Translations under genes and position numbers: made by a program
IMG/VR virus record: IMGVR_UViG_2537562173_000012
Source of the DNA: a virus
Taxonomy: Duplodnaviria; Heunggongvirae; Uroviricota; Caudoviricetes
Length of the DNA stretch: 12,009 nt
Strand: one strand, 5' to 3'
Notes under the pieces: model-generated
Database searches by the model: none
What the model saw: only the letters and a program-made list of their open reading frames with translations
What the model was told of the DNA's origin: nothing
Shown: positions 1 to 12,009 of the stretch, piece by piece
How positions within the stretch are numbered: position 1 is the stretch's first letter
Layout of the letters: each line of letters starts with the position of its first letter

Positions 1-180
1 AACCTGACGAGAGACGTCACCAAGGCAAGCCCAAAGCTTTCGATTCTGGTCTAAGCTGCGGTTGCGTTCCTGAATGGTTACTACGATTGGTTTGGTTGGG
101 TCTGGAAGGATTTGCTGTACTGCGTGAATAGCGTTTTGCTGATGTGCCGGAGATCGAATTTCAAAGGTTAGTTTTTTCAT
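1..180 (-). CDS. ninB: NinB-like recombination protein, N-terminal part (gene runs off the window start)
   Basis: Minus-strand ATG at 178-180 with a GAGGGAAG Shine-Dalgarno just upstream. Translation MKKLTFEIRSPAHQQNAIHAVQQILPDPTKPIVVTIQERNRSLDQNRKLWACLGDVSRQV is open to position 1 and matches my recollection of the lambda NinB N-terminus. Confidence 0.8.
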   Translation of the reverse strand, partial: MKKLTFEIRSPAHQQNAIHAVQQILPDPTKPIVVTIQERNRSLDQNRKLWACLGDVSRQV

Positions 181-385
181 GACTTCCCTCTCTAACAGAT
201 TTCAGGTTATTCCACTCCGTTACCGCACTGCGATAATTCGCGGCCACCACAGCAGCGTGGTTAGCGCAGTAGATTTGGCACCCGTTCTCCATGTCGAATA
301 TTGTCGGTGATTTTCCGCATTTACATTTTTTGGCACGCGGTGCGTCTGAACACATTCCGTTAACGGTGTCCATCAGGATCACCAT
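161..385 (-). CDS. Hypothetical small Cys-rich protein between helicase and ninB (NinA position)
   Basis: 74-aa ORF in the track with five Cys (C-x8-C-x-C ... C-x3-C), suggesting a possible zinc-binding fold. Its end overlaps the ninB start. Start is ambiguous (ATG 385 or ATG 373) and the SD is weak. Confidence 0.45.
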   Translation of the reverse strand: MVILMDTVNGMCSDAPRAKKCKCGKSPTIFDMENGCQIYCANHAAVVAANYRSAVTEWNNLKSVREGSHEKTNL

Positions 386-400
386 CGTTCTTAATCCAAT

Positions 401-428
401 AAAAAAGGGCTACTGTGTAAATAGCCCC
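401..428 (-). terminator. Candidate intrinsic terminator downstream of the helicase gene
   Basis: On the minus-strand transcript GGGCUA / UAGCCC form a 6-bp stem with a roughly 9-nt loop, followed by a U-run (plus-strand AAAAAA at 401-406). Lies between the helicase stop (455) and the next ORF. Confidence 0.4.
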
Positions 429-454
429 TGTTATTAGCTCAGTGACGTAGATGG

Positions 455-1831
455 TCATACGTCCGCCCCTTGTGCATATCGTCTGCCACGCGCAGCAGGC
501 GCATTTGATGCTGTGCAAATCTGTCTGGCTTCATCCTGGTCACATGCAACAAAGTGTCCGTTGCAGAACCGCTGGTAAACCGTACCAAGTGAGCCAAAAC
601 GGTTTTTCGTCACAATGATTTCAGCAAATGGCGCGGCGCTACTGTTCTCGTCATATACCGCTTCCCGATAGAGCATGATGATTGAGTCTGCGTCCTGTTC
701 AATGCTTCCTGAATCACGCAAATCTGCGTTTGTCGGGCGTTTGTTTGGTCGCTTCTCAACATCGCGTGAAAGCTGACTTAGGGAGATAACAGGCGTTTTC
801 AGGTCTTTCGCCATCGCCTTAAGGCTTCCTGAGATGTGGGCAATTGCGAGGTCGTTGCGATCTGCTTTCGGCTTCTCAATCAGGCCAAGATAATCCGCCA
901 TGATGAGTGACAGGTTTGGATTTTCCTGTTTGTGTCGTTCTGCGATTGAGCGTATTTCTTCGACCGATAACCGCGAGGCATCGACTACCCATACATCCAA
1001 ATCTGCAAGCTGACTCATGCCGTTAGCAACACGCGCCCAGCCTTCGTCATCCATCGATGCAGGATTTCGCAGTACGCTAACCGACATCCTCCCGGCGTTG
1101 GCAATGCTTCGCTCTGCAATCTGCAATGCGCTCATTTCCATTGAGAAAATCAATACCCCGCGCCGGACGTCAGAACCAGGAATAACGCGGCTTGCAACGC
1201 CTTCGGCAATCTTCAGCGCCAGCTCGGTTTTCCCCATACCAGGACGAGCAGCGATTATCACCAGGTCTTCTGCGTTCATCCCTCCGGTGATGGCATCAAG
1301 TTCTTCGATTCCGGTCTTCAGGGTATCGGACTCTTCTCCGTTCCTCAGACGCCTGTCAAGCGTGTCAGTGTAGTCAGTAATGATTTCCCCTAACCGTACA
1401 GGTTTAACCTCGTCACGGGGCTTTCTGATGGCTGAAAGACGCTTTACAAGCTCATCCATCGCCTGACTCGATGCGTCGATGGTTCCGCTCTGAATTGGTT
1501 CACGCATTTCATCCATGATTTCCAGCACCAGACGGCGGTGATAGTTATCCGCGACCATTCCGGCATATCCCTTCAGGTTTGCGGCACTCGGGCAGTTTTT
1601 GCTGGTCATCAGGATTGCGGTGAAATGCTCCTCTCCGCACGCCTCGGCAACCATCAGCGCGTCGATTAGGTTTCTGTTTCTCGCCTGCTTGCGAATAACC
1701 TCGAAGGCTTTCCGGTAGAGCGGAATTGAAAACGCTTCCGGCTCCAGCGTTGCAAGAACGTCACTGGCGGTTGGAGTTAATCCACCAATCAGCAGGCCAC
1801 CGATAACGCTCGCTTCGATATCCTGTCTCAT
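455..1831 (-). CDS. DnaB-family replicative DNA helicase (phage P22 gene 12-like)
   Basis: 458-aa ORF with a Walker A-like GMGKT motif and overall DnaB-like C-terminal ATPase layout. Start ATG overlaps the stop of the upstream O-like gene (ATGA). Same length as the P22 gp12 helicase as I remember it. Confidence 0.9.
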
Positions 1832-2658
1832 GCAATCCCCCTGTCTGCAAACTTCCCTTCCCGAACTCCCGTTAACGAGTCTTCTCTCAGCAGGTAATCA
1901 AAATCAGCCGTCCAGCCCGTGTCGTTGTCTCCGAAGTAAAACGGCTTGGCCTGATGCACAAACGCCCTGACATACGCTCTGAAACCGTCCACATTTGGCG
2001 TTTTCAGTTGTGGGATGATTTTCTTCAGGCGGCGTTTGCGCTTCTCGTTGACCGCAACAGCGTGTGGCAGTCTGTCACCGACTTCGGTGTTGTAGGCGTT
2101 CAGGAAGGATTCATAGTCGATTCGTTCTGCCTTGCGACGTTCAGGTTTAACCTGCCCATCGCCGCCCCCGTTAGGGGGTAAGGGGGTATTTGTATTTATT
2201 GTCTTTTGTATATTGTCTTTTGTGTTTGACTGATTCGGTAAATTGCTTTTTACCGATTTGGTGAAGGTTTGTTTTACCGAATTGGTAAATGTTTTACCGA
2301 ATCCGTTAACTTTCGTTTTCCACTCGGAAATGTTTGTATTCATACCAACTTGACGCCCCACCTGAATGAGAACTCCCATTCTGATAAGCTCGTTTTTGGC
2401 GGTAGAGCATTTGGTTGGTGCCATGCCAGTGAGTTCAGCGAACTGTTCGTTTCCGATCCAATCTATTTTTTTGTTGTAACCGTATGTCTTGCGCCACACA
2501 GCCATAACAATCAGTAACTGATGTGCAGTAAGCCCAGAAAGCATGGCGGCTTCTAACAGTGTGTTTGCAGTCCGAGTGTAGCCATCTTCGAGTTCTGCCA
2601 CGCGATGCTCCACGACCTCCAGTTGAGGCCTGTAATCAGCTAACTTAACGACGCCCAT
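1828..2658 (-). CDS. Replication initiator, lambda O / P22 gp18-like
   Basis: 276-aa ORF with AGGAG SD 6 nt before the ATG at 2656-2658. N-terminal region resembles lambda O (DGYTR..N.LLEA motif). The central linker is encoded by the iteron repeats, and a repeat-encoded [15 protein letters not shown] is visible in the protein. Confidence 0.85.
2173..2300. repeat. Origin of replication: iterons embedded in the O-like gene
   Basis: Tandem AGGGGGTA x2 (2173-2188), TATTGTCTTTTGT x2 (about 2197-2223), and three TTTTACCGA copies (2248-2256, 2272-2280, 2292-2300) interleaved with inverted TCGGTAAA / TTGGTAAA copies. This is the classic lambdoid ori arrangement inside the initiator gene. Confidence 0.7.
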
Positions 2659-2806
2659 GTTTCACTCCTGCTTTTGCTAGTCTGTAAACACCAACAAGGC
2701 GCTCTGCGAACGCCCTGTTATTTGCTGCGGCTACCACTAATCCCTCAGGTGAATCAGGGTGTCGAATCTCTTCTTTTTCCTGGTATTTCTTACGACGTTT
2801 TGTCAT
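2645..2806 (-). CDS. Hypothetical small basic protein between cII and the O-like gene
   Basis: 53-aa ORF ([53 protein letters not shown]) not in the ORF track because it is under 60 aa. AGGAG SD 5 nt before the ATG at 2804-2806; its 3' end overlaps the O-like start by 14 nt. Confidence 0.4.
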   Translation of the reverse strand: MTKRRKKYQEKEEIRHPDSPEGLVVAAANNRAFAERLVGVYRLAKAGVKHGRR

Positions 2807-2838
2807 AATGACTCCTGTGGATTGATCCAGTAATTCCC

Positions 2839-3135
2839 TCAGAATTGCATATCAATTTGCTCAGAATCCTCGGTGGCAGCCGGGGATTTTTTCTTTGTGA
2901 TTCCATCCAATGCATACTTAAAAGCCCTGCTAATCGGACTGATGTCTGATGCCATTCCGAAAGCACACAAGACCGAAGCAATAAATCTCCAGTCCGTTCT
3001 GCTTATCTTCGATTCATGACAGCCAATCATCTTTGCCAGACCGCGCTGGGTAAGCGTTGACAGGTTGATGAGTAAATCAGTTTCTGCGCGATCAATTTCT
3101 CGCTGTGTTGGCTTGCTGTAACTTGCTTGTGTCAT
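2839..3135 (-). CDS. cII: CII-like transcriptional activator
   Basis: 98-aa ORF with a helix-turn-helix region and a C-terminus KKSPAATEDSEQIDMQF that parallels lambda CII (RPAATERSEQIQMEF from memory). Sits immediately downstream of cro as in lambda, but the sequence is clearly diverged from lambda CII. Confidence 0.85.
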   Translation of the reverse strand: MTQASYSKPTQREIDRAETDLLINLSTLTQRGLAKMIGCHESKISRTDWRFIASVLCAFGMASDISPISRAFKYALDGITKKKSPAATEDSEQIDMQF

Positions 3136-3145
3136 TTCTTAATAT
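3113..3145 (+). promoter_or_regulatory. PRE-like CII-dependent promoter (TTGC-N6-TTGC) directed toward cI
   Basis: TTGC at 3113-3116 and 3123-3126 separated by 6 nt, inside the first codons of cII. A TAATAT -10-like hexamer follows 17 nt after the inter-repeat hexamer. This is the lambda PRE layout. Confidence 0.5.
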
Positions 3146-3220
3146 TTCCAATAGTGAATAGTTAGTTGAAAGGTATGCGTGGAAACGCATATGGCCTTAG
3201 TTGGTCAGATATATTGGGAC

Positions 3221-3235
3221 TCGCTTTGTCAGCGA
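3221..3235 (-). promoter_or_regulatory. nutR boxB hairpin (GACAA loop)
   Basis: Minus-strand RNA reads UCGCU GACAA AGCGA (5-bp stem, 5-nt loop), between cro and cII. It has the same loop and the same CUACG 5' flank as the hairpin downstream of PL. Confidence 0.6.
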
Positions 3236-3273
3236 CGTAGGACGAATGTCCATTGTGAAAATAGCGGTGTTAC

Positions 3274-3483
<210 letters not shown>

Positions 3484-3498
3484 TTAGTACATGCAACC

Positions 3499-3567
3499 AT
3501 TATCACCGCCAGAGGTAAAATAGTCAACACGCACGGTGTTAGATATTTATCCCTTGCGGTGATAGAT
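3499..3567. promoter_or_regulatory. OR1-OR2-OR3 operators with divergent PR (minus) and PRM (plus)
   Basis: OR1 TATCACCGCCAGAGGTA at 3501-3517, OR2 3525-3541 and OR3 3548-3564 are the lambda 17-bp operator sequences. PR -10 GATAAT and -35 TTGACT read on the minus strand (plus coordinates 3499-3504 and 3522-3527). PRM -35 TAGATA (3540-3545) and -10 TAGATT (3562-3567) give a leaderless cI mRNA starting at the ATG at 3575. Confidence 0.9.
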
Positions 3568-3571
3568 TTAA

Positions 3572-4288
<717 letters not shown>

Positions 4289-4295
4289 CACGTAA

Positions 4296-4733
4296 ATGAT
4301 TAAAGAACGTATTTCTTATATCATTCCGATTGCGATGGATGAAGGCAACCCAGTAACTCCAGTTCTTATCTATGAAATGGATAAAGACTCCCATGAAGTG
4401 GATCTATCATTTGGCGCTTTTTTTATCGGCCTTAAGGCTACAAAAAAATATTCCATAGGCATTGAGGTTTTCAATGCTCAAGAAATACCGATACCAATTG
4501 ACACAAAACTGTACTCCAACCATAAGTTTTTTACGGTAGCAGAAGCCAACGATGGAGAAACCATCGTATCAACTTCTATGAGAATTAACTTCCCAAGGGT
4601 GAAAATTATCAAGCCTGGGATATTCGAAGTTAGAGCATCACTGGTTAATCCTGATAAAGGCGAAGTAATTGATGTAAAAAGTTCGTTTTTTGACGTGAAG
4701 ATAACAGGATCAGTTCGCGATGAGTTTAGATAA
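4296..4733 (+). CDS. Hypothetical protein, first gene of a cassette in the rexA/rexB position
   Basis: 145-aa ORF starting 8 nt after the cI stop on the same strand, with no obvious SD (possible coupling to cI). It does not resemble RexA, no catalytic motif was recognised, and the stretch looks more A+T-rich than its neighbours by eye. Confidence 0.6.
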   Translation: MIKERISYIIPIAMDEGNPVTPVLIYEMDKDSHEVDLSFGAFFIGLKATKKYSIGIEVFNAQEIPIPIDTKLYSNHKFFTVAEANDGETIVSTSMRINFPRVKIIKPGIFEVRASLVNPDKGEVIDVKSSFFDVKITGSVRDEFR

Positions 4734-4839
4734 CAAGGTTGCTCAGCTTCGTCCAAATCAAAACATATCTCGCCCAATTGGACACTATTCCACTGATGAT
4801 GCATACTCACGGCATGGTGGAGGAAACGGCGGAGGTAAC

Positions 4840-5091
4840 ATGCTTGAGGCTAGAGTTGCAAAGCTAGAGTCTGATGTTGAATACATCAAGCGCGATCTCG
4901 CTGAAGTAAAGTCAGATATAAAATCTGTAGATTCTCGTCTGTCAGGTATTGAGACAAGCATTAGCTCAGCAAAAATCACCATCAAGGCATCTGCGGTCGT
5001 TGTCAGTTTCGTGTTCGCATTTTGCGCCTACATTTTTGGAAGTTATGTTTCCAAAATCCTTGATGCCTTAAACGGACTCGTTCTTAAGTAA
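4840..5091 (+). CDS. Hypothetical small membrane protein (coiled-coil plus C-terminal TM helix), second gene of the cassette
   Basis: GGAGG SD at 4831-4835 before the ATG at 4840 gives an 83-aa product. The same frame is open from ATG 4720, giving the 123-aa form in the ORF track. Heptad-like LEARVAKLESDVEYIKRDLAEVKSDIKSV is followed by a hydrophobic stretch AVVVSFVFAFCAYIFGSYV. A terminator follows directly. Confidence 0.55.
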   Translation: MLEARVAKLESDVEYIKRDLAEVKSDIKSVDSRLSGIETSISSAKITIKASAVVVSFVFAFCAYIFGSYVSKILDALNGLVLK

Positions 5092-5098
5092 CACACAA

Positions 5099-5124
5099 CC
5101 CGGCCTCAGCGCCGGGTTTTCTTT
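5099..5124 (+). terminator. Intrinsic terminator ending the cI-cassette transcript
   Basis: CCCGGC (5099-5104) pairs with GCCGGG (5111-5116) around a 6-nt loop, followed by TTTTCTTT. Confidence 0.7.
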
Positions 5125-5281
5125 ACCTCACGATCCCCTTCACCCAATAACACATAACCAATTGTATTTATTTGAAAATTAATAGATACAACTCACTAAA
5201 CATCGCAATTCAGATCTCTCGATCACCTCCCAAGCCACACACCCCTGCAAAAAAATAAATCTATATAAAAAACATACAGAT

Positions 5282-5344
5282 AACCATCTGCGGTGATAAA
5301 TTATCTCTGGCGGTGTTGACATAAATACCACTGGCGGTGATACT
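5282..5344 (+). promoter_or_regulatory. OL3-OL2-OL1 operators and the PL promoter
   Basis: OL3 at 5282-5298, OL2 at 5302-5318 and OL1 at 5326-5342 match the lambda operator consensus. PL -35 TTGACA (5316-5321) and -10 GATACT (5339-5344) are 17 bp apart. Confidence 0.9.
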
Positions 5345-5412
5345 AAACACATCAGCAGGACGCACTACTCACCAGTGCGGTGAATATACAACGATTCAAG
5401 CAAGAATCTACG

Positions 5413-5427
5413 GCGCTGACAAAGCGC
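5413..5427 (+). promoter_or_regulatory. nutL boxB hairpin (GACAA loop, P22 type)
   Basis: GCGCT GACAA AGCGC is a perfect 5-bp stem with a 5-nt loop, about 70 nt downstream of PL. It matches the P22-type boxB I recall and differs from the lambda GAAGA/GAAAA loop. Confidence 0.6.
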
Positions 5428-5592
5428 AATAACCAAAGTGAACTTTGGGGTGTGGTGAAGGATTCATGGACGGGAATATGTCGCACGTAAAGCGGCGAGG
5501 CCTGCGGGACTATTGCCGAATTGAAGTAGGCCGAAACAGGTCGAAATGGGTCTCCCACCTACCACACCACCAAAGTTCATCAGGAGGTCTAT

Positions 5593-5976
5593 ATGACACG
5601 CAGAACTCAGTTCAAAGGCAATTCACGTTCTCGTCGTCGTGAGCGTTTAAAGGCAAAGGCATTAGCTAACGGCGTACTGGCCCGCGAAGAAGCAATAAGT
5701 TCAGAAGTATTACACCGCCCTACTCTAAGCAGAGCGCAGATTCAGGCTAAAGGTACTCACGAAACGCCTGAGCGCATAGAAGACGCTAAGCCAATTAAGT
5801 TCATAGCACAGGACGTGATCTGGCAACAGAAAGAATACAGACGCAATCTGGAGCGAGCGGCCATTGTGTACGCGAATGAGTTTGGACATAAGCAACCAGA
5901 AACTGGTGTATGTCTTCCAAACGTAGCCATTTACGCGGCAGGCTACCGGAAATCAAAACAACTGACGGCGAGGTAA
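5593..5976 (+). CDS. N: N-like transcription antitermination protein (P22 gp24-like arginine-rich motif)
   Basis: 127-aa ORF with AGGAGG SD 5 nt before the ATG. N-terminal arginine-rich motif NSRSRRRERLKAKALA. First gene downstream of PL and nutL. C-terminus VAIYAAGYRKSKQLTAR resembles what I recall of P22 N. Confidence 0.8.
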   Translation: MTRRTQFKGNSRSRRRERLKAKALANGVLAREEAISSEVLHRPTLSRAQIQAKGTHETPERIEDAKPIKFIAQDVIWQQKEYRRNLERAAIVYANEFGHKQPETGVCLPNVAIYAAGYRKSKQLTAR

Positions 5977-5978
5977 TT

Positions 5979-6371
5979 ATGGGTCAGGAAGAAAAATATG
6001 AGCTTAAAAAGCTCATTGGAGAAGACGCCATAGAAGAAATTGCAGCATTAACAACAGCTATAAAGAATATTAGGTATGCGCTAAATACGCTTATCTCCTC
6101 ATGCGACAAAAATAGCAGGGAATTTTTGATACTTGGCGCAGCTCTAGGAATAGTTGATGCGGCAACGCTTCACCTAATTACTCATGACGATATTCTTATT
6201 GAGCCGTATGAAACATTACTGCTTGTCAGGCAAAAAATGGCTGATGCCGCAGCAAATGGAGACCTTCAACTTTACATCGACTTAAGGAAAGTATTAAGGC
6301 GAATGGTCAGAACTGAAGGAGATATCCCCCTGAACGATGCTAAACAAGGCATACAAGCAAAGCTGGAATGA
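5979..6371 (+). CDS. Hypothetical protein (accessory gene downstream of N)
   Basis: 131-aa ORF from the ATG at 5979, 2 nt after the N stop, with a GAGGT SD. The ORF track shows an upstream TTG-initiated extension that I consider unlikely. Confidence 0.6.
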   Translation: MGQEEKYELKKLIGEDAIEEIAALTTAIKNIRYALNTLISSCDKNSREFLILGAALGIVDAATLHLITHDDILIEPYETLLLVRQKMADAAANGDLQLYIDLRKVLRRMVRTEGDIPLNDAKQGIQAKLE

Positions 6372-6430
6372 CCTTATCCTGATGAAGTATCGAAAGCACA
6401 GTCAGCAATTAGCAAAGCTCTTGGGGAAGA

Positions 6431-6592
6431 ATGATGAATAAGAAATACATTGTTGAAGTTATAGATCGAGAAACGAAAGAAGTAATTAAACATTTCGAAT
6501 TTGATAATTATAGAAAAGCTGACCGCGTCGAAGAAGGATTGTTGCGACAAAGTAATCTCGAAAAATTTTATGTTGTCATGCGATGCGAATAA
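6431..6592 (+). CDS. Hypothetical small protein
   Basis: 53-aa ORF (MMNKKYIVEVIDRETKEVIKHFEFDNYRKADRVEEGLLRQSNLEKFYVVMRCE) with a GGGGAAG SD. It is below the track's length cutoff. Confidence 0.45.
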   Translation: MMNKKYIVEVIDRETKEVIKHFEFDNYRKADRVEEGLLRQSNLEKFYVVMRCE

Positions 6593-6724
6593 GCGCCTAT
6601 AGCAGATTTACGAGTCTGCTATGTGAGCAATGTCGCTCGTAACTAAACAGGAGCCGACTTGTTCTGATTATTGGAAATCTTCTTTGCCCTCCAGTGTGAG
6701 GGCGATTTTTTTAACGGAGGAAAT

Positions 6725-7693
6725 ATGAGTGAAGTAACAGATTTAGTTGTTATTGAAAAAGCAAATGCAATGACTGTATTTCAGTCTGCCGACCAGATTG
6801 AAGAAATCCTTCAAAAGGTTGAACGTGAAGTTATGTCCTTTGTTCCTGATATCACAACGGCAAGGGGCAGAAAGGAGATCGCTTCTCTGGCGTATAAAGT
6901 TGCGCAGACGAAAACATATCTCGATGGTCTTGGCAAAGACCTTGTTGCTGAACTGAAGGAAATTCCAAAGCTAATTGATGCTAACCGCAAGACAGTGCGT
7001 GATCGCCTTGATGAGCTGAAAGCCAAGGCGCGCCAGCCTCTTACTGATTATGAGGAGGAGCAGGCACGGATTAAAGCCGAAGAAGAAGCTAAGGCAGCAG
7101 CCGAAGCTCTCGCAAAGCAAATTGAGTCTGACCATGAAATAGCGATTTTGATGGATCGCGAATTTGACCGCCAAAGAGAAGAGGCAAGACTCAAAGCGGA
7201 GCAGGAAAAGCGAGAGCATGAAGAACGCTTAAAAAGAGAAGCTGAAGAGAAAGCCAGAGCAGAAGCCGAAGCAAAGGCAAAAGCCGAAATTGAAGCAGCA
7301 GCAAGGCGAGAAGCAGAAGCTAAGGCCGCAGCGGAACGTGCAGAGCGTGAACGCATTGAAGCCGAGCAACGAGCACAGCGCGAAGCAAAAGAGGCAGCAG
7401 AACGAGCTGAAAGAGAAAAGCAGGCAGCAATTGAAGCAGAACGCCGAAAAGCACAGGAGGAGGCAGAACGAATCCGGCGCGAGGCTGAAGCAAAAGAGCA
7501 AGCCAGAATAGCAGAAGAAAAAAGAATCAAGGACGAAGAAGAGCGTAGAGCAAAGGATAAAGCTCACCGGAAAGAAGTAAATAACAAAATACTTGCTGAC
7601 CTTATCAAGGTTGGTGCATCAGAAGATGTTGCTAAAAATATCATAACAGCCATCGTAAAAGGCGAAGTATTCGCAACAAAAATAACCTACTAA
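6725..7693 (+). CDS. Hypothetical protein with a long E/K/A/R-rich coiled-coil central domain (TolA domain II-like composition)
   Basis: GGAGG SD 5 nt before the ATG at 6725; 322 aa. Residues about 110-290 are almost entirely Glu, Lys, Ala and Arg in EAEAKAKAE-type repeats, flanked by ordinary N- and C-terminal domains. Confidence 0.75.
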   Translation: MSEVTDLVVIEKANAMTVFQSADQIEEILQKVEREVMSFVPDITTARGRKEIASLAYKVAQTKTYLDGLGKDLVAELKEIPKLIDANRKTVRDRLDELKAKARQPLTDYEEEQARIKAEEEAKAAAEALAKQIESDHEIAILMDREFDRQREEARLKAEQEKREHEERLKREAEEKARAEAEAKAKAEIEAAARREAEAKAAAERAERERIEAEQRAQREAKEAAERAEREKQAAIEAERRKAQEEAERIRREAEAKEQARIAEEKRIKDEEERRAKDKAHRKEVNNKILADLIKVGASEDVAKNIITAIVKGEVFATKITY

Positions 7694-7717
7694 TAAAACC
7701 AACATAAGGAACCACCC

Positions 7718-7849
7718 ATGATTTACGCAATCGCGGGAGGCGCTCGCATGGGTGCCTTCCAACTAAATGAATCTTTACTTGAACGAATCACCCGTAAATT
7801 ACGTGACGGATGGAAAAGAGTTGAGGTCTTATTATGCGCAATGAAATAG
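7718..7849 (+). CDS. cIII: CIII-like protein (FtsH inhibitor that stabilises CII)
   Basis: 43-aa ORF with an AAGGA SD. Its core ESLLERITRKLRDGWKR matches the conserved amphipathic helix of lambda CIII as I recall it. Confidence 0.7.
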   Translation: MIYAIAGGARMGAFQLNESLLERITRKLRDGWKRVEVLLCAMK

Positions 7850-7986
7850 CCATCAATCACCAGATGCTTCGTGCAGCGCAAAACAAAGCAGTAATAGCCA
7901 GATTTATTGGTGATTCAAAAATGTGGCTTGAAGCAAATAAAGCGATGAAATCAGCTATCAACCTTCCGTGGTATCGCAGGAAATGA
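7834..7986 (+). CDS. kil: Kil-like small protein (host cell-division inhibitor family)
   Basis: 50-aa ORF with a GAGG SD, overlapping the cIII 3' end by 16 nt, in the position of kil. It contains ARFIGDSKMWLEA, which resembles the lambda Kil motif I recall. The call is tentative. Confidence 0.5.
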   Translation: MRNEIAINHQMLRAAQNKAVIARFIGDSKMWLEANKAMKSAINLPWYRRK

Positions 7987-8061
7987 GTTTTACAGATAAC
8001 TGGTCAGACGAAGAATTCATTCGTCAGATGAAAGAATTAATCGGTAACGAAGGAGATATTC

Positions 8062-8232
8062 ATGTCACTTGCAACCACAGTGAAGGAGAGCAAGTTACAG
8101 AGACGCATGTACACGCAGAAAGCTCTCTGGTATCGCCATAATGGTGACCGCGAAGGAATGCGGGTATGCCTTAATTTGTCCCGAGTCGAAGTATTAAATC
8201 AGCGTTATTTCCTTGGGCCGTGTCCATTCTGA
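8062..8232 (+). CDS. Hypothetical small basic protein upstream of erf (Arf position)
   Basis: 56-aa ORF with a strong AAGGAG SD 6 nt before the ATG at 8062; stop 10 nt before the erf start. A competing ORF at 7983-8141 in another frame overlaps it. Confidence 0.35.
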   Translation: MSLATTVKESKLQRRMYTQKALWYRHNGDREGMRVCLNLSRVEVLNQRYFLGPCPF

Positions 8233-8242
8233 GAACAATCAT

Positions 8243-8848
8243 ATGAGCAAAGAATTTTACGCAAGACTGGCAGCTATTCAGGAGAATCTGAACGCGCCAA
8301 AGAATCAGTACAACTCATTCGGCAAATATAAATACAGAAGCTGCGAAGATATTCTTGAAGGCGTTAAGCCGTTACTGAATGGTCTGTTTTTATCAATCAG
8401 CGATGAAGTTGTGTTGATTGGTGATCGGTATTACGTGAAAGCCACGGCAACTATTACCGATGGTGAAAACAGTCATACGGCAACCGCTCTTGCACGAGAG
8501 GAAGAAAGCAAGAAAGGAATGGATTCTGCACAAGTTACGGGAGCTACAAGCTCTTATGCACGCAAGTATTGCCTCAATGGTTTGTTCGGCATTGATGATG
8601 CGAAAGATGCAGATACCGACGAGCATAAACATCAGCAGAACGCAGCAGCAAAGCAATCAAAACCATCACCTACACCTGAACAGGTTCTAAAAGCATTCAC
8701 TGACGCAGCATTGCAGAAAAACACCGTAGAAGAGCTTAAACAGGCGTTCGCCAAAGCGTGGAAGATGCTCGAAGGCACACCGGAGCAGCACAAAGCGCAG
8801 GACGTTTACAACATCAGACGAGACGAATTAGAAGGAGCGGCTGCTTAA
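8243..8848 (+). CDS. erf: Erf-family single-strand annealing recombinase (P22 Erf-like)
   Basis: 201-aa ORF. N-terminus [45 protein letters not shown] matches my recollection of P22 Erf. The TTG-initiated extension in the ORF track was rejected. Confidence 0.85.
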
Positions 8849-9297
8849 TGGCACATTCGATTACTGTAAGACTAAACAAGCCCGCAAGAGAGTTTCAGTA
8901 CGGGGAAAATATCGGATTCAACATCCGTGCTGGCGTTCAGTATTACGATCGCCAGACAAAAAAGAAAGAATGGACAAACTACAGCGCCGTTGTATTTGCC
9001 AAGCCGGGAGCGCAAGCGGATTACTATCGTAGCGTTCTGGTTGAAGGAGGCATTGTAGAAATTACCGGAGAAAACATCAGGGTTGATGTTTATCAGGGGC
9101 AAAATGGTCAATCAATCACTCTTGAATTACTGAAGCTGGCGCTGCGTGAAGAGCTGAAAGATGAGCTGGAAATCGTAATGCGCGTCTATTTTGAAAAGCC
9201 GCGTACCACGGTGGGCTGGAAAGGGCTGATTAACGATCCGCATATGGATAACAGCTTCCAGATCAACGACGGTCTGCGTATCGGAGGTGCTGGATAA
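8848..9297 (+). CDS. Putative OB-fold ssDNA-binding (SSB-like) protein
   Basis: 149-aa ORF coupled to erf (TAATG overlap) with a GAAGGAG SD. The pattern [33 protein letters not shown]...QGQNGQ resembles the SSB OB-fold signature. It lies directly after the recombinase. Confidence 0.5.
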
Positions 9298-9322
9298 ATT
9301 CAGAAAAAACTACGATCGAATA

Positions 9323-9520
9323 ATGTCTCTACCGCAGGAAACGAAAGAGGAAAAGGAATTTCGCCACTGTATATGGCTTGCAGAGAAAGAAGAACGCGAG
9401 CGAATTTACCAGACATCAATCCGACCATTCCGCAAAGCCACATATACCCACTTCCCTGAATATATCGACCCGCGCCTGCGTAATTACCGCTCACGCTATG
9501 GCGCTATCAGTAATGACTGA
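9323..9520 (+). CDS. Hypothetical small protein
   Basis: Frame open from GTG 9287 (the track's start), but the SD there abuts the start codon. The first ATG is at 9323 and has no clear SD. Weak initiation signals either way. Confidence 0.35.
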   Translation: MSLPQETKEEKEFRHCIWLAEKEERERIYQTSIRPFRKATYTHFPEYIDPRLRNYRSRYGAISND

Positions 9521-9614
9521 GGAATTTACCATGAGAGGACTTGCTTAAGAGAAAGAGTTTCGGTTCTGTTAATGACAACAAATATCTGAATGCGATGTGG
9601 CGGAGTGGGAAGAA

Positions 9615-10076
9615 ATGAAACAAATGTCACTAATTGAGATGGATGGTTTTCTGAAAGGTAAATGCATCCCAAGTGATTTAAAGGTTAACGAAACAAACGC
9701 TGAATACCTTGTCCGTAAGTTCGGTGAACTTGAATCAAAACTGGAAACGGCGTTGCGGGAGTGTAGTTCTGCTGGAATCACGATTGATAACCTTGAGGCT
9801 AAATGCGCGAAGATGGCTGCTGAAAATACCTCACTTAAGCAATCTGAGAAGGAATTTAATGACTTTTGTCGTGAGGAGTTTAGCGAATGGGAAGATGATG
9901 TTACTGAAACCCCAGCCACCGACGCATTCCTGGCTGAAATTGAACGCAAAGCAATCCGAAAGTTCATTAACAGCATTGAACACATCCTGCGTGACAAGCT
10001 GTCTCCGTATGACACCGAAGAGATGCTTGAGGCTATGCGTATTTTTCTGGAAGAACAGGGAGGCGAGCAAAAATGA
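9615..10076 (+). CDS. Hypothetical acidic protein
   Basis: 153 aa from the ATG at 9615 with a GGAG SD; the track's GTG 9597 start is less likely. Coiled-coil-like and rich in Glu/Asp. Confidence 0.6.
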   Translation: MKQMSLIEMDGFLKGKCIPSDLKVNETNAEYLVRKFGELESKLETALRECSSAGITIDNLEAKCAKMAAENTSLKQSEKEFNDFCREEFSEWEDDVTETPATDAFLAEIERKAIRKFINSIEHILRDKLSPYDTEEMLEAMRIFLEEQGGEQK

Positions 10077-10390
10077 CGATCACAAAACAACGTGTAGAAG
10101 AAATCATATCCCGCATTGAAATGTATGGGCATGGTGCAGGGTATACCGCTGACGAGGTTTATGACCTAGCTGTACTGGCGCTGAATTTATCAAATATCGC
10201 AAACCTCAAGCGATACGAGCTTGATATGGATGGTTGTGACTCGTTCGGTCAGGATTGTGGCGCTGACATGACTGAAGATTCTGATGGCGATTATGTCCTG
10301 TTTGATGACGTGGTTAAGTTGTTTGAGTTTGATACAACCACTCAGAAGTTCGAAAGCCCAGCAAAGGAGGCAGCCAGTGAGCAAGATTGA
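10073..10390 (+). CDS. Hypothetical highly acidic small protein
   Basis: 105 aa; ATG overlaps the upstream stop (ATGA) with a GGGAGG SD. The C-terminal half is very Asp/Glu-rich (DMDGCDSFGQDCGADMTEDSDGDYVLFDD). Confidence 0.6.
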   Translation: MTITKQRVEEIISRIEMYGHGAGYTADEVYDLAVLALNLSNIANLKRYELDMDGCDSFGQDCGADMTEDSDGDYVLFDDVVKLFEFDTTTQKFESPAKEAASEQD

Positions 10391-10949
10391 CTATCAGGCA
10401 CTGCGTGAGGCGGCGGAACGTGCAATTCCAGCAATGGAACGCCTGTTAATGTTGCCAGTTGATGATGATTTGTTAAGTGAACAGGAACTTAAGGATTACG
10501 GTGTGGATATTGATGCGCTCAACGCCTTCAAATTTCTGACCGGACCAGAAACCGTGCTGGCGCTGCTGGATGAACGGGAAAGAAACCAGCAATACATCAA
10601 ACGCCGCGACCAGGAGAACGAGGAAATTGCGCTAACGGTAGGGAAGCTGCGCGTTGAGCTGGAAGCTGCAGAGAAGCGCATTGCAGAACTGGAAGCCGAA
10701 CCTGTAAGCCAAACTTACAAGTTGAACGAGCTGTCGGGCAACTATCCGGTAACTCCGGATGGTTGGATAAGCTGTAGTGAGCGAATGCCCGCTCAAGATG
10801 ATTGGATTTTAATTTATTCAAAGCACGGCGAGTATATGGCAGGACAGGTACAAGGGGAATACGTGGAGTTGAGCGACGGCACTTTATCGTGGTTAGGGAA
10901 CGCCTTGTACTGGATGCCTCTACCGGAACCGCCGCAGGAGGTTAATTGA
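10377..10949 (+). CDS. Hypothetical protein with a DUF551-like C-terminal domain
   Basis: GTG start at 10377 with an AAGGAGG SD 6 nt upstream; 190 aa. The track's ATG at 10284 lacks an SD and overlaps the previous gene. C-terminal W.PLPEPP-type ending (LYWMPLPEPPQEV) is typical of phage DUF551 proteins as I recall; a central coiled-coil is present. Confidence 0.55.
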   Translation: MSKIDYQALREAAERAIPAMERLLMLPVDDDLLSEQELKDYGVDIDALNAFKFLTGPETVLALLDERERNQQYIKRRDQENEEIALTVGKLRVELEAAEKRIAELEAEPVSQTYKLNELSGNYPVTPDGWISCSERMPAQDDWILIYSKHGEYMAGQVQGEYVELSDGTLSWLGNALYWMPLPEPPQEVN

Positions 10950-11143
10950 TGGTCTCCTTCGCGAAATATACGATTATTGACTGGATAGCATTCATTCAGG
11001 TTTTGCTCATCTGGTTTTATATGGCTTACAGGAGTGGACAGTGGATTGTCAGTGTAGCCTGTAGCAATGGATGGCGTTGGTGGAACCGAAAGAATAAAAA
11101 AAGCGCTGGCCTTGGCTTCGTTTTACGAAGCATTCAATCTTAA
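10949..11143 (+). CDS. Hypothetical small membrane protein
   Basis: AGGAGG SD 7-8 nt before the ATG at 10949, which overlaps the upstream stop (TGATG). 64 aa with one strongly hydrophobic segment IIDWIAFIQVLLIWFYMAY and a basic tail. Confidence 0.5.
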   Translation: MVSFAKYTIIDWIAFIQVLLIWFYMAYRSGQWIVSVACSNGWRWWNRKNKKSAGLGFVLRSIQS

Positions 11144-11226
11144 CAGTCTTCAGCCTGGTTCTGTCGTTGTAGTCACCACTCAAAGCGGCATGACGATACA
11201 AATTCACAAGCCAAAGGAGGAAGGTC

Positions 11227-11511
11227 GTGGCTAACCTGCAACTTGCCGTTAAAGGTGAATACTTCGATGCCATGATTCGCGGAGAGAAAACGGAAGAGTA
11301 TCGCCTGTGTAATGACTACTGGAATAAGCGAATTATGTTCCGCGAGTATGACCGCCTGATTATCACAAAGGGATATCCGAAGCGCGACGATTCCAGCCGC
11401 AGAATTGACGTCCCGTATGACGGATATGAAATCAAGACAATCACACATCCGCACTTCGGCGATAAACCGGTAAAGGTGTTCGCTATAAAGGTGAATATCG
11501 ACAATGAATGA
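11227..11511 (+). CDS. Hypothetical protein, possibly ASCH/PUA-like
   Basis: GTG start with an AGGAGG SD 6 nt upstream; 94 aa. The N-terminal pattern L.LAVKGEYFDAMIRGEKTEEYR resembles ASCH-domain openings. The functional call is weak. Confidence 0.5.
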   Translation: MANLQLAVKGEYFDAMIRGEKTEEYRLCNDYWNKRIMFREYDRLIITKGYPKRDDSSRRIDVPYDGYEIKTITHPHFGDKPVKVFAIKVNIDNE

Positions 11512-11583
11512 TAATCCTCGCACTCGCGGGGATTTCTTTTATCTGAACTCGCTACGGCGGGTTTTGTTTTATGGAGATGATAA

Positions 11584-11751
11584 ATGCACTTCCGAGTCAC
11601 AGGTGAATGGAATGGAGAGCCATTCAACAGAGTTATCGAAGCAGAGAACATCAACGACTGCTATGACCACTGGATGCTGTGGGCGCAGATAGCACATGCA
11701 GACGTAACTAATATTCGAATTGAAGAACTGAAAGAACACCAAGCCGCCTGA
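11584..11751 (+). CDS. Hypothetical small protein
   Basis: 55-aa ORF (MHFRVTGEWNGEPFNRVIEAENINDCYDHWMLWAQIAHADVTNIRIEELKEHQAA) with a GGAGA SD 6 nt upstream. Its stop lies inside the terminator stem. Preferred over the overlapping track ORF 11504-11692, which lacks an SD. Confidence 0.4.
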   Translation: MHFRVTGEWNGEPFNRVIEAENINDCYDHWMLWAQIAHADVTNIRIEELKEHQAA

Positions 11752-11764
11752 TGGCGGTTTTTTA
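11743..11764 (+). terminator. Intrinsic terminator upstream of the excisionase-like gene
   Basis: CCGCC (11744-11748) pairs with GGCGG (11753-11757) around a 4-nt loop, followed by TTTTTT. Confidence 0.6.
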
Positions 11765-11808
11765 TTGCCTGATTTGCAGGTTCGATTCCCTATTCGGAGA
11801 TAGCACTC

Positions 11809-12009
11809 ATGCAACACGAACTACAACCTGATTCACTGGTTGATTTGAAATTCATCATGGCCGATACTGGCTTCGGTAAAACCTTCATCTATGACCGGAT
11901 TAAGTCCGGCGACCTGCCAAAAGCCAAAGTTATCCACGGGCGAGCAAGATGGTTATATCGTGACCATTGTGAATTCAAAAATAAGCTCTTAAGCCGCGCC
12001 AATGGGTAA
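11809..12009 (+). CDS. xis: Excisionase-like small DNA-binding protein (not lambda-Xis type)
   Basis: 66-aa ORF with a GGAGA SD. It is the last gene of the PL-direction operon, and its stop is the last base of the window. Small basic protein with an HTH-like segment; it does not match lambda Xis as I recall it. The call rests mainly on position and size. Confidence 0.5.
   Translation: MQHELQPDSLVDLKFIMADTGFGKTFIYDRIKSGDLPKAKVIHGRARWLYRDHCEFKNKLLSRANG

Follow-up and report, generated by a model that had tools for sequence, protein, structure and literature searches.

Gene organization of the locus

The window analyzed here is a whole stretch of 12,009 nucleotides (12 kb), which overall combines CUS-3, HK97 and HK544-like sequence in a mosaic. 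An O-like replication initiator gene of 831 nt, recognized from its open reading frame and translation (276 aa), is located at 1828..2658 on the minus strand. The product matched the Pfam family PF04492 (Phage_rep_O) over aa 19-113 with E = 1.1e-36, and the profile was covered end to end. From the coordinates of this match, the predicted N-terminal origin-binding domain is encoded by 2320..2604 (minus strand). The gene for a DnaB-like replicative helicase of 458 aa (455..1831, minus strand; Pfam DnaB_C, 9.6e-78; DnaB N-terminal domain, 3.9e-13) is immediately downstream, and its start overlaps the stop of the initiator gene. Counterparts of this gene in HK97 and BTP1 are annotated as P/replicative DNA helicase. 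The DnaB-like helicase is presumed to be the partner of the C-terminal domain of the initiator.

Upstream of the initiator gene in the direction of transcription are a 53-aa ORF, cII, the Cro gene (3274-3474, minus strand) and a divergent cI-type repressor gene (3575-4288, plus strand), in this order. We identify the locus as the early-right operon of a lambdoid prophage. A pR-like sigma-70 promoter (TTGACT-17-GATAAT) was found at 3499-3527 (minus strand) between the Cro and cI-type repressor genes. The 53-aa ORF (2645-2806, minus strand), positioned between cII and the initiator gene with a 14-nt overlap into the start of the latter, belongs to phrog_1331, the HK97 gp53/P22 orf48 family; lambda has no such gene. 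The conserved 33-mer of the oop promoter and 5′ end, ACTGGATCAATCCACAGGAGTCATTATGACAAA, was located at 2799-2831 (minus strand) with one mismatch against the published consensus, and a terminator-like hairpin with a T-run was located at 2863-2890 (plus strand). Together, the oop-type 33-mer and the hairpin (2799-2895) are suggestive of an antisense RNA of the OOP type, facing the end of cII. Rfam gave no family for this OOP-like region.

Among 5426 complete E. coli genomes, 34 have prophages with the initiator gene at 98-99% identity (at least 80% coverage), and these prophage copies carry the plain annotation 'replication protein'.

Iterons, A-rich tract and G+C-rich element within the initiator gene

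The original prediction described three nested families of repeats in the middle of the O-like gene and took them for replication-origin iterons. The repeats were present as listed: AGGGGGTA at 2173 and 2181, TATTGTCTTTTGT at 2197 and 2211, TTTTACCGA at 2248, 2272 and 2292, TCGGTAAA at 2235, and TTGGTAAA at 2282. They are inside the initiator gene, with the motifs at nt 350-486 of its 831 nt. The elements are adjacent rather than nested, and the actual repeat unit is a 17-bp dyad-symmetric iteron, TTTACC-N5-GGTAAA (6-5-6), in four copies. What had been described as a direct repeat in three copies with inverted partners corresponds to the arms of these sites, and that description missed a fourth, more degenerate site, TTGACTGATTCGGTAAA.

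All four iterons were assigned to the minus strand and are given here as sense sequences. Iteron 1, TTAACGGATTCGGTAAA, is located at 2293..2309 (gene nt 350-366), is in codon phase 1 and encodes VNGFGK. Iteron 2, TTTACCAATTCGGTAAA, is at 2273..2289 (gene nt 370-386) in codon phase 0, encoding FTNSVK, and iteron 3, TTCACCAAATCGGTAAA, is at 2249..2265 (gene nt 394-410), also in codon phase 0, encoding FTKSVK. Iteron 4, TTTACCGAATCAGTCAA, is at 2226..2242 (gene nt 417-433) in codon phase 2 and encodes NLPNQSN. The start-to-start spacing is 20, 24 and 23 bp, roughly two helical turns. The dyad symmetry is best in iteron 2 and imperfect in iterons 1 and 4. The G+C content of the region from iteron 1 to iteron 4 (gene nt 350-433) is 0.35. 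When the 12 kb was searched with the 17-mer TTTACCGAWTYGGTAAA allowing up to three mismatches, eight matches were obtained, namely the four sites on both strands, and none elsewhere. As 0.07 matches were expected and none of 200 shuffles attained eight, an origin of the iterons by chance was ruled out.

The origin elements sit within the initiator gene itself. The iterons begin 11 nt past the end of the Pfam match and are followed consecutively on the sense strand by an A-rich tract and a G+C-rich inverted repeat. The A-rich tract, ACACAAAAGACAATATACAAAAGACAATAAATACAAATA on the sense strand, is at 2189..2225 (minus strand; GC 0.22) and contains two copies of the direct repeat ACAAAAGACAATA. 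It is about 37-39 nt long, starts at gene nt 435 and adjoins the last iteron; its sense strand has 25 A versus 5 T in 38 nt. Among 37-nt windows it ranked within the lowest 0.6% for GC and within the seven most skewed in A/T between the strands. The G+C content falls below that of the tract in the intergenic DNA at ~5150-5250, so the tract is not the least stable part of the window. The A-rich tract is presumed to be the unwinding region.

The G+C-rich right-hand element (2160..2188, minus strand; GC 0.72) encodes PLPPNGGG and contains two copies of TACCCCCT, which are the two copies of AGGGGGTA in the original prediction and correspond to a TRF repeat call at 2173-2188. Within the element, the inverted repeat CCCCC-TAAC-GGGGG is located at 2165-2178. 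Its arms are just 5 bp, and its sequence is unrelated to the palindrome of lambda. The counterpart of this inverted repeat in phiEt88 is longer, CCCCCCTAGGGGGG.

Inverted repeats of this kind could also form an RNA hairpin, a terminator or another regulatory RNA structure instead of protein-binding sites. A consensus scan indeed called 2249-2289 (plus strand) terminator-like, with a T-rich tail after a stem of 18 pairs. This stem, however, is formed by iterons 3 and 2, contains only four G-C pairs and is antisense to the gene, and terminator-like sites in the window were not in excess (3 versus 2.3 in shuffles). The terminator at 2249-2289 was therefore rejected as a by-product of the pairing between iterons 2 and 3. 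An RNA structure would also leave the four phased palindromes and the A-rich tract shared with lambda unexplained, and it gained no support from Rfam, since a scan of the whole window returned no family at the gathering score. We consider this explanation extremely improbable.

An equally improbable arrangement is a plasmid-style iteron origin, fired jointly by a Rep protein and host DnaA. Repeated sites of about 20 bp beside an A+T-rich tract are what such an origin would look like, but the sites here are palindromic and are not same-sense direct repeats, and the initiator belongs to Phage_rep_O and not to a plasmid Rep family. The DnaA box TTWTNCACA was absent from the 12-kb window (0 versus 1.24 expected), and on this ground a DnaA-dependent plasmid-type origin was rejected.

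We compared variation at the DNA and peptide levels among close relatives of the initiator. Eighty IMG/VR loci encoding such relatives gave 41 distinct P22-type sequences. These sequences are related and recombining, so the following p-values are indicative only: iteron arms varied at 4 of 48 positions versus 14 of 36 positions in the centres of and between the iterons (Fisher p = 0.001), and third codon positions varied most in the N-terminal domain (66%), less in the arms (25%, p = 0.002) and least in the A-rich tract (8%, p = 6e-5). Iteron 4 was invariant in all 41 sequences, and 2 of 39 positions varied in the A-rich tract. The near-invariance of the tract could partly come from recombinational spread among modules.

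These results bear on whether the repeats have any role as DNA, or only encode a repetitive, low-complexity linker between two protein domains. The region does encode a repetitive peptide and a Pro/Gly-rich run, and iterons 2 and 3, being 24 nt apart, yield the six-residue repeat FTNSVK/FTKSVK. This peptide repeat comes from these two iterons only; the codon phase is different in iterons 1 and 4, and the four sites (phases 1, 0, 0 and 2) specify different peptides. Each unit is palindromic, which is meaningless for a peptide, and homologues hold the number, spacing and dyad symmetry of the sites while the sequence changes. Synonymous sites moreover change much less in the arms and the A-rich tract than they do in the N-terminal domain. 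Lambda O stays active in trans when in-frame deletions are made in the AT-rich tract of its gene (PMC6022878), so the peptide encoded there is dispensable and the DNA is the cis-acting origin. From the mixed codon phases, the low third-position variation and the lambda deletions, we conclude that the iterons and the A-rich tract are, by these comparisons, constrained mainly as DNA and that the encoded peptide is a tolerant interdomain linker. A purely peptide-coding role is thus very unlikely. The original prediction was right that the repeats encode the linker peptide and the PPNGGGDG run; this coding role is secondary, as the DNA rather than the peptide is conserved.

Relationship to the P22, lambda and HK97 origins

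The replication origin of P22 was reportedly located in gene 18 by Backhaus and Petri in 1984. The corresponding GenBank record (M10074) carries no origin feature. In the P22 RefSeq entry (NC_002371), gene 18 contains an annotated rep_origin at 32840-32984, whose note reads 'similar to phage lambda', and it seems that the P22-type pairing of initiator and iterons was assigned by likeness to lambda alone. The annotated origin aligned without gaps to 2309-2165 of the window; it begins with the first base of iteron 1 and closes with the last base of the CCCCC/GGGGG repeat. The identity between the window and P22 was 94.8% over 174 nt (2157-2330), and about 95% over the entire annotated origin. 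Because the P22 annotation maps gap-free in this way, the element, judged by alignment, is the already known P22 gene-18 type origin. Together with the Phage_rep_O assignment of the gene, this bears out the earlier view that the repeats are replication-origin iterons. A genome analysis had already described four repeats of ~20 bp in P22 gene 18 that are unlike those of lambda (PMC8022706).

All eight iteron arms match P22 or differ by at most one base. The A-rich tract is identical, the C-run/G-run element is common to both, the N-terminal domain is 95% identical to that of gp18, and a DnaB-like helicase gene of the gene 12 type is directly downstream in both. The differences are the centre of iteron 2 (AGATC in P22, AATTC in the window), two inter-iteron bases, and the first ~20 codons and C-terminal half of the initiator, which are HK97-type in the window (100% identity to HK97, 59% to P22). 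Salmonella phage BTP1 has the same combination of N-terminal and C-terminal parts as the window, save for the first ~10 codons.

A homologous origin might also be a decaying relic, no longer functional, within a defective prophage. The context from which the window derives is unknown, the gene occurs in prophages of only the 34 E. coli genomes mentioned above, and iterons 1 and 4 depart from the palindrome. These same deviations are, however, shared by the replication-competent phages P22 and BTP1, iteron 4 did not vary among the 41 sequences, and the initiator and helicase ORFs are both intact. A relic is therefore very unlikely, and an intact P22-type origin remains the preferred reading.

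The architecture closely resembles that of lambda. The lambda iterons start at 39034, 39054, 39078 and 39101, corresponding to gene O nt 349, 369, 393 and 416, and therefore have the same 20/24/23 spacing; ITN1-4 occupy nt 349-433 compared with nt 350-433 in the window, with the same 6-5-6 geometry. In both genes the A-rich tract opens at nt 435 with (A)CACAAAAGACA, and ACACAAAAGACA is invariant. Both initiators have a Phage_rep_O N-terminal domain. In contrast, the arms are TCCCTC/GAGGGA in lambda and TTTACC/GGTAAA in the window, and the N-terminal domains are 46% identical, a level at which it was reasonable for the original prediction to propose an initiator specificity distinct from that of lambda; the comparison of the arms agrees with it. 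The right-hand element is TCGTCAGAGAATTCTGGCGA in lambda and CCCCC..GGGGG in the window. The C-terminal domain is unrelated (16% identity), and the partner is the loader P in lambda, whereas in the window it would be the phage DnaB-like helicase. The Stx phages 933W and P27 also have intragenic iteron origins bound by the O protein (PMC7466680). Their iterons are of the lambda type in six copies and they use a P-type loader, whereas the window has four iterons.

HK97 (gene O, gp54) shows a different combination. Its A-rich tract, G+C-rich element and C-terminal domain are identical to those of the window, the helicase type is shared, and the number and spacing of the iterons are the same. The iteron arms are TTAGCY/RGCTAA, however, and the N-terminal domain is 40% identical to that of the window. 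By these features, HK97 and the window are predicted to have different origin specificities on a shared backbone.

We then compared identity in 30-nt windows along the initiator gene. Gene nt 1 to ~47-60 and nt 438-831 were ~100% HK97-like, while nt ~50-78 to 437 were 87-97% P22/BTP1-like and 37-73% identical to HK97. The P22-type segment spans the DNA-binding domain and all four iterons. The left joint is in the conserved LEVVEHRVA segment, and the right joint is exactly at the boundary between iteron 4 and the A-rich tract, as the sequence is HK97-like again from nt 438. By this profile, the DNA-binding domain and the iterons moved together, as one cassette, into an HK97-type backbone. The window copy is a tidy natural case of a known principle, in which the DNA-binding domain of the initiator and the iterons co-travel, with the A-rich tract as the recombination joint.

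Co-variation of iterons and initiator domains, and the predicted initiation pathway

To see how repeats are conserved in homologous initiator genes, we compared 18 O-like genes from phages of Escherichia, Salmonella, Erwinia, Klebsiella, Proteus, Enterobacter, Burkholderia and Mannheimia. The repeats were kept at the same place, as the original reading of them as iterons had implied: 17 of the 18 genes contain four to six repeated sites of ~17 bp directly past the N-terminal domain, mostly dyad-symmetric. The atypical gene is that of Enterobacter MII_001, with three non-palindromic repeats at 22-nt spacing and no CACAAAAGA tract. Genes with four sites have a spacing of 20/24/23 or are at most two bases off. 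Six iterons each were found in BP-4795 and Burkholderia KL4, and also in Salmonella SPN3UB, where they have a 22-nt spacing and the CACAAAAGA tract is missing. This tract follows the sites in 16 of the 18 genes and starts at nt 435 in both the window and lambda.

Iteron sequence, as far as these 18 genes show, tracks the N-terminal domain. The same iterons were found within groups of high N-terminal identity: the window, P22 and BTP1 (95%); lambda, g341c and BP-4795 (98-99%); 720R6 and Proteus V3 (ProtV3; 77%); and PhiR47_2 and RCIP0098 (87%). HK97 and the window, with 40% identity in the N-terminal domain and 100% in the C-terminal half, have different iterons (TTAGCY..RGCTAA in HK97). The element past the A-rich tract, by the same comparison, tracks the C-terminal domain and the downstream helicase partner. 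The C-run/G-run element was found after the tract in HK97, BTP1, P22, ProtV3, phiEt88, Ehr49 and Klebsiella RCIP0098, and a DnaB-like helicase is annotated downstream in five of these seven (HK97, BTP1, P22, ProtV3 and Ehr49); the downstream gene of RCIP0098 is annotated as hypothetical, and that of phiEt88 is outside the stretch compared. Other palindromes stand at this place in the remaining types: TCGTCCGAGAATTCTGGCGA in genes accompanied by lambda P, and GTCCGAAAGCGTTCGGAC in genes accompanied by a primase-helicase.

Taken together, the element is very probably a theta-type replication origin of the P22 gene-18 type, located inside the initiator gene of a lambdoid (P22/HK97-like) prophage. 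This assignment draws on the anatomy of the region, its homology to the annotated P22 origin, the DNA-level constraint and the co-variation of iterons with the N-terminal domain, and from these we infer initiator binding, melting and helicase recruitment.

In the proposed pathway, rightward early transcription would supply the 276-aa initiator. Dimers of its N-terminal domain would bind the four iterons to form a wrapped nucleoprotein complex, an 'O-some', and the stress exerted by this complex on supercoiled DNA would melt the adjoining A-rich tract. In lambda, O binds as a dimer per iteron, forms the O-some and destabilizes the AT-rich region, with its N-terminal part binding DNA and its C-terminal part binding P (PMC6022878; PMC7466680). 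A sequence search of the PDB with the initiator gave no match among solved structures, so the dimeric, winged-helix mode of binding is one that we infer. The C-terminal domain of the initiator would then recruit the phage's own DnaB-like helicase, in place of lambda's P and host DnaB; the use of this DnaB homologue is suggested by the gene order and by the co-variation of the C-terminal domain with the partner. Host primase and polymerase would take over after helicase loading. A lambda/P22 hybrid phage in which orf48-18-12 comes from P22 is viable and is not affected by an inhibition directed at the lambda ori (PMC3349717), and this escape fits an origin inside the P22 orf48-18-12 module.

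The value of the assignment is mostly correct annotation: the prophage origin is located, and the specificity of the initiator is predicted to be of the P22 type and not of the lambda or HK97 type. From this specificity it can be predicted whether replication is compatible or incompatible with that of lambdoid phages in the same host and of plasmids derived from them. Mildly new are the quantitative DNA-level constraint, the clean boundaries of the cassette, and iterons of the PhiR47_2 type with a centre two bases wider.

The latter were found as five iterons, TTTACC-CGAATCA-GGTAAA, in E. coli phage PhiR47_2 (~nt 1015-1170) and, at the corresponding place, in Klebsiella phage RCIP0098. They have the outer arms of the window's iterons with a centre of 7 nt instead of 5 (6-7-6 versus 6-5-6), and the N-terminal domains of the two phages are 61-63% identical to that of the window. 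It is conceivable, though we regard it as doubtful, that half-site spacing rather than new base contacts resets origin specificity, with the cassette of DNA-binding domain and iterons as the unit of change. This reading holds if initiators of the PhiR47_2 type and the window type do not cross-react.

Two further features were observed elsewhere in the window. Three ORFs without an assigned function (145, 123 and 153 aa; phrog_5893, phrog_6136 and phrog_7374) are located at 4296-5091 and 5910-6371 (plus strand), near the repressor and N-like genes. Genes for exclusion or defence are common at such positions in lambdoid phages. Tandem repeats, consisting of a 15-nt unit in two copies and a degenerate 6-nt unit, AGAAGC, in 14 copies, were found at 7193-7320 in an ORF at 6671-7693 (plus strand). 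The product of this ORF is 340 aa long and belongs to phrog_1376/21365, of unknown function; its counterpart is named 'TolA' in one mEp213 record.

Follow-up and report, generated by a model that had tools for sequence, protein, structure and literature searches.

The locus which we discuss here raises a simple question: is a very short open reading frame, placed between a cII-like gene and the gene of an O-like replication initiator, a true gene, and what might its product do? The window is the whole stretch of DNA which we have analysed, 12,009 nucleotides from a virus of the Caudoviricetes (IMG/VR record IMGVR_UViG_2537562173_000012). A frame of 53 codons is by itself little evidence for a gene, since the first 6 kb of the window contain 74 open reading frames of at least 30 amino acids. 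Its position, its conservation and its neighbours have to be considered.

Gene order and identity of the frame

A previous sequence-only reading had placed a 53-residue frame at positions 2645–2806, between cII and the O-like gene, preceded at 5 nt by a Shine-Dalgarno sequence AGGAG and overlapping the first 14 nt of the O-like gene. We have found all these elements in the window; the frame is on the minus strand, which had been left unstated. The genes of the early-right operon present in the window are Cro, the cII-like gene, the 53-codon frame, the O-like gene and the DnaB-like helicase gene, all of them on the minus strand. The cII-like gene is directly upstream of the frame, with 32 nt between its stop codon and the ATG. 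The features are the following:

3474–3274, minus strand: Cro, early-right operon
2839..3135, minus strand: cII-like activator gene (Pfam Phage_CII, E=5.1e-34; ORF list)
2816–2812, minus strand: Shine-Dalgarno sequence AGGAG of the 53-codon frame, 5 nt ahead of its ATG, homologous in position to the ribosome-binding site of lambda O
2811–2807, minus strand: spacer TCATT between this Shine-Dalgarno sequence and the ATG, read from the sequence
2806→2645, minus strand: coding sequence of the gp53 family, 53 aa, 162 nt with the stop codon included in the coordinates (ORF list)
2806–2804, minus strand: its start codon ATG, read from the sequence
2647–2645, minus strand: its stop codon TAA, read from the sequence
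2645..2669, minus strand: junction with O, which contains the O-like Shine-Dalgarno sequence AGGAG (2669–2665), the O-like ATG (2658–2656) and the TAA of the frame; the overlap is 14 nt
1828..2658, minus strand: O-like replication initiator, 276 aa (Pfam Phage_rep_O, E=1.1e-36; TIGR01610; PHROG 345)
455..1831, minus strand: phage-encoded DnaB-like replicative helicase, 458 aa (Pfam DnaB_C, E=9.6e-78)

By its sequence the frame is a member of the HK97 gp53 family (PHROG 1331), which is already known. Its protein is 100% identical to HK97 gp53 (tblastn) and matches phrog_1331 over residues 1–53 with E=1.4e-37; the PHROG label is 'unknown function'. Across cII, gp53 and O the DNA identity to HK97 is 98.3%, the best of the 316 phage records matched by megablast. 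The HK97 record annotates the frame as gene 53, 'Gp53' (AAF31131.1); Sf6 gene 42, ES18 gp58 and epsilon34 gene 49 are equivalents. The ES18 record describes gp58 as 'function unknown; similar to phage HK97 gene 53', and that of Stx2 phage 1717 ties the frame to Sf6 gene 42. tblastn detects it in 97 phage records, with an identity of at least 99% in 61; Stx-converting phages, HK75, mEp234, epsilon34 and ES18 are included. The placement between cII and O, with the overlap of stop and start codons, is also present in HK97, HK629, Stx2 phage 1717 and ES18, as well as in a set of 257 loci.

The region is frequent in Escherichia coli: 1,349 of the 5,426 complete genomes match it, 561 of them across at least 80% of the query. 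The exact gp53 protein is found on at least 1,000 contigs, and all the homologues named in protein searches belong to Enterobacterales. The NCBI pipeline annotates the frame in hundreds of E. coli genomes, with the RefSeq label 'hypothetical protein' among the E. coli matches listed. The sequence-only reading had called it unannotated, which does not hold: most records of phages and of RefSeq E. coli have it, either as HK97 gp53 or as 'hypothetical protein'. In fact gp53 has been listed as 'hypothetical' since 2000; the window contains one more identical copy and the catalogue gains nothing new from it.

Hayes et al. 2012 (PMC3349717) described a layout cII-oop-'orf'-O-P in which orf is absent from lambda. 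According to these authors, one ATG position starts either lambda O, P22 orf48 or the HK97 gp53 homologue. Theirs is the only direct mention of gp53 and of the oop-'orf'-O layout which we found in the literature, where we found no functional study of gp53.

Coding evidence and overlapping signals

Of 262 related loci, from many genera of Enterobacterales, 261 keep an intact frame; in the exception (L176) a 1-nt deletion produces an in-frame fusion to O. A smaller set of 17 loci from different genera includes Edwardsiella, Trabulsiella, Yokenella, Enterobacter, Citrobacter, Chimaeribacter, Serratia, Rahnella and Brenneria: all 17 keep the ATG, a sequence similar to a Shine-Dalgarno and a frame of 51–55 codons. 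When the six frames are compared in 46 diverse relatives, only that of gp53 is open in all of them, while the other five are stopped in most. An antisense ORF at 2674–2808 (plus strand) was considered as a true gene and rejected, since antisense frames are stopped in most relatives. Differences of length in the protein alignment are gaps of whole codons, such as an insertion of two residues in some members.

Changes are concentrated in the third codon position. The mean pairwise difference at codon positions 1, 2 and 3 is 0.24, 0.16 and 0.52, and the column entropy is 0.49, 0.33 and 1.09 (111 distinct DNA sequences). Many codons have no change at positions 1 or 2 while third positions are near saturation, and the median pairwise dN/dS is 0.16. 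Almost no variation is found in the central PDSP(E/D)GLVV-AA and in the motif N-x-x-FAER-(L/F)-(V/I)-G; conservation is lowest in the N-terminus. This conservation indicates that the 53-codon frame is more than a chance occurrence, and the pattern of codon positions, the dN/dS value and the conserved motifs indicate that the peptide sequence matters, beyond the act of translation. On these comparisons the frame certainly encodes a protein under purifying selection. Conservation of the frame among relatives, proposed earlier as a check, is thus confirmed.

The AlphaFold2 model of the protein, prepared with the family alignment, has a charged and unstructured region in residues 1–20, followed by helices in residues 21–29 and 31–46 (pLDDT 69). 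No match was found in Pfam (E<=1) or in NCBIfam, including the HTH, RHH, Arc and CopG models of Pfam. PADLOC gave no family at E<=1 and therefore no defence or counter-defence match, and a profile search of the PDB gave one chance match (E=7.8). Foldseek comparison of the model with PDB and BFVD gave nothing meaningful; this fold test is weak because the model is only of moderate confidence. An exhaustive profile search in 1.84 billion representatives yielded only 24 small clusters, with no fusion to a larger protein and no distant relatives. The CIII protein of lambda, an FtsH inhibitor of about 54 aa with an amphipathic helix, resembles gp53 in size and helix, and a CIII model is presumably included in Pfam; the Pfam scan (E<=1) gave no match of the 53-aa protein to a family of this type.

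The start of the gene is shared with other phages. In the alignment, the Shine-Dalgarno sequence, the spacer and ATGACAAA of gp53 are identical to the translation start of lambda O. The sequence-only reading was correct in stating that lambda has no gene here, yet what precedes and opens gp53 is the lambda O start itself. A block common to lambda, P22 and ES18 is identical or nearly so: ACTGGATC(A/T)ATC(C/A)ACAGGAGT(C/A)ATTATG(A/C)CAAA. Divergence begins right after it, and the similarity of the window with lambda stops after base 8 of the frame. Lambda has the same 32-nt gap from cII to the start, with an oop-like RNA and its terminator upstream. However, in lambda this start opens O directly, whereas in the window it opens the 53-codon gene, and the start of O comes 148 nt later, with a Shine-Dalgarno sequence of its own. 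We have rejected the possibility that the frame is a fragment or pseudogene of lambda O: DNA identity stops after ATGACAAA and the 53-aa protein has no Phage_rep_O match. The purifying selection on gp53 also disfavours a decaying remnant of O.

The opposite strand of this region carries the elements of an oop-like transcription unit:

2781..2809, plus strand: leftward p_o-like promoter, which overlies codons 1–9 of gp53
2781–2786, plus strand: its -35 element TGGTAT, with a 17-bp spacer to the extended -10
2801–2809, plus strand: its extended -10 element TGT-CATAAT
2817..2893, plus strand: oop-like antisense RNA, from alignment to lambda oop (38675→38599); the HK629 record annotates oop equivalently
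2863–2890, plus strand: oop terminator hairpin, a terminator-like site in the scan

The oop-like RNA begins 11 nt upstream of the gp53 ATG and covers the 3' end of cII. In the P22 record an oop promoter is annotated at the equivalent position. A strict consensus scan called no promoter, so that we base p_o on homology, the annotation in P22 and an anchored scan with relaxed criteria. At a fixed position, 45 of the 46 diverse relatives have a leftward match of the sigma-70 type, with a mean of 8.6 (6.2±1.7 after shuffling); it comes close to the consensus in the Serratia, Rahnella and Brenneria types. Since this promoter overlies them, codons 1–9 of gp53 are dual-coded. This also accounts for the unusually low third-position entropy in alignment columns 9–11, which correspond to codons 8–10 of the window. 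The good Shine-Dalgarno sequence and part of the basic N-terminus have been inherited from the junction, and therefore they are not independent evidence of function. The lysine- and arginine-rich N-terminus noticed earlier is indeed present, and the whole product is basic (K+R = 14, D+E = 6, pI 10.7), but part of this N-terminus is dual-coded with the oop promoter and cannot be taken as free functional evidence.

A second signal is found inside the gene, in the sense strand:

2719–2693, minus strand (mRNA sense): hairpin H1, codons N30–V38, from folding; its conserved core, at 2714–2698, is a stem of 7 bp with a 3-nt loop

H1 is about 55 nt before the start of O. It is the sole consensus structure found by RNAalifold in 46 diverse segments of 240 nt. 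Its clearest pair joins the first base of codon 32 with the third base of codon 36 (A32.1/R36.3): among 69 distinct sequences it is CG in 21, GC in 19, GU in 17, UG in 7, UA in one and unpaired in 4. Thus nonsynonymous changes of Ala to Pro or Ser are matched by synonymous changes of CGC or CGT to CGG. By parsimony the root of this pair is ambiguous, with two clear double changes on single branches. The covariation score of H1 is 0.31, against 0.22 in shuffled controls (none of 500 reaches it) and 0.03–0.11 in slid controls. In 44 of 46 sequences synonymous recodings are less stable than H1; for a control region of the gp53 gene this holds in 11 of 46. A palindromic DNA operator was rejected in view of the frequent G·U pairs, which fit only with RNA of the sense strand. 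An intrinsic terminator was also rejected: the T-run is too weak and the terminator scan is silent. The only match in an Rfam scan of the whole window, to RsmY, was below the threshold and distant from the locus.

The junction with O is equally conserved. In all relatives the ATG of the initiator is found 11–14 nt ahead of the gp53 stop codon, which in the window is 11 nt inside the O-like gene, and every variant has a GGAG or GGGG motif 6–9 nt upstream of this ATG, within the A-G-V codons. The Gly codon in the Shine-Dalgarno sequence of O has a third-position entropy of 1.00, which we interpret as the presence of two states, A and G; all the junction variants printed have either GGA or GGG. 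This restriction fits with selection for the O Shine-Dalgarno sequence. RNAalifold found no conserved structure which sequesters it in the 46 diverse 240-nt segments. Since the stop/start overlap is kept in all relatives, the coupling architecture proposed earlier is conserved. From it we infer, as seems reasonable, that translation of O is coupled to that of gp53. Coupling may be partial, as O has a strong and conserved Shine-Dalgarno sequence of its own and probably also initiates alone.

Distribution of the gp53 cassette

Identical gp53 of the HK97 type precedes at least four clusters of O-like proteins with less than 70% identity, which share just their first ten residues. The mobile unit is thus gp53 with the first ten or so codons of O. 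The finding of identical gp53 in front of very different O-like proteins also indicates that gp53 has not co-evolved with the body of the initiator. The cassette is uncoupled both from the type of O and from the type of cII.

We surveyed 119 viral contigs with the 27-nt start pattern, whatever gene was downstream, and classified the genes which follow it:

31 contigs: the start opens lambda O directly, followed by lambda P
1 contig: the start opens O directly, followed by a DnaC-like loader
2 contigs (including L302): the start opens a 214-aa ORF, followed by O and a DnaC-like loader
25 contigs: the start opens gp53, followed by an O-like gene and a DnaB-like helicase or primase-helicase
18 contigs: the start opens P22 orf48, followed by an O-like gene and a helicase

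The remaining contigs ended early, had no gene in third position or had a third gene which matched no reference. In this survey a small ORF, either gp53 or P22 orf48 (DUF2740), is present in all 43 modules which encode a helicase, and in none of the 32 modules with lambda P or a DnaC-type loader and no inserted gene. Among the 262 gp53 loci, 194 could be classified downstream, and all 194 are followed by a helicase: 193 have a DnaB-like helicase, one a gp61-like protein and none a lambda P or DnaC-like protein.

Residues 17–155 of an ES18-like initiator are 93.5% identical to lambda O, but this initiator has gp53 in front and a primase-helicase behind. This suggests that the small ORF tracks the helicase side of the module and not the origin-binding domain, although an internal exchange of the ori-binding domain can also explain it. 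A role of gp53 in replication is plausible, as in our samples it is found only with modules which encode a helicase. We consider this association as a lead: the contigs are mutually related, and it could reflect ancestry or linkage in two old lineages of modules.

The small ORF of P22, orf48 (DUF2740, PF10872), occupies the same slot, with the conserved start region, the overlap with the oop promoter and a stop codon which overlaps the start of the initiator. It has 48 aa, a positive charge similar to that of gp53 by count, and is found only with helicase-type modules. Nevertheless there is no detectable sequence homology between orf48 and gp53. Homology was rejected from the hhalign probability, 0.05% with the single sequence and 0.7% with the family alignment, and from the absence of a Pfam match at E<=1. 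The 0.7% match spans only the first 11 residues, in the region dual-coded with the promoter. The alignment of orf48 has its own conservation, with six invariant columns and a mean column identity of 79%.

Possible roles and comparison with known systems

The best-supported reading, to which we give roughly even chances, is that gp53 is a genuine early gene of the replication module, of the HK97 gp53 family and coupled to O, whose product is an accessory factor of helicase-type modules. It would be translated from the early-right transcript of pR, together with the initiator. Its product, of about 6 kDa, would have a charged and disordered N-terminus of 20 residues and then two helices. This protein would act in trans in helicase-type replication modules: it might aid the initiator in recruiting or loading the phage helicase, or it might tune the output of the initiator. 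Its partner would probably be common to all these phages, rather than any single O protein. Some facts go against these proposals. That gp53 is found with two different families of helicases fits poorly with a specific protein-protein adaptor, and a helicase loader of only 53 aa would be very small. Furthermore the slot is not required in every case, as is shown by lambda itself and by the lambda/P22 hybrids with an exchange of the whole module.

An unlikely alternative is a host-directed protein, for example for anti-defence or host takeover, which would merely use a permissive slot and take no part in phage replication. The cassette is independent and mosaic, uncoupled from the types of O and cII, its taxonomic range is narrow, and unrelated genes such as orf48 and the 214-aa ORF of L302 are found in the same slot. 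On the other hand gp53 has neither promoter nor terminator of its own, its overlap with the initiator gene is strict, and PADLOC and the other searches are blank. Its constant absence from loader-type modules in our samples is unexpected for a generic slot.

A more ambitious form of the replication role appears quite unlikely to us. It states that gp53, and independently DUF2740/orf48, are the missing cofactor of lambdoid modules with their own SF4 helicase, and assume part of the adaptor function which lambda P or DnaC-like loaders have in modules of the loader type. The cofactor would be the basic protein of about 6 kDa, kept in a fixed ratio to the initiator through translational coupling, and the H1 hairpin might set this ratio.

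H1 also brings to mind an RNA-binding autoregulator, whose N-terminus rich in Arg and Lys would bind the hairpin and gate its own translation and that of the coupled initiator. A net charge of +8 with a basic N-terminus, and a covarying hairpin specific for the sense strand 55 nt upstream of O, are compatible with it. P22 orf48, although unrelated, also has a stable hairpin, 40–60 nt before the start of gene 18. But the N-terminus has the lowest conservation in the protein and shares its codons with the promoter, no similarity to RNA-binding families is found in the Pfam, NCBIfam and PDB searches, and H1 is unlike known operator hairpins and has no Rfam match. The reading is entirely inferential and we hold it to be improbable.

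The sequence-only reading had suggested a small DNA-binding protein, for example an Arc-like RHH or HTH regulator of replication initiation at the origin or at a promoter. The size, the basic charge and the two predicted helices would suit a small dimeric DNA binder, and the gene adjoins that of the initiator. However, no match in Pfam (where HTH, RHH, Arc and CopG models give nothing at E<=1), in NCBIfam, in PDB sequences or in fold comparisons supports DNA binding. Besides, initiators whose origins and iterons differ are accompanied by one and the same gp53, which therefore cannot recognise ori-specific DNA. Such a regulator is very improbable. As they stand, the DNA-binding, RNA-binding and host-directed roles are unsupported.

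It is highly improbable that gp53 is a pure leader or spacer, in which translation alone would couple ribosomes to O, or place O at a distance from the oop promoter, while the peptide has no function. Its architecture would agree: relatives keep the stop/start overlap, the start site derives from lambda O, and the unrelated orf48, with similar size and charge, has the same slot and the same kind of overlap. A functionless peptide would not be expected to conserve its amino acids across genera with a dN/dS of 0.16 and third positions near saturation; the orf48 alignment, with its six invariant columns, has conserved positions as well. That there is no gene at all, and that the frame is incidental to the oop promoter, the hairpin and the O ribosome-binding site, three nucleotide-level elements which do overlap it, in a region where some synonymous sites are constrained, can practically be dismissed: it is the only frame regularly open (261 of 262 loci and all 46 diverse sequences, the other five mostly stopped), the three-base periodicity of the variation is clear outside the overlapping elements and the indels are in frame. 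Both the pure-leader and the non-coding readings are contradicted by the pattern of selection in the alignments.

The gp53 gene belongs to the replication module of very common prophages of Enterobacterales, and its carriers include several Stx-converting phages of O157:H7. Should helicase-type phage replication require it, a gap in our view of helicase loading by modules of the P22 and HK97 types would be filled, and a handle on the induction of Stx prophages would be gained. The value of the present analysis lies in the coding nature of the frame, the equivalence of its start with that of lambda O, the overlap with a promoter and an RNA hairpin, and the way in which it tracks helicase-type modules.

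The arrangement in the window is that of coupled overlapping gene pairs, in which the upstream stop codon is a few bases past the downstream ATG and the downstream Shine-Dalgarno sequence is inside the upstream coding sequence. It differs from them in that this downstream Shine-Dalgarno sequence is strong and conserved, which makes independent initiation of O possible. The closest known system is HK97: it has the same order, cII, gp53, O-like gene and helicase, the same length of 162 nt and the same overlap. The body of its O-like gene differs from that of the window beyond about 76 nt into O, so that only the flanking mosaic departs.

Small genes before the initiator

We will start with the relation between the small gene and the type of replication module, in the survey contigs which share the start region (L265-L383). 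Where the module encodes a phage helicase, either gp53 or the unrelated P22 orf48/DUF2740 precedes the initiator in all cases (43:0). In lambda-P or DnaC-loader modules without an inserted gene the small ORF is found in none (0:32). Examples are L266, L283, L285, L293 and L336.

Two other arrangements of the slot were found. In a single metagenomic viral contig (L176:1501-2490) gp53 and the O-like gene are joined in frame by a 1-nt deletion, giving 329 aa; this fusion could be natural or an assembly error. In L302 (8757-9401), and also in L338, a 214-aa ORF fills the gp53 slot after the conserved start, and the genes behind it encode an O-like protein and a DnaC-like loader. The slot evidently accepts other inserts. 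From its sequence, our guess is that the L302 ORF may be a GIY-YIG/T5orf172-like protein.

P22 orf48 (L104:1850-1996; NC_002371.2 32349-32495) is called a 'tail protein' in its RefSeq record, which is at odds with its position in the replication module; its homologues are DUF2740 family proteins by NCBI naming. The label is probably an annotation-transfer error. The gp53 locus of enterobacterial lambdoid prophage type also appears in assemblies with non-enterobacterial names: in a MAG labelled 'Bacillota bacterium' (L004, 100% protein identity) and in 'Chryseobacterium sp. 18061' (L007, 83%). Both assemblies are probably contaminated or mis-binned.

RNA features around gp53

Features of the gp53 region (window coordinates)
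2781-2809, plus strand: oop-like promoter
2817-2893, plus strand: oop-like antisense RNA
2693-2719, minus-strand mRNA: covarying hairpin in the gp53 coding sequence, codons N30-V38, conserved core 2698-2714
2610-2635, minus-strand mRNA: second hairpin, TTACAGGCCTCAACTGGAGGTCGTGG, O-like codons about 8-17, just 3' of the O-like start

The oop-like promoter lies partly within gp53: its -10 takes in the bases opposite the gp53 start codon, and codons 7-9 contain its -35. The 5' end of the oop-like RNA abuts the gp53 SD, so that oop pairing or promoter occupancy could act on the translation of gp53 and O.

Two further features of the window were noted. Inside the O-like gene, at about 2236-2310, the raw sequence shows by eye repeated TTTACCGA(A/T)T(T/C)GGT(A/G)AA-like units, presumably the origin iterons of its O-like initiator. 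Rfam gives a weak RsmY-like match at 11404-11535 (plus strand; 19.7 bits, gathering score 57, E=0.28), with a good terminator-like hairpin at its end; the match is most likely due to chance.

Two hairpins in coding sequence

In 44 of the 46 relatives the gp53 hairpin exceeds synonymous recodings in stability; for the O-like hairpin this holds in 41 of 46. In the gp53 hairpin a nonsynonymous change of codon 32 (Ala to Pro or Ser) is paired with a synonymous change in Arg codon 36. In the O-like hairpin the apparent compensatory variants among relatives are CCTC/GAGG, CGCC/GGCG, CATCT/AGATG and GGCC/GGCC. The O-like mosaic boundary falls in the same place as this second hairpin, which the window has in common with P22 gene 18.

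What the first reader, a model, noticed from the sequence alone, without database searches (positions are those of the whole stretch)
3100..3150. CII-box (TTGC-N6-TTGC) inside the first codons of cII defines a PRE-like antisense promoter
TTGCTGTAACTTGC at 3113-3126 on the plus strand is the canonical CII recognition architecture flanking a -35 position, with a TAATAT -10 candidate 17 bp downstream, reading toward cro and cI in antisense. The site is retained although the CII protein is diverged from lambda, so the lysogeny-establishment circuit appears intact across the mosaic junction.
Basis: partly seen in the sequence, partly recalled or inferred. Interest (0 to 1): 0.35.

Follow-up and report, generated by a model that had tools for sequence, protein, structure and literature searches.

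The report
Known CII-activated repressor-establishment promoter (PRE)
This is the ordinary, already annotated promoter that a lambda-like phage switches on with its CII protein to start making repressor and go dormant; it is correctly spotted but not new.

Summary
TTGCTGTAACTTGC lies at 3113-3126 (+), antisense to codons 4-8 of a full-length cII gene (2839-3135, -). TAATAT lies at 3140-3145, 17 bp after the central hexamer, and the promoter points through cro (antisense) into cI. The bare motif is no more than chance gives (1 found, 1.03 expected). The composite motif plus -10 is rare (0.01 expected). It also sits in the same register as lambda PRE: nt +10 of cII, then 13 nt to the -10, then TTCC. 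That register holds in all 80 close relatives examined and in most distant enterobacterial cII genes, although the N-terminal amino acids differ.

GenBank EF120460.1 (phage mEp234) annotates the homologous positions as "CII binding site at pRE", -35 and -10. X16093.1 (HK022) annotates the same element as pE/oE. The window is a mosaic: a lambda-type cI-OR-cro block (3260-4284, 98% to lambda) is joined at nutR boxA to an HK97/HK022/21/933W-type cII module. The promoter and its activator lie together on the cII side, and only the transcript crosses the junction. CII dependence of this exact sequence remains untested. Interest is low.

Seen in passing: a 147-bp piece identical to host aroG replaces phage DNA at 9135-9281.

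The parts
3113..3116 (+). Distal (promoter-upstream) TTGC half-site of the CII box; complement of codon 7-8 nucleotides xGC-AAx
   Evidence: exact match. Invariant in 80/80 IMG/VR relatives. Present in the same register in 10 of the 12 other enteric cII genes compared, and one codon further in in ST-29.
3117..3122 (+). Hexamer TGTAAC at the -35 position (2/6 match to TTGACA by my reading), between the two half-sites
   Evidence: Annotated as minus_35_signal of pRE at the homologous mEp234 positions. The sigma-70 consensus scan does not call this promoter.
3123..3126 (+). Proximal TTGC half-site; complement of codon 4-5 nucleotides GCA-A
   Evidence: TTGC in 60/80 relatives and TTGT in 20/80, HK022 among the TTGT carriers.
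3140..3145 (+). -10 hexamer candidate TAATAT (4/6 to TATAAT), lying between the cII Shine-Dalgarno complement (TTCC, 3146-3149) and the cII start codon complement (CAT, 3133-3135)
   Evidence: same 13-nt spacing as lambda AAGTAT. Annotated as minus_10_signal (putative) at the homologous mEp234 positions.
3150..3153 (+). Predicted PRE transcription start (inferred only)
   Evidence: Inferred from the alignment to lambda, with the lambda PRE start at lambda coordinate 38343 taken from my own knowledge. Not measured.
2839..3135 (-). cII gene, 98 aa, the presumed activator of this promoter
   Evidence: Pfam Phage_CII 5e-34, full length. Only PDB relative is lambda CII, 1xwr/1zpq/8igr, E 6e-6. 39% identical to lambda CII, 97% to HK97 CII.
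3221..3235 (-). nutR boxB hairpin (TCGCTGACAAAGCGA on the - strand), crossed in antisense by the PRE transcript
   Evidence: Homologous mEp234 positions annotated as putative nutR boxB; sequence.
3258..3266 (-). nutR boxA; the lambda-type / HK97-type mosaic junction falls here
   Evidence: mEp234 annotation. Lambda homology starts at window 3260.
3274..3474 (-). cro (lambda type), transcribed in antisense by PRE
   Evidence: Pfam Cro 6e-35. Lies inside the 98% lambda block.
3499..3527 (-). PR promoter (TTGACT-17-GATAAT), convergent with PRE
   Evidence: mEp234 annotation of pR/oR1-oR3.
3575..4288 (+). cI repressor (lambda type), the gene PRE is inferred to express
   Evidence: Pfam HTH_3 + Peptidase_S24. 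98% nucleotide identity to lambda.
7718..7849 (+). cIII, a further component of the establishment circuit; protecting CII from FtsH is its known lambda role, not tested here
   Evidence: Pfam Lambda_CIII 4e-15.

Best explanation
Window 3113-3145 (+) is the repressor-establishment promoter PRE (called pE in HK022) of a mosaic lambdoid phage or prophage.

Proposed mechanism: early after infection the PR transcript (- strand) expresses cro and then cII. CII accumulates when FtsH is held back by CIII. A CII tetramer binds the two direct TTGC repeats that flank the poor -35 hexamer TGTAAC and recruits sigma-70 RNA polymerase to the TAATAT -10. Transcription starts near 3150-3153 and runs on the + strand, antisense through the cII leader, nutR and cro, into cI. 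This gives the burst of repressor that establishes lysogeny, and it also opposes rightward PR transcription.

Shown here: the sequence architecture, its register, its conservation and its homology to annotated pRE sites. Inferred from lambda and P22 biology: CII binding, activation, the start site and the physiological role.
For: 1. The motif and -10 are at the stated coordinates. The composite pattern is expected 0.01 times per window.
2. The register matches lambda PRE: the box begins at nt +10 of cII, followed by 13 nt, a -10-like hexamer, then TTCC.
3. The homologous positions are annotated 'CII binding site at pRE', -35 and -10 in EF120460.1, and pE/oE in X16093.1.
4. The looser composite TTGC-N6-TTGY-N13-NANNNT occurs at the same place in all 80 IMG/VR relatives. 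It also occurs in lambda, HK97, HK022, mEp234, PhiR5_2, phiEt88, Midgardsormr38, Klebsiella RCIP0098, ST-29, ENT47670 and sal5.
5. The N-terminal peptides differ (ASYSK, ANKRN, AKYRK, AIKRN, TNHSK) while the nucleotides xCA-Axx-xxx-xGC-AAx persist. The constraint therefore acts on the DNA.
6. A full-length CII activator is encoded in cis, and cIII is present.
7. The -35 is poor and the consensus scan does not call the promoter, as expected for an activator-dependent promoter. No terminator-like site lies on the + strand between 3146 and the cI start.
8. The same cII-PRE module is joined to at least 9 different cro-side sequences.
9. Published statements that lambda and P22-type CII/C1 recognise TTGC-N6-TTGC/T: PMC4651098, PMC2629481, PMC10345575.
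Against: No experiment on this sequence or on this CII subtype was found in the searchable literature, so binding and activation are inferred by homology. The bare motif occurs at chance frequency in a 12-kb window. One fifth to one quarter of relatives carry TTGT in the proximal repeat. A few distant phages (S9-5, Klebsiella ST512, UAB_Phi20) have weaker boxes. The exact sequence requirement for this CII subtype is therefore not established.
Confidence: 0.9

Rival explanations
1. The TTGC-N6-TTGC is a chance occurrence with no promoter function.
For: One exact match is what shuffles give for 12 kb: mean 1.03, and 133 of 200 shuffles hold at least one. One-mismatch matches are fewer than expected, 10 against 18.7.
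Against: The composite with the -10 is expected 0.01 times. It sits in exactly the lambda register. It is conserved at that place in 92 of the 97 fetched loci, which include distant CII families. It is annotated as pRE in homologous GenBank records.
Confidence: 0.02
2. The conserved nucleotides reflect constraints on cII itself (N-terminal amino acids, or the mRNA sequence needed for cII translation initiation) rather than a promoter on the other strand.
For: The box overlaps codons 4-8, and the -10 overlaps the spacer between the cII Shine-Dalgarno and its ATG. In lambda, mutations here are reported to affect cII translation as well as CII binding; this comes from the title of Place et al. 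1984 as listed in PMC4651098.
Against: Amino acids at codons 4-8 vary widely between families, while the eight nucleotides that spell the antisense TTGC repeats stay fixed. This includes the third position of codon 7, always C in AGC or CGC, and codon 4, always xCA. With E. coli codon usage recalled from memory, synonymous choice alone would give this pattern in only a few percent of cases for A-S-Y-S-K.
Confidence: 0.04
3. The site is a CII-dependent promoter, but its main role in this mosaic is interference with PR (antisense to cro, cII and nutR) rather than delivery of cI mRNA, for example if read-through into the lambda-type cI were inefficient across the junction.
For: PRE and PR are convergent. 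The transcript must cross the nutR boxB/boxA region and a conserved hairpin at 3166-3192 before reaching lambda-type DNA.
Against: No terminator-like site lies on the + strand between 3146 and 3575. HK97, mEp234 and HK106, which are natural isolated phages, carry the same junction of this cII module to lambda-type cro-cI. The module works with at least 9 different cro-side sequences. This is an added role already described for lambda rather than a true alternative.
Confidence: 0.04

Closest known systems
pRE of phages mEp234 and HK106 (GenBank EF120460.1 / EF120461.1) and of HK97 (AF069529.1)
   Same: Homologous DNA: 97-98.6% identity over cII-cro-cI. The same junction of an HK022-type cII module to lambda-type cro-cI. 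In EF120460.1 the CII binding site, -35 and -10 are annotated at the positions that correspond to window 3113-3126, 3117-3122 and 3140-3145.
   Different: mEp234 has TTGT in the proximal repeat and TAAGAT as -10. HK97 has a 1-bp deletion that makes the -10 TAATTT. The window carries both TTGC repeats and the best -10 of the three (TAATAT). The HK97 record itself does not annotate the promoter.
pE / oE of phage HK022 (GenBank X16093.1)
   Same: CII is 96% identical. The same box position, with -35 and -10 annotated in the record.
   Different: HK022 has TTGCTGTAACTTGT and -10 TACTAT, and it is joined to a different immunity region (HK022 cI/cro).
Phage lambda PRE and CII (PDB 1xwr, 1zpq, 8igr)
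   Same: TTGC-N6-TTGC starting at nt +10 of cII on the antisense strand, then 13 nt to a weak -10, then TTCC, reading through cro into cI. The target cro-cI block is 98% identical to lambda.
   Different: CII is only 39% identical. The central hexamer is TGTAAC rather than GTTTGT, and the -10 is TAATAT rather than AAGTAT. The nutR boxB differs.
P22 C1-dependent PRE and related sites in epsilon34 and phi24B
   Same: [quoted passage not shown]
   Different: Different CII/C1 subfamily. In the P22-like sequences compared here the box is TTGC-N6-TTGT or weaker.

Membership tests
Lambdoid CII-dependent PRE promoter | Direct repeat TTGC-N6-TTGC flanking the -35 position | tested here: met
   Exact match at 3113-3126 (+).
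Lambdoid CII-dependent PRE promoter | Located antisense within the first codons of cII, in the lambda register (box starts at nt +10 of the ORF) | tested here: met
   Offset 9 (0-based) from the A of the ATG in the window, lambda, HK022, PhiR5_2, phiEt88, Midgardsormr38, RCIP0098 and sal5; codon table.
Lambdoid CII-dependent PRE promoter | Weak -35 and a -10-like hexamer 17 bp downstream of the central hexamer, so that the promoter is not a consensus sigma-70 promoter by itself | tested here: met
   TGTAAC, 17 bp, TAATAT. Not called by the consensus scan, which does find PR.
Lambdoid CII-dependent PRE promoter | Cognate CII-family activator encoded next to it | tested here: met
   PF05269 5e-34, full length. 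Lambda CII is the only PDB hit.
Lambdoid CII-dependent PRE promoter | Oriented to transcribe cro in antisense and cI in sense, without an intervening intrinsic terminator | tested here: met
   Gene order and strands. No + strand terminator-like site between 3146 and 3575.
Lambdoid CII-dependent PRE promoter | Sequence homology to a site already annotated as pRE/pE | tested here: met
   EF120460.1 and X16093.1 annotations and alignments.
Lambdoid CII-dependent PRE promoter | Transcription depends on CII, and CII protects the TTGC repeats | not testable with these tools
   Needs a reporter assay, footprinting or 5'-end mapping. No experimental paper on this CII subtype's PRE was found.
Phage_CII protein family (PF05269) | Full-length match above the curated cut-off | tested here: met
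   116.8 bits against a cut-off of 21.3, residues 1-92 on profile 1-91/91.

The most novel reading that the evidence does not exclude
The natural polymorphisms seen among phages that share this CII may be selected settings of PRE strength that tune lysogenisation frequency. These are the proximal repeat (TTGC in 60 of 80, TTGT in 20 of 80) and the -10 hexamer (TAATAT, TAATTT, TACTAT, TAAGAT, TACAAT). On this reading the window carries the strongest combination. Nothing here tests this; it is only not excluded.
Probability: 0.25. Interest if true: 0.2.

Novelty: already known. Interest (0 to 1): 0.08.

Why it matters
It matters little beyond correct annotation. It shows that the lysogeny-establishment circuit (cIII, cII, PRE, cI) of this mosaic phage is complete on sequence grounds. 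It also illustrates a known design principle of lambdoid mosaics: the activator gene and its target promoter overlap physically, so they are always exchanged together, and the module can drive whichever immunity region recombination places downstream. Here it is found joined to at least 9 different cro-side sequences.

Tried and rejected
- Other CII-dependent promoters (PI, PaQ) in the window: there is no second exact TTGC-N6-TTGC, and one-mismatch hits are below chance. The int and Q genes lie outside the window, so this says nothing either way.
- Sigma-70 consensus scan: it finds PR only, not PRE. That is expected for an activator-dependent promoter, so it does not count against the finding.
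- Rfam scan of the whole window at E <= 0.1: nothing. No curated RNA family covers the region or the oop-like RNA.
- Literature: the paper behind the EF120460 annotation, which I recall as Degnan et al. 2007, could not be retrieved by the DOI I recalled. A search for a paper on the HK022 early promoters found nothing. The annotation records themselves are therefore cited.
- Whole-window searches: no phage record and no complete E. coli genome holds 80% or more of the window, so the exact source could not be named.
- Chance and coding-constraint explanations were considered and rejected on the comparative data.

Full report
**1. What is in the sequence**

The window is the early region of a lambdoid phage, written in the opposite orientation to the lambda map.
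- On the - strand lie a DnaB-type P gene (455-1831), an O gene (1828-2658), a 53-aa ORF (2645-2806), cII (2839-3135) and cro (3274-3474).
- On the + strand lie cI (3575-4288), two unknown ORFs, N (5593-5976), cIII (7718-7849), kil, erf, an abc2 remnant and ea22-like genes.
- TTGCTGTAACTTGC lies at 3113-3126 (+) and is the only exact TTGC-N6-TTGC in the window.
- It is the complement of nt 10-23 of cII (codons 4-8: GCA AGT TAC AGC AAG).
- TAATAT lies at 3140-3145. That is 13 nt after the proximal TTGC and 17 bp after the central hexamer TGTAAC.

**2. Is it more than chance?**

The bare motif is not. Shuffles give 1.03 per window, and 133 of 200 shuffles contain at least one. With one mismatch allowed there are fewer matches than expected, 10 against 18.7.

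The evidence lies in the context.
- The composite TTGC-N6-TTGC-N13-TANNNT is expected 0.01 times per window and occurs in 3 of 200 shuffles.
- The site is in exactly the register of lambda PRE. In both phages the box starts at nt +10 of cII and is followed by 13 nt that include the complement of the start codon. A weak -10 follows (lambda AAGTAT, window TAATAT), then TTCC, which is the complement of the cII Shine-Dalgarno sequence.

**3. Comparative evidence**

Eighty IMG/VR loci encode CII proteins 91-100% identical to the window's.
- The distal TTGC is invariant in all 80.
- The proximal repeat is TTGC in 60 and TTGT in 20.
- The central hexamer and the flanks vary.

Twelve further enterobacterial cII genes were compared.
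- Seven have the box at the same offset with TTGC or TTGT as the proximal repeat: lambda, HK022, PhiR5_2, phiEt88, Midgardsormr38, Klebsiella RCIP0098 and Salmonella sal5.
- ENT47670 also has TTGC-N6-TTGT in that register by my reading of the table. One search did not scan it for the motif.
- ST-29 has the box one codon further in.
- S9-5 and Klebsiella ST512 have TTGA as the proximal repeat.
- UAB_Phi20 has a degraded distal repeat (TTTC).
- The more distant Pseudomonas phage PMG1 has no box in this register.

The encoded peptides differ (ASYSK, ANKRN, AKYRK, AIKRN, TNHSK, TSTRK), but the nucleotides xCA-Axx-xxx-xGC-AAx persist. The constraint is therefore on the DNA, not on the protein.

A looser composite pattern hits the same place in 92 of the 97 loci fetched.

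**4. It is already annotated**

The region 2600-3700 is 98.6% identical to phage HK97 and about 97% identical to mEp234 and HK106.
- GenBank EF120460.1 (mEp234) carries a 'CII binding site at pRE', a 'pRE: putative early repressor establishment promoter', a -35 and a -10. These map one-to-one onto window 3113-3126, 3117-3122 and 3140-3145.
- The HK022 record X16093.1 marks the same element as pE -10, pE -35 and two 'oE' sites. Its CII is 96% identical.
- Papers on epsilon34, E212 and phi24B state the TTGC-N6-TTGC/T rule for lambda CII and P22 C1. The phi24B paper notes a one-base variant at the same locations in phi24B.

**5. The mosaic**

Lambda-type DNA (98% identity) spans only window 3260-4284: cI, OR and cro, plus 14 bp beyond the cro stop. 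The boundary falls in nutR boxA (homologous mEp234 annotation).

Everything to the cII side is the type found in HK97, HK022, phage 21 and 933W. CII is 39% identical to lambda CII, and lambda CII is its only relative with a solved structure.

PRE and cII are therefore on the same side of the junction and overlap physically. What crosses the junction is the PRE transcript. The same cII-PRE module is found next to at least 9 different cro-side sequences, and natural phages (HK97, mEp234, HK106) carry this same joint.

**6. Mechanism**

Steps shown here:
- the box, the spacing, the poor -35 and a plausible -10;
- a full-length activator gene and cIII;
- no terminator-like site on the + strand between the promoter and cI;
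- convergent PR at 3527-3499.

Steps inferred from established lambda and P22 biology (my own knowledge: Shimatake & Rosenberg 1981; Ho, Wulff & Rosenberg 1983; Jain et al. 2005):
- a CII tetramer binds the two direct repeats on the face opposite RNA polymerase and recruits and activates sigma-70 holoenzyme;
- transcription starts about 7 nt after the -10 (about 3150-3153);
- the transcript reads antisense through nutR and cro and gives translatable cI mRNA;
- CII is limited by FtsH and protected by CIII.

**7. Verdict**

Novelty: already known. CII dependence of this particular sequence is untested but very likely (0.9).

**8. Things seen in passing**

An aroG patch:
- Window 9135-9281 (147 bp) is 100% identical to E. 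coli aroG.
- It replaces about 178 bp that CUS-3 has at this place. HK542, HK106 and Sf101 likewise align only in two pieces on either side of it.
- The patch removes the acidic C-terminal tail (…DDSIPF) of a small SSB-like protein and the first ~22 residues of Abc2.
- It creates an in-frame fusion ORF that hits Pfam DAHP_synth_1.
- No phage record and no complete E. coli genome spans the joints.

Other items:
- A terminator-like hairpin lies on the + strand inside the 3' end of cII (2863-2890), in a stretch 82% identical to the lambda cII 3' end and cII-O spacer. It looks like the oop antisense RNA.
- The ORFs in the rexAB position have no family hits.

Noticed in passing
window 9135-9281 (+), within ORF 8848-9297: A 147-bp stretch 100% identical to the host aroG gene (DAHP synthase) replaces about 178 bp of phage DNA present in CUS-3; HK542, HK106 and Sf101 also align only on either side of it. 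It deletes the C-terminal tail (…DDSIPF) of an SSB-like protein and the first ~22 residues of Abc2, and it makes an in-frame fusion ORF. No phage record or complete E. coli genome spans the joints. It could be a real illegitimate-recombination patch or an assembly chimera.
   Followed up: partly
window ~2818-2895 (+), terminator-like hairpin 2863-2890: An intrinsic-terminator-like hairpin with a T-run lies on the + strand inside the 3' end of cII. The stretch 2799-2900 is 82% identical to the lambda cII 3' end and cII-O spacer. It looks like the oop antisense RNA. There is no Rfam hit.
   Followed up: partly
L004-L083 positions 591-623 (-); window 3123-3126 and 3140-3145: Among 80 close relatives the proximal CII half-site is TTGC in 60 and TTGT in 20. 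The -10 varies (TAATAT, TAATTT through a 1-bp deletion as in HK97, TACTAT, TAAGAT, TACAAT, CACTAT). The distal TTGC never varies.
   Followed up: partly
window 3166-3192: A hairpin (GTATGCGT-GGAA-ACGCATAT) between the PRE start and nutR boxB is conserved in position, and partly in sequence, with lambda (GTATGCAAATAAATGCATAC), although the surrounding DNA is not lambda-like. It probably belongs to the tR1 / cII-leader region.
   Followed up: no
window 4296-4733 and 4720-5091 (+): Two overlapping ORFs (145 and 123 aa) sit between cI and N, where lambda has rexA/rexB. Neither has a Pfam hit, and PADLOC gives only one marginal hit (CorA-like, E 0.004) for the second. They may be a prophage-expressed exclusion or moron cassette.
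   Followed up: partly
L092 (phage UAB_Phi20) 483-520: This P22-like phage has TTTC instead of the distal TTGC at the PRE position. Its GenBank record notes for c2 'without recognition box for C1'. It is a natural example of a degraded CII/C1 box.
   Followed up: no
window 2645-2806 (-): A 53-aa ORF between cII and O, overlapping the O start, corresponds to HK97 gp53. A small ORF at the same position in HK022 is annotated 'orf48, well conserved in P22'. It has no Pfam family.
   Followed up: no
window 1-12009: No phage record and none of 5,426 complete E. coli genomes covers 80% or more of the window. The best matches (HK544, CUS-3, HK97, an E2348/69 prophage) cover 57-64% in 4-9 pieces. The window is therefore a mosaic combination not held in those collections.
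   Followed up: partly

Follow-up and report, generated by a model that had tools for sequence, protein, structure and literature searches.

The window, by which we mean the whole 12,009-nucleotide stretch of DNA that was analyzed, contains an immunity region of the lambda type in which two small overlapping genes, hereafter the cassette, follow the repressor gene cI. The relevant features are these:

3527-3499, minus strand: promoter PR, located by a promoter scan
3540-3577, plus strand: promoter PRM (-35 TAGATA at 3540-3545, -10 TAGATT at 3563-3568), located within the OR1-OR3 region together with the leaderless start of cI
3575-4288, plus strand: cI repressor of the lambda immunity type, 237 aa (Pfam HTH_3, E=2.6e-11; Peptidase_S24, E=6.8e-29)
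4296-4733, plus strand: ORF1, 145 aa, an open reading frame for a soluble protein with a predicted Ig-like beta-sandwich structure ("type A" partner)
4720-5091, plus strand: ORF2, 123 aa, predicted tail-anchored coiled-coil membrane protein (phrog_6136, E=3.6e-46; predicted structure)
4813-4844, plus strand: mosaic joint inside ORF2, at the DNA for its glycine-rich motif, defined by homology breakpoints
5097-5125, plus strand: intrinsic terminator equivalent to lambda tImm, hairpin AACCCGGCCTCAGCGCCGGGTT followed by a T-run
5282-5342, plus strand: operators OL3 (5282-5298), OL2 (5302-5318) and OL1 (5326-5342), identical to lambda
5316-5344, plus strand: promoter PL (-35 at 5316-5321, -10 at 5339-5344), identical to lambda and matching 10/12 in the promoter scan
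5593-5976, plus strand: N-type antiterminator gene (PF25694 N_peptide, E=2.8e-15), first gene of the PL operon and right-hand limit of the cI-N slot

A DNA comparison of the window with lambda showed that homology breaks off at 4284 and restarts at 5097, and that 4285-5096 has no lambda counterpart. The cassette is thus an exact replacement of rexA-rexB: in this lambda-immunity prophage, the two exclusion genes have been swapped for two uncharacterised genes. On the left, the DNA of the cI region is 98.5% identical to lambda over 3315-4284, and the 105 bases preceding the cI ATG are 100% identical to lambda 37941-38045 (the OR/PR/PRM block); we take the promoter upstream of cI to be PRM by its identity with that of lambda. 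On the right, the hairpin at 5097-5125, with an eight-pair stem that includes six G-C pairs, is identical to the terminator found just after rexB in lambda, and the OL/PL block lies approximately 160 nt downstream of it. A preliminary description of this DNA had placed the cassette in the rexAB slot, behind a lambda-type cI and closed by an intrinsic terminator before OL, and on all three points it agrees with our results. It had also described the segment as more A+T-rich than its neighbors, which is real but modest (G+C of 37.2% for ORF1, 42.7% for ORF2 and 40.9% for the cassette, compared to 45.9% in the window as a whole and 45.5% in cI). The two same-strand ORFs behind cI are indeed present, while the gap after the cI stop, given as 8 nt, is 7 nt.

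The two genes overlap by 14 nt at the end of ORF1 and the start of ORF2, and a scan of the region between cI and 5097 found no terminator-like site on the plus strand. Promoter-like matches on this strand of the cassette were limited to two weak sites (9/12), both inside ORF2, and the number of matches in the region from cI to 5097 was at chance level. With its short gap, overlapping genes and no earlier terminator, the cassette is arranged like an extension of the PRM/PRE operon. We infer that it is co-transcribed with cI, as we infer any defence phenotype.

Both ORFs have relatives in many homologue clusters, 20 for ORF1 (44-99% identity) and 73 for ORF2, and the dN/dS values are low, at 0.107 for ORF1 against gp45 of phage epsilon34 and 0.20-0.39 over codons 6-40 of ORF2 in comparisons with relatives. 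These findings indicate that ORF1 and ORF2 are real genes under purifying selection and not chance ORFs. ORF1 contains no hydrophobic segment (maximum 19-residue Kyte-Doolittle mean of 0.81), as anticipated for the soluble protein that it had been thought to be, and its structural model (pLDDT 86.6) is all-beta, a generic Ig-like beta-sandwich. A search of solved-structure (PDB) sequences with the ORF1 family profile found nothing. Structural matches to RhoGDI and ML-domain proteins, which would raise the question of a chaperone for a hydrophobic helix, had TM-scores of about 0.5 and were rejected as too weak. The order of the xepA and xhlA genes in PBSX gave rise to the idea that ORF1 might be related to XepA/YomS; these proteins are absent from the best 50-60 structural neighbors listed, and we retain the likeness as an analogy only.

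ORF2 can be divided into five parts:

residues 1-33: disordered N-tail
residues 34-40: glycine-rich linker
residues 41-91: coiled coil
residues ~92-110: C-terminal transmembrane (TM) helix
last 13 residues: amphipathic tail

The coiled coil consists of seven unbroken heptads in which 14 consecutive a/d positions are all L, V, I or A. Residues 92-110 form the sole hydrophobic segment (Kyte-Doolittle 2.1), and in the AF2 model residues 41-122 are a single helix, residues 1-40 having a pLDDT below 50. Heptads, hydropathy and model together bear out the earlier proposal of a coiled coil followed by a C-terminal TM helix. That proposal had left the length at 83 or 123 aa, and it is the longer form that is supported: the start at M41 was rejected on the strength of the N-tail, which is kept as protein in relatives and shares an LRPNQD motif with them, and of the HGGGNGGG motif upstream of M41, which is nearly invariant across the family. 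In the commonest version of the C-terminal module, many residues of the TM helix and the C-terminal tail are conserved at 90% or more (F99, C102, F106, G107, Y109 and S111-K123).

Profile and structure-based homology searches, which the preliminary description had called for, assigned neither protein to a characterized family. Sequence searches of Pfam, NCBIfam and the PDB with ORF1 and ORF2 yielded nothing above threshold, and those of Pfam and NCBIfam with ten alternative partner proteins (see below) yielded nothing usable. PADLOC-DB 2.0 (5027 models) gave no significant match for ORF1, ORF2 or the ten alternative partners; the best match of ORF2 was a CorA-like model over its coiled coil (E=0.0039), and ORF1 and the ten partners had none. 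The ORF2 family profile matched only generic coiled coils (Lpp and others) among PDB sequences, and no paper on the ORF2-like family was found in the literature by accession, locus tag or PHROG. A profile search of 1.84 billion representatives returned 2079 matches, a count that overstates the ORF2 family since many of them are long proteins with multiple coiled-coil stretches.

A likeness to holins or to RexB had been suggested for ORF2. The latter does not hold, as ORF2 is predicted to cross the membrane once and its sequence is not similar to that of RexB, and no Rex family appeared in the Pfam, NCBIfam and PADLOC scans of either ORF. Holin likeness does not go beyond architecture. Like XhlA, ORF2 is small and has a coiled coil that precedes one C-terminal TM helix, and its score against Pfam XhlA (PF10779) is 19.3 bits (E=1.3e-3), below the gathering threshold of 34.7 bits. 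XhlA was matched at E<0.01 by 16 of 24 ORF2 relatives (best E 8.3e-6) and at E<0.001 by 11 of 95 more distant small relatives, the best E of any relative being 2.4e-6, and FlaC_arch, a plain coiled-coil family, matches about as often. We therefore rejected membership in XhlA, the match being below threshold for ORF2 and nearly all relatives, and regard the resemblance as architectural only. A weak PHROG likeness to a holin/anti-holin (phrog_10340, E=0.0028) likewise covers the coiled coil. ORF2 is not surrounded by a late lysis cassette with holin and endolysin; its place, between cI and OL, is within the immunity operon.

We examined synteny in 161 loci from gamma- and alpha-proteobacteria in which an ORF2-like gene could be read; wherever its surroundings can be made out, the gene sits in a prophage. 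In 160 of the 161 loci, the ORF2-like gene is immediately preceded by a small partner gene. The partner is ORF1-like in 129, a Zn-ribbon protein in 23, helical in 3 and of other type in 5; of the latter, two are solitary Pantoea loci where the adjacent gene encodes an AraC-like regulator. The three main kinds are mutually unrelated, and all are tightly coupled to the ORF2-like gene. In addition, a repressor-like gene precedes the partner in 137 loci (~85%), and Pfam confirmed Peptidase_S24, HTH_3/Phage_CI_repr and Arc types among these repressors. The presence of such pairs behind repressors of unrelated families suggests that what is selected is expression in the lysogen and not a link with one repressor. 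A hairpin with a T-run follows the ORF2-like gene in 65 of 98 distinct loci; among control windows the figure is 37 of 294. The pair also occupies the racR-ydaE interval of Rac-type prophages, which contains sieB in E. coli K-12. Some distant ORF2-like genes from alpha-proteobacteria (loci L020 and L022) are found beside phage structural genes and not repressors.

The family extends to environmental Vibrio, Shewanella, Pseudoalteromonas and Pseudomonas prophages, and ORF2-like genes were detected in 8 of 50,697 phage records and on none of 72,556 plasmids. The exact cassette is rare, being present in 16 of 5426 complete E. coli genomes; an enteropathogenic E. coli host carries an identical one.

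Comparison of the relatives also revealed a mosaic joint within ORF2. In epsilon34 and an E. marmotae prophage (L025), homology runs from cI through ORF1 and ends at 4836, while in Enterobacter phage ENT1 it begins at 4813 and extends to 5120. The same C-terminal module (up to 88% identical) is combined with either ORF1-like or Zn-ribbon partners, and partner identity correlates with the identity of the ORF2 N-tail (Spearman 0.43) and not with that of the coiled-coil/TM module (0.08). The coupling of ORF1 to the N-tail could instead stem from the physical linkage of adjacent DNA, not from binding.

Taken together, these findings make the cassette a good candidate, though not a proven one, for a new anti-phage module expressed in the lysogen. 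The explanation that we favor, and to which we give an even chance of being correct, is that it encodes a two-protein module, with ORF1 as sensor or regulator and ORF2 as membrane effector, which is expressed in the lysogen from the rexAB slot and acts on the membrane to exclude phages or abort their infection. Judging from the layout, both genes would share the cI transcript, made from PRM in the lysogen and from PRE while lysogeny is being established, and ending at the tImm-type terminator. Sequence and model suggest that ORF2 enters the inner membrane as a tail-anchored protein, with its N-tail and coiled coil in the cytoplasm, and that the coiled coil is probably a parallel oligomer whose heptads continue in register into the single TM helix. 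The cytoplasmic beta-sandwich of ORF1 may dock on the N-tail of ORF2; the genes overlap, and the N-tail is inherited with ORF1. More speculatively, upon superinfection ORF1 might sense a phage component, or might disappear upon shut-off of host transcription; ORF2 could then be freed or rearranged, so that the membrane is compromised by depolarization or holin-like permeabilization, and the infected cell might cease to produce phage. The trigger and the effector activity in this scheme are purely conjectural. A single TM helix with a 13-residue tail outside is a minimal effector, and this counts against the explanation, as do the empty PADLOC result and the rarity of the exact cassette in E. 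coli and of ORF2-like genes in phage records.

The same slot and the same arguments for expression would also serve a module that acts earlier, at DNA entry. Inner-membrane ORF2 would then block genome translocation, as do P22 SieA, T4 Imm, HK97 gp15 and lactococcal Sie2009, with ORF1 as an accessory or stabilizing protein, and the infected cells would survive. ORF2 is small, is predicted to lie in the membrane and would be produced in the lysogen, and the conserved residues of its TM helix and tail would fit a specific contact with a membrane component of host or phage. However, only ~13 of its residues would be exposed beyond the cytoplasm, and the cytoplasmic location predicted for the bulk of ORF2 and for its obligatory partner suits internal sensing better than gate-keeping. 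Furthermore, the Sie proteins of this kind known to us work alone, whereas a partner gene almost always accompanies ORF2-like genes, and no homology to any Sie family was seen in the Pfam and PADLOC scans. We thus consider entry exclusion unlikely. A function for the prophage itself appears to us similarly improbable, be it the tuning of repressor stability or induction, a coupling of lysogeny to the envelope, or an accessory role in lysis after induction. It has in its favor the loci in which ORF2-like genes adjoin phage structural genes, the XhlA-like proteins that serve in lysis cassettes of Bacillus prophages (PMC6834076), and the precedent of 434 Hex, a non-defence gene product from the PRM transcript that modulates repressor cleavage (PMC3564112) and shows that genes co-transcribed with a repressor are not always for defence. 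Nonetheless, the pair is found alike behind cleavable S24, non-cleavable HTH-only and Arc repressors, which argues against a mechanism built on one repressor, and it is optional, swappable cargo in near-identical lambda immunity regions, which would be unexpected for core regulation. As for late lysis, PRM is silent after induction, and a gene driven by it would be badly placed.

It is still less probable, in our judgement, that the pair stabilizes the prophage by addiction, with ORF2 as a membrane toxin and ORF1 as its labile antidote, such that loss of the prophage kills the cell. Small overlapping genes, of which the first encodes a soluble partner and the second a membrane protein, would suit a toxin-antitoxin (TA) pair, the co-inheritance of partner and N-tail is compatible with an antidote that binds its toxin, and the mechanism overlaps with the shut-off variant of the favored explanation. 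On the other hand, an integrated prophage gains little from post-segregational killing, and ORF2-like genes were missing from the plasmids searched, where addiction modules are common. The combination of one constant membrane protein with three unrelated partner folds is more in keeping with sensors that diversify than with antidotes, and no known TA family was matched by ORF1 or ORF2 in the Pfam, PADLOC and NCBIfam scans. Finally, several ORF2 relatives are labelled "hemolysin XhlA" by NCBI, and a cell-associated haemolysin has been proposed for a gene with an XhlA domain beside cI in Mannheimia phages (PMC4553209). The enteropathogenic host of the identical cassette might seem to agree with such a virulence factor. 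Yet the name derives from the description of PF10779, which refers to the large Xenorhabdus haemolysin while the family members are small phage XhlA proteins, and the sub-threshold XhlA scores of ORF2 and the small relatives have been given above. ORF2 also has no signal peptide and its hydrophobic segment is C-terminal, so that it is predicted to be retained in the inner membrane of the cell that makes it, and the family is widespread in prophages of environmental bacteria. We therefore rejected the virulence reading, which we give almost no credence, as a transfer of names against which the architecture and model of ORF2 speak.

The synteny data raise a broader and more tentative possibility, one that we think somewhat less likely to be right than wrong. 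ORF2-like proteins may constitute a large unrecognized family of repressor-linked prophage immune effectors, in which a constant tail-anchored membrane protein with a coiled coil carries a disordered, swappable N-tail that plugs into at least three unrelated sensor folds (Ig-like beta-sandwich, Zn-ribbon and helical), while recombination at the glycine-rich joint shuffles sensor units and membrane modules among prophages of Enterobacterales, Vibrio, Shewanella, Pseudoalteromonas, Pseudomonas and alpha-proteobacteria. If true, a modular Rex-like abortive-infection system would be far more widespread than RexAB. The mechanism of RexAB is unresolved after more than 60 years, and its classic home, the cI-N slot, is now seen as a hotspot of prophage defence. 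The cassette is an uncharacterised occupant of this slot with a simple, tractable design of 145 aa plus 123 aa and one TM helix. Its relatives behind many kinds of repressor are natural swaps of sensors and membrane modules, and could show how control passes from a soluble sensor to a minimal membrane effector. Should the cassette act in defence, it would add a family that current defence-finding tools miss, and would also correct the misleading "haemolysin" annotation, which has already prompted a virulence interpretation in the Mannheimia phages. If not, it would still represent a widely conserved function expressed in lysogens.

The known systems closest to the cassette include true homologues. 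The gp45/gp44 pair of epsilon34 and phrog_5893/phrog_6136 correspond to the two genes of the cassette: gp45 is 74% identical to ORF1, and gp44 matches ORF2 in the N-tail and in the first part of the coiled coil, and continues beyond the glycine-rich joint with a different coiled-coil/TM module. The epsilon34 pair occupies the same slot behind a different repressor and is equally uncharacterised. Its position "like rexA and rexB" was noted by the authors in 2008 (PMC2629481); that the preliminary description recognized neither protein is fair, both being uncharacterised, although such a pair had already been described.

Other parallels are of position or of architecture. A survey of what follows cI in related prophages, also proposed beforehand, showed that in other lambda-immunity E. 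coli prophages the slot holds rexAB, BstA-C-domain, NYN/PIN, DUF1828 or KilA-N genes, or a serine protease. The slot has been described as a mosaic hotspot with abortive-infection genes, under one of the strongest prophage promoters (PMC8585504), and immunity regions in general have been described in the same way (PMC12724215). BstA and the other cI-N occupants share with the cassette the place behind the repressor, presumably the promoter, and the status of optional cargo in mosaic prophages. BstA, however, is one large protein that binds DNA and is accompanied by a cognate aba element for self-immunity, and has neither homology nor architectural likeness to the cassette. PBSX XhlA resembles ORF2 in its small size, coiled coil and one C-terminal TM helix; this one-TM protein is reported to be essential for PBSX lysis (Krogh 1998, as cited in PMC6834076). 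It is directly preceded by a beta-sandwich gene, xepA, whose product has been proposed to disturb the proton motive force (PMC6834076). The xepA-xhlA genes of these Bacillus prophages lie in a holin/endolysin context, in contrast to the immunity operon of the cassette, and the host clades are far apart.

The gp30/gp31 pairs of actinophages Sbash and Butters are prophage-expressed pairs of a cytoplasmic and a membrane protein that have been likened to RexAB. The effectors reportedly have multiple TM segments; the pairs come from other hosts and, as judged by the PADLOC scan, are unrelated in sequence to the cassette. RexA and RexB of lambda have the same position as the cassette, from the cI stop to tImm, and presumably the same PRM/PRE promoters, and with the gene for a soluble protein ahead of that for a membrane protein they follow the same two-gene logic. 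The proteins themselves differ. ORF1 is an all-beta protein of 145 aa without sequence similarity to RexA, which has 279 aa, and the four TM segments of RexB contrast with the long coiled coil and single C-terminal TM helix of ORF2. Moreover, the cassette genes overlap, whereas lambda has a spacer between rexA and rexB and an internal promoter for rexB. The cassette thus resembles RexA/RexB in its logic, a soluble sensor with a membrane effector, and not in its ancestry.

The window is lambdoid prophage DNA and covers the early region, in which the leftward operon of lambda reads on the + strand.

Features of the window
Minus strand: DnaB-type helicase gene, O-type replication gene, cII and cro
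3575-4288, + strand: cI, lambda-type
4296-4733, + strand: ORF1, 145 aa, starting 7 nt past the cI stop
4720-5091, + strand: ORF2, 123 aa, overlapping ORF1 by 14 nt
5097-5125, + strand: terminator, a G+C-rich hairpin and T-run five bases past the ORF2 stop
5282-5344, + strand: OL3-OL1/PL block, lambda's own
5593-5976, + strand: N-type antiterminator
+ strand: recombination genes

The lambda-type assignment of cI in the preliminary description was borne out, with DNA 98.5% identical to lambda over 3315-4284 and an OR1-OR3/PR/PRM block that matches lambda up to the leaderless cI ATG. Homology to lambda ends at 4284 and restarts at 5097, where the hairpin and T-run are identical to the lambda terminator downstream of rexB; given this gap and its conserved flanks, the cassette (ORF1 and ORF2) replaces rexA and rexB exactly. 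As had been described, the two ORFs follow closely behind cI on the same strand and end at an intrinsic terminator ahead of OL. A scan of the + strand from cI to 5097 found no terminator-like sites and only two promoter-like matches, both weak (9/12) and inside ORF2, a number at chance level for this region. The layout is thus operon-like, and we infer that the cassette is co-transcribed with cI from PRM. The A+T-richness noted earlier is real, although modest (G+C of 40.9% in the cassette and 37.2% in ORF1 vs 45.9% in the window).

The suggested survey of the genes that follow cI showed that, elsewhere among lambda-immunity phages and prophages, these flanks surround rexAB, HK97 gp48/gp49 or further unknown genes, and in E. 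coli genomes also BstA-C-domain, NYN/PIN, DUF1828, KilA-N, DUF2335 and serine-protease genes. According to Owen et al., mosaic diversity has a hotspot between cI and N, which bears RexAB and BstA, both abortive-infection systems, and is under a highly active prophage promoter (PMC8585504); a Gifsy-1 study made the hotspot point likewise for immunity regions (PMC12724215). Optional exclusion cargo after a repressor is of a well-known kind, and the hotspot concept is established. The position of a homologous pair was already noted in 2008, when Villafane et al., who had no database matches for epsilon34 genes 44 and 45, placed them after the repressor "like rexA and rexB" (PMC2629481).

A prophage in enteropathogenic E. 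coli E2348/69 shares the immunity region at 99.3% identity and the cassette at 100%; further left the sequences diverge. The two are mosaic relatives and not one and the same prophage: identity is broken at 5967-6624 and 8234-9276, and in place of the Rad52-type, HNH and ssb genes of E2348/69 the window has an Erf-type annealing protein. The N-type antiterminator (5593-5976, +) is intact (127 aa, PF25694, E=2.8e-15); for the near-identical E2348/69 prophage (7305-7688), RefSeq gives only a 69-nt pseudogene fragment, "regulator", at the 3′ end of N. In the ORF that follows (5910-6371, +), the phrog_7374 match begins only at residue 24, so that the true start is probably ATG 5979, directly past the N stop; a weak AbiH match (E=0.21) is without meaning. 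The ORF at 6671-7693 (+) encodes a 340-aa protein of phrog_1376 (function unknown) with no Pfam match, an extreme E/A/K/R content, long runs such as EAEAKAKAE and an AT skew of up to 0.77. At 8758-9297 (+), a 179-aa ORF is SSB-like in its N-terminal part (phrog_44) and continues in frame into a DAHP synthase fragment of ~45 residues (about 9142-9276, PF00793, E=2.7e-14), apparently part of a host gene of aroF/G/H type that was captured in the prophage recombination region.

The PHROG families of the two proteins, phrog_5893 for ORF1 and phrog_6136 for ORF2, are of unknown function. ORF1 has 20 homologue clusters (44-99% identity) and a dN/dS of 0.107 against epsilon34 gp45, while the 73 homologue clusters of ORF2 are spread over Enterobacterales. 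The start of ORF2 had been left at 83 or 123 aa. In its N-tail, the stretch upstream of the coiled coil, dN/dS over codons 6-40 was 0.20-0.39 in 7 of 9 comparisons (the other two were saturated); together with a common LRPNQD motif and a nearly invariant glycine-rich motif upstream of M41, this makes the 123-aa form the real one.

The soluble appearance of ORF1 was upheld, as it has no hydrophobic segment, and its confident model (pLDDT 86.6, pTM 0.82) is a beta-sandwich of eight strands. Uncharacterised phage proteins of about this size match as well. Sequence searches with ORF1 came back empty, with no catalytic family indicated. In ORF2, residues 1-40 are predicted to be disordered and residues 41-122 to form one helix. 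The coiled coil and C-terminal TM helix proposed for it were found: all 14 consecutive a/d heptad positions in L42-I88 are L/V/I/A, and the register carries on into a hydrophobic segment (residues 92-110), followed by a 13-residue amphipathic tail. Since ORF2 has no signal peptide, a tail-anchored topology is expected, in which ORF2 would be largely cytoplasmic. An ORF2 profile gave 2079 matches among 1.84 billion representatives, many of them long coiled-coil proteins, and the ORF1/ORF2 family is missing from PADLOC. The database name of ORF2, "hemolysin XhlA", was rejected, being based on a Pfam match of 19.3 bits vs a cut-off of 34.7; its relatives seldom score better.

The main new evidence is comparative and comes from 161 loci in which an ORF2-like gene could be read, drawn from one-genome-per-species contigs, viral contigs of IMG/VR and individual homologue look-ups. 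In 160 of these loci a small gene lies directly upstream, mostly overlapping or a few bases apart, and these partners divide into three unrelated classes.

Partners of ORF2-like genes (class; loci; unique sequences)
ORF1-like beta-sandwich; 129 loci; 53 of 76
CxxC...CxxCG Zn-ribbon protein, 75-150 aa; 23 loci; 15
Short helical protein; 3 loci; 3
Other; 5 loci; 5

Two of the five others are no true partners: in Pantoea (L007 5902-6381, L017 5986-6288) an AraC-like regulator adjoins a solitary ORF2-like gene without small partner or repressor, so that this membrane protein also occurs outside the two-gene prophage context. The Zn-ribbon protein takes the place of ORF1 between repressor and ORF2-like gene, each directly adjacent (L003 2563-3279 in Enterobacter phage ENT1, L008, L009, L013, L014, L019, L029), and has no Pfam match above threshold and none in PADLOC. 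Short helical partners occur in Pseudomonas and alpha-proteobacteria (L012 5580-6303, L018 5627-6249, L022 3596-4275); the surroundings of L020 and L022 resemble phage structural genes rather than an immunity region.

The gene preceding the pair is repressor-like at 137 of the 161 loci (LexA-type S24, HTH_3/Phage_CI_repr and one Arc by Pfam), the main exception being a DUF6246 gene; synteny is thus conserved behind unrelated repressors. Hosts include Escherichia, Salmonella, Enterobacter, Klebsiella, Yersinia and Serratia, as well as Vibrio, Shewanella, Pseudoalteromonas, Pseudomonas and some alpha-proteobacteria. A hairpin and T-run follow the ORF2-like gene at 65 of 98 distinct loci vs 37 of 294 control windows. 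In Rac-type prophages the pair is sited between a racR-like repressor and ydaE, an interval that holds sieB in E. coli K-12. The exact cassette was present in 16 of 5426 complete E. coli genomes, and ORF2-like genes in 8 of 50,697 phage records and 0 of 72,556 plasmids.

ORF2 itself contains a mosaic joint. From the C-terminal domain of cI, across ORF1 and the N-tail, the DNA is homologous to epsilon34 and to an E. marmotae prophage, up to an end at 4836; homology to ENT1 begins at 4813 and spans coiled coil, TM helix and terminator. The joint is located within the DNA coding for the glycine-rich motif. Among ORF1-type pairs, partner identity follows that of the N-tail (Spearman 0.43) and not that of the C-module, the coiled coil and TM helix (0.08), and one C-module, up to 88% identical, is found with either ORF1-like or Zn-ribbon partners. 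A constant effector thus combines with variable partners. This fits a unit of partner and docking tail coupled to an interchangeable membrane module, with ORF1 presumably binding the N-tail, but with the tail DNA next to the partner gene, linkage alone could yield the same pattern. The family, its breadth, the three partner types and the mosaic joint appear undescribed in the literature we searched.

On the most economical reading, the lysogen expresses the pair to exclude other phages, with ORF1 serving in the cytoplasm as sensor or regulator and ORF2 as a tail-anchored effector in the membrane. A trigger would act on the pair, and ORF2 might then depolarise or permeabilise the membrane. As rivals, the pair could exclude phages at DNA entry, form an addiction module, or serve the prophage's own regulation or lysis. 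A haemolysin, the reading derived from the database name, is very unlikely. In lambda-like phages of Mannheimia haemolytica, a gene for a 161-aa protein with one TM helix and an XhlA domain adjoins cI, and its product has been considered as a potential virulence haemolysin (PMC4553209); apparently this too is a repressor-linked membrane gene of the present kind, misread via the Pfam family name. The cassette is a good experimental candidate, with a putative role in phage exclusion.

Family membership, of RexA/RexB as of XhlA, fails where testable, and what is left is analogy: RexA/RexB are the closest mechanistic analogue of the cassette, and the closest architectural analogue of ORF2 is PBSX XhlA, which has one TM helix, is reported to be essential for lysis and is likewise preceded by a beta-sandwich protein, XepA (PMC6834076).

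Follow-up and report, generated by a model that had tools for sequence, protein, structure and literature searches.

Introduction

Nested in-frame genes are familiar in phages and have each been found one phage at a time. In the lambda S holin/antiholin gene the starts of S105 and S107 lie two codons apart, the products differ by one positive charge and they can co-assemble. In P22, Ranade and Poteete reportedly described in 1993 an in-frame internal start in sieB which gives a truncated product, Esc, that modulates the full-length exclusion protein. SieB is an exclusion system. Lambda rexB is also transcribed without rexA, from P_LIT, a promoter embedded in the upstream coding sequence. An in-frame internal AUG with its own ribosome-binding site has led to the suggestion of a dual start for SPP1 gp24.1, an XhlA homologue whose isoforms differ by 9 residues, and PBSX XhlA kills only together with XhlB. 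For endolysin CTP1L an internal in-frame start has been described, from which a C-terminal module is made that binds to the complete protein.

The DNA analyzed here, which we call the window, is a 12,009-nucleotide stretch from a member of the Caudoviricetes (IMG/VR record IMGVR_UViG_2537562173_000012); all positions refer to it and all features given lie on its + strand. It carries a pair of genes, the second of which (gene 2) has two in-frame starts. With lambda rexA-rexB this pair shares the slot from cI to T_IMM, the orientation of cI, the number of two genes and a distal gene for a membrane protein, and a candidate promoter of gene 2 is embedded in the coding sequence of an N-terminal extension much as P_LIT is embedded. 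However, RexB is polytopic whereas the gene 2 protein is predicted to have a single C-terminal helix, there is no homology to RexA or RexB, and the separately expressed unit of gene 2 would be nested in-frame within a longer ORF. The likeness to S105/S107 is that a small gene for a membrane protein has two start codons in the same frame and a ribosome-binding site for each of them, but in gene 2 the starts are 40 codons apart, the extra part would be a disordered, partner-linked peptide plus a linker, and the gene stands in an immunity operon with no endolysin nearby and without sequence similarity to the holin. The original prediction had drawn a parallel with holin/antiholin pairs; the dual in-frame starts agree with it whereas the small charged N-terminal difference and the lysis-gene context do not, so that it holds as an analogy only.

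As in SieB/Esc, the in-frame internal start is found in a lambdoid prophage gene, but gene 2 is unrelated to sieB in sequence and position and no counterpart of the sieB antisense-RNA switch was found. XhlA and gp24.1 resemble the gene 2 product in their small size and in having a coiled coil toward the N terminus and one membrane-spanning helix at the C terminus. The neighbors of gene 2, however, are cI, gene 1, a terminator and PL/N, with no XhlB-type holin or endolysin, and SPP1 gp24.1 has neither the linker nor the partner module. CTP1L shares a secondary product from an internal in-frame start that corresponds to a C-terminal module, but this soluble enzyme comes from a phage of Gram-positive hosts and is unrelated in sequence and role. 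By sequence or defining context the cassette thus appears to be no member of the rexAB, dual-start holin, XhlA or SieB/Esc systems.

Organization of the locus

The + strand of the window corresponds to the leftward direction of lambda and has the order cI, gene 1, gene 2, terminator, OL/PL and N. The first gene of the lysogenic operon that includes the cassette is an ORF for a lambda-type cI repressor (3575..4288), which matches HTH_3 and Peptidase_S24 and is annotated as a LexA family protein. Cassette gene 1 (4296..4733, stop codon TAA at 4731-4733) encodes a 145-aa cytoplasmic all-beta protein of predicted Ig-like sandwich fold, and cassette gene 2 in its long form (4720..5091) encodes 123 aa (WP_000050903.1) with a match to phrog_6136 over the full length. 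The immunity operon ends in an intrinsic terminator (5097..5128; stem AACCCGGC...GCCGGGTT, then a T-run) which appears equivalent to lambda T_IMM; positions 5097-5200 are 90% identical to lambda 35728-35826, the T_IMM region just past rexB. Further on, the PL promoter (5316..5344; TTGACA-17-GATACT, 10/12 match) is surrounded by lambda OL operators, with the operator repeats TATCACCGC/TACCACTGGCGGTGATA, and is directed away from the cassette toward the N antiterminator gene (5593-5976).

Since T_IMM-like DNA follows gene 2, and since a prophage locus with the same backbone (L136) carries rexA-rexB in the slot between cI and N, genes 1 and 2 form a two-gene cassette that stands in place of rexA-rexB between cI and the immunity terminator; "cassette", the word used in the original prediction, was correct. 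An identical copy of the cassette (100%) is present in EPEC E2348/69 and in several further E. coli strains. The window as a whole is matched over at most 64% of its length by any complete E. coli genome.

Translation start signals of gene 2

The start codon of the long form, ATG 4720, overlaps gene 1 by 14 nt, and translational coupling of gene 2 to gene 1 is therefore predicted. Upstream of this ATG there is only AGGA (4706-4709) at a distance of 10 nt, which is a weak SD sequence. Within the frame, a Gly-rich linker GGGNGGGN (4816..4839; codons GGT GGA GGA AAC GGC GGA GGT AAC) contains a putative internal ribosome-binding site in which GGAGG (4831-4835) is followed by 4 nt (TAAC) and the in-frame ATG 4840, the start of a putative nested short form of 83 aa (4840..5091) that comprises the whole structured module. 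A second GGAGG (4819-4823) lies 16 nt from ATG 4840 and is too distant. Pairing with the 16S rRNA 3' tail was predicted at -10.8 kcal/mol for ATG 4840, -4.1 for ATG 4720 and -3.1 for the gene 1 start. These findings bear out what had been proposed from the bare sequence, namely a frame open from ATG 4720 and overlapping the stop of the first gene, a GGAGG inside Gly codons ahead of an in-frame ATG (all coordinates were correct), an internal SD that is the convincing one of the two, and an 83-aa short form lacking a polar extension of some 40 residues; we found the full extension up to the internal start to have 40 residues, a net charge of +1 and a mean hydropathy of -1.1.

Two features of this allele would fit a different reading, in which only the 123-aa protein is made. 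Every public annotation of the exact gene, on 556 contigs, gives the 123-aa form only, with no call of the exact 83-aa sequence among them, and the GGAGG-ATG spacing of 4 nt is found in 2 of 40 N-terminal types. Such a spacing is at the short edge of the functional range and unusual for the family, so that the internal start may be weaker in this allele than is the norm. If only the long form were made, the retention of GGAGG and the Met codon would need another cause, which might be a flexible Gly hinge, the demand for a hydrophobic residue where the helix begins, an SD-like site at which translation pauses for co-translational membrane insertion, or nucleotide homogenization of this stretch as the recombination junction between modules. 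We consider this quite unlikely in view of the comparisons that follow.

Conservation of the putative internal ribosome-binding site

Protein and locus searches provided a comparison set of 73 close protein clusters and approximately 130 related loci with DNA. Of the 68 distinct sequences, 58 had a GGAGG that preceded the internal start by 4-12 nt (by 7 nt in 43), compared with 23.6 +/- 3.7 when the 68 sequences were synonymously recoded with local codon usage. When one sequence was taken per independent N-terminal type (below 40% identity to each other), the motif was present in 33 of 40 types, 25 at 7 nt, against a null of 13.8 +/- 2.8. Any run of GGN codons can spell GGAGG, as it does in about a third of sequences under the synonymous null, and the juxtaposition of GGAGG and ATG might on that ground be a chance by-product of Gly codons. 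This is exceedingly improbable: the 33 types observed exceed the highest count (24) reached in any of 2000 recodings, the favored distance is constant at 7 nt, and GGA before another Gly is otherwise rare (12.6% in the flanking genes). Codon -4 of the linker is GGA in 55 of 69 sequences (80%) while the other linker Gly codons are GGA in 13%–47%. The recoding nulls, this bias at codon -4 and the use of TTG for Leu described below effectively refute a chance origin.

The same comparisons bear on the reasons that might preserve the motif if only the 123-aa protein were made. Neither a hinge nor a helix-start residue explains why a single codon should be GGA in 80% of cases with the flanking Gly codons varying. 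The invariant helix next to the linker is saturated at its synonymous sites (1.7-2.2 bits), which argues against recent common descent as the mere cause of the SD constraint and also against homogenization, which would flatten all synonymous sites. In the alphaproteobacterial loci L034, L040 and L045 GGAGG is spelled by CCG GAG GAT (Pro-Glu-Asp), so that the nucleotide motif outlives the amino acids, and a hinge leaves this unexplained. A pause site, for its part, requires no start codon 7 nt downstream. Across the family, pairing with the anti-SD averaged -10.4 kcal/mol for the internal start and -5.8 for the long start, compared with -4.9 for the gene 1 start and -1.6 for random sites.

The internal site was start-capable in all of 88 distinct Gly-linker ORFs (ATG in 84, GTG in 3, TTG in 1), and each GTG or TTG start was preceded at a distance of 6-8 nt by GGAGG, by GGGAGG or by a run of G residues (GGGGG, for example). 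DNA was also fetched, by specific protein look-ups, for further relatives with a non-Met residue at this site. Leu was encoded by TTG in 10/10 cases, nine of them from these additional relatives, where TTG makes up 13.3% of the 858 other Leu codons of the same ORFs (Fisher p = 2.6e-9) and 0/73 at the invariant Leu of RVAKLE five codons downstream. Nine of the ten TTG cases had GGAGG or GGGAGG 6-7 nt upstream and one had GGGGG at 7 nt. A requirement for a hinge or a hydrophobic helix-start residue fails to account for TTG in every Leu replacement. There were two exceptions with Ile (ATT), one of which is a stand-alone short gene without extension; the other, at locus L155, lacks an SD and probably represents a gene with the long product only, and to that extent it favors the reading with a single 123-aa product in that such a state can exist. 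A search of viral contigs with a degenerate DNA pattern for Leu variants returned unrelated tail-fibre-like proteins only. Synonymous choice at the internal SD and at the internal start codon is constrained in a site-specific manner.

RNAalifold on 54 relatives gave no conserved pairs over the internal start. Masking of the start by a hairpin in the window (GGCAUG/CAUGCU) was considered and rejected (z = 0.08 against shuffles), and an Rfam search of the window yielded no known RNA family.

The long reading frame

The N-terminal extension proper, residues 1-32 (4720..4815), is polar, predicted to be disordered and co-inherited with gene 1. A possible view of this segment is that only the 83-aa protein is made, with 4720-4839 serving as its promoter and leader and the open frame being incidental. 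The strongest SD of the operon is indeed the internal one, a promoter-like element lies within 4720-4839, one gene caller picked the internal ATG in relative P0053, the extension is in another frame at locus L099, and distant relatives at L031, L033, L039 and L154 have no extension and consist of stand-alone genes beginning at the internal site. We judge this view decidedly improbable. Among 71 distinct sequences, 99% had a frame that stayed open over 25 codons or more upstream of the internal start, compared with 3% for frame +2, and an upstream ORF ended within -14 to +6 nt of the first ATG at 79 of 100 loci, with the start codon placed at the end of the upstream gene in overlaps of 14, 8, 4 or 1 nt. 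The SD signal at the long start was above background (-5.8 vs -1.6 kcal/mol), and the DNxVxQLRPNQ and DAYS motifs of the N-terminal type found in the window persist through synonymous changes. The dN/dS of the extension, 0.36-0.8, was only mildly below 1. P0053 was rejected as a short-only protein, the call being a gene-caller choice at a locus where the long frame is open.

Both translation start regions show signs of purifying selection. The original prediction had left two alternatives, synthesis of the short protein only or of two isoforms that share one frame, and the sequence comparison favors the second option, with the long frame conserved and the internal SD and start constrained. It is reasonably probable that gene 2 is a nested gene with two products, of which the long one is tethered and the short one is not.

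A promoter-like element within the extension

A candidate sigma-70-like promoter (4779..4807; TGGACA-17 nt-CATACT, 9/12 match) is located within the extension, with a predicted transcript start near A4814, approximately 26 nt before ATG 4840. This element had been overlooked in the original prediction. As a match it is modest, with C at the first -10 position and six such sites in the region against 4.6 expected. Across the family, 14 of 40 N-terminal types had an equivalent element 25-45 nt upstream of the internal start, mostly at about 32-36 nt, whereas only 1.4% of 508 control positions within these genes did so (p = 1.5e-16); at the same threshold it was not found in 26 of the 40. Counted by distinct sequence it was present in 43/75 against 5.3 +/- 2.3 in shuffles. 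The recurring element has a 17-nt spacer and a -10 hexamer (CATACT, CATAAT or CATCAT) that ends 29-43 nt before the internal start. All three codon phases of the hexamer occur: 22 sequences have it in phase 0, where it is read His-Thr/Asn/Asp, 15 in phase 2, read Ala-Tyr-Ser or Ser-Ser-Phe, and 5 in phase 1, which argues for conservation at the nucleotide level. A weak antisense promoter-like site was also seen within gene 1.

Protein architecture

An AF2 model built with 74 relatives consisted of one continuous helix over residues 40-121 and contained nothing confident for residues 1-36 (pLDDT <50), indicating that the predicted fold begins at the internal Met. A coiled-coil segment of six heptads extends from V46 to I88 (4855..4983), with L/I/V/M at 12/13 a/d positions, and its head, RVAKLESDVEYIKRD, is nearly invariant in the family. 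It is followed by a C-terminal transmembrane helix, A90-S111 (4987..5052), with a Kyte-Doolittle 19-residue maximum of 2.1 around residue 92, so that the gene 2 protein is predicted to be tail-anchored. The short product is accordingly predicted to be exactly the structured part, coiled coil plus C-terminal membrane helix, in agreement with the coiled-coil/TM protein envisaged in the original prediction. The stand-alone short genes of distant relatives are further evidence for the short form as a unit.

The NCBI name for the gene 2 protein is 'hemolysin XhlA', despite a score against Pfam XhlA (PF10779) of 19.3 bits for the long form and 20.0 for the short form, which does not reach the gathering threshold of 34.7. 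XhlA matches at E <= 0.01 were obtained for 48 of 74 relatives (best E 8.3e-6), and the generic coiled-coil family FlaC_arch matched more of the relatives than XhlA did. This weak similarity, together with weak matches to hemolysin and holin/anti-holin PHROGs, raises the alternative that the cassette is a lysis or membrane accessory, either an XhlA-like holin partner or an envelope factor expressed by the prophage, whose isoforms time or temper membrane damage in the manner of holin and antiholin; that XhlA kills only with XhlB and that an SPP1 homologue has a suggested dual start would be in keeping with it. We regard this as unlikely. There is no adjacent holin or endolysin gene, the XhlA score is below the Pfam threshold, and gene 2 lies upstream of PL in the repressor operon and is therefore expected to be expressed in the lysogen and not in late lytic growth.

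Modular exchange at the linker

The window shares gene 1 and codons 1-40 of gene 2 with phage epsilon34 of Salmonella (gp45/gp44) and with two prophages of E. coli, in which three unrelated coiled-coil/membrane modules follow the linker. DNA similarity broke off at window position 4836 in one comparison and at 4844 in the other. Co-inheritance of the modules was tested over 861 locus pairs. Where gene 1 identity was at least 60%, extension identity was below 30% in 0/31 pairs, and pairs with similar C-terminal modules had unrelated extensions in 80/104. Because the extension tracks gene 1 while the C-terminal module is swapped with breakpoints at the linker, the linker/start region is where a module specific to the partner is joined to an effector module. 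Mosaic breakpoints exactly at the linker also count in favor of the reading with the 123-aa protein as the only product.

Proposed expression and role of the gene pair

For a nested gene 2 with two products we propose the following scheme. On a transcript running from PRM through cI, gene 1 and gene 2, ribosomes ending gene 1 would re-initiate at ATG 4720 and make the 123-aa form. Its parts would be a 32-residue disordered peptide co-inherited with gene 1, a Gly linker of 8 residues, the coiled coil and the membrane anchor. The Gly codons of the linker spell an SD that would recruit ribosomes directly to ATG 4840 for synthesis of the 83-aa form. In this lineage the candidate promoter at 4779-4807 probably adds a transcript able to encode the short form only, as P_LIT does for RexB. 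The internal SD, the strongest in the operon, would favor the short form, and a separate promoter may do so as well. The Ig-like gene 1 protein may act on the membrane protein through the N-terminal peptide, which we infer to bind this partner, and the untethered short form may set the stoichiometry, either as the bulk subunit or as a buffer.

The gene pair is probably a lysogen-expressed module of the exclusion or abortive-infection type, given its predicted expression with the repressor, its position in the rexAB slot and the sensor-like pairing of a soluble with a membrane protein. It is the position of the pair that suggests a role in defence. Searches of Pfam, NCBIfam and PADLOC gave no RexA/RexB match for the cassette proteins; PADLOC gave no credible defence match, with weak coiled-coil-type matches only (E 0.003-0.03), and a literature search found nothing on the gene 1/gene 2 pair, including as an XhlA or a rex replacement. 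More tentatively, the pair may represent a widespread, undescribed prophage exclusion/abortive-infection system in which the membrane effector is deliberately made both sensor-tethered and untethered, the latter by means of a nested promoter, SD and start, and in which the Gly linker is kept largely as a ribosome-binding site that doubles as a recombination joint for the shuffling of sensors and effectors.

A compact two-gene cassette that alternates with rexAB beside a lambda repressor is an obvious candidate for a new lysogen-expressed anti-phage function. The GGGxGGG linker would also provide a clean example of protein-level conservation driven by an RNA signal. As synonymous SD mutations can separate the isoforms, the two-isoform design offers an experimental handle.

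Distribution of the family and the partner gene

A profile search at E <= 1e-10 retrieved at least 284 gene 2 clusters at 50% identity, which range from Enterobacterales to Vibrio, Pseudomonas, Alphaproteobacteria and Desulfobacterota. The common plan is a variable peptide of 25-60 residues, a Gly run, the sequence (D/N)-M-(L/Q/E)-E-x-RVAKLESDVEYIKRD and then a variable coiled coil and membrane helix. A single rule, that of a Gly linker spelling GGAGG 7 nt before a start-capable codon, would thus cover hundreds of uncharacterised prophage genes which databases label 'hemolysin XhlA' or 'hypothetical', often with a promoter within their upstream coding sequence, and current annotation has probably missed a second product throughout the family.

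Nearly all family members have a partner ORF of 90-170 aa upstream. The 64 distinct partners included 42 members of the gene 1 family and 15 of a Zn-ribbon family. At 37 distinct loci the gene directly upstream of the pair matched HTH_3 in 15 and Peptidase_S24 in 12, the typical architecture of a prophage repressor, and a repressor-type HTH/S24 gene directly preceded the pair in about a third to 40% of these loci. The gene 1 protein was modeled as a confident all-beta Ig-like sandwich (pLDDT 91.5). A function could not be taken from this fold, the structural neighbors being generic (GH2 Ig-like domains, Wzt CBD, RhoGDI and uncharacterised phage proteins). One UniRef name, 'Wzt C-terminal domain', may be noted as a lead.

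Exchange of modules at the linker and internal start

Sequence comparison indicates that the cassette and rexA-rexB are allelic alternatives. The prophage at L136 4356-5645 shares the same backbone and carries rexA-rexB in the cassette slot, and downstream of the cassette in the window the lambda T_IMM region is kept at 5097-5200 with 90% identity. Within gene 2, mosaic breakpoints against epsilon34 and two E. coli prophages were found at 4836-4844, which coincides precisely with the linker and the internal start codon. DNA spanning the SD, the start codon and the head of the helix is conserved and seems to act as a recombination joint between modules.

Gene 1 was one of several partners found upstream of gene 2-type ORFs. 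A second partner family, of approximately 107 aa with paired Cys motifs resembling a Zn ribbon, sits ahead of the same linker/start architecture as gene 1 does and was found at 15 distinct loci. A third family of approximately 90 aa precedes this architecture at 3 loci. An equivalent of the promoter-like element in the gene 2 extension (TGGACA-17-CATACT, 4779-4807) is mostly absent from loci with the second or third family (L006, L007, L018, L030, L034, L037, L040, L045, L076 and others).

Ribosome-binding sites and promoter-like sites

By predicted pairing, the strongest ribosome-binding site of the repressor operon by a wide margin is the internal site of gene 2 (GGAGG, 4831-4835), while the gene 1 start at 4296 has a nearly absent SD (-3.1 kcal/mol). 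The cI start at 3575 is without an SD, which is expected since the lambda PRM transcript is leaderless.

The motif YATGG (Tyr/His-Gly), at 4813-4817 in the window, is conserved in 15 of the 42 distinct promoter-bearing sequences, directly ahead of the Gly run and 6-7 nt past the -10-like hexamer. This is the position at which a transcript from the candidate promoter would begin, and the motif may be kept either for the residues that it encodes or for initiation. The promoter scan also returned a weak minus-strand promoter-like site at 4447-4474, within gene 1, antisense to it and directed toward cI; it reads TTGAAA-16-AATATT and has a TG upstream.

A frame-split relative

In the viral contig L099 (2900-3010) the extension and the coiled-coil part are in different frames, the result of a frameshift or a sequencing error. 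As the frames are split, the protein could be expressed only from the internal SD and ATG, and L099 is possibly a natural short-only variant.

Neighbouring ORFs

The N antiterminator ORF at 5593-5976 is intact (127 aa) and identical at 126 of 127 residues to WP_000198444.1 of the related locus L003 ('transcriptional antitermination N peptide'). At the corresponding place in the E2348/69 RefSeq record (L001) only a 69-nt 'regulator' pseudogene fragment is annotated (7613-7681), and N therefore appears to be under-annotated in that record. Between N and cIII/kil, a 340-aa ORF (6671-7693) consists largely of E/A/K/R-rich repeats and is named 'cell envelope biogenesis protein TolA' or coiled-coil protein in related records.

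What the first reader, a model, noticed from the sequence alone, without database searches (positions are those of the whole stretch)
5400..5430. Matched nutL/nutR boxB hairpins with a GACAA loop and shared CUACG flank
GCGCUGACAAAGCGC at 5413-5427 downstream of PL, and UCGCUGACAAAGCGA on the minus strand at 3221-3235 downstream of cro, share the same loop and are both preceded by CUACG. This predicts that the N-like protein at 5593-5976 has P22-type boxB specificity, even though the flanking repressor and operators are lambda-type. No clear lambda-like boxA (CGCUCUUA) was found at the expected distance upstream of either hairpin.
Basis: partly seen in the sequence, partly recalled or inferred. 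Interest (0 to 1): 0.45.

Follow-up and report, generated by a model that had tools for sequence, protein, structure and literature searches.

The report
H-19B-type nutL/nutR antitermination sites
The two matching hairpins are the well-known nutL and nutR landing sites for the phage's N antitermination protein. They are the same as in Shiga-toxin phages H-19B and 933W, here joined to a lambda immunity region, so the feature is real but ordinary and already described.

Summary
GCGCUGACAAAGCGC (5413-5427, +) and UCGCUGACAAAGCGA (3221-3235, -) both follow CUACG, both fold as a 5-bp stem with a GACAA loop, and a shared match is not expected by chance (0 in 200 shuffles). They lie where nutL and nutR should: after PL and before N, and between cro and cII.

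The window's nutR is base-for-base that of phages H-19B and 933W. Its nutL differs from theirs only in the loop of a spacer hairpin plus one base. The N protein is 97-99% identical to H-19B, HK97 and 933W N. GenBank records for 933W and mEp234 already annotate these sites, and H-19B N with nutR is an established experimental system. The pairing with lambda immunity (cI 235/237, Cro 66/66) is common: 30 of 89 related loci.

The nutL boxB equals the P22 nutL boxB 15/15. In a sample of viral contigs, that exact boxB sits upstream only of P22-like or H-19B-like arginine-rich motifs. The "P22-type boxB" reading therefore holds, although the N motif is a separate lineage (8/20 identical to P22).

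The shared CUACG is the end of a conserved, covarying spacer hairpin plus a UACG linker. nutR carries a boxA variant (CGCUAUUUU); nutL has none.

Verdict: already known.

The parts
5316..5344 (+). PL promoter (TTGACA, 17 nt spacer, GATACT), embedded in lambda-identical OL1-OL3
   Evidence: Promoter scan. The OL region is identical to lambda.
5351..5363 (+). Start of the PL transcript (AUCAGCAGGACGC), conserved in lambda, P22, H-19B and VT2-Sakai
   Evidence: Alignment A6. The +1 position is taken from homology and from the annotation in EF120460.
5361..5369 (+). CGCACUACU, annotated as 'putative nutL boxA' in the mEp234 and 933W records. It is probably not a true boxA, because lambda has CGCACUGAC at the same place and that is not lambda's boxA.
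5370..5382 (+). Small hairpin CACC-AGUGC-GGUG, present in lambda (CACC-AUGAA-GGUG) and in all relatives. The window-specific T5376 also allows an alternative hairpin, CGCACU/AGUGCG (5361-5379).
5384..5391 (+). AUAUACAA, the position homologous to lambda nutL boxA (CGCUCUUA). No boxA is recognisable here.
   Evidence: Alignment A6. There is no match to CGCTCTTTA at 2 or fewer mismatches between PL and boxB.
5393..5408 (+). nutL spacer hairpin GAUUC-AAGCAA-GAAUC (the H-19B-type spacer dyad)
   Evidence: Fold. The arms are invariant and the loop variable in 89 loci. Covariation with VT2-Sakai GUCGA/UCGAC and with nutR GGAC/GUCC.
5409..5412 (+). Invariant UACG linker between the spacer hairpin and boxB
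   Evidence: Invariant in all 15 distinct nut variants.
5413..5427 (+). nutL boxB GCGCU-GACAA-AGCGC
   Evidence: Identical to the P22 nutL boxB and to the H-19B and 933W nutL boxB.
5438..5580 (+). N-leader long-range helix: 5438-5456 pairs with 5561-5580 and ends 1 nt before the Shine-Dalgarno AGGAGG (5582-5587). It is the analogue of the lambda N-leader RNase III stem.
   Evidence: Folds. The helix is kept, with compensatory changes, in 8 leaders that have unrelated interiors.
5593..5976 (+). N antitermination protein, 127 aa, with ARM residues ~9-26 (GNSRSRRRERLKAKALAN)
   Evidence: Pfam N_peptide, E = 2.8e-15. 96.8% identical to H-19B N, 97.6% to HK97 N and 99.2% to 933W N.
6684..6705 (+). 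Intrinsic-terminator-like hairpin followed by a T7 run, downstream of N. It is a candidate tL terminator that N-modified polymerase must read through (inferred).
   Evidence: Terminator scan.
3499..3527 (-). PR promoter within lambda-identical OR
3274..3474 (-). cro, 66/66 identical to lambda Cro
3258..3266 (-). nutR boxA variant CGCUAUUUU, at the same offset from the cro stop codon as lambda's CGCUCUUA. It is polymorphic in the population (CGCUCUUUU in other phages).
   Evidence: Annotated as nutR boxA in mEp234 and included in the 933W nutR feature.
3240..3251 (-). nutR spacer hairpin GGAC-AUUC-GUCC
   Evidence: Fold. Conserved across the family, with a GGGC (G.U) variant. [quoted passage not shown]
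3236..3239 (-). Invariant UACG linker
3221..3235 (-). nutR boxB UCGCU-GACAA-AGCGA
   Evidence: Identical to the H-19B and 933W nutR boxB.
3175..3190 (-). Hairpin AUGCG-UUUCCA-CGCAU between nutR and cII, in the tR1 region. Its role is inferred; tR1 of H-19B is described as Rho-dependent and overlapping nutR.
   Evidence: Sequence. Identical in H-19B. PMC3526286.

Best explanation
These are the nutL and nutR N-utilisation sites of an H-19B/933W/HK97-type antitermination module, recombined next to a lambda immunity cassette.

Proposed mechanism:
- Transcripts from PL and PR each carry, in order, a degenerate or variant boxA position, a short spacer hairpin, a UACG linker and a boxB hairpin (5-bp stem, GACAA pentaloop).
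- The arginine-rich N terminus of the 127-aa N protein encoded just downstream of nutL binds the boxB loop.
- The N-boxB complex, together with NusA (and NusG), stays tethered to the elongating RNA polymerase through N's C-terminal region. This makes the polymerase resistant to Rho-dependent tR1 and to downstream terminators, which switches on the delayed-early genes.

What is shown here: the positions, sequence identity, folds and covariation of the RNA elements; the family of the N protein; and the co-occurrence of this boxB with this ARM type.

What comes from the literature on the identical H-19B nutR: N-dependent antitermination that depends on the ARM, and protection of the spacer and boxB, but not boxA, by N plus NusA/NusG.

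What is inferred: that this particular copy is active, and that boxA and NusB/S10 are dispensable, as reported for H-19B.
For: - Exact matched hairpins occur at the canonical nut positions and are not expected by chance.
- nutR is identical over about 113 nt to H-19B nutR and to the 933W nutR feature.
- nutL is identical to H-19B and 933W nutL except for the spacer-hairpin loop and one base.
- N matches Pfam N_peptide and is 97-99% identical to H-19B, HK97 and 933W N.
- GenBank records EF120460 (mEp234) and AF125520 (933W) annotate the same elements as nutL/nutR boxA and boxB.
- boxB is invariant in 89 nutL loci and in about 78 GACAA-class nutR loci.
- Both hairpins show compensatory changes across 15 distinct nutL/nutR variants: 99.3% of cells are paired, 7 of 10 pairs change on both sides, and slid controls give 20-46% paired.
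- The exact boxB co-occurs only with P22-like or H-19B-like ARMs. Sister N proteins with other ARMs have other loops: GAAA in epsilon34 and VT2-Sakai, GAAAA with lambda-like ARMs.
- Experiments on H-19B N and nutR report a two-hairpin nutR, protection of the spacer and boxB by N+NusA/NusG, no protection of boxA, and ARM- and CTD-dependent antitermination (PMC3526286; PMC4499122).
Against: No experiment was done on this copy. The ARM is only 8/20 identical to P22's, against 6/18 to lambda's, so the mode of loop recognition cannot be read from the sequence alone. nutL has no recognisable boxA. The nutR boxA differs from CGCUCUUU at position 5, and a 2-mismatch boxA match is no rarer than chance in this window (38 found, 39 expected), so its identification rests on positional homology only. 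The primary paper on host-factor independence (Neely & Friedman 2000) could not be read here; only its title was verified.
Confidence: 0.92

Rival explanations
1. The N protein binds the GACAA boxB but not in the P22 manner. The H-19B-type ARM would be an independent solution, so P22 gp24 and this N would not be interchangeable despite the identical nutL boxB. In that case 'P22-type specificity' holds only for the RNA target, not for the recognition code.
For: ARM identity to P22 is 8/20, barely above the 6/18 to lambda. The P22 residues reported to contact the extruded C (His and Arg; PMC12550061) align with Arg and Lys here. nut architecture also differs: P22 has a canonical boxA CGCUCUUUA 11 nt upstream of boxB in nutL and no spacer hairpin.
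Against: The Gly-Asn cap and the RR-ER core are shared. The exact 15-nt boxB is found with only these two ARM groups. The substitutions are conservative (Ser/Ala, Arg/Lys, Ser/Thr, Arg/His).
Confidence: 0.3
2. The system is boxA- and NusB/S10-dependent like lambda. On this view CGCUAUUUU in nutR, and a cryptic boxA in nutL (CGCACUACU, as annotated in GenBank), are functional NusB-NusE binding sites.
For: The nutR variant sits at the exact positional homologue of lambda boxA. Sibling phages carry CGCUCUUUU. GenBank annotators marked both sequences as putative boxA.
Against: The nutR boxA is polymorphic among phages with essentially identical N proteins: CGCUAUUUU in 45 loci, CGCUCUUUU in 31, CACUCUUUU in 2. 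More distant relatives have no boxA-like sequence there. The positional homologue in nutL is AUAUACAA. No RNase H protection of boxA was seen in N-modified complexes (PMC3526286). [quoted passage not shown] From my own recollection of its abstract, NusB, S10 and BOXA are not required.
Confidence: 0.12
3. The matched hairpins are chance or purely structural features, for example part of a Rho-loading or terminator region with no role in N binding.
For: In H-19B, nutR overlaps the tR1 rut region, and Rho footprints on the spacer (PMC3526286).
Against: Zero chance expectation for the shared 19-mer. The same element occurs in both early operons. It is invariant across about 170 sites and covaries with ARM class. 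Published footprints show N-dependent protection of boxB.
Confidence: 0.02

Closest known systems
Phage H-19B (and 933W) NUTL/NUTR sites with H-19B N (Neely & Friedman 1998, 2000; Plunkett et al. 933W record AF125520)
   Same: nutR is identical from the cro stop through boxA variant CGCUAUUUU, spacer hairpin GGACAUUCGUCC, UACG, boxB UCGCUGACAAAGCGA and the tR1-region hairpin. nutL is the same except for the details listed under 'different'. N is 96.8-99.2% identical.
   Different: The nutL spacer-hairpin loop is AAGCAA here, against GAAUAU in H-19B and 933W. One base differs upstream (T5376, where others have G). The interior of the N leader differs from H-19B's but equals that of mEp234 and HK97. 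The flanking immunity region is lambda's, not that of H-19B or 933W.
Lambda-immunity wild phages mEp234 and HK106 (Degnan et al. 2007, GenBank EF120460/EF120461) and PhiR5_2
   Same: The same mosaic: lambda cI, cro, OL and OR joined to an H-19B-type N, nutL and nutR. PL through N is 97.9-98.5% identical. boxA and boxB are annotated in the records.
   Different: mEp234 has CGCUCUUUU in the nutR boxA and AGAGAU in the nutL spacer loop. The genes in the rex position differ: hicAB plus one ORF in mEp234, and two ORFs of unknown function here.
Salmonella phage P22 nutL/nutR and gp24 (solved N peptide-boxB complex, PDB 1A4T)
   Same: The nutL boxB GCGCUGACAAAGCGC is identical 15/15. P22 nutR also has the GACAA loop. 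The C-terminal 20 aa of N are similar, and the N leader has the same layout (boxB, then a CCAAA hairpin and long-range stem).
   Different: P22 has a canonical boxA CGCUCUUUA, 11 nt upstream of boxB in nutL, and no spacer hairpin or UACG. Its nutR stem differs (CCGCC/CGCGG). gp24 is 100 aa and matches the window's N at 44 identical positions in a global alignment (127 aa vs 100 aa). The ARM is 8/20 identical.
Phage lambda nutL/nutR and N
   Same: The same genomic positions, the same offset of nutR boxA from the cro stop, the same start of the PL transcript, the small CACC/GGUG hairpin before nutL boxA, and a 5-bp stem with a G...A pentaloop as boxB.
   Different: Lambda boxB is GCCCU-GAAGA/GAAAA-AGGGC. 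Lambda has an 8-nt unstructured spacer and a canonical boxA at both sites. N shares 35 identical positions with the window's N in a global alignment (127 aa vs 107 aa), and lambda's Trp18 has no counterpart here.

Membership tests
Lambdoid N-utilisation (nut) sites | One site in each early operon: downstream of PL and upstream of N, and between cro and cII | tested here: met
   PL 5316-5344, boxB 5413-5427, N 5593-5976. On the other strand: cro 3274-3474, boxB 3221-3235, cII 2839-3135.
Lambdoid N-utilisation (nut) sites | boxB: a short G+C-rich stem (5 bp) closed by a purine-rich G...A pentaloop | tested here: met
   Folds. Covariation in the stem: pair 1 occurs as U-A, G-C, A-U and C-G, and pair 2 as C-G and G-C.
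Lambdoid N-utilisation (nut) sites | A cognate N protein with an N-terminal arginine-rich motif | tested here: met
   Pfam PF25694 at E = 2.8e-15. ARM sequence GNSRSRRRERLKAKALAN.
Lambdoid N-utilisation (nut) sites | boxA (CGCUCUU(U)A) 5' of boxB | tested here: inconclusive
   nutR has the variant CGCUAUUUU at the positional homologue, but a match of that quality is no rarer than chance. nutL has AUAUACAA at the positional homologue, which is not a boxA.
Lambdoid N-utilisation (nut) sites | N-dependent terminator readthrough | not testable with these tools
   Shown in the literature for the identical H-19B nutR (PMC3526286, PMC4499122).
H-19B/933W/HK97-type NUT | Dyad symmetry (hairpin) in the spacer between boxA and boxB | tested here: met
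   GAUUC...GAAUC (5393-5408) and GGAC...GUCC (3251-3240). Both fold and covary.
H-19B/933W/HK97-type NUT | boxB sequences GCGCUGACAAAGCGC (L) and UCGCUGACAAAGCGA (R), each preceded by UACG | tested here: met
   Identical to H-19B and 933W.
H-19B/933W/HK97-type NUT | A 127-aa N of the H-19B type | tested here: met
   96.8-99.2% identity.
H-19B/933W/HK97-type NUT | Independence from NusB, S10 and boxA | not testable with these tools
   Only indirect support: boxA polymorphism, literature footprints and the title of Neely & Friedman 2000.
P22-type nut | GACAA pentaloop on a GCGCU/AGCGC stem | tested here: met
   nutL is 15/15 identical to P22 nutL boxB.
P22-type nut | P22-type ARM (GNAKTRRHERRRKLAIER) | tested here: inconclusive
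   8/20 identical, with the GN cap and the RR-ER core shared. This is a separate ARM group that co-occurs with the same boxB.
P22-type nut | Canonical boxA a short way (11 nt in nutL) upstream of boxB, with an unstructured spacer | tested here: not met
   Here the spacer is 21-22 nt and contains a hairpin, and nutL lacks a boxA.

The most novel reading that the evidence does not exclude
The spacer hairpin and the invariant ACAAY and UACG flanks are under purifying selection for structure. Three unrelated stem sequences keep perfect pairing across nutL and nutR of many phages. Yet, by my recollection of Neely & Friedman 2000, the H-19B dyad was dispensable in reporter assays. The evidence does not exclude that this module has a role of its own that reporter assays missed. 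It could be a NusA or Rho docking or insulating element that replaces boxA-NusB/S10 in this N family. Alternatively, it could act as a folding guard that keeps boxB from mispairing.
Probability: 0.2. Interest if true: 0.35.

Novelty: already known. Interest (0 to 1): 0.08.

Why it matters
It matters little for discovery. The finding correctly recognises the N antitermination sites of a very common E. coli prophage module, present in 579 of 5,426 complete genomes, which also controls early gene expression in Shiga-toxin phages. Its value is for annotation. It shows that the lambda immunity cassette ends precisely at the PL start and at the cro stop codon, that nut and N belong to the H-19B type, and that the same P22-type GACAA boxB serves two different ARM lineages.

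Tried and rejected
- An Rfam scan of 3000-6100 at E <= 1 found no nut or boxB family; the only hit was a spurious miRNA match.
- Sequence searches of the PDB with the whole N and with the ARM peptide found nothing relevant. The P22 and lambda N peptides are too short or too divergent.
- Scanning for boxA by consensus was uninformative: 38 hits against 39 expected. boxA was therefore assessed by positional homology instead.
- A plain MAFFT alignment of the nut sites put the loops out of register. It was replaced by an N-padded, hand-registered alignment, which leans towards the tested structure. This caveat applies.
- Neely & Friedman 2000 (PMID 11123680) and a guessed DOI for a P22 boxB mutagenesis paper were not held in the library. 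Literature searches for 933W plus boxB found nothing.
- I considered whether C-UACG-G in nutL forms a UNCG tetraloop hairpin. I rejected this because only one closing pair is possible, and nutR has C...U there.
- I considered whether the annotated nutL 'boxA' CGCACUACU is real. I judged it unlikely because lambda carries the near-identical CGCACUGAC at the same place, upstream of its true boxA.

Full report
**Observation.** The window is inverted relative to the usual lambda map. cII (2839-3135), cro (3274-3474) and PR lie on the minus strand. cI (3575-4288), PL (5316-5344) and an N gene (5593-5976) lie on the plus strand. Both are preceded by CTACG. The shared 19-nt pattern occurs twice in the window and never in 200 shuffles. 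Each folds as a 5-bp stem with a GACAA pentaloop.

**Context.** cI is 235/237 and Cro 66/66 identical to lambda, and OL1-3 and OR1-3 are identical to lambda's. Homology to lambda stops a few bases into the PL transcript on one side and at the cro stop codon on the other. cII matches lambda cII at only 37 identical positions in a global alignment (98 aa vs 97 aa), and N matches lambda N at 35 (127 aa vs 107 aa). N matches Pfam PF25694 (N_peptide) at E = 2.8e-15. It is 96.8% identical to H-19B N, 97.6% to HK97 N and 99.2% to 933W and many Stx-phage N proteins.

**Identity of the element.**
- The nutR region, from the cro stop through boxB and the following hairpin (about 113 nt), is identical to H-19B. 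It is also identical to the feature annotated 'nutR; putative N-utilization rightward' in the 933W record AF125520.
- The nutL region equals the H-19B and 933W nutL apart from six loop bases of a spacer hairpin and one upstream base.
- The mEp234 immunity-region record EF120460 belongs to the study of wild phages with lambda immunity (Degnan et al. 2007, reference confirmed). It has the same mosaic and annotates nutL and nutR boxA and boxB at the homologous positions.
- H-19B N with H-19B nutR is a standard experimental antitermination system. The literature describes two hairpins in nutR. N plus NusA/NusG protects the spacer and boxB but not boxA, and activity depends on the ARM and the C-terminal domain (PMC3526286; PMC4499122).

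The feature is therefore already known.

The shared CUACG is not a free-standing motif. It is the last base of a spacer hairpin plus an invariant UACG linker. The hairpin is GAUUC-AAGCAA-GAAUC at 5393-5408 in nutL and GGAC-AUUC-GUCC at 3251-3240 in nutR.

Across 89 nutL and about 90 nutR copies from phage records and viral contigs, the hairpin arms and UACG are constant. The nutL loop varies: GAAUAU, AAAUAU, AAGCAA, AGAGAU, AGUGAU and AAACAU. The window's variant occurs in six other contigs. VT2-Sakai-type phages use a different stem (GUCGA/UCGAC) at the same place.

I built a hand-registered alignment of 15 distinct nutL and nutR variants. In it, 99.3% of cells pair and 7 of 10 pairs show changes on both sides, while slid controls give 20-46% paired. 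The registration was made with the structure in mind, so the numbers lean towards it. The pair types themselves are unambiguous. This is the 'dyad symmetry in the spacer' of H-19B NUT sites. The title of Neely & Friedman 2000 was verified; the details of that paper are from my own recollection.

**boxA.**
- In nutR, CGCUAUUUU (3266-3258) starts at the same offset from the cro stop as lambda's CGCUCUUA.
- Sibling phages have CGCUCUUUU at that position. Among GACAA-class loci the split is about 45 with A, 31 with C and 2 with CACUCUUUU. More distant relatives have nothing boxA-like there.
- As a bare pattern, a 2-mismatch boxA is no rarer than chance in this window.
- In nutL, the positional homologue of lambda's boxA is AUAUACAA at 5384-5391.
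- The CGCACUACU that GenBank records mark as putative boxA also exists in lambda (as CGCACUGAC), upstream of lambda's real boxA. It is therefore doubtful.

This relaxed boxA fits the reported reduced host-factor requirement of H-19B N. That requirement was not tested here.

**P22-type specificity.** The nutL boxB equals the P22 nutL boxB 15/15, and P22 nutR also has a GACAA loop. The ARM (FKGNSRSRRRERLKAKALAN) is 8/20 identical to P22's and 6/18 to lambda's, so the ARM sequence alone does not decide the question. Co-occurrence is more informative:
- Among 119 viral contigs containing the exact 15-mer, an N-like ORF was found downstream in 82. About 31 carried the H-19B-type ARM, about 50 carried P22-type ARMs (GNAKTRRHERRRKLAIERD and close variants), and one was probably a mis-called start.
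- N proteins of the same family with other ARMs have other loops. RRRERRAALQ (epsilon34, S107, Si3 and Enterobacter phages) and RRRARRANLQ (VT2-Sakai) go with a GAAA tetraloop. Lambda-like ARMs with Trp go with GAAAA.

Whether P22 gp24 and this N are interchangeable remains untested.

**Mechanism (best explanation).** N is translated from the PL transcript. Its ARM binds the GACAA boxB of nascent nutL and nutR RNA. With NusA (and NusG) it remains attached to RNA polymerase through its C-terminal region, CLPNVAIYAAGYRKSKQLTAR, which is shared with P22 gp24. This makes the polymerase resistant to tR1 (Rho-dependent and overlapping nutR) and to downstream terminators, such as the candidate at 6684-6705.

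The positions, folds, conservation and covariation are shown here. Binding and antitermination are taken from published work on identical sequences. Activity of this particular copy is inferred.

**Commonness.** The nutL-leader segment is found in 579 of 5,426 complete E. coli genomes. Thirty of the 89 nutL loci have lambda OL1 immediately upstream, so the lambda-immunity/H-19B-N mosaic is itself frequent.

**Verdict.** This is a correct and careful reading by the first stage of an element that is already annotated and experimentally characterised. Interest is low.

Noticed in passing
window 5438-5456 with 5561-5580 (N leader, + strand): A 19-bp long-range helix encloses a ~100-nt interior and ends 1 nt before the N Shine-Dalgarno sequence. 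The same helix forms in 8 relatives whose interiors are unrelated, with compensatory changes in its inner half (for example GGGGUGUGGUG/CACCACACCACC, GGGAUGCGAUG/CAUCGCAUCACC, GGUGAAUGCAG/CUGUAUUCACC). It competes with a local hairpin, CCAAAG-UGAA-CUUUGG (5433-5448). It is probably the analogue of the lambda N-leader RNase III site, which controls translation.
   Followed up: partly
window 4296-4733 and 4720-5091 (+): Two ORFs (145 and 123 aa) occupy the position of lambda rexA and rexB, between cI and the Timm-like terminator (5097-5118). They match PHROG 5893 and PHROG 6136, both of unknown function. The second has a weak XhlA/hemolysin-like coiled-coil match and a hydrophobic C terminus. 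There is no convincing PADLOC defence hit. mEp234 carries hicAB at this position instead.
   Followed up: partly
window 5376 (+): A T where all 88 other nutL loci have G (CCAGTGCGG here, CCAGGGCGG or CCAGGACGG elsewhere). It creates a 6-bp alternative hairpin, CGCACU/AGUGCG, that exists only in this window.
   Followed up: partly
window 3262 (-), and loci L001-L107: Position 5 of the nutR boxA is polymorphic among phages with near-identical N proteins: A in about 45 loci (including this window, H-19B and 933W), C in about 31, and CACUCUUUU in 2.
   Followed up: yes
L006, L007, L008, L010, L011, L013, L014 (nutL and nutR): A sister class of the same N family has boxB hairpins with a true GAAA tetraloop (for example UCGCU-GAAA-AGCGA and AGGCU-GAAA-AGCCU), behind the same spacer-hairpin and UACG module. 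It includes epsilon34, S107, Si3, VT2-Sakai and Enterobacter prophages. Their ARMs differ from this window's (RRRERRAALQ and RRRARRANLQ).
   Followed up: partly
L005 (Salmonella phage vB_SosS_Oslo): Its nutL boxB is unusual: GCUC-CGUCAAC-GAGC, with a C.C mismatch like P22 nutR. Its nutR is UCGCU-GACAA-GGCGA, with a U.G pair. Its ARM differs from the window's at two positions.
   Followed up: no
L015-L027 and L110-L225: N proteins are modular. The C-terminal CLP.VA(I/L)(Y/F)AAG(H/Y)RK...TAR module is joined to at least eight different ARM types (P22-like, lambda-like, phage-21-like and others). P22-like ARMs are also joined to lambda-like ...GKSIPLI C termini. boxB follows the ARM, not the C terminus.
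   Followed up: partly
window 1-2800 and 6000-12009; L108: The flanks (replication genes O and P, the nin region, and the early-left operon with erf) are about 99% identical to the P22-like E. coli K1 phage CUS-3, which has a different immunity region and a different N. The window is therefore a mosaic of a CUS-3-like backbone, lambda immunity and an H-19B-type N/nut module.
   Followed up: partly
L012, L014, L018: Contigs labelled Xanthomonas pisi and Segatella copri (a MAG) carry these enterobacterial phage N genes at 95-98% identity. They are most likely contamination or mis-binning.
   Followed up: no

What the first reader, a model, noticed from the sequence alone, without database searches (positions are those of the whole stretch)
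5437..5592. Long-range RNA duplex in the N leader ending just before the N ribosome-binding site
Positions 5440-5457 (GAACUUUGGGGUGUGGUG) are complementary to 5561-5578 (ACCACACCACCAAAGUUC) with a single bulged A, about 100 nt apart, and the 3' arm ends 3 nt before the AGGAGG SD of N. Lambda has an analogous RNase III-sensitive leader structure that tunes N translation. Conservation of this structure in a diverged sequence suggests it is functionally constrained. The ORF-track entry 5445-5642 lies inside this leader and is probably not a gene.
Basis: partly seen in the sequence, partly recalled or inferred. Interest (0 to 1): 0.45.

Follow-up and report, generated by a model that had tools for sequence, protein, structure and literature searches.

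The report
RNase III-type stem in N leader
The reported long-range RNA helix is real and is this phage's copy of the phage lambda leader helix that RNase III cuts to tune production of the N antiterminator; across related phages the helix is kept while the roughly 100 bases it encloses are swapped like cassettes.

Summary
Observation confirmed. Bases 5438-5457 pair with 5560-5580: 19-20 bp with one bulged A (5569). The helix ends 1-3 nt before the N Shine-Dalgarno sequence, and its pair probabilities are about 1.0. It is longer than any helix in 300 shuffles.

The window is a lambdoid early-left region: PL, then nutL, then N of the H-19B/933W/HK97 type. The lower 12-13 bp of both arms are almost identical to the arms of the lambda N-leader stem. 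The element is therefore homologous to lambda's known RNase III-sensitive structure, not merely analogous. P22, phi80 and phages with other N types have it too.

Across 66 distinct arm pairs, 92.8% of cells pair and 12 of 18 pairs show compensatory changes. About two dozen unrelated interiors sit between the conserved arms. Two of them are tRNA-like in relatives.

The ORFs inside the structure are not conserved.

Most likely function: as in lambda, RNase III cleavage separates nutL from the N ribosome-binding site and opens that site. The layout mirrors the boxC leader-trailer helix of rRNA operons. Cleavage itself was not testable here.

Verdict: a new member of a known kind. The cassette exchange is the unexpected part.

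The parts
5316..5344 (+). PL promoter (TTGACA, 17 nt, GATACT). The transcript start is inferred at about A5351 by identity with lambda's ATCAGCAGGACGCAC.
   Evidence: 10 of 12 matches; alignment with lambda L001. The start site is inferred, not shown.
5393..5408 (+). nutL spacer hairpin GAUUC-AAGCAA-GAAUC
   Evidence: Predicted. The stem is kept and the loop varies in relatives. H-19B nutR is described as having two hairpins (PMC3526286).
5413..5427 (+). nutL boxB hairpin GCGCUGACAAAGCGC, the presumed N-binding site
   Evidence: Hairpin. It is identical to the hairpin at the annotated nutL of P22. The assignment as boxB rests on my knowledge of P22 boxB.
5438..5457 (+). 5' arm of the long-range helix. 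It contains the boxC-like GGUGUGG.
   Evidence: covariation. rrn boxC is UCUGUGUGGG (PMC10250234).
5458..5559 (+). Enclosed cassette 'B': a conserved multi-branched RNA. It has hairpins at 5462-5477 and 5481-5498, a helix 5499-5504/5537-5542 with compensatory changes, and a hairpin at 5547-5557.
   Evidence: Alignment A2 and consensus fold. The same cassette is found in phi80, PA2 and 683R2 with other nutL/N types.
5560..5580 (+). 3' arm of the long-range helix, with bulged A5569 followed by CCAAAG
5582..5587 (+). Shine-Dalgarno sequence AGGAGG of N
   Evidence: It lies 5 nt upstream of the ATG at 5593.
5593..5976 (+). N antiterminator gene (127 aa, H-19B/933W/HK97 type)
   Evidence: ORF; PF25694 N_peptide, E=2.8e-15; annotated as N in HK97, 933W and mEp234.

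Best explanation
The helix is this phage's version of the lambda N-leader RNase III site. The early leftward transcript starts at PL. It makes nutL first, and about 10 nt later the 5' arm, which carries the boxC-like GGUGUGG. A structured cassette of about 100 nt follows, then the 3' arm, then the N ribosome-binding site 1-3 nt downstream. When the 3' arm emerges it pairs with the 5' arm into about two turns of dsRNA. By homology with lambda, three steps are inferred. (i) The intact helix next to the SD, together with the N/Nus complex bound at nutL, keeps N translation low. (ii) Host RNase III cuts the helix. This cuts nutL off the N message and frees the ribosome landing site, so N synthesis rises with cellular RNase III activity. 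(iii) Because nutL is held on the modified polymerase, the 5' arm is probably delivered to the 3' arm co-transcriptionally, as proposed for boxC in rRNA operons. Shown here: the helix, its position, its homology to lambda, its covariation, and its RNA-strand specificity. Inferred: cleavage by RNase III, the effect on translation, and the delivery step.
For: - Position: the helix lies between boxB and the N SD.
- Stability: pair probabilities are about 1.0, and the helix is 20 bp against at most 16 bp in shuffles.
- Homology: the arm sequences are nearly identical to lambda's at the same position. P22 has the same design between its annotated nutL and gene 24.
- Folding in relatives: 170 of 177 distinct leaders close the same helix in their MFE.
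- Covariation: in 66 distinct arm pairs, 92.8% of cells pair against about 40% in slid controls. 12 of 18 pairs change on both sides, and 0 of 500 shuffles reach the observed score.
- Strand: there are 63 G-U cells against 9 A-C cells, which points to RNA on the sense strand.
- Unbiased retrieval: loci found through the N protein rather than the stem (Enterobacter, and Lonsdalea with a P22-like N) also have it.
- Accessibility: predicted unpaired probability of the -20..+13 region rises from 0.28 to 0.52-0.62 once the 5' arm is removed or the 3' arm is cut.
- Literature: lambda N is translationally autoregulated through NutL, and the intervening leader is 'highly structured' (PMC5725501, citing Wilson 1997 and 2002). 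The lambda N leader is cited as an RNase III target (Steege 1987). For rrn, boxC lies in the RNase III leader-trailer helix and is modelled as being delivered by the antitermination complex.
Against: - There are no cleavage or expression data for this phage or for any phage with this N type, and none turned up in ten literature searches.
- RNase III has little sequence specificity, so it does not explain why the lower stem is nearly invariant in sequence (UUUGG ... purine-CCAAA) across N families.
- In phi80 the helix ends about 40 nt from the N start codon, and in PA2 no N gene follows it. Occlusion of the ribosome site therefore cannot be the universal role.
- The enclosed cassette is far more conserved than a spacer needs to be (96% mean column identity). 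That suggests a further function not covered by this model.
Confidence: 0.75

Rival explanations
1. The helix is mainly a processing frame that releases the enclosed cassette as a stable, separately functional small RNA. The cuts would be made by RNase III and perhaps also RNase P. The effect on N would be secondary.
For: - About two dozen unrelated, well-folded cassettes occupy the same frame, and 8 families occur with more than one N type.
- Two cassette families reach Rfam's tRNA gathering score: L061 at 39.6 bits and L171 at 34.8 bits. ARAGORN also calls both.
- Cassette B is 96% conserved, loops included, across phages whose flanks are unrelated.
- The bulge is always a purine and, in nearly all cases, is followed by CCA, which resembles the RCCA motif of RNase P substrates.
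- phi80, which carries cassette B, is known to induce a small RNA (M3) that RNase P cuts from a precursor.
Against: - The window's cassette matches no Rfam family and no tRNA model.
- The CCA was part of my search anchors, so its conservation is partly imposed.
- In the tRNA-like cassettes the acceptor stem is out of register with the bulge-plus-CCA, by +2 in L061 and -1 in L171.
- I could not obtain the sequence or map position of M3 RNA.
- L055 has the helix with no cassette at all.
Confidence: 0.2
2. The helix is a purely structural translational attenuator or insulator next to the N ribosome-binding site and is not cleaved by any nuclease.
For: The 3' arm ends 1-3 nt from the SD, and predicted accessibility of the landing site is low while the helix is intact.
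Against: The arms are homologous to those of the lambda structure that is cited as an RNase III target. The helix is not adjacent to the SD in phi80 and is not followed by N in PA2.
Confidence: 0.1
3. The inverted repeat acts at the DNA level, as conserved joints at which recombination swaps cassettes, and the RNA pairing is a by-product.
For: Mosaic boundaries fall exactly at the arms. Similarity to phi80, PA2 and 683R2 covers only 5443-5575. Cassettes reassort with N types.
Against: The upper stem varies in sequence while pairing is kept through compensatory changes, so it is not a fixed recombination sequence. G-U pairs outnumber A-C by 63 to 9, which is expected for RNA on this strand but not for DNA. 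The conserved arms may well also promote exchange, so this explanation can be true alongside the main one.
Confidence: 0.07
4. The region encodes a small protein: ORF 5445-5642 on the + strand, or ORF 5352-5558 on the - strand.
For: Both ORFs are open in the window.
Against: Neither has a Pfam match. The + ORF carries stop codons in phi80, PA2, L021, L045 and L085 and is frameshifted in L009. The - ORF carries stops in L015 and L033 and is frameshifted in L009. Neither exists in phages with other cassettes. The + ORF starts with TTG, has no SD, and overlaps the N start out of frame.
Confidence: 0.01

Closest known systems
Phage lambda N-leader RNase III site, the stem between nutL and the N ribosome-binding site (Steege et al. 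1987; Kameyama et al. 1991; Wilson et al. 1997, 2002)
   Same: It has the same position in the PL transcript. The lower-stem sequence is nearly the same (CUUUGGGGUGUG / CACACCACCAAAG), with the same bulged A, and the interior has a similar length (about 100 nt).
   Different: The interior is unrelated (cassette B rather than lambda's cassette). nutL and N are of the H-19B/P22 type, not the lambda type. The base of the stem has G-C replaced by A-U. Cleavage and regulation are untested for this version.
Leader-trailer helix of rRNA operons, with boxC in its 5' strand, cut by RNase III
   Same: The order of elements is the same: a nut-like element, then a boxC-like 5' strand (GUGUGG), then a looped-out structured RNA, then a complementary 3' strand. 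In both, the 5'-strand sequence is strongly conserved and pairing is supported by covariation.
   Different: The enclosed RNA is about 100 nt and interchangeable, not 16S rRNA. The helix is about 20 bp rather than 25-40 bp. It sits in an mRNA leader directly upstream of a ribosome-binding site.
phi80-induced M3 RNA and other hairpin-like RNase P substrates
   Same: phi80 carries the same cassette B inside the same helix (L002 879-1008). The helix has a purine-CCA on its 3' strand and usually a G at the first upper-stem position.
   Different: I could not retrieve the sequence or location of M3 RNA, so identity is a lead from memory plus citations, not a result. Here the CCA is base-paired.
tRNA (Rfam RF00005)
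   Same: Relatives carry tRNA-like cassettes in the same frame (L061, L171). Cassette B has a cloverleaf-like branch order.
   Different: The window's cassette gives no tRNA hit with Rfam or ARAGORN and has no T-loop.

Membership tests
Lambda-type N-leader RNase III stem | Lies in the PL transcript between nutL boxB and the N ribosome-binding site | tested here: met
   PL at 5316-5344, boxB at 5413-5427, helix at 5438-5580, SD at 5582-5587, N at 5593-5976.
Lambda-type N-leader RNase III stem | Long-range dsRNA of about two helical turns enclosing a structured interior | tested here: met
   19-20 bp with one bulge, plus 3 stacked bp beyond a 2-nt internal loop. Pair probabilities about 1.0.
Lambda-type N-leader RNase III stem | Sequence homology of the arms to lambda's | tested here: met
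   Lambda has GGCTTTGGGGTGTGTG / CACACACCACCAAAGC; the window has GAACTTTGGGGTGTGGTG / ACCACACCACCAAAGTTC.
Lambda-type N-leader RNase III stem | Pairing maintained by compensatory change in relatives | tested here: met
   12 of 18 pairs change on both sides, 92.8% of cells pair, and 0 of 500 shuffles reach the observed score.
Lambda-type N-leader RNase III stem | Cleaved by host RNase III | not testable with these tools
   Needs end mapping in rnc+ and rnc- hosts.
Lambda-type N-leader RNase III stem | Cleavage raises N translation and relieves NutL-dependent autorepression | not testable with these tools
   There is only a thermodynamic hint: landing-site accessibility goes from 0.28 to 0.52-0.62.
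rrn leader-trailer helix (boxC) | boxC-like sequence in the 5' strand, just downstream of the nut-like element | tested here: met
   GGUGUGG at 5449-5455, starting 22 nt after the end of boxB (5427); the 5' arm itself starts 10 nt after boxB. rrn boxC is UCUGUGUGGG. This is a resemblance, not membership.
rrn leader-trailer helix (boxC) | Encloses a ribosomal RNA | tested here: not met
   The interior is a 102-nt cassette with no Rfam match.
tRNA / tRNA-like element (window cassette) | Match to the tRNA covariance model or an ARAGORN call | tested here: not met
   No hit in the window or for cassette B even with relaxed ARAGORN settings. Met only in relatives L061 and L171.
RNase P substrate (phi80 M3 RNA type) | Identity with the M3 RNA sequence; RNase P-dependent 5' end | not testable with these tools
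   The M3 sequence is not in the held literature.
Intrinsic terminator | GC-rich hairpin followed by a U run | tested here: not met
   No terminator-like site at 5438-5592. The 3' arm is followed by AUCAGGAGG.
Protein-coding gene (ORF 5445-5642 + or ORF 5352-5558 -) | Reading frame conserved in relatives; family match | tested here: not met
   Stops and frameshifts in relatives; no Pfam hit.

The most novel reading that the evidence does not exclude
The conserved stem (boxC-like 5' strand, purine-CCAAA 3' strand) is a universal lambdoid 'processing frame' that works like a miniature rRNA leader-trailer helix. The N/Nus-modified polymerase delivers the 5' strand to the 3' strand. RNase III, possibly followed by RNase P and 3' trimming, then excises the enclosed RNA. 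The enclosed cassettes would be interchangeable, independently functional small RNAs. They are tRNA-like in some phages, and in phi80 the cassette may be the long-orphaned M3 RNA. Under this reading, the window's cassette B (5458-5559) is an abundant early phage sRNA of unknown function, present in about 9% of complete E. coli genomes.
Probability: 0.25. Interest if true: 0.75.

Novelty: new member of a known kind. Interest (0 to 1): 0.4.

Why it matters
N sets the pace of early gene expression, and so the lysis-lysogeny outcome, in lambdoid phages. That group includes the Shiga-toxin phages 933W and H-19B, which carry this exact leader. If the lambda RNase III circuit holds here, toxin-phage development is tied to host growth state through this helix. 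The wider finding offers a function for the poorly understood boxC of nut sites. A fixed helix frames about two dozen swappable structured RNAs, some of them tRNA-like. This links phage antitermination to the rRNA processing design and points to an unexplored class of early phage small RNAs.

Tried and rejected
- Rfam found nothing in the window, either at gathering thresholds or with permissive E-values on 5340-5600.
- ARAGORN found no tRNA in the window or in the first ten loci.
- The ungapped inverted-repeat tool splits the helix at the bulge, so it understates the helix and is not a useful chance test.
- An RNAduplex test on half-sequences was uninformative, because it allows large interior loops and picks other interactions. 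I replaced it with a helix-length shuffle test.
- The primary lambda papers and related sources could not be read: Wilson 1997 and 2002, Bubunenko 2013, Bothwell 1976. The phrase 'N-leader' with 'RNase III' returned nothing.
- The Pas sRNA preprint and the phage L genome paper turned out to be unrelated to the N leader.
- I rejected reading the bulged A plus CCA as a tRNA discriminator and CCA end in strict register. In L061 the acceptor stem starts 2 bp higher, and in L171 it starts 1 position lower.
- I rejected the coding ORF and terminator readings.

Full report
**What is in the sequence.** The window's + strand carries a lambdoid early-left region.
- A 237-aa cI-like ORF lies at 3575-4288, followed by two small ORFs and a terminator-like hairpin at 5097-5118.
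- Next come lambda-like OL operators and a PL promoter, TTGACA-17-GATACT, at 5316-5344.
- The leader begins with the lambda-identical ATCAGCAGGACGCAC, so the transcript start is inferred at about 5351.
- A 127-aa ORF at 5593-5976 matches Pfam N_peptide (57 bits). It is annotated as N in HK97, mEp234 and 933W, which are 97-99% identical over 5280-5980.
- The leader holds a hairpin at 5393-5408 and a boxB-type hairpin GCGCUGACAAAGCGC at 5413-5427. The latter is the same hairpin as at the annotated nutL of P22.

**The observation.**
- Folding extends the helix by two pairs at the base, to 5438-5457 / 5560-5580. It then ends 1 nt before AGGAGG (5582-5587).
- The helix appears in both the MFE and the centroid structures of two different excerpts, with z-scores of -4.25 and -4.04.
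- In the full leader its pairs have ensemble probabilities of 0.86-1.0. The joined arms alone fold at -31 kcal/mol.
- A helix of 20 bp with at most one bulge was never reached in 300 dinucleotide shuffles of the leader, which gave 11.0 +/- 1.4 and a maximum of 16.

**Relation to lambda.** Between nutL and N, lambda has GGCTTTGGGGTGTGTG ... CACACACCACCAAAGC. This is the same lower stem and the same bulged A as in the window, but the interior is unrelated. The window's element is therefore homologous to the lambda N-leader stem, not merely analogous.
- I could not read the primary lambda papers.
- The literature I could read says that N and the Nus factors bound at NutL repress N translation. 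It also says that the roughly 200-nt sequence between NutL and the SD is 'highly structured', citing Wilson et al. [quoted passage not shown] N' (PMC5725501).
- The N leader is also listed among lambda's RNase III targets, citing Steege et al. 1987.
- From my own knowledge of Kameyama et al. 1991: RNase III cleavage of this stem raises N synthesis.

**Comparative test.**
- BLAST showed that similarity to phi80, PA2-type Stx phages and 683R2 is confined to 5443-5575, that is, arm to arm, while their nutL and N differ.
- Salmonella P22-like phages with the same N type keep the arms but have other interiors.
- I collected leaders from viral contigs with two scans anchored on the 3' flank plus SD, one for each of two N types.
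- Of 177 distinct leaders, 170 close the same helix in their MFE.
- I cut the arms out in fixed register and aligned 66 distinct arm pairs (A1). 92.8% of cells form standard pairs, against 38-43% when the partner is slid by 1-3 columns. 12 of 18 pairs show changes on both sides. Examples are GUGUGGUG/CACCACAC, GUGAAUGCAG/CUGUAUUCAC, AUGCGAUG/CAUCGCAU, AUUGGAUG/CAUCCAAU and AAAGCG/CGCUUU. None of 500 shuffles reached the observed covariation.
- G-U cells outnumber A-C cells by 63 to 9, so the constraint acts on RNA of the transcribed strand.
- My anchors fixed the CCAAAG end of the 3' arm, so I also fetched loci through the N protein instead. Enterobacter and an unnamed Enterobacteriaceae genome have the helix. 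So do two Lonsdalea genomes with a P22-like N, and two contigs with other N types. A Brenneria locus lacks it.
- P22 itself has it between its annotated nutL and gene 24.

**The ORFs.** ORF 5445-5642 (TTG start, no SD, out of frame with N) and the antisense ORF 5352-5558 have no Pfam match. Both are broken by stop codons or by a 10-nt deletion in close relatives. They do not exist in phages with other interiors. They are not genes.

**What the helix encloses.** This was the unexpected part.
- Between the conserved arms there are about two dozen unrelated interiors of 40-235 nt, each predicted to fold into its own compact multi-helix structure. Eight of these families occur with more than one N type.
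- One leader (L055) has the helix with essentially no interior.
- Two families reach Rfam's tRNA gathering score. L061 scores 39.6 bits, with its anticodon arm replaced by 70 nt. L171 scores 34.8 bits. ARAGORN also calls both. Two further families have D- and T-arm-like hairpins.
- The window's cassette 'B' matches nothing in Rfam and no tRNA model.
- Cassette B is nevertheless highly conserved: 96% mean column identity over 21 distinct variants, including phi80. Its loops are invariant, and one internal helix (window 5499-5504/5537-5542) has compensatory changes. That is more constraint than a spacer needs.
- The leader occurs in 505 of 5426 complete E. coli genomes.

**Mechanism.** The best-supported reading is the lambda one. 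The helix forms once the 3' arm is transcribed and sits against the N ribosome-binding site. RNase III cuts it, which detaches nutL (and with it N/Nus-mediated repression) from the N message and opens the landing site.
- Predicted accessibility of -20..+13 rises from 0.28 to 0.52-0.62 when the helix is removed. This is a hint, not proof.
- The layout also matches rRNA operons. There, boxC (UCUGUGUGGG) lies in the 5' strand of the RNase III leader-trailer helix, just downstream of the nut-like element. It is thought to be held at the polymerase exit by the antitermination complex until the trailer emerges.
- The window's 5' arm starts 10 nt after boxB and contains GGUGUGG. Lambda nut sites are described as boxA, boxB and boxC. 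From my own knowledge, lambda boxC is GGUGUGUG, which is the 5' arm. Co-transcriptional delivery of the arm is therefore a reasonable inference, but it is untested.

**What this model does not explain.**
- The lower stem is nearly invariant in sequence (UUUGG ... purine-CCAAA) across N families.
- The cassette is strongly conserved.
- In phi80 the helix is about 40 nt from the N start, and in PA2 no N follows it.

These points keep a second reading alive: the helix may be a frame for releasing the cassette as an RNA with its own function. phi80, which carries cassette B, is known to induce a small 'M3' RNA that RNase P cuts from a precursor. I could not obtain the M3 sequence, so this link is only a lead. 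In addition, the bulge plus CCA is not in tRNA register in the two tRNA-like cassettes.

**Verdict.** The element is a new member of a known kind, the lambda-type N-leader RNase III stem, in a phage with a different nutL, N and interior. The helix itself is of modest interest to a specialist. The cassette exchange, the tRNA-like cassettes in relatives, and the parallel with rrn boxC raise it somewhat.

Noticed in passing
L061 1552-1678 (-); L171 370-450 (-); also L099, L112, L134, L223: In relatives, the RNA enclosed by the same N-leader helix is tRNA-like. L061 scores 39.6 bits on Rfam tRNA, with the anticodon arm replaced by 70 nt. L171 scores 34.8 bits, and ARAGORN calls it tRNA-Pro(agg). 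L134 and L223 have D- and T-arm-like hairpins.
   Followed up: partly
window 5458-5559; L002 (phi80) 879-1008: phi80 carries the window's cassette B inside the same helix. phi80 is known to induce a small M3 RNA that RNase P processes.
   Followed up: partly
L003 (phage PA2) 1310-1930: PA2-type Stx phages have a phi80-like boxA, then cassette B in its helix, but no N gene after it. What follows is a promoter-like TTGACT-17-TATATT, a terminator-like GACGCGCCAGCGUC plus a U run, more structured RNA, and a 215-aa ORF of unknown function.
   Followed up: no
L055, about 200 nt upstream of its N start: One H-19B-type leader has a small ORF with its own SD between nutL and a minimal version of the helix (UUUUUGGUGGUGG / CCACCACCAAAG) that encloses no cassette.
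   Followed up: no
L009 (phage phi315), within cassette B: A 10-nt deletion between direct repeats AGG(C/U)C shortens cassette B, yet the covarying internal helix can still form. This frameshifts both ORFs that overlap the cassette.
   Followed up: partly
window 4296-5091: Two ORFs (145 and 123 aa) lie between cI and the terminator at 5097-5118, in the position of lambda rexA/rexB. Their sizes do not match rexA/rexB. They were not characterised.
   Followed up: no
window 2226-2309: Repeated TTTACCGAAT-type units in inverted and direct orientation lie inside the 276-aa minus-strand ORF 1828-2658. They look like origin iterons within an O-type replication gene.
   Followed up: no
window 5910-6371: A 153-aa ORF overlaps the 3' end of N (its start at 5910 is inside N). 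It has no Pfam match.
   Followed up: no

What the first reader, a model, noticed from the sequence alone, without database searches (positions are those of the whole stretch)
5979..6592. Two unrecognised genes in the ral/sieB slot directly after N
A 131-aa ORF (5979-6371) and a 53-aa ORF (6431-6592) occupy the position where lambdoid phages typically place anti-restriction or exclusion morons. Neither resembles Ral or SieB as I recall them. Small early genes here are often host-takeover or anti-defence factors.
Basis: inference. Interest (0 to 1): 0.4.

Follow-up and report, generated by a model that had tools for sequence, protein, structure and literature searches.

The report
Two uncharacterised early phage accessory genes
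Right after the antiterminator gene N of a lambda-like prophage sit two real, conserved small genes of unknown function from already catalogued phage families. They are joined by the scar of an old deletion and are neither Ral nor SieB, so the locus is ordinary but functionally open.

Summary
Both ORFs are real. ORF1 (5979-6371, 130 aa) belongs to the HK620 HkaQ family (PHROG 7374, E 6e-79). ORF2 (6431-6592) is PHROG 6949, the same as mEp043 gp45. Both are under purifying selection (dN/dS 0.17-0.21 and about 0.05). Each occurs in about 1.7% of complete E. coli genomes.

They lie in lambda's ral/sieB segment, bounded by the conserved 3' end of N and a terminator element 100% identical to lambda 33925-34011. 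Neither matches Ral, SieB, N, or any Pfam, NCBIfam, PADLOC or PDB entry. Both co-occur with Ral elsewhere, so they do not replace it.

- **Deletion scar:** ORF1's last 12 codons and the "spacer" come from a microhomology deletion. It fused hkaQ to the 3' third of a PHROG 1273 gene, ORF2's usual translationally coupled partner.
- **Conserved position:** HkaQ always starts just after N's stop codon, from E. coli to Yersinia. In diverged lineages it is followed by a convergent SieB-type gene.
- **Expression (inferred):** both lie between pL and the first intrinsic terminator, so they are probably early lytic genes, not lysogen exclusion genes.

Function stays unknown. The most likely role is a small early protein that binds host or rival-phage targets.

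The parts
5316..5344 (+). pL promoter (TTGACA-17-GATACT) within lambda-like OL operators
   Evidence: 10 of 12 consensus matches. Region 5097-5374 is 90% identical to the lambda OL/pL region.
5361..5427 (+). nutL (933W type)
   Evidence: 91% identical over all 67 nt to the nutL annotated in phage 933W.
5593..5976 (+). Antiterminator N (127 aa, 933W type). Its last ~65 nt (5912-5976) form a block conserved among unrelated N alleles and mark the left edge of the variable slot.
   Evidence: Pfam N_peptide 2.8e-15. 98.7-99.6% identical to 933W N. Conserved 3' block shown.
5979..6371 (+). ORF1: HkaQ-family gene (PHROG 7374), 130 aa. Codons 1-118 are canonical; codons 119-130 are read out of frame from the remnant of a PHROG 1273 gene.
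6328..6333 (+). Deletion junction: CCCTGA microhomology shared by the hkaQ 3' end and the middle of a PHROG 1273 (XkdD/Y8K6-like) gene
   Evidence: Three-way DNA alignment with HK620 hkaQ and the intact gene of E. coli VG38-53E1.
6334..6433 (+). Frameshifted 3' remnant of a PHROG 1273 gene (...MLNKAYKQSWND/YPDEVSKAQSAISKALGEE*), with a further 1-nt deletion after 6373. It retains the Shine-Dalgarno sequence and the overlapping stop/start for ORF2.
   Evidence: The intact partner is named XkdD/Y8K6 family by PGAP and matches PHROG 1273.
6431..6592 (+). ORF2: PHROG 6949 gene (same as mEp043 gp45), 53 aa from ATG 6431 or 52 aa from ATG 6434. Predicted beta-beta-alpha-beta mini-protein.
6598..6623 (+). 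11-bp hairpin directly after ORF2, with no T-run. It travels with ORF2 in most related loci.
   Evidence: Fold z = -3.65 for 6585-6724. Co-occurrence scored as 'pre_el'.
6625..6711 (+). Conserved right edge of the variable slot, containing a strong intrinsic terminator (stem 6684-6705 plus a T-run). It is the equivalent of the lambda terminator just upstream of ea10; the name tL2a is from my memory.
   Evidence: 100% identical to lambda 33925-34011. Annotated 'terminator' in HK97, HK75 and mEpX1. Terminator scan.

Best explanation
The interval holds two independent, horizontally shuffled accessory genes of the leftward early (pL) operon of a lambda-immunity, 933W-N-type prophage. They sit in the hypervariable segment bounded by the conserved 3' end of N and a lambda-identical terminator element.

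**ORF1.** It is a member of the narrow HkaQ family: a helical protein of about 120 aa whose conserved core is a helix-loop-helix (residues ~20-80). The core carries a hydrophobic small-xxx-small helix and an invariant IVDAATLHL-x2-H-x-D-x-L-x-EP motif (the fifth position is I, or V in one homologue). The gene is always placed just after the N stop codon, with its Shine-Dalgarno sequence inside the last N codons.

**ORF2.** It is a 52/53-aa soluble beta-beta-alpha-beta mini-protein. It is normally the translationally coupled second gene of a two-gene cassette (PHROG 1273 then PHROG 6949) and is the last gene before the terminator.

**The scar.** In this prophage a microhomology-mediated deletion joined hkaQ codon 118 to the last third of the PHROG 1273 gene. 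That removed whatever lay between them and left ORF2 without its partner.

**Expression (inferred).** Both genes lie between pL/nutL and the first intrinsic terminator (6684-6705). They should therefore be transcribed with N immediately on infection or induction, without needing antitermination, and be silent in the repressed lysogen.

**Function (inferred, not shown).** They most likely act during lytic development as small stoichiometric binding proteins. The probable targets are host or resident-prophage proteins (counter-defence or host takeover). They are unlikely to be enzymes or exclusion factors that protect the lysogen.
For: - **Identity and coding status:**
- **Slot boundaries:** N 3' block; terminator element identical to lambda; lambda's own content of the slot.
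- **No intervening terminator or own promoter:** the terminator scan shows no strong one between pL and 6684 (only a weak 5-pair hairpin match inside N), and no promoter above the shuffle expectation.
- **AT-rich composition:** 35-43% GC against about 50% in N, typical of mobile accessory genes.
- **Scar:**
- **ORF2's partner:** a full-length PHROG 1273 gene with an overlapping or abutting stop/start in 64 of 72 scorable IMG/VR loci. ORF2 is followed by the hairpin and terminator element in most loci.
- **HkaQ position:** always directly after N. All 38 scorable IMG/VR loci share the junction ...GCGAGGTAATTATG, downstream of at least 6 different N alleles. The same 2-nt spacing is found in a 64% lineage and in Yersinia.
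- **Small, non-enzymatic look:** no family, defence or PDB hit. The ORF2 model has pLDDT 93 with a generic mini-fold shared with many tiny uncharacterised phage proteins. ORF1 is helical at pLDDT 68 with no fold match.
Against: - No experiment or literature bears on function (searches found nothing).
- The expression timing is inferred from consensus scans only. Rho-dependent termination within the interval cannot be excluded.
- ORF1 carries an invariant D/H/H/D/D/E cluster that could be a metal or catalytic site, so 'non-enzymatic' is a guess.
- ORF2 has lost its coupled partner and carries D47Y at an otherwise invariant Asp, so it may be decaying here.
- ORF1's hydrophobic helix (Kyte-Doolittle mean over 19 residues 2.03) leaves a membrane location possible.
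Confidence: 0.5

Rival explanations
1. HkaQ (ORF1) is an early 'escape' factor. It would neutralise SieB/HkaP-type abortive superinfection exclusion proteins, whether encoded next to it or by resident prophages. That makes it a separately encoded analogue of the Esc polypeptide that lets P22 and lambda bypass their own SieB.
For: - In every diverged HkaQ lineage the gene is followed by a convergent gene that cannot be read from pL.
- Bona fide SieB (PF14163 / PHROG 1301) follows it in the Symbiopectobacterium, Yersinia and two metagenome lineages, three of them with an 8-nt 3' overlap.
- A 94-aa YmfI-like gene follows it in the 64% lineage.
- HkaP, annotated 'putative superinfection exclusion', follows it in 15 of 41 E. 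coli-type loci.
- Early expression is what an escape factor needs.
- The hydrophobic small-xxx-small helix could dock onto the SieB transmembrane helices.
- The SieB/Esc/sas paradigm is described in PMC12197685.
Against: - Convergent sieB directly after N is the normal lambda layout without HkaQ: 43 of 47 lambda-type loci. The synteny may simply reflect slot architecture.
- The same N class abuts a convergent SieB without HkaQ in 4 loci.
- A 50%-identical HkaP homologue sits in the nin region with no HkaQ.
- The convergent partners are not homologous to each other.
- There is no profile similarity between HkaQ and SieB.
- This window has no SieB or HkaP at all.
Confidence: 0.15
2. HkaQ is a functional partner of N, for example a stabiliser against proteolysis or a cofactor of the antitermination complex. 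It would be made in fixed ratio with N by translational coupling.
For: - The 2-nt stop-start spacing, with the SD (GAGG) inside the last N codons, is conserved from E. coli to Yersinia despite only 44% HkaQ identity. Synonymous sites in the N C-terminal codons are saturated (window against the 64%-identity lineage).
- HkaQ is never found anywhere except behind N.
- It is associated with N proteins ending ...CLPxVAxxAAGxRKSxxLTAR.
Against: - 933W, which carries an N 99.6% identical to this one, and many other phages lack HkaQ. N therefore works without it.
- Two lineages have 12- and 37-nt gaps.
- The conserved N 3' end is an obvious homologous-recombination anchor, which would keep any first-slot gene adjacent to N.
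- The database label 'antitermination N domain protein' has no HMM support.
Confidence: 0.1
3. One or both ORFs are anti-restriction proteins that functionally replace Ral.
For: Same slot as lambda ral. Early expression. Small size.
Against: - No similarity to Ral, with a working positive control.
- HkaQ coexists with Ral in the same slot, and ORF2 does so in 17 of 79 loci, so they are not alternatives.
- Neither protein is strongly acidic (pI 5.1 and 6.6), unlike DNA-mimic anti-restriction proteins.
Confidence: 0.07
4. They are lysogen-expressed morons (superinfection exclusion or defence genes) that protect the host.
For: The slot hosts SieB, HkaP and gp17-type exclusion genes in relatives. 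ORF1 has one hydrophobic helix.
Against: - Both are co-oriented with pL, which is repressed in lysogens.
- No upstream promoter above chance; the only internal match scores 9 of 12, and the shuffles give more.
- Known exclusion genes of this slot are convergent or have their own promoter.
- No PADLOC hit.
Confidence: 0.06
5. In this particular prophage the pair is a decaying leftover. ORF1 would be a truncated fusion and ORF2 an orphan whose partner was deleted, neither doing anything any more.
For: Deletion scar, a further 1-nt deletion in the remnant, and the window-specific D47Y in ORF2.
Against: - ORF1 loses only its last two residues.
- The same hkaQ-scar-ORF2 arrangement is kept with intact reading frames in at least 10 complete E. 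coli genomes and 7 IMG/VR contigs with different N alleles.
- The exact 130-aa protein is on 14 contigs.
Confidence: 0.1

Closest known systems
HK620 HkaQ (NP_112050; PHROG 7374), also present in the H-19B-type Stx1 prophage of E. coli H19
   Same: 98-99% identical over residues 1-118. Same position 2 nt after N, with the same junction sequence.
   Different: The canonical protein is 120 aa ending IPLTK and, in HK620 and H19, is followed by the convergent hkaP. Here the last two residues are replaced by a 12-aa out-of-frame tail and hkaP is absent. No function is known for any member.
mEp043 gp45 / PHROG 6949 (52-53 aa hypothetical protein)
   Same: 94-96% identical. It is also the last gene before the hairpin and terminator element and sits upstream of the Sf6 gp33-like gene.
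   Different: In mEp043 and about 89% of scorable loci it overlaps the stop codon of a full-length PHROG 1273 gene. Here that partner is reduced to a frameshifted remnant. No function is known.
Lambda Ral (PF11058) and SieB/Esc (PF14163)
   Same: They occupy the same N-to-terminator segment of the pL operon. Ral is likewise a small early protein.
   Different: No sequence or profile similarity. SieB is convergent to pL and membrane-bound. Both ORFs coexist with Ral or SieB in other phages rather than replacing them.
Small early phage inhibitor proteins in general (anti-defence or host-takeover mini-proteins)
   Same: Size, early operon position, narrow taxonomic range, mosaic mobility and lack of enzymatic motifs. 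The ORF2 fold recurs in many tiny uncharacterised phage proteins.
   Different: No target, phenotype or homology to any characterised inhibitor has been shown. This is an analogy of kind, not a membership.

Membership tests
HkaQ family (PHROG 7374) | Full-length match to the family profile | tested here: met
   E 5.9e-79, residues 1-119 on profile positions 1-119 of 120. 98-99% identical to HK620 HkaQ.
HkaQ family (PHROG 7374) | Located immediately downstream of N, with the start 2 nt after the N stop | tested here: met
   Also true in diverged lineages.
HkaQ family (PHROG 7374) | Canonical C-terminus (...GDIPLTK, 120 aa) | tested here: not met
   The window copy ends ...GDIPLNDAKQGIQAKLE (130 aa). 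The tail is read from the remnant of another gene.
PHROG 6949 (mEp043 gp45-like) | Full-length match to the family profile | tested here: met
   E 2e-38, residues 2-53 on profile positions 1-52 of 52. 26 invariant columns across 10 homologues.
PHROG 6949 (mEp043 gp45-like) | Translationally coupled to an upstream full-length PHROG 1273 (XkdD/Y8K6-like) gene | tested here: not met
   The partner is present in 64 of 72 scorable loci. Here only a frameshifted ~100-nt 3' remnant remains.
Ral (antirestriction, PF11058) | Match to the Ral profile | tested here: not met
   No hit at E<=1 for either ORF. The same model scores a genuine Ral at 4.4e-44.
SieB (PF14163) | Match to the SieB profile; N-terminal transmembrane helices; orientation convergent to pL | tested here: not met
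   No Pfam hit. hhalign of HkaQ against SieB gives probability 0.1%. Both ORFs are co-oriented with pL.
Antiterminator N ('antitermination N domain protein', the name given to ORF1 by PGAP/nr) | Match to the N_peptide or other N profiles; arginine-rich RNA-binding motif | tested here: not met
   No Pfam or NCBIfam hit for ORF1 or for the 148-aa database version. ORF1 has no Arg-rich N-terminus. The longer database versions start at an upstream ATG that overlaps N out of frame.
Known anti-phage defence proteins (PADLOC-DB) | Match to any defence-system model | tested here: not met
   0 families for both ORFs at E<=0.1.
Anti-defence or host-takeover early proteins (functional class) | Demonstrated inhibition of a host or prophage defence, or binding to a host target | not testable with these tools
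   Only position and inferred timing support this. No anti-defence profile library or complex prediction was available.

The most novel reading that the evidence does not exclude
HkaQ is a previously unrecognised, N-coupled early 'escape' protein that disarms SieB/HkaP-type abortive exclusion. It would be a stand-alone counterpart of the Esc polypeptide. Phages that have lost the linked exclusion gene, as here, would keep it as a counter-defence against resident prophages. ORF2, with its usual PHROG 1273 partner, would be a second, independent two-protein early effector.
Probability: 0.15. Interest if true: 0.55.

Novelty: new member of a known kind. Interest (0 to 1): 0.25.

Why it matters
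The N-proximal segment of lambdoid pL operons is a recognised hot spot for genes that decide phage-phage and phage-host conflicts, such as Ral and SieB/Esc. HkaQ is carried by HK620, by H-19B-type Stx1 prophages of O26 EHEC and by about 2% of E. coli genomes, yet nothing is known about it.

Two results here give concrete, cheap hypotheses for genetics in HK620 or lambda hybrids. First, HkaQ's position after N is conserved from E. coli to Yersinia. Second, it is recurrently followed by convergent SieB-type genes.

In itself the locus is an ordinary example of lambdoid mosaicism. It changes no current view unless a function is found.

Tried and rejected
- **Exhaustive sequence search for ORF1.** HMMER against 1.84 billion representatives gave only 7 hits. 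Two of them (776 and 1334 aa, six stretches each) are repeat artefacts in Calx-beta and PKD proteins, not homologues.
- **Profile search.** It added only two short relatives. The scan of species-representative genomes found a single locus, in Yersinia pekkanenii.
- **Fold searches.**
  - ORF1 against PDB: nothing below E 0.77, and the model is only pLDDT 68.
  - ORF2 against BFVD: only uncharacterised mini-proteins, none below E 1e-3.
  - afdb50 was not available.
- **ORF1 as a membrane protein.** The Kyte-Doolittle 19-residue mean is 2.03 for residues 49-67. By my hand calculation with the Hessa biological scale the helix is about +2.8 kcal/mol, because of D60 and H65. AF2 also packs it as the core helix, so this is left open.
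- **MazG- or HD-like metal enzyme idea.** It came from weak fold hits and the HxxxHDD motif. The defining motifs are absent, so it was rejected by eye.
- **Programmed -1 frameshift fusing N to HkaQ.** The hkaQ frame is open for 69 nt upstream into N, but no slippery heptamer is present in 5900-5976, so this was rejected.
- **Asymmetric dependence of HkaP on HkaQ.** All 15 close HkaP loci carry hkaQ, but they form one ~99%-identical DNA block. A 50% HkaP homologue sits elsewhere without HkaQ, so this is not independent evidence.
- **Literature.** Searches for hkaQ, accession numbers, PHROG ids, and HK620 or lambdoid accessory and anti-defence terms found no functional data. The only hkaQ mention uses the hkaP/hkaQ intergenic region as an insertion site.

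Full report
**Setting**

The window is the early region of a lambdoid prophage, with the leftward operon on the + strand. The main features are:
- lambda-like cI at 3575-4288 and cro on the minus strand;
- pL at 5316-5344;
- a 933W-type nutL at 5361-5427 (91% to the annotated 933W site) and N at 5593-5976. Region 5352-5974 is 98.7% identical to 933W.

Downstream of the finding lie:
- a strong intrinsic terminator (stem 6684-6705 plus a T-run);
- a 322-aa coiled-coil gene (6725-7693);
- cIII (7718-7849) and kil (7834-7986).

**Observation check**

Both ORFs exist at the stated coordinates. ORF1 is 130 aa. ORF2 is 53 aa from ATG 6431, or 52 aa from ATG 6434, which is the start most annotations use. 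They are genuine genes on three counts.
- They match PHROG 7374 (5.9e-79) and PHROG 6949 (2e-38) over their full lengths.
- ORF1 has dN/dS 0.17 against a 64%-identical homologue (dS 1.5) and 0.21 against a 52% one. ORF2 has dN/dS 0.05, with synonymous sites saturated in the other comparisons.
- ORF1 DNA occurs in 96 and ORF2 DNA in 90 of 5426 complete E. coli genomes. They occur in 41 and 79 IMG/VR contigs.

The exact 130-aa ORF1 and the exact 52-aa ORF2 are already in public protein collections. The latter is EHG00171.1 of E. coli cloneA_i1.

**What the slot is**

Window 6625-6711 is 100% identical to lambda 33925-34011, just upstream of ea10 in the leftward direction. It is annotated 'terminator' in HK97, HK75 and mEpX1.

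The left boundary is the last ~65 nt of N. This block is nearly identical downstream of at least six otherwise unrelated N alleles. Between these two anchors, relatives carry a shuffled set of genes:
- HkaQ
- HkaP (convergent)
- SieB (convergent)
- Ral
- a 933W L0079-like gene
- a PHROG 1273 gene
- ORF2

This shuffled set is documented. GC content drops from about 0.50 in N to 0.39-0.43 in ORF1 and 0.35 in ORF2.

**ORF1**

It is the HK620 hkaQ gene (98-99% identity over residues 1-118). It is also present in the H-19B-type prophage of strain H19.

The family is extremely narrow.
- An exhaustive HMMER search of 1.84 billion representatives found five true relatives plus two repeat artefacts.
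- A profile search added two more.
- Among 185,579 species-representative genomes, only Yersinia pekkanenii has one.

No similarity or structure search identifies it.
- Pfam, NCBIfam, PADLOC and PDB-sequence searches give nothing.
- AF2 gives a helical model of moderate confidence (pLDDT 68) with no significant structural neighbour.

The conserved core across five lineages is residues ~20-80. It comprises AI-x-NIR, then a hydrophobic helix with a small-xxx-small pattern, then the invariant IVDAATLHL-x2-H-x-D-x-L-x-EP motif; the fifth position is I, or V in one homologue. The short lineages (92-93 aa) consist of little else.

The database name 'antitermination N domain protein' has no HMM support. 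The longer 148/158-aa versions simply start at an upstream ATG in the hkaQ frame that overlaps N out of frame.

**The scar**

The family normally ends ...GDIPLTK (120 aa). In the window, homology to hkaQ stops at 6333. From there the sequence is the 3' third of a PHROG 1273 (PGAP: XkdD/Y8K6 family) gene. The join is at a CCCTGA microhomology (6328-6333) and is out of frame. ORF1 therefore acquires 12 foreign codons and stops at 6369-6371.

The remnant (6334-6433) has a further 1-nt deletion after 6373. It still ends ...SKAQSAISKALGEE* with the stop overlapping the ORF2 start. So the apparent 59-nt intergenic spacer is a pseudogene fragment.

The same arrangement occurs in at least 10 complete E. 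coli genomes and 7 IMG/VR contigs, behind different N alleles.

**ORF2**

It is the same as mEp043 gp45. Homologues of 72-96% identity occur in E. coli, Salmonella, Atlantibacter and Cronobacter, with 26 invariant columns of 53.

In 64 of 72 scorable IMG/VR loci it is preceded by a full-length PHROG 1273 gene of 89-120 aa as called (longest ORF). The body of that gene varies, but its C-terminus (...AI[SRKA]KA[LI]G[ED]E) and stop codon overlap or abut the ORF2 start. It is consistently the last gene before a conserved 11-bp hairpin (6598-6623) and the terminator element.

Here the partner is destroyed, and ORF2 carries D47Y at a position that is Asp in every other full-length homologue.

**Synteny of HkaQ**

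All 38 scorable IMG/VR loci have the junction ...GCGAGGTAATTATG, with the N stop 2 nt before the start. The diverged lineages keep the layout, as listed below.

| Lineage (identity to ORF1) | Gap after N | Next gene |
|---|---|---|
| 64%, metagenome | 2 nt | Convergent 94-aa YmfI-like gene overlapping the 3' end |
| 52%, Symbiopectobacterium | 37 nt | Convergent SieB |
| 43%, metagenome | 12 nt | Convergent SieB, 8-nt overlap |
| 44%, metagenome | N not on the contig | Convergent SieB, 8-nt overlap |
| 44%, Yersinia pekkanenii | 2 nt, after an N ending ...CLPEVAKFAAGFRKSESLTAR | Convergent SieB, 8-nt overlap |
| E. coli lineage | 2 nt | Convergent HkaP in 15 of 41 loci |

This suggests an ancestral N > HkaQ > < exclusion-gene module. 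It motivates the hypothesis that HkaQ is an escape factor analogous to Esc (paradigm summarised in PMC12197685).

The evidence is not decisive, for four reasons.
- Lambda-type sieB abuts N with no HkaQ in 43 of 47 loci.
- The same N class abuts a convergent SieB without HkaQ in four loci.
- A distant HkaP homologue lies in a nin region without HkaQ.
- HkaQ and SieB profiles are unrelated.

**Expression and mechanism**

Shown:
- there is no strong intrinsic-terminator-like site between pL and 6684 (the scan lists only a weak 5-pair hairpin at 5895-5907 inside N);
- there is no promoter-like site above the shuffle expectation upstream of either ORF;
- both ORFs are co-oriented with pL.

Inferred: both are co-transcribed with N before any antitermination is needed, and both are silent in the lysogen. 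That argues against a lysogen-protecting exclusion role and for a role in the first minutes of lytic growth.

Both coexist with Ral in other phages. HkaQ does so, and ORF2 in 17 of 79 loci. Neither matches the Ral profile, which scores a genuine Ral at 4.4e-44. A Ral-replacement role is therefore unlikely.

My best guess, at moderate-to-low confidence, is that both are small stoichiometric binders of host or rival-prophage proteins.

**Verdict**

They are members of catalogued but uncharacterised families in a well-known hypervariable region.

What this analysis adds is the deletion scar, the orphaned state of ORF2, and the conserved N-HkaQ-(convergent exclusion gene) synteny. Interest is low to moderate.

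Noticed in passing
window 4296-5115: The rexA/rexB position downstream of the lambda-like cI holds two overlapping ORFs. The first is 4296-4733 (145 aa, PHROG 5893). The second is 4720-5091 (123 aa, PHROG 6136), with a coiled coil, a C-terminal hydrophobic helix and weak XhlA, holin and CorA-like hits. A terminator follows at 5100-5115. This is a candidate lysogen-expressed two-gene exclusion or defence cassette replacing RexAB.
   Followed up: partly
window 6725-7693: A 322-aa Glu/Ala/Lys-rich coiled-coil protein (Sf6 gp33-like, PHROG 1376; sometimes annotated 'TolA') lies between the terminator and cIII. The mechanical ORF start (TTG 6671) runs through the terminator, so ATG 6725 behind GGAGG is the likely start.
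   Followed up: partly
window 5912-5976: The last ~65 nt of N (...CLPNVAIYAAGYRKSKQLTAR*) are near-identical behind at least six otherwise unrelated N alleles, and the motif persists in Yersinia. This is a conserved N C-terminal domain that doubles as the left recombination anchor of the variable slot.
   Followed up: partly
window 6598-6711: An 11-bp hairpin without a T-run sits directly after ORF2 (6598-6623). It is followed by an 87-nt element 100% identical to lambda 33925-34011 that contains a strong terminator. The element occurs in about 400 phage records; matches to the 684-nt ORF1-ORF2 query that contains it occur in about 40% of complete E. coli genomes, and ORF1 and ORF2 themselves account for under 2% each. 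The fold z-score is -3.65, and there is no Rfam family.
   Followed up: partly
window 5979-6371 and database entries: PGAP/nr call HkaQ 'antitermination N domain protein'. No Pfam or NCBIfam model supports this. The 148/158-aa database versions use an upstream ATG that overlaps N out of frame.
   Followed up: yes
window 6569-6571 (ORF2 codon 47): ORF2 has Tyr where every other full-length homologue has Asp (D47Y), in a prophage where its coupled partner gene is deleted. This may indicate relaxed constraint.
   Followed up: no
L011-L013 (about 4430-4714, minus strand); L206 3759-4145: A 94-aa YmfI-like protein (PHROG 8894, weak GhoS hit) is convergent to and overlaps the 3' end of the 64%-identity HkaQ homologue. 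A related ORF also appears near the Yersinia locus. Its function is unknown.
   Followed up: no

What the first reader, a model, noticed from the sequence alone, without database searches (positions are those of the whole stretch)
6725..7693. Large E/K/A/R-rich coiled-coil protein between N and cIII, with DNA-level repeat degeneracy
About 180 residues are almost pure EAKA/ERAE repeats, and the nucleotide sequence is so repetitive that several long spurious ORFs open on other frames (7048-7530, 7229-7567, 6971-7219 minus; 7290-7511 plus). The gene sits in the PL-operon accessory slot where lambda carries ral, sieB and ea10. The composition recalls TolA domain II, so an envelope-targeting or exclusion role is conceivable but unproven. 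The distinct N-terminal (about 110 aa) and C-terminal (about 40 aa) domains argue that it is a real protein.
Basis: partly seen in the sequence, partly recalled or inferred. Interest (0 to 1): 0.5.

Follow-up and report, generated by a model that had tools for sequence, protein, structure and literature searches.

The report
Rod-like helper of phage recombination genes
This is a real, common phage gene, often mislabelled "TolA", that encodes two small conserved end domains joined by a long charged helix, and its gene neighbours and one published relative tie it to phage DNA recombination rather than to the cell envelope.

Summary
Window 6725-7693 (+) is a 322-aa gene lying between N and cIII. 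It has a conserved N-terminal domain, about 180 residues that are 78% E/A/R/K, and a conserved C-terminal domain of about 44 aa.

The "DNA repetitiveness" is not a repeat array. The stretch has only 8.7% T, so stop codons are scarce and false ORFs open in the other frames.

The TolA/envelope reading is not supported. The TolA model scores 9 bits against a cut-off of 59, and there is no membrane anchor.

The gene is Sf6 gene 33 / D3 orf53 (PHROG 1376), a very large family absent from Pfam and from solved structures.

In 14 of 15 phage lineages checked it lies next to or near a strand-annealing recombinase, whichever type that is: Erf, RecT/Beta, Rad52-like or Sak4.

The central stretch looks like an ER/K single alpha-helix rather than a heptad coiled coil.

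A 2025 preprint shows that D3 orf53 alone makes phage and plasmid DNA sensitive to Gabija, as Mu Gam and Exo-Erf do.

Best reading, at moderate confidence: a non-essential accessory of the recombination module that acts on linear phage DNA ends or limits RecBCD access to them. It is ordinary as a gene but useful as a lead.

The parts
6684..6712 (+). Intrinsic terminator directly upstream of the gene: an 8-pair GC-rich hairpin followed by a T7 run, the tL2-type terminator. The gene is therefore reached from PL only by N-antiterminated transcription.
   Evidence: Terminator scan. The homologous position in Sf6 is annotated 'tL2A' and overlaps the mosaic boundary sequence bsq4.
6716..6720 (+). 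Shine-Dalgarno GGAGG, 4 nt before the ATG at 6725.
   Evidence: Read directly from the sequence.
6725..7693 (+). Complete gene, 322 aa plus stop. It is the orthologue of Sf6 gene 33 and the mEp043 'TolA', and a homologue of Pseudomonas phage D3 orf53; PHROG 1376.
   Evidence: Synonymous and non-synonymous counts favour frame 1.
6725..7054 (+). Conserved N-terminal domain, aa 1-110. Consensus: ...FVPDxSTAKGRKEIASxAxKVAxSKTYLDGxGKxLVAxxKExPKxIDAxRKxxRDxLDxLKxEVRxPLTxWE. The sub-stretch aa 40-110 is basic (pI 9.3).
   Evidence: phmmer with aa 1-113 finds 4850 cluster representatives at E<=1e-3. Invariant columns are; pI is.
7055..7165 (+). Short-form connector, aa 111-147, carrying the conserved DHEIAILMDREFDR motif. 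About a third of family members have here an extra sub-domain of about 55-70 aa with an invariant Trp (the 'long form', as in D3 orf53).
   Evidence: Alignments A2 and A4 and the long/short sorting.
7166..7558 (+). ER/K-rich uninterrupted helix, aa 148-278, probably a single alpha-helix spacer. On the DNA this is the T-poor, purine-rich stretch that produces the false ORFs.
   Evidence: AlphaFold2 helix. Opposite-charge pairs at i,i+4 number 52, against 23.9 +/- 3.7 in shuffles (z=7.5), and hydrophobic residues show no 3.5-residue periodicity. The property holds family-wide.
7559..7690 (+). Conserved C-terminal domain, aa 279-322. Consensus: DxxHRxxINxxAxxxLxxxGxxxxxAKxxVxAIAxGxIxxVxIxY at the very C-terminus. 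Basic (aa 276-322, pI 9.5).
7048..7567 (-). Antisense false ORFs (7048-7530 and 7229-7567; also 6971-7219 on the minus strand and 7290-7511 on the plus strand). These are by-products of T depletion, not genes.
   Evidence: Substitutions read in the two alternative plus-strand frames (frames 2 and 3) are almost all non-synonymous; antisense frames were not tested in this way.
7718..7986 (+). cIII (7718-7849) and kil (7834-7986), which separate the gene from the recombination module in lambdoid phages.
   Evidence: Pfam PF02061 and PF06301.
8243..8848 (+). Erf-family strand-annealing protein, the recombinase of this phage's Rec module and the conserved companion of the gene family.
   Evidence: Pfam PF04404, E=2e-44; ORF.
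9287..9520 (+). Abc2-type anti-RecBCD protein. It matches only profile positions 23-97 of 97, so it is N-terminally truncated here.
   Evidence: Pfam PF11043 Anti-RecBCD_p2, E=8e-45. PGAP names it 'phage anti-RecBCD protein' in near-identical prophages.

Best explanation
The gene encodes a cytoplasmic, non-enzymatic, rod-shaped accessory protein of the phage homologous-recombination module.

Shown:
- It is a delayed-early PL-operon gene placed behind a tL2-type terminator.
- The protein has two small conserved basic domains (N-terminal about 110 aa, C-terminal about 44 aa) joined by an uninterrupted ER/K-type helix of about 130-180 residues. That is about 20-28 nm if extended.
- The family travels with strand-annealing recombinases of every type.
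- The D3 family member is dispensable, and on its own it makes injected linear DNA a target of Gabija, as Mu Gam and Exo-Erf do.

Inferred:
- The protein acts on linear phage DNA. It binds, caps or bridges DNA ends or recombination intermediates through its terminal domains, with the rigid helix as a spacer.
- In doing so it keeps RecBCD from loading locally and hands the ends to the phage's own annealing and exonuclease machinery for circularisation and recombination-dependent replication.
- Because it pairs with unrelated recombinases (Rad52-fold and RecA-fold), it probably recognises DNA or a host factor rather than the recombinase itself.
For: Synteny across phage lineages, gene shown in brackets:
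- D3: [orf53]-Erf-YqaJ exonuclease, 9 nt apart.
- Enterobacter/E. coli prophage: [gene]-GamL-RecT-?-YqaJ.
- Azotobacter prophage: [gene]-48 aa-AAA_24 (weak hit).
- Iodobacter phiPLPE: RecE-Bet-[gene]-RdgC.
- Vibrio BT-1011: recombinase-SSB-[gene].
- Serratia Eta: [gene]-x-ExoVIII-x-Bet.
- Acinetobacter TCUAN1: [gene]-Bet.
- Edwardsiella GF-2, lambdoid order: [gene]-cIII-three small ORFs-putative recombination protein.
- Lbo-JY16: [gene]-ERF-YqaJ.
- Klebsiella RCIP0098: [gene]-2 small ORFs-ERF.
- Vibrio H188: Sak4-x-[gene]-ExoVIII-Cas4.
- Vibrio D173: Erf-[gene].
- phiPSA1: [gene]-Sak4-type AAA_24.
- Of the 75 near-identical lambdoid loci (out of 80 fetched) in which the gene was located, 72 have a downstream recombinase: Erf 35, Rad52/22 29, RecT 4, Sak4 4.

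Experiment on a homologue (51% identity over the N-domain, E=3e-37), from PMC12407980:
- It cross-complements a JBD30 Mu-Gam escape mutant.
- It lowers transduction of plasmids that carry it by 1-2 logs in Gabija cells.
- Engineered D3 delta-orf51-53 phages were propagated and yielded escape mutants, and escape phages with larger deletions removing orf53 grow normally.

Parallel in Firmicutes phages: the slot upstream of erf-ssb or sak4 is filled by Mu Gam-like, DUF1351, DUF2483 or Gp157 genes, 'implying analogous function' (PMC8093625).

Protein features:
- All-helical models.
- SAH signature, z=7.5, conserved in 86% of 109 homologues, with spacer length varying from 103 to 257 aa.
- Both terminal conserved blocks are basic, pI 9.3 and 9.5.
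- No transmembrane segment.
Against: - The whole protein is acidic (pI 5.5).
- It co-occurs with dedicated anti-RecBCD proteins: Abc2 in this window and in Sf6, GamL in the Enterobacter prophage. If its job is RecBCD exclusion, it would be redundant there.
- The Gabija result is a preprint on a long-form homologue in Pseudomonas. It gives no biochemistry for gp53, and its authors do not count gp53 among the known end-binders.
- The most thorough survey of lambdoid Rec modules does not list this gene as a Rec gene (PMC12315714).
- In lambdoid phages it is separated from the recombinase by cIII and kil.
- One lineage (Vibrio 1.209.O) shows no recognisable recombinase nearby.
- The two AlphaFold2 runs disagree on whether the helix is extended or folded back as a hairpin, and pTM is only 0.25-0.36.
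Confidence: 0.4

Rival explanations
1. Recombination mediator or scaffold. The protein does not touch DNA ends. It bridges protein partners in the recombination or replication machinery, for example host or phage SSB, the exonuclease or the replisome, and uses the rigid helix as a spacer.
For: The synteny is the same as for the best explanation. The protein is acidic overall and has no DNA-binding fold. P22 Arf and Abc1 are precedents for small Rec-module helpers of unknown mechanism (PMC12315714).
Against: It pairs with four unrelated recombinase types, and with or without a phage SSB or exonuclease. A specific phage protein partner is therefore unlikely. In D3, orf53 acts alone in trans on heterologous phage JBD30 and on plasmids.
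Confidence: 0.2
2. Direct, global inhibitor of a host nuclease (RecBCD or another such as SbcCD), working like lambda Gam, P22 Abc2 or T7 gp5.9 by binding the enzyme rather than the DNA.
For: Loss of RecBCD is enough to sensitise DNA to Gabija, and orf53 licenses Gabija. A long charged helix could occupy a DNA channel, as lambda Gam's helix does (own knowledge).
Against: It co-occurs with Abc2 or GamL, whereas lambdoid Rec modules almost never duplicate a function. In the preprint, GabijaHi is lethal without RecB and orf66 expression is toxic with Gabija, but no such toxicity is reported for orf53; this is an argument from silence. The central helix is nearly charge-balanced (net -6 over 180 aa), unlike DNA mimics. 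There are no hits to the Gam or Abc2 models.
Confidence: 0.12
3. An accessory host-takeover or anti-defence protein unrelated to recombination, whose position beside recombinases only reflects the layout of early operons.
For: In lambdoid phages the N-to-cIII interval is a hot spot for accessory genes such as ral, sieB and ea10 (own knowledge; the ral homologue in Sf6 is seen). The gene is dispensable in D3.
Against: Adjacency to the recombinase persists in non-lambdoid Vibrio, Acinetobacter, Iodobacter, Pseudomonas and Serratia phages with different operon layouts, and on either side of the recombinase. There is no hit in PADLOC beyond noise: LmuB, E=0.033, 10 bits.
Confidence: 0.15
4. One reading: a TolA-like protein that acts on the cell envelope, either interfering with Tol-dependent uptake or cell division, or excluding other phages.
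For: The composition of the central region resembles TolA domain II, and many database records are named 'TolA' or 'cell envelope biogenesis protein'.
Against: The TolA HMM scores 9 bits against a cut-off of 59.45. There is no N-terminal anchor or signal sequence and no TolA domain III. Synteny and the D3 phenotype point to DNA. The 'TolA' names are low-complexity artefacts.
Confidence: 0.03

Closest known systems
Pseudomonas phage D3 orf53 (gp53) / Shigella phage Sf6 gene 33 family (PHROG 1376)
   Same: The domain plan is the same: a conserved N-domain, an ER/K helix, and a C-terminal ...I.Y domain. The window gene is about 98% identical to Sf6 gene 33 at the DNA level. It is 51% identical to D3 orf53 over the N-domain. 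The PHROG 1376 match is E=1e-109 over the full length.
   Different: D3 orf53 is the 'long form', with an extra Trp-containing sub-domain after the N-domain, and it lies immediately next to erf. The window gene is the 'short form' and is separated from erf by cIII, kil and a small ORF.
Mu Gam / Ku-type DNA-end-binding proteins (PF07352)
   Same: Both sit in a slot beside strand-annealing recombinases (PMC8093625). Both give the same phenotype: each alone licenses Gabija, and each cross-complements the other's escape mutants (PMC12407980).
   Different: There is no sequence match. The predicted structure is all-helical with no Ku beta-barrel. DNA-end binding has not been shown for this family.
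DUF1351 (PF07083), Sipho_Gp157 (PF05565) and DUF2483 of Firmicutes phages
   Same: These are helical proteins of unknown function of about 170-310 aa, encoded directly upstream of erf, recT or sak4 (phi9805 DUF1351-Sak4-SSB). One UniRef cluster of this family is even named 'DUF1351 domain-containing'.
   Different: No detectable homology. The Pfam DUF1351 model gives one E=2 hit among 120 members scanned. hhalign probability is 0.2-0.3%, although the DUF1351 profile I could build was shallow. Gp157 coexists with this gene in 4 lambdoid loci, so the two are not simple substitutes.
TolA domain II
   Same: A long Ala/Glu/Lys/Arg-rich uninterrupted helix that plausibly serves as a rigid spacer. 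This is the source of the 'TolA' annotations.
   Different: There is no membrane anchor and no TolA C-terminal domain, the HMM score is far below cut-off, and the protein sits in a cytoplasmic, DNA-related context.
ER/K single alpha-helix (SAH) domains, e.g. myosin VI/X and caldesmon (own knowledge)
   Same: High E/K/R content, strong enrichment of i,i+4 opposite-charge pairs (z=7.5), no heptad hydrophobic seam, and almost no Pro or Gly.
   Different: It is richer in Ala than classic SAHs. Behaviour as a monomeric stable helix is untested. The MSA-based AlphaFold2 model folds it into a hairpin with a low-confidence apex.

Membership tests
TolA (NCBIfam TIGR02794 tolA_full) | Score at or above the curated cut-off of the full-length TolA model | tested here: not met
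   9.0 bits, E=0.73, against a cut-off of 59.45.
TolA (NCBIfam TIGR02794 tolA_full) | N-terminal inner-membrane anchor helix | tested here: not met
   The maximum 19-residue Kyte-Doolittle mean is 1.03, at residue 293. The N-terminus is polar.
TolA (NCBIfam TIGR02794 tolA_full) | C-terminal TolA domain III | tested here: not met
   No Pfam hit for the protein or for 111 homologues. The C-terminal 44 aa form a different, family-specific motif.
Gene 33 / D3 gp53 family (PHROG 1376) | Full-length match to the family profile | tested here: met
   phrog_1376, E=1e-109, residues 1-322.
Gene 33 / D3 gp53 family (PHROG 1376) | Family-invariant N-domain residues and the C-terminal HRxxIN...I.Y motif | tested here: met
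   R49, K63, G70, R88, P105, E110, H281 and Y322 are all present.
Gene 33 / D3 gp53 family (PHROG 1376) | Licenses Gabija targeting when expressed alone (the D3 gp53 phenotype) | not testable with these tools
   Shown only for D3 orf53 (PMC12407980).
DUF1351 (PF07083) | Match to the Pfam model at or above the gathering score | tested here: not met
   No hit for the window protein at E<=1. Among 120 relatives scanned there is one hit, at E=2 and 8.5 bits against a cut-off of 27.8.
DUF1351 (PF07083) | Profile-profile similarity to bona fide DUF1351 proteins | tested here: inconclusive
   hhalign probability is 0.2-0.3%. However, the DUF1351 profile had only 5 sequences (Neff 1.9), because the homologue search returned few relatives.
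DUF1351 (PF07083) | Gene placed directly beside a phage SSAP gene | tested here: met
   for this family; for DUF1351.
Mu Gam / Ku (PF07352) | Sequence match and a Ku-like beta-barrel core | tested here: not met
Lambda Gam / P22 Abc2 anti-RecBCD proteins | Sequence match to PF06064, PF28165 or PF11043 | tested here: not met
   No hit. Separate GamL or Abc2 genes coexist with it.
ER/K single alpha-helix (SAH) domain | Enrichment of i,i+4 oppositely charged pairs with no heptad hydrophobic seam | tested here: met
   52 pairs against 23.9 +/- 3.7 in shuffles, with no enrichment at other spacings. Hydrophobic periodicity power at 3.5 residues is 0.27. Among 109 homologues the median z is 4.5, and 86% exceed 3.
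ER/K single alpha-helix (SAH) domain | Monomeric, stable, extended helix in solution | not testable with these tools
   AlphaFold2 gives one 188-residue helix without an alignment. With an alignment it gives a hairpin whose apex has pLDDT 45-53.

The most novel reading that the evidence does not exclude
The gene 33/gp53 family is a new, very widespread class of phage DNA-end factors, functionally parallel to Mu Gam/Ku but built differently. Two small basic domains are held about 20-28 nm apart, or folded together, by an ER/K single alpha-helix. The protein caps or bridges the ends of injected linear genomes, excludes RecBCD locally and promotes circularisation. This in turn is what Gabija-type defences read as 'non-self'.
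Probability: 0.3. Interest if true: 0.65.

Novelty: new member of a known kind. Interest (0 to 1): 0.4.

Why it matters
- Annotation. Roughly one in ten complete E. coli genomes carries this gene (530 of 5426). The family has thousands of sequence clusters, yet it has no Pfam family and no solved structure, and it is routinely mislabelled TolA. Correcting that label removes a false 'envelope' lead from many phage and prophage annotations.
- Biology. The constant companionship with every kind of strand-annealing recombinase, together with the D3 result, nominates the family as an unrecognised part of phage recombination modules. It also nominates it as one determinant of sensitivity to Gabija. 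Both ideas can be tested directly in easy E. coli phages such as Sf6, mEp043 and the P22-like phages.
- Recombineering. If the protein improves survival of DNA ends, it could be a useful additive to recombineering systems.

Tried and rejected
- TolA homology: rejected.
- Defence-system models (PADLOC): only noise.
- True tandem-repeat origin of the central region: rejected.
- Pfam scans of the protein, of 111 homologues and of 8 further relatives at E<=10: nothing meaningful.
- PDB sequence-profile search: only low-complexity helical hits, E>=0.0075.
- Foldseek against PDB: nothing below E=2.6.
- Foldseek against BFVD: only unnamed family members.
- AFDB50 fold library: unavailable.
- Homology to DUF1351: three hhalign runs, including one with the long-form subfamily, gave only a 14-19 residue non-significant segment. 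In two of the three runs that segment fell on the conserved H-x-K-x-[IV]-N of both families. The DUF1351 homologue search was too shallow to build a good profile.
- Viral-contig scan: returned only near-identical lambdoid copies. Diverse contexts were therefore taken one by one from the phage collection.
- Canonical heptad coiled coil: rejected for lack of a hydrophobic seam.
- Literature: no paper in the library names Sf6 gene 33 or the 'TolA-like' phage protein functionally. The 2025 lambdoid Rec-module survey does not list it.
Full report
**Where the window comes from.** The window is the immunity and early-left region of a lambdoid phage or prophage, read so that the PL operon runs on the + strand.
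- cro is at 3274-3474 (-) and cI at 3575-4288 (+).
- N is at 5593-5976 (PF25694), cIII at 7718-7849 (PF02061) and kil at 7834-7986 (PF06301).
- An Erf recombinase is at 8243-8848 (PF04404).
- An N-terminally truncated Abc2-type anti-RecBCD gene is at 9287-9520 (PF11043).

The finding is the gene at 6725-7693.

**Check of the observation.**
- The ORF finder starts the frame at TTG 6671. The biological start is ATG 6725, four bases after GGAGG (6716-6720). This lies immediately downstream of a GC-rich hairpin with a T7 run (6684-6712). Sf6 annotates the homologous hairpin as terminator tL2A, at a mosaic boundary.
- The product is 322 aa. Residues 111-290 are 78% E/A/R/K.
- Their cause is not DNA repetition.
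  - Tandem Repeats Finder reports only a 63%-matching 6-nt period and a 15-nt unit repeated twice.
  - Dispersed repeats are 60-74% identical.
  - All 80 near-identical copies fetched from IMG/VR aligned to the 969-nt reference without gaps. One of them, L083, matched one base shorter. This is the opposite of what a slippage-prone array would show.
- The cause is composition. The central 540 nt have 8.7% T and 72% purine because the codons are GAR, GCN, AAR and CGN/AGR. Every stop codon on either strand needs a T in the sense strand. Two antisense frames therefore have one stop each, against 7-10 expected per 180 codons.
- Frame 1 is the coding frame. Across 74 alleles there are 892 synonymous and 277 non-synonymous differences in frame 1, against 61/1113 and 181/996 in the other two frames. 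These are counts over alleles, not independent events.

**What the gene is.**
- It is 98-100% identical to genes in many E. coli and Shigella lambdoid phages. Examples are mEp043, mEp234, mEp213, HK544, CUS-3 and IME10, and it is Sf6 'gene 33', which is annotated 'similar to phage D3 orf53'.
- It is present in 530 of 5426 complete E. coli genomes, where PGAP calls it 'hypothetical protein'.
- Other pipelines call it 'TolA', 'cell envelope biogenesis protein', 'colicin import membrane protein', 'fibrinogen binding protein' or 'tail-fiber protein'. All of these are low-complexity artefacts.
- The curated TolA model gives 9 bits against a cut-off of 59.45.
- Pfam has no family for it or for 111 homologues. 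PADLOC gives only noise. PHROGs places it in phrog_1376, of unknown function.

**Size and architecture of the family.**
- phmmer with the N-domain alone against 1.84 billion cluster representatives gives 4850 hits at E<=1e-3 and 3247 at E<=1e-10.
- Typical length is 290-360 aa.
- tblastn finds it in 190 sequenced phages of Pseudomonas, Vibrio, Escherichia, Klebsiella, Erwinia, Yersinia, Acinetobacter and others.
- All full-length members share three parts.
  - An N-domain with a striking conserved block: ...PDxSTAKGRKEIASxAxKVAxSKTYLDGxGKxLVAxxKExPKxIDAxRKxxRDxLDxLKxEVRxPLTxWE. Invariant residues are R49, K63, G70, R88, P105 and E110.
  - A low-complexity helix of variable length.
  - A C-terminal domain of about 44 aa: DxxHRxxIN...AKxxVxAIAxGxIxxVxIxY, ending the protein.
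- About a third of members, including D3 orf53, carry an extra 55-70 aa sub-domain with an invariant Trp after the N-domain. The window protein is the short form, with a DHEIAILMDREFDR motif in that place.

**Structure.**
- AlphaFold2 without an alignment predicts one uninterrupted helix from 108 to 295 (pLDDT 77.6, pTM 0.25).
- With the 112-sequence alignment it predicts helices 46-187 and 196-295 folded back as a hairpin. Mean pLDDT is 87, but the apex is at 45-53 and pTM is only 0.36.
- The global topology is therefore unsettled.
- Sequence statistics favour an ER/K single alpha-helix over a heptad coiled coil.
  - In residues 150-280 there are 52 oppositely charged i,i+4 pairs, against 23.9 +/- 3.7 in shuffles (z=7.5). 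There is no enrichment at other spacings, and there is depletion at i+8.
  - Hydrophobic residues, even counting Ala, show no 3.5-residue periodicity.
- The same signature holds across the family. Median z is 4.5, and 86% of 109 homologues exceed 3. Median E/K/R/A/Q/D content is 75%, Pro plus Gly is about 1%, and spacer length ranges from 103 to 257 aa.
- An extended helix of 130-188 residues would span about 20-28 nm.
- The two conserved terminal blocks are basic (pI 9.3 for aa 40-110; 9.5 for aa 276-322), while the whole protein is acidic (pI 5.5). There is no transmembrane segment.
- No solved or viral predicted structure resembles the model beyond generic helices.

**Genomic context, the main new evidence.** In phages that are not lambdoid and not related to each other, the gene lies beside the recombination genes.

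| Phage or prophage | Gene order (family gene in brackets) |
|---|---|
| Pseudomonas D3 | [gene]-Erf-YqaJ exonuclease |
| Enterobacter/E. coli prophage | [gene]-GamL-RecT-?-YqaJ |
| Azotobacter prophage | [gene]-48 aa-AAA_24 (weak hit) |
| Iodobacter phiPLPE | RecE-Bet-[gene]-RdgC |
| Vibrio BT-1011 | recombinase-SSB-[gene] |
| Serratia Eta | [gene]-x-ExoVIII-x-Bet |
| Acinetobacter TCUAN1 | [gene]-Bet |
| Lbo-JY16 | [gene]-ERF-YqaJ |
| Klebsiella RCIP0098 | [gene]-two small ORFs-ERF |
| Vibrio H188 | Sak4-x-[gene]-ExoVIII-Cas4 nuclease |
| Vibrio D173 | Erf-[gene] |
| Pseudomonas phiPSA1 | [gene]-Sak4-type AAA_24 |

- Edwardsiella GF-2 has the lambdoid arrangement.
- Only Vibrio phage 1.209.O shows no recognisable recombinase nearby.
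- Among the 80 near-identical lambdoid loci fetched, the gene was located in 75. In 72 of those, a recombinase lies downstream. It is Erf in 35, Rad52/22-type in 29, RecT in 4 (together with a Sipho_Gp157 gene) and Sak4 in 4.
- The family thus accompanies every class of phage strand-annealing protein, Rad52-fold and RecA-fold alike. This argues that it works on DNA or on a host factor rather than on a particular recombinase.
- The same slot in Firmicutes phages is occupied by Mu Gam-like, DUF1351, DUF2483 or Gp157 genes, which Steczkiewicz and colleagues took to 'imply their analogous function' (PMC8093625). Oenococcus phage phi9805 is an example, with DUF1351-Sak4-SSB.
- I could not show homology to DUF1351. 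Pfam gives one E=2 hit in 120 proteins, and hhalign probability is 0.2-0.3%. The DUF1351 profile I could build was shallow, so I record that test as inconclusive rather than negative.

**Experimental evidence on a family member.** The source is a 2025 preprint from the Bondy-Denomy and Smith laboratories (PMC12407980).
- Phage D3 escapes the Gabija defence only by deleting a block that includes orf51-orf53 and orf66.
- Exo-Erf (orf51-52), orf53 and orf66 are three redundant 'licensing factors'.
- orf53 alone, in trans, restores Gabija targeting. It cross-complements a JBD30 escape mutant whose lesions include Mu Gam. It also lowers transduction of a plasmid carrying it by 1-2 logs in Gabija cells.
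- The authors' model is that proteins which keep RecBCD off linear DNA ends make that DNA a Gabija substrate. Examples are Mu Gam by capping and Exo-Erf by resection. Loss of RecB has the same effect.
- They give no biochemistry for gp53.
- D3 orf53 is a true homologue of the window protein: 51% identity over the N-domain, E=3e-37, with the shared C-terminal motif.
- Engineered D3 delta-orf51-53 phages were propagated and yielded escape mutants, and escape phages with larger deletions that remove orf53 grow normally, so the gene is dispensable in the laboratory.

**Best explanation and its limits.** Taken together, the gene most likely encodes a cytoplasmic, non-enzymatic accessory of the recombination module. 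It would act on linear phage DNA by capping or bridging ends or recombination intermediates through its two small basic domains, with the ER/K helix as a rigid spacer. In doing so it would limit RecBCD access locally.

What is shown:
- the operon position,
- the architecture,
- the synteny,
- the D3 phenotype.

What is inferred:
- DNA binding,
- end specificity,
- the role of the spacer.

Points against:
- No DNA-binding fold is recognised.
- The protein is acidic overall.
- It coexists with Abc2 (this window, Sf6) or GamL, so pure RecBCD exclusion would be redundant.
- The most detailed survey of lambdoid Rec modules does not count it as a Rec gene (PMC12315714).

I put this explanation at 0.4. 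The rivals are:

| Rival | Confidence |
|---|---|
| Protein-bridging mediator or scaffold | 0.2 |
| Accessory role unrelated to recombination | 0.15 |
| Direct nuclease inhibitor | 0.12 |
| TolA-like envelope role | 0.03 |

**Novelty and verdict.**
- The gene itself is long known and ordinary, being Sf6 gene 33 and D3 orf53, and it is very common.
- What this analysis adds:
  - the T-depletion explanation for the false ORFs;
  - the SAH-type nature of the central helix;
  - the family-wide three-part architecture, with long and short forms;
  - the consistent association with all classes of phage recombinases, linked to a fresh experimental phenotype.
- The result is a sound, testable lead about an unannotated but very widespread family, not a surprise in kind. 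Interest is 0.4.

Noticed in passing
window 9135-9281 (+), inside ORF 8758-9297: A 147-bp stretch is 100% identical to an internal piece of the E. coli chromosomal gene aroG (DAHP synthase) and sits in the phage early-left region. It replaces the C-terminal part of the SSB-like gene downstream of erf and is read in frame (...ITLELL|[50 protein letters not shown]...). Related prophages lack it: they cover window 8700-9600 in two pieces at 84%.
   Followed up: partly
window 9287-9520 (+): The Abc2-type anti-RecBCD gene matches only positions 23-97 of the 97-position Pfam model. The same event that brought in the aroG fragment seems to have removed its N-terminus. This phage's SSB-like and anti-RecBCD genes may both be defective, while erf and the gene under study are intact.
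   Followed up: partly
window 4296-4733 and 4720-5091 (+), just downstream of cI: Two overlapping ORFs of 145 and 123 aa occupy the slot where lambda has rexA and rexB. Neither has a significant Pfam match. The second gives only a sub-threshold XhlA-like hit and ends in a hydrophobic stretch. They may be a prophage-expressed exclusion or abortive-infection pair.
   Followed up: no
window 5910-6371 and 6431-6592 (+): Two ORFs of 153 and 53 aa between N and the tL2-type terminator have no Pfam match. They differ from the ral-region genes of Sf6 in the same interval, which shows the mosaic nature of this slot.
   Followed up: no
lambdoid loci L005-L084 (e.g. L057 6514-7029; L043 5884-6798): In four loci the gene coexists with a RecT gene followed by a Sipho_Gp157 gene (PF05565, E=4e-38). 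Gp157, another 'recombinase-neighbour' protein of unknown function, is therefore not a simple substitute for it.
   Followed up: partly
database relatives of window 6725-7693 (P0001-P0058; phages CUS-3 and Louie): Many database entries for this gene are 'partial' or split into two hypothetical proteins at the low-complexity region. PHROGs accordingly has separate families for the N-terminal 115 aa (phrog_17211) and for residues 111-322 (phrog_21365). The likely causes are assembly breaks or frameshifts, not real domain shuffling. One 111-aa E. coli protein (P0018) combines the N-domain with a PF11043 (Abc2) match, which suggests a deletion fusion.
   Followed up: no
L085 (Azotobacter chroococcum CP066310) 5001-6068; UniRef name of P0204: UniRef names one cluster of this family 'DUF1351 domain-containing protein', although the current Pfam DUF1351 model does not reach it. 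In two of three profile comparisons, both families also align weakly at a conserved H-x-K-x-[IV]-N just before the C-terminal domain. This hints at a very remote relationship that better profiles could test.
   Followed up: partly

Follow-up and report, generated by a model that had tools for sequence, protein, structure and literature searches.

The question raised by this locus is what two small, overlapping, strongly acidic genes do immediately downstream of abc2 in a prophage of Escherichia coli. The genes lie in a 12,009-nucleotide stretch of viral DNA (IMG/VR record IMGVR_UViG_2537562173_000012), here called the window. A preliminary description noted that acidic early phage proteins are frequently DNA mimics or anti-defense factors, and suggested such a role for this pair. 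The two early genes, ORF A and ORF B, prove to be real and conserved, and both encode strongly acidic proteins. The E. coli prophage is of the P22/HK97-like type, and the genes are ordinary, already catalogued members of the heavily shuffled and uncharacterized "Ea" accessory set. The most likely reading of their function is that they form a modular, protein-binding, host-modulating pair related to Ea22-type proteins; we give this reading a probability of roughly 0.4.

Gene order, overlaps, and damage in the early-left operon

The genes and signals at the locus are as follows.

9287–9520, + strand: abc2 (anti-RecBCD protein 2), N-terminally truncated (PF11043, E = 8e-45, profile positions 23–97 of 97; phrog_656)
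9531–9618, + strand: remnant of a DUF2737 gene of the HK620 hkaI type, from alignment with the prophage of E. coli strain 81 and the annotation of relatives
9615–10076, + strand: ORF A, 153 aa, acidic, predicted all-helical with a coiled-coil stalk; EaE/HkaH/HK97 gp37 family
10058–10063, + strand: GGGAGG Shine-Dalgarno sequence of ORF B, inside the 3' end of A and 9 nt before the ATG, from direct reading of the sequence
10073–10390, + strand: ORF B, 105 aa; uncharacterized family phrog_3126
10377–10949, + strand: ORF C, 190 aa, GTG start (PF13935, E = 1e-30, 107 bits; PF04448, E = 6e-11)

A and B had been described as translationally coupled, and their arrangement agrees with this: both ORFs are present at these coordinates, and the TGA stop codon of A (10074–10076) shares bases with the ATG start codon of B (10073–10075) to give ATGA. 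Both the overlap and the internal Shine-Dalgarno sequence before B are conserved in related loci. The ATG at 9615 is supported as the start codon of A by homologs and by the RefSeq annotation. ORF C overlaps B by 14 nt, as it does in most related loci, and is preceded by an AAGGAGG Shine-Dalgarno sequence at 10364–10370.

The order of genes in the early-left operon is abc2, A, B, and then ORF C, in which DUF551 comes after an Ead/Ea22-like N-terminus and coiled coil. The position downstream of erf given in the preliminary description held, with erf (PF04404) and abc2 upstream of the pair and the Ead_Ea22 plus DUF551 gene downstream, and so did the equivalence to the P22 ea genes: the pair comes directly after abc2 (the only gene of known function that adjoins it), A is of the HK620 hkaH/HK97 gp37/"EaE" type, and the next gene is Ead/Ea22-like. 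Because these ORFs form an overlapping same-strand chain downstream of N, erf, and abc2, with no terminator-like site in 9200–11300, A and B are probably co-expressed early. A hidden RNA or regulatory element was considered and rejected; Rfam was blank over the whole window, and neither a terminator nor a convincing promoter was found in 9200–11300.

There is damage near the pair. An aroG fragment stands in for the 3' end of an ssb-like gene and the 5' end of abc2, and the DUF2737 remnant has a 77-bp internal deletion at 9540/9541, which leaves MRGLA followed by a stop codon at 9546–9548. In intact relatives the DUF2737 stop codon overlaps the start of A as ATGA; with the frameshifting deletion, the upstream translational coupling of A has therefore also been lost. 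The possibility that the aroG insert makes the window artificial was rejected, because E. coli cloneA_i1 has the exact chimeric ORF on its NCBI contig AEYT01000032.1. Such damage might suggest that A and B are themselves decaying or functionless ORFs of a degraded prophage. We regard this as extremely improbable: both ORFs are intact, A is 100% identical to a hypothetical protein of E. coli cloneA_i1, and the 300 bp of B that were searched (10077–10376) are 100% identical in E. coli APEC O1. In addition, all modules of A and B are under purifying selection across many phages, with dN/dS values of about 0.08–0.15 (0.137 for B, from 861 pairs), and both families occur in the functional phages IME10, Sf101, the PhiR12 series, and LPST10.

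Modules and charge of A and B

Each protein could be divided into three modules.

9615–9720, + strand: N-terminal block of A (about aa 1–35), inherited with the 3' end of the DUF2737 gene; dN/dS 0.077
9721–9899, + strand: coiled-coil segment and hypervariable central cassette of A, the cassette being short and acidic here (...KQSEKEFNDFCREEFSEWEDDVTE); dN/dS 0.082
9900–10076, + strand: A_C, the B-linked module, made up of the TPATDAFLAE junction and the C-terminal helical hairpin of A; dN/dS 0.151
10073–10198, + strand: N-terminal helical hairpin module of B (aa 1–42), with AF2 helices at 5–17 and 26–42
10199–10324, + strand: core module of B (aa 43–84), KRYELDMDGCDSFGQDCGADMTEDSDGDYVLFDDVV, net charge −9, predicted to form a small beta unit and then a helix
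10325–10390, + strand: acidic tail of B (aa 85–105), predicted disordered, with pLDDT below 50 for aa 90–105

ORF A matched phrog_614 with E = 8.4e-60 (residues 1–149 to profile positions 27–179 of 214), and 7501 relatives were found. It has the conserved N-terminus, coiled coil, and TPATDAFLAE sequence of that family, and in a comparison of gene order with HK620 and E. coli strain 81 its gene lay between DUF2737/abc2 and an Ead/Ea22-like gene. Like HK620 HkaH, with which it is 83% identical over aa 1–127, A is encoded after abc2 and DUF2737; the two proteins diverge after the TPATDAFLAE junction, where A has another C-terminal module, A_C, and is accompanied by B, whereas HK620 has no B. The AF2 model of A is all-helical (helices 6–13, 26–52, 57–88, 100–128, and 131–149), and 83% of the heptad a/d positions in aa 26–90 are hydrophobic. 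The AF2 models of A and B were of moderate confidence, with pLDDT values of 71 and 75 and pTM values of 0.43 and 0.31, respectively. In a block-coverage profile of 80 B-containing loci, the segment 9525–9720 was common to about 44 and the DNA of 9721–9899 to only about 15; at the central cassette site, the inserts found in A homologs are unrelated and range in length from 0 to about 90 aa.

ORF B matched phrog_3126 over its full length with E = 8.2e-68 (residues 1–105 to profile positions 1–105 of 105), and 269 relatives were found among 5.8 billion proteins searched. Its modules also occur apart from one another. The hairpin stands alone at the N-terminus of longer phage proteins (aa 3–39 matched in proteins of 140–285 aa), and hairpin-only matches were also found in phages SJ46 and vB_EcoM-813R1. 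The tails are variable or extended among homologs, and the DTT.Q.FES peptide of the tail marks a recombination junction; in both loci with A_C but no B, unrelated genes carry the same tail. In the core, residues R47, L50, C55, D56, S57, Q60, D61, C62, G63, A64, M66, E68, G72, and V80 are nearly invariant. The core was also considered as a putative zinc knuckle or other Cys-rich metal-binding mini-domain, which would call for a CxxCG knuckle and at least three or four conserved metal ligands. C55 and C62 are nearly invariant, and 43 of 71 relatives have a third Cys that completes a C-x2-C-x3-C pattern; in the present copy and 18 other relatives this residue is Phe.

A 15-nt direct repeat raised the possibility that the N-terminus of A (..IEMDGF..) is a degenerate B core (..LDMDGC..). 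This was rejected, with an hhalign probability of 0.6%, and no homology between A and B was detected by hhalign.

The pI and charge distribution computed for the pair agreed with its description as Asp/Glu-rich. ORF A has a pI of 4.62, 22% D+E, and a net charge of −13; ORF B has a pI of 4.05, the lowest among the 22 likely genes in the window, with 23% D+E and a net charge of −16. Because residues 53–105 of B hold −13 of this charge and residues 1–52 only −3, the earlier remark that B is acidic especially in its C-terminal half was right. The acidity of B is not due to chance: the core (aa 43–84) had a net charge of −7.8 ± 2.7 in a set of 71 relatives (clustering at 50% identity), and a net negative charge was found in 99% of proteins with a B module.

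Acidity in the window is not confined to the pair. ORF C has a pI of 4.34 and a net charge of −19, and two further small early ORFs are acidic.

Linkage of A_C with B

The association of A_C with a following B is the new point of the present analysis. B was present in 63 of the 65 IMG/VR loci with A_C, and was immediately adjacent in 62. The order A_C then B was seen in ea, nin, and Sa179lw contexts; the cassette occupied the ea region in 45 loci, the nin region in at least 21, and a non-lambdoid siphovirus in one, and the pair was kept throughout while the N-terminal parts of the upstream gene varied. Among 5426 complete E. coli genomes, B was present in 533 and A_C in 121, and part of a 951-bp stretch of the locus was present in 2014. 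B was also found in phages isolated as lytic, and is 81% identical between the present E. coli prophage and Salmonella phage LPST10. A wide taxonomic spread was rejected; a search of one genome per species gave only two Aeromonas matches and a 1-kb, low-coverage Novosphingobium contig that is probably contamination.

These data bear on whether the two genes act together. They might be unrelated accessory genes with separate functions, whose adjacency and overlap come from mosaic block inheritance only. If recombination takes place at the junction peptides (TPATDAFLAE and DTT.Q.FES) and not between A_C and B, then the two would be retained together without interacting. The block boundaries do lie exactly at these junctions, complete E. 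coli genomes with B outnumber those with A_C about fourfold, and many loci have a different gene before B (DUF4752, short ORFs, or other tail types); in O157-type prophages the upstream gene is DUF4752, not A_C. Moreover, the copies of A_C are 88–100% identical at the protein level, consistent with a recent single origin. Such similarity leaves little independent evolution with which to test the linkage, which could be mere co-inheritance of a young DNA block. However, separate functions would not readily account for the occurrence of A_C without B in just two of 65 loci, given the free exchange of the upstream partners of A_C and the spread of the pair over three genomic contexts. Nor would they account for the conserved ATGA overlap with its internal Shine-Dalgarno sequence, or for the fact that B modules have repeatedly been fused to stalks and tails drawn from this gene set. 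We consider it unlikely that A and B are functionally unrelated.

Among 73 representatives of B-module proteins, the fusion partner was DUF551 in eight, Ead_Ea22 in five, DUF3850/ASCH in two, and a dATP/dGTP pyrophosphohydrolase in one. In protein P0298, an Ead_Ea22 N-terminus and coiled coil are followed by a B core in the place of the C-terminal domain.

Candidate functions of the pair

Ea22 proteins are mosaic and tetrameric, vary in their acidic C-terminal domains, and affect lysogeny (PMC10834534; PMC7093339); a pro-lysogenic phenotype has been shown only for the Ea22 proteins of lambda and Stx phages (PMC7093339). The A-B pair resembles lambda Ea22 (PF13935) in its location (an early, non-essential region flanked by the recombination genes on one side and xis on the other), in its design of a head, a coiled-coil stalk, and a variable acidic C-terminal domain, and in its mosaic evolution. 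The B core can fill the C-terminal domain position of the Ead/Ea22 family, as in P0298, and the gene after B is itself an Ead_Ea22 plus DUF551 gene. Together with the fusions of B modules to DUF551 and Ead_Ea22 and the mosaic nature of the acidic Ea22 C-terminal domains, these features link the pair to the Ea22 system. In contrast to that family, neither A nor B matched PF13935 at E ≤ 0.1, although the domain is present in some A homologs with other central cassettes and in some B-core fusion proteins. That phages isolated as lytic also have B is a further difference from the Ead/Ea22 family, and argues against a role tied specifically to lysogeny.

DUF551 proteins offer a second comparison. 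DUF551, found in YfdS of the cryptic prophage CPS-53, is the commonest fusion partner of the B module and is also present in ORF C; A and B themselves lack it. Over-supply of the CPS-53 cluster that includes yfdS inhibits replication initiation through binding of YfdR to DnaA (PMC4776307). This effect of the YfdQRST genes is not linked to A- or B-like modules, but it provides a precedent for the targeting of host proteins by prophage genes of this kind. The literature on hkaH, DUF551, Ea22, EaE, and accessory-gene screens yielded no functional data on either family.

We propose that A and B are two of the early, dispensable accessory proteins encoded by the lambdoid/P22-like "Ea" set, in which small globular modules, coiled-coil stalks, and tail modules are constantly reshuffled. 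The N-antiterminated early-left transcript would supply both within minutes after a cell is infected or a prophage induced. A is a coiled-coil stalk protein, probably oligomeric; B, small and very acidic, has a conserved mini-domain rich in Cys and Asp as its core, with the A_C hairpin as its partner module and, presumably, its site of contact with A. Jointly the two may bind a conserved host protein and so titrate or inhibit it, a job akin to that of lambda Ea22 and its exo-xis neighbors in tuning host physiology and the outcome of lysis versus lysogeny. A and B would then be neither enzymes nor generic look-alikes of DNA. The near-invariant core of B, its 81% identity to the LPST10 protein, and its dN/dS of 0.14 suggest a conserved target rather than an arms race.

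The alternative raised by the preliminary description is that B, with or without A, is a DNA mimic or a direct inhibitor of a host defense (restriction-modification, BREX, or a RecBCD-like nuclease), extending the anti-RecBCD function of the adjacent abc2. T7 Ocr, ArdA, T4 Arn, and lambda Gam are, like A and B, small, early, and strongly acidic; the pI of B falls within the pI range of these mimics, and its high negative charge is conserved in the family core. Every copy of the cassette lies in an early accessory region, to one side or the other of the immunity region, and phages isolated as lytic also carry it, in keeping with a function required when any infection begins. Hypervariability, as in the central cassette of A, is reminiscent of an arms race. 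Finally, accessory regions containing abc2 have yielded defense-related genes before; P22 abc1 triggers an abortive infection system encoded by P4 (Silas et al., bioRxiv 10.1101/2023.04.06.535777).

Several results argue against mimicry or direct inhibition. Neither A nor B matched Ocr, ArdA, Gam, Abc2, or other anti-defense or defense families in Pfam, NCBIfam, or PADLOC, and no Pfam, NCBIfam, or PHROG match placed either protein in an anti-restriction family. The PADLOC defense models gave a marginal, 14-bit match of the coiled-coil type for A and none for B, and the PDB sequence search gave only noise for A (E > 0.3) and nothing for B. In all, Pfam, NCBIfam, PADLOC, PHROGs, and PDB sequences returned PHROGs of unknown function and weak coiled-coil noise, and the homology to characterized proteins of unrelated function that had been named as counting against an anti-defense role was not found either. 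Structure prediction did not point to mimicry: the predicted folds had no match in the PDB or BFVD and did not resemble any solved DNA mimic. Abc2 of P22 (PF11043), although the immediate upstream neighbor in the same operon, is unrelated in sequence and basic in the present copy (pI 9.4). Both proteins were absent from the supplementary sequences of the two accessory-gene screens of Silas et al.

The charge of B is also distributed differently from that of the known mimics. Its density is −0.15 per residue, lower than that of Ocr, which is about −0.25 per residue. The acidic segment of B is a conserved loop containing Cys and Gly, not a set of carboxylate-decorated helices or a tolerant array of surface carboxylates, and its near-invariant Cys/Gly/Asp motif suggests a small, specific fold and not charge mimicry of a generic kind. 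B is highly conserved, unlike most arms-race inhibitors, and the neighboring Ea22-type proteins are equally acidic, the sole phenotype reported for them being developmental. Thus the ea-type placement in the preliminary description stood, but for the function proposed there the support was limited to charge and neighborhood, and we regard an anti-defense role as rather doubtful.

A broader version of these ideas combines host modulation with defense. The Ea genes might constitute a modular display system, in which effector heads are shuffled onto oligomeric coiled-coil stalks either by fusion or through docking modules such as A_C. The B core might then be a new, possibly metal-stabilized inhibitor of a conserved host protein for DNA handling or defense, and A-B a two-part anti-defense or host-takeover device common to temperate and lytic enterobacterial phages. 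We offer this as speculation with a low chance of being correct.

As it stands, the pair consists of ordinary, catalogued hypothetical genes. The classic temperate coliphages have few poorly understood parts left; the region from the recombination genes to xis is one of them, and a large share of E. coli genomes carry it. The main value of the present analysis is a defined candidate, a 42-residue conserved acidic core with a linked partner module, for anti-defense and host-takeover screens. If the partnership of A_C with B and the host target proved true, they would provide a handle on the workings of the shuffled Ea22/EaE/DUF551 gene set and an explanation for its consistently acidic products.

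The prophage early region and the state of this copy

The 12-kb window comprises the immunity region together with the early region of an E. coli prophage of the P22/HK97/CUS-3 type. Its main genes are:

Minus strand: DnaB-type helicase, O-like initiator, cII, cro
Plus strand: cI, N-like antiterminator, kil, erf, ssb-like, abc2, ORF A, ORF B, ORF C (Ead/Ea22+DUF551), small ORFs, excisionase-like gene
9615-10076, plus strand: ORF A, 153 aa
10073-10390, plus strand: ORF B, 105 aa
10377-10949, plus strand: ORF C, Ead/Ea22+DUF551, with a GTG start, an AAGGAGG Shine-Dalgarno sequence and a 14-nt overlap with ORF B

The exact sequence is public in contig AEYT01000032.1 of E. coli cloneA_i1, where the prophage adjoins dsdC/dsdX. 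The closest phages were HK544, CUS-3, and HK97; because none covered more than 58% of the window, we regard it as showing typical lambdoid mosaicism. Directly downstream of cI, two overlapping ORFs (4296-4733 and 4720-5091; phrog_5893 and phrog_6136, functions unknown) occupy the slot of rex or sieB-type exclusion genes in lambdoid phages; the product of the second has a hydrophobic segment at its end and a weak XhlA-like match. A 322-aa ORF at 6725-7693 (phrog_1376, function unknown), with extreme Glu/Ala/Lys/Arg content and long AEAKAKAE-type runs, may encode a long single-helix or coiled-coil protein of the early-left operon. TolA was one feature name, not tied to a particular ORF, under the mEp213 match to the window.

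Upstream of ORF A this copy is damaged. Within ORF 8848-9297, host aroG has contributed 142 bp (9135-9276; approximately aa 77-126 of DAHP synthase) in place of 173 bp of prophage DNA that ran from the 3' end of the ssb-like gene through the spacer and took in the first ~53 nt of abc2. The ssb-like gene is thereby fused to the AroG sequence in one chimeric ORF, and abc2 is truncated at its N terminus. Among public contigs, only that of E. coli cloneA_i1 carried this exact chimera, and none of 5426 complete E. coli genomes covered it. The DUF2737 gene (HK620 hkaI type; 9531-9618) has a 77-bp internal frameshifting deletion, situated between short direct repeats (GGACTTGC / GGAATTGC), and reads MRGLA-stop. 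As a result, ORF A is without its usual upstream ATGA translational coupling, and its translation depends on a weak Shine-Dalgarno-like sequence of its own (GGAG/GGGAAG). ORFs A, B, and C are intact. A 187-aa minus-strand ORF antisense to ORF A (9569-10132) is most likely a shadow ORF, because homology, selection, and annotation all back the plus-strand frame.

Acidity and selection of ORFs A and B

The preliminary description presented ORFs A and B as a translationally coupled acidic pair downstream of erf and ssb, the second most acidic toward its C terminus, and each of these points held. Gene order places both after erf and the ssb-like gene and next to abc2; the A stop and B start overlap as ATGA, and a GGGAGG Shine-Dalgarno sequence lies 9 nt upstream of the B ATG. 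The computed pI and net charge were 4.62 and −13 for A and 4.05 and −16 for B, with 13 net negative charges counted in residues 53-105 of B, which has the lowest pI of the 22 likely window genes. The ORF C product (pI 4.34, net −19) is as acidic as those of A and B; thus the unit consists of three acidic genes in a row rather than a pair.

Acidity is conserved in the B family: across 71 relatives, taken after clustering at 50% identity, the core of 42 residues (aa 43-84) had a net charge of −7.8 ± 2.7, and 99% of the proteins bearing a B module were net negative. Both genes are under purifying selection, with a median dN/dS for B of 0.137 (861 pairs) and values for the N-terminal, middle, and C-terminal blocks of A of 0.077, 0.082, and 0.151. 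These selection data make it very unlikely that A and B are decaying ORFs.

Modular structure and linkage

ORF A belongs to the HkaH/gp37/EaE family (phrog_614, E=8e-60) and the whole of ORF B matched phrog_3126 (E=8e-68); both families are catalogued, with functions unknown. The HK620 counterpart of A, hkaH, is annotated as 'similar to HK97 gp37' and often as 'eae protein'. A large protein collection held 7501 relatives of A, one of them (E. coli cloneA_i1) 100% identical. A and HkaH are 83% identical over residues 1-127, and similarity stops just past TPATDAFLAE. Homologues generally share the first ~70 and last ~55 residues, separated by unrelated inserts of 0 to ~90 residues. The AF2 model of A (pLDDT 74.7, pTM 0.31) is all-helical (helices 6-13, 26-52, 57-88, 100-128, and 131-149), 83% of the heptad a/d positions in residues 26-90 are hydrophobic, and Pfam gave only weak coiled-coil matches, e.g., ZapB and cortexillin. 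The model, the heptads, and the conserved ends with variable inserts together mark A as a coiled-coil stalk that bears a variable cassette and ends in a helical hairpin; this C-terminal hairpin, with the TPATDAFLAE junction, we call A_C (9900-10076).

B had no match in Pfam, NCBIfam, PADLOC, or PDB. Its family is small (269 among 5.8 billion proteins; 106 clusters at 50% identity) and its members come only from Escherichia, Salmonella, Shigella, and Klebsiella phages, apart from distant core copies in Aeromonas. An 81% identical homologue on a tiny (1000 bp), low-coverage (0.9) contig of the alphaproteobacterial Novosphingobium silvae assembly (NODE_63) most likely stems from contaminating DNA of an enterobacterial phage rather than from a true occurrence in that group. 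In the AF2 model of B (pLDDT 70.7), residues 5-17 and 26-42 form a helical hairpin, 47-51 and 65-68 a small beta unit, and 77-83 a further helix; the tail (90-105) is disordered. In the core, KRYELDMDGCDSFGQDCGADMTEDSDGDYVLFDDVV, residues R47, L50, C55, D56, S57, Q60, D61, C62, G63, A64, M66, E68, G72, and V80 are near-invariant; a third Cys (C-x2-C-x3-C), present in 43 of 71 relatives, is Phe here. The three modules of B (N-terminal hairpin, core, and acidic tail) were each found separately in other proteins. Fusion partners among 73 representatives were DUF551 (8), Ead_Ea22 (5), DUF3850/ASCH (2), and dATP/dGTP pyrophosphohydrolase (1), and in one protein (P0298) an Ead_Ea22 head and coiled coil are followed by the B core as C-terminal domain. 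A 15-nt direct repeat (9634-9648 and 10221-10235, 14/15 identical; ..EMDG.. in A, ..DMDG.. in B) is probably due to chance, since profile comparison of the two families revealed no homology.

Intact relatives have the gene chain abc2, DUF2737, A, B, Ead/Ea22-like, with overlaps of ATGA or −14. Across 80 B-containing viral contigs, block boundaries fell within A: the DUF2737 3' end plus the A N terminus was present in ~44, the middle of A in only ~15, and A_C in ~48. With A_C as the sole query, 65 viral contigs were recovered, of which 63 contained B, immediately downstream in 62; the other two have a different gene ending in B's tail peptide. The converse link is weaker: of the 5426 complete E. 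coli genomes, 533 contained B and 121 contained A_C, and the gene before B in O157-type prophages is of the DUF4752 family.

The B loci lie in the early-left 'ea' position (45/80) or, in at least 21/80, in the early-right 'nin' position downstream of the replication genes, e.g., in APEC O1 and O157:H7. In both of these strains (L153 and L152, at locus position ~3000) the nin region, and not the ea region, carries a B + Ead/Ea22 cassette after O/P; the occurrence of this cassette in either region indicates that it moves between two early operons. The A_C-B pair itself occurs in ea contexts, APEC-type nin contexts, and phage Sa179lw. B is also present in Salmonella phage LPST10 (Skatevirus; 81% identity) and in Vi II-E1 (Macdonaldcampvirus), both isolated as lytic phages; there the gene before B, which overlaps it by 4 nt, is of the 'eae' coiled-coil type and has a different tail.

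Two peptides, TPATDAFLAE(I/V) and DTT.Q(Q/K)FES, recur as joints between unrelated head, stalk, and tail modules of different Ea-region proteins, and look like sites within coding sequence where recombination is favored:

9900-9935 and 10325-10350: junction peptides in the window; also in proteins P0007 and P0016 and loci L139 and L147

An alternative, which we rate as rather improbable and about as likely as the anti-defense proposal below, is that there is no interaction between A and B and that they have been kept together only by recombination at these flanking peptides.

Possible mode of action

Our preferred reading, to which we assign a probability of roughly 40%, is that A and B are an interacting, host-modulating pair expressed from the early operon. 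Like lambda Ea22, A would form oligomers by way of its coiled coil, B would dock onto A_C, and at an early stage of infection the complex would bind a conserved host protein. The near-invariant B core and the presence of B in phages that were isolated as lytic favor a conserved target needed in any infection over a lysogeny-specific role.

Host-directed action would have precedents in the equivalent regions of lambda and cryptic prophages. Lambda Ea22 is a tetramer with variable acidic C-terminal domains (PMC10834534), and Ea22 and its exo-xis neighbors alter both host survival and the balance between lysis and lysogeny (PMC7093339). Orf73 is reported to be a TraR-like RNA polymerase effector (PMC9239242). 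In CPS-53, the yfdQRST cluster, one of whose products is a DUF551 protein, acts via DnaA to inhibit replication initiation (PMC4776307). By Pfam model A and B both fall outside Ead/Ea22, although they resemble that family in design and exchange modules with it.

The preliminary description guessed that the pair are DNA mimics or anti-defense factors. The strong negative charge, the neighboring abc2, and the hypervariable cassette of A agree with that proposal, as does early expression, which temperate phages and those isolated as lytic have in common. Nevertheless, we consider it rather improbable: no known mimic or inhibitor was similar by sequence or fold (Pfam, NCBIfam, PADLOC, PDB, and fold searches); neither protein qualifies as a known DNA mimic; A and B were not among the genes of the published accessory-gene screens checked; and the acidic segment of B is motif-like rather than a charge array.

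Because the A and B sequences are in public databases at 95-100% identity, they are already known as genes. What is new is the near-obligate linkage of A_C to B and the description of the conserved, acidic Cys/Asp core of B as a portable unit.
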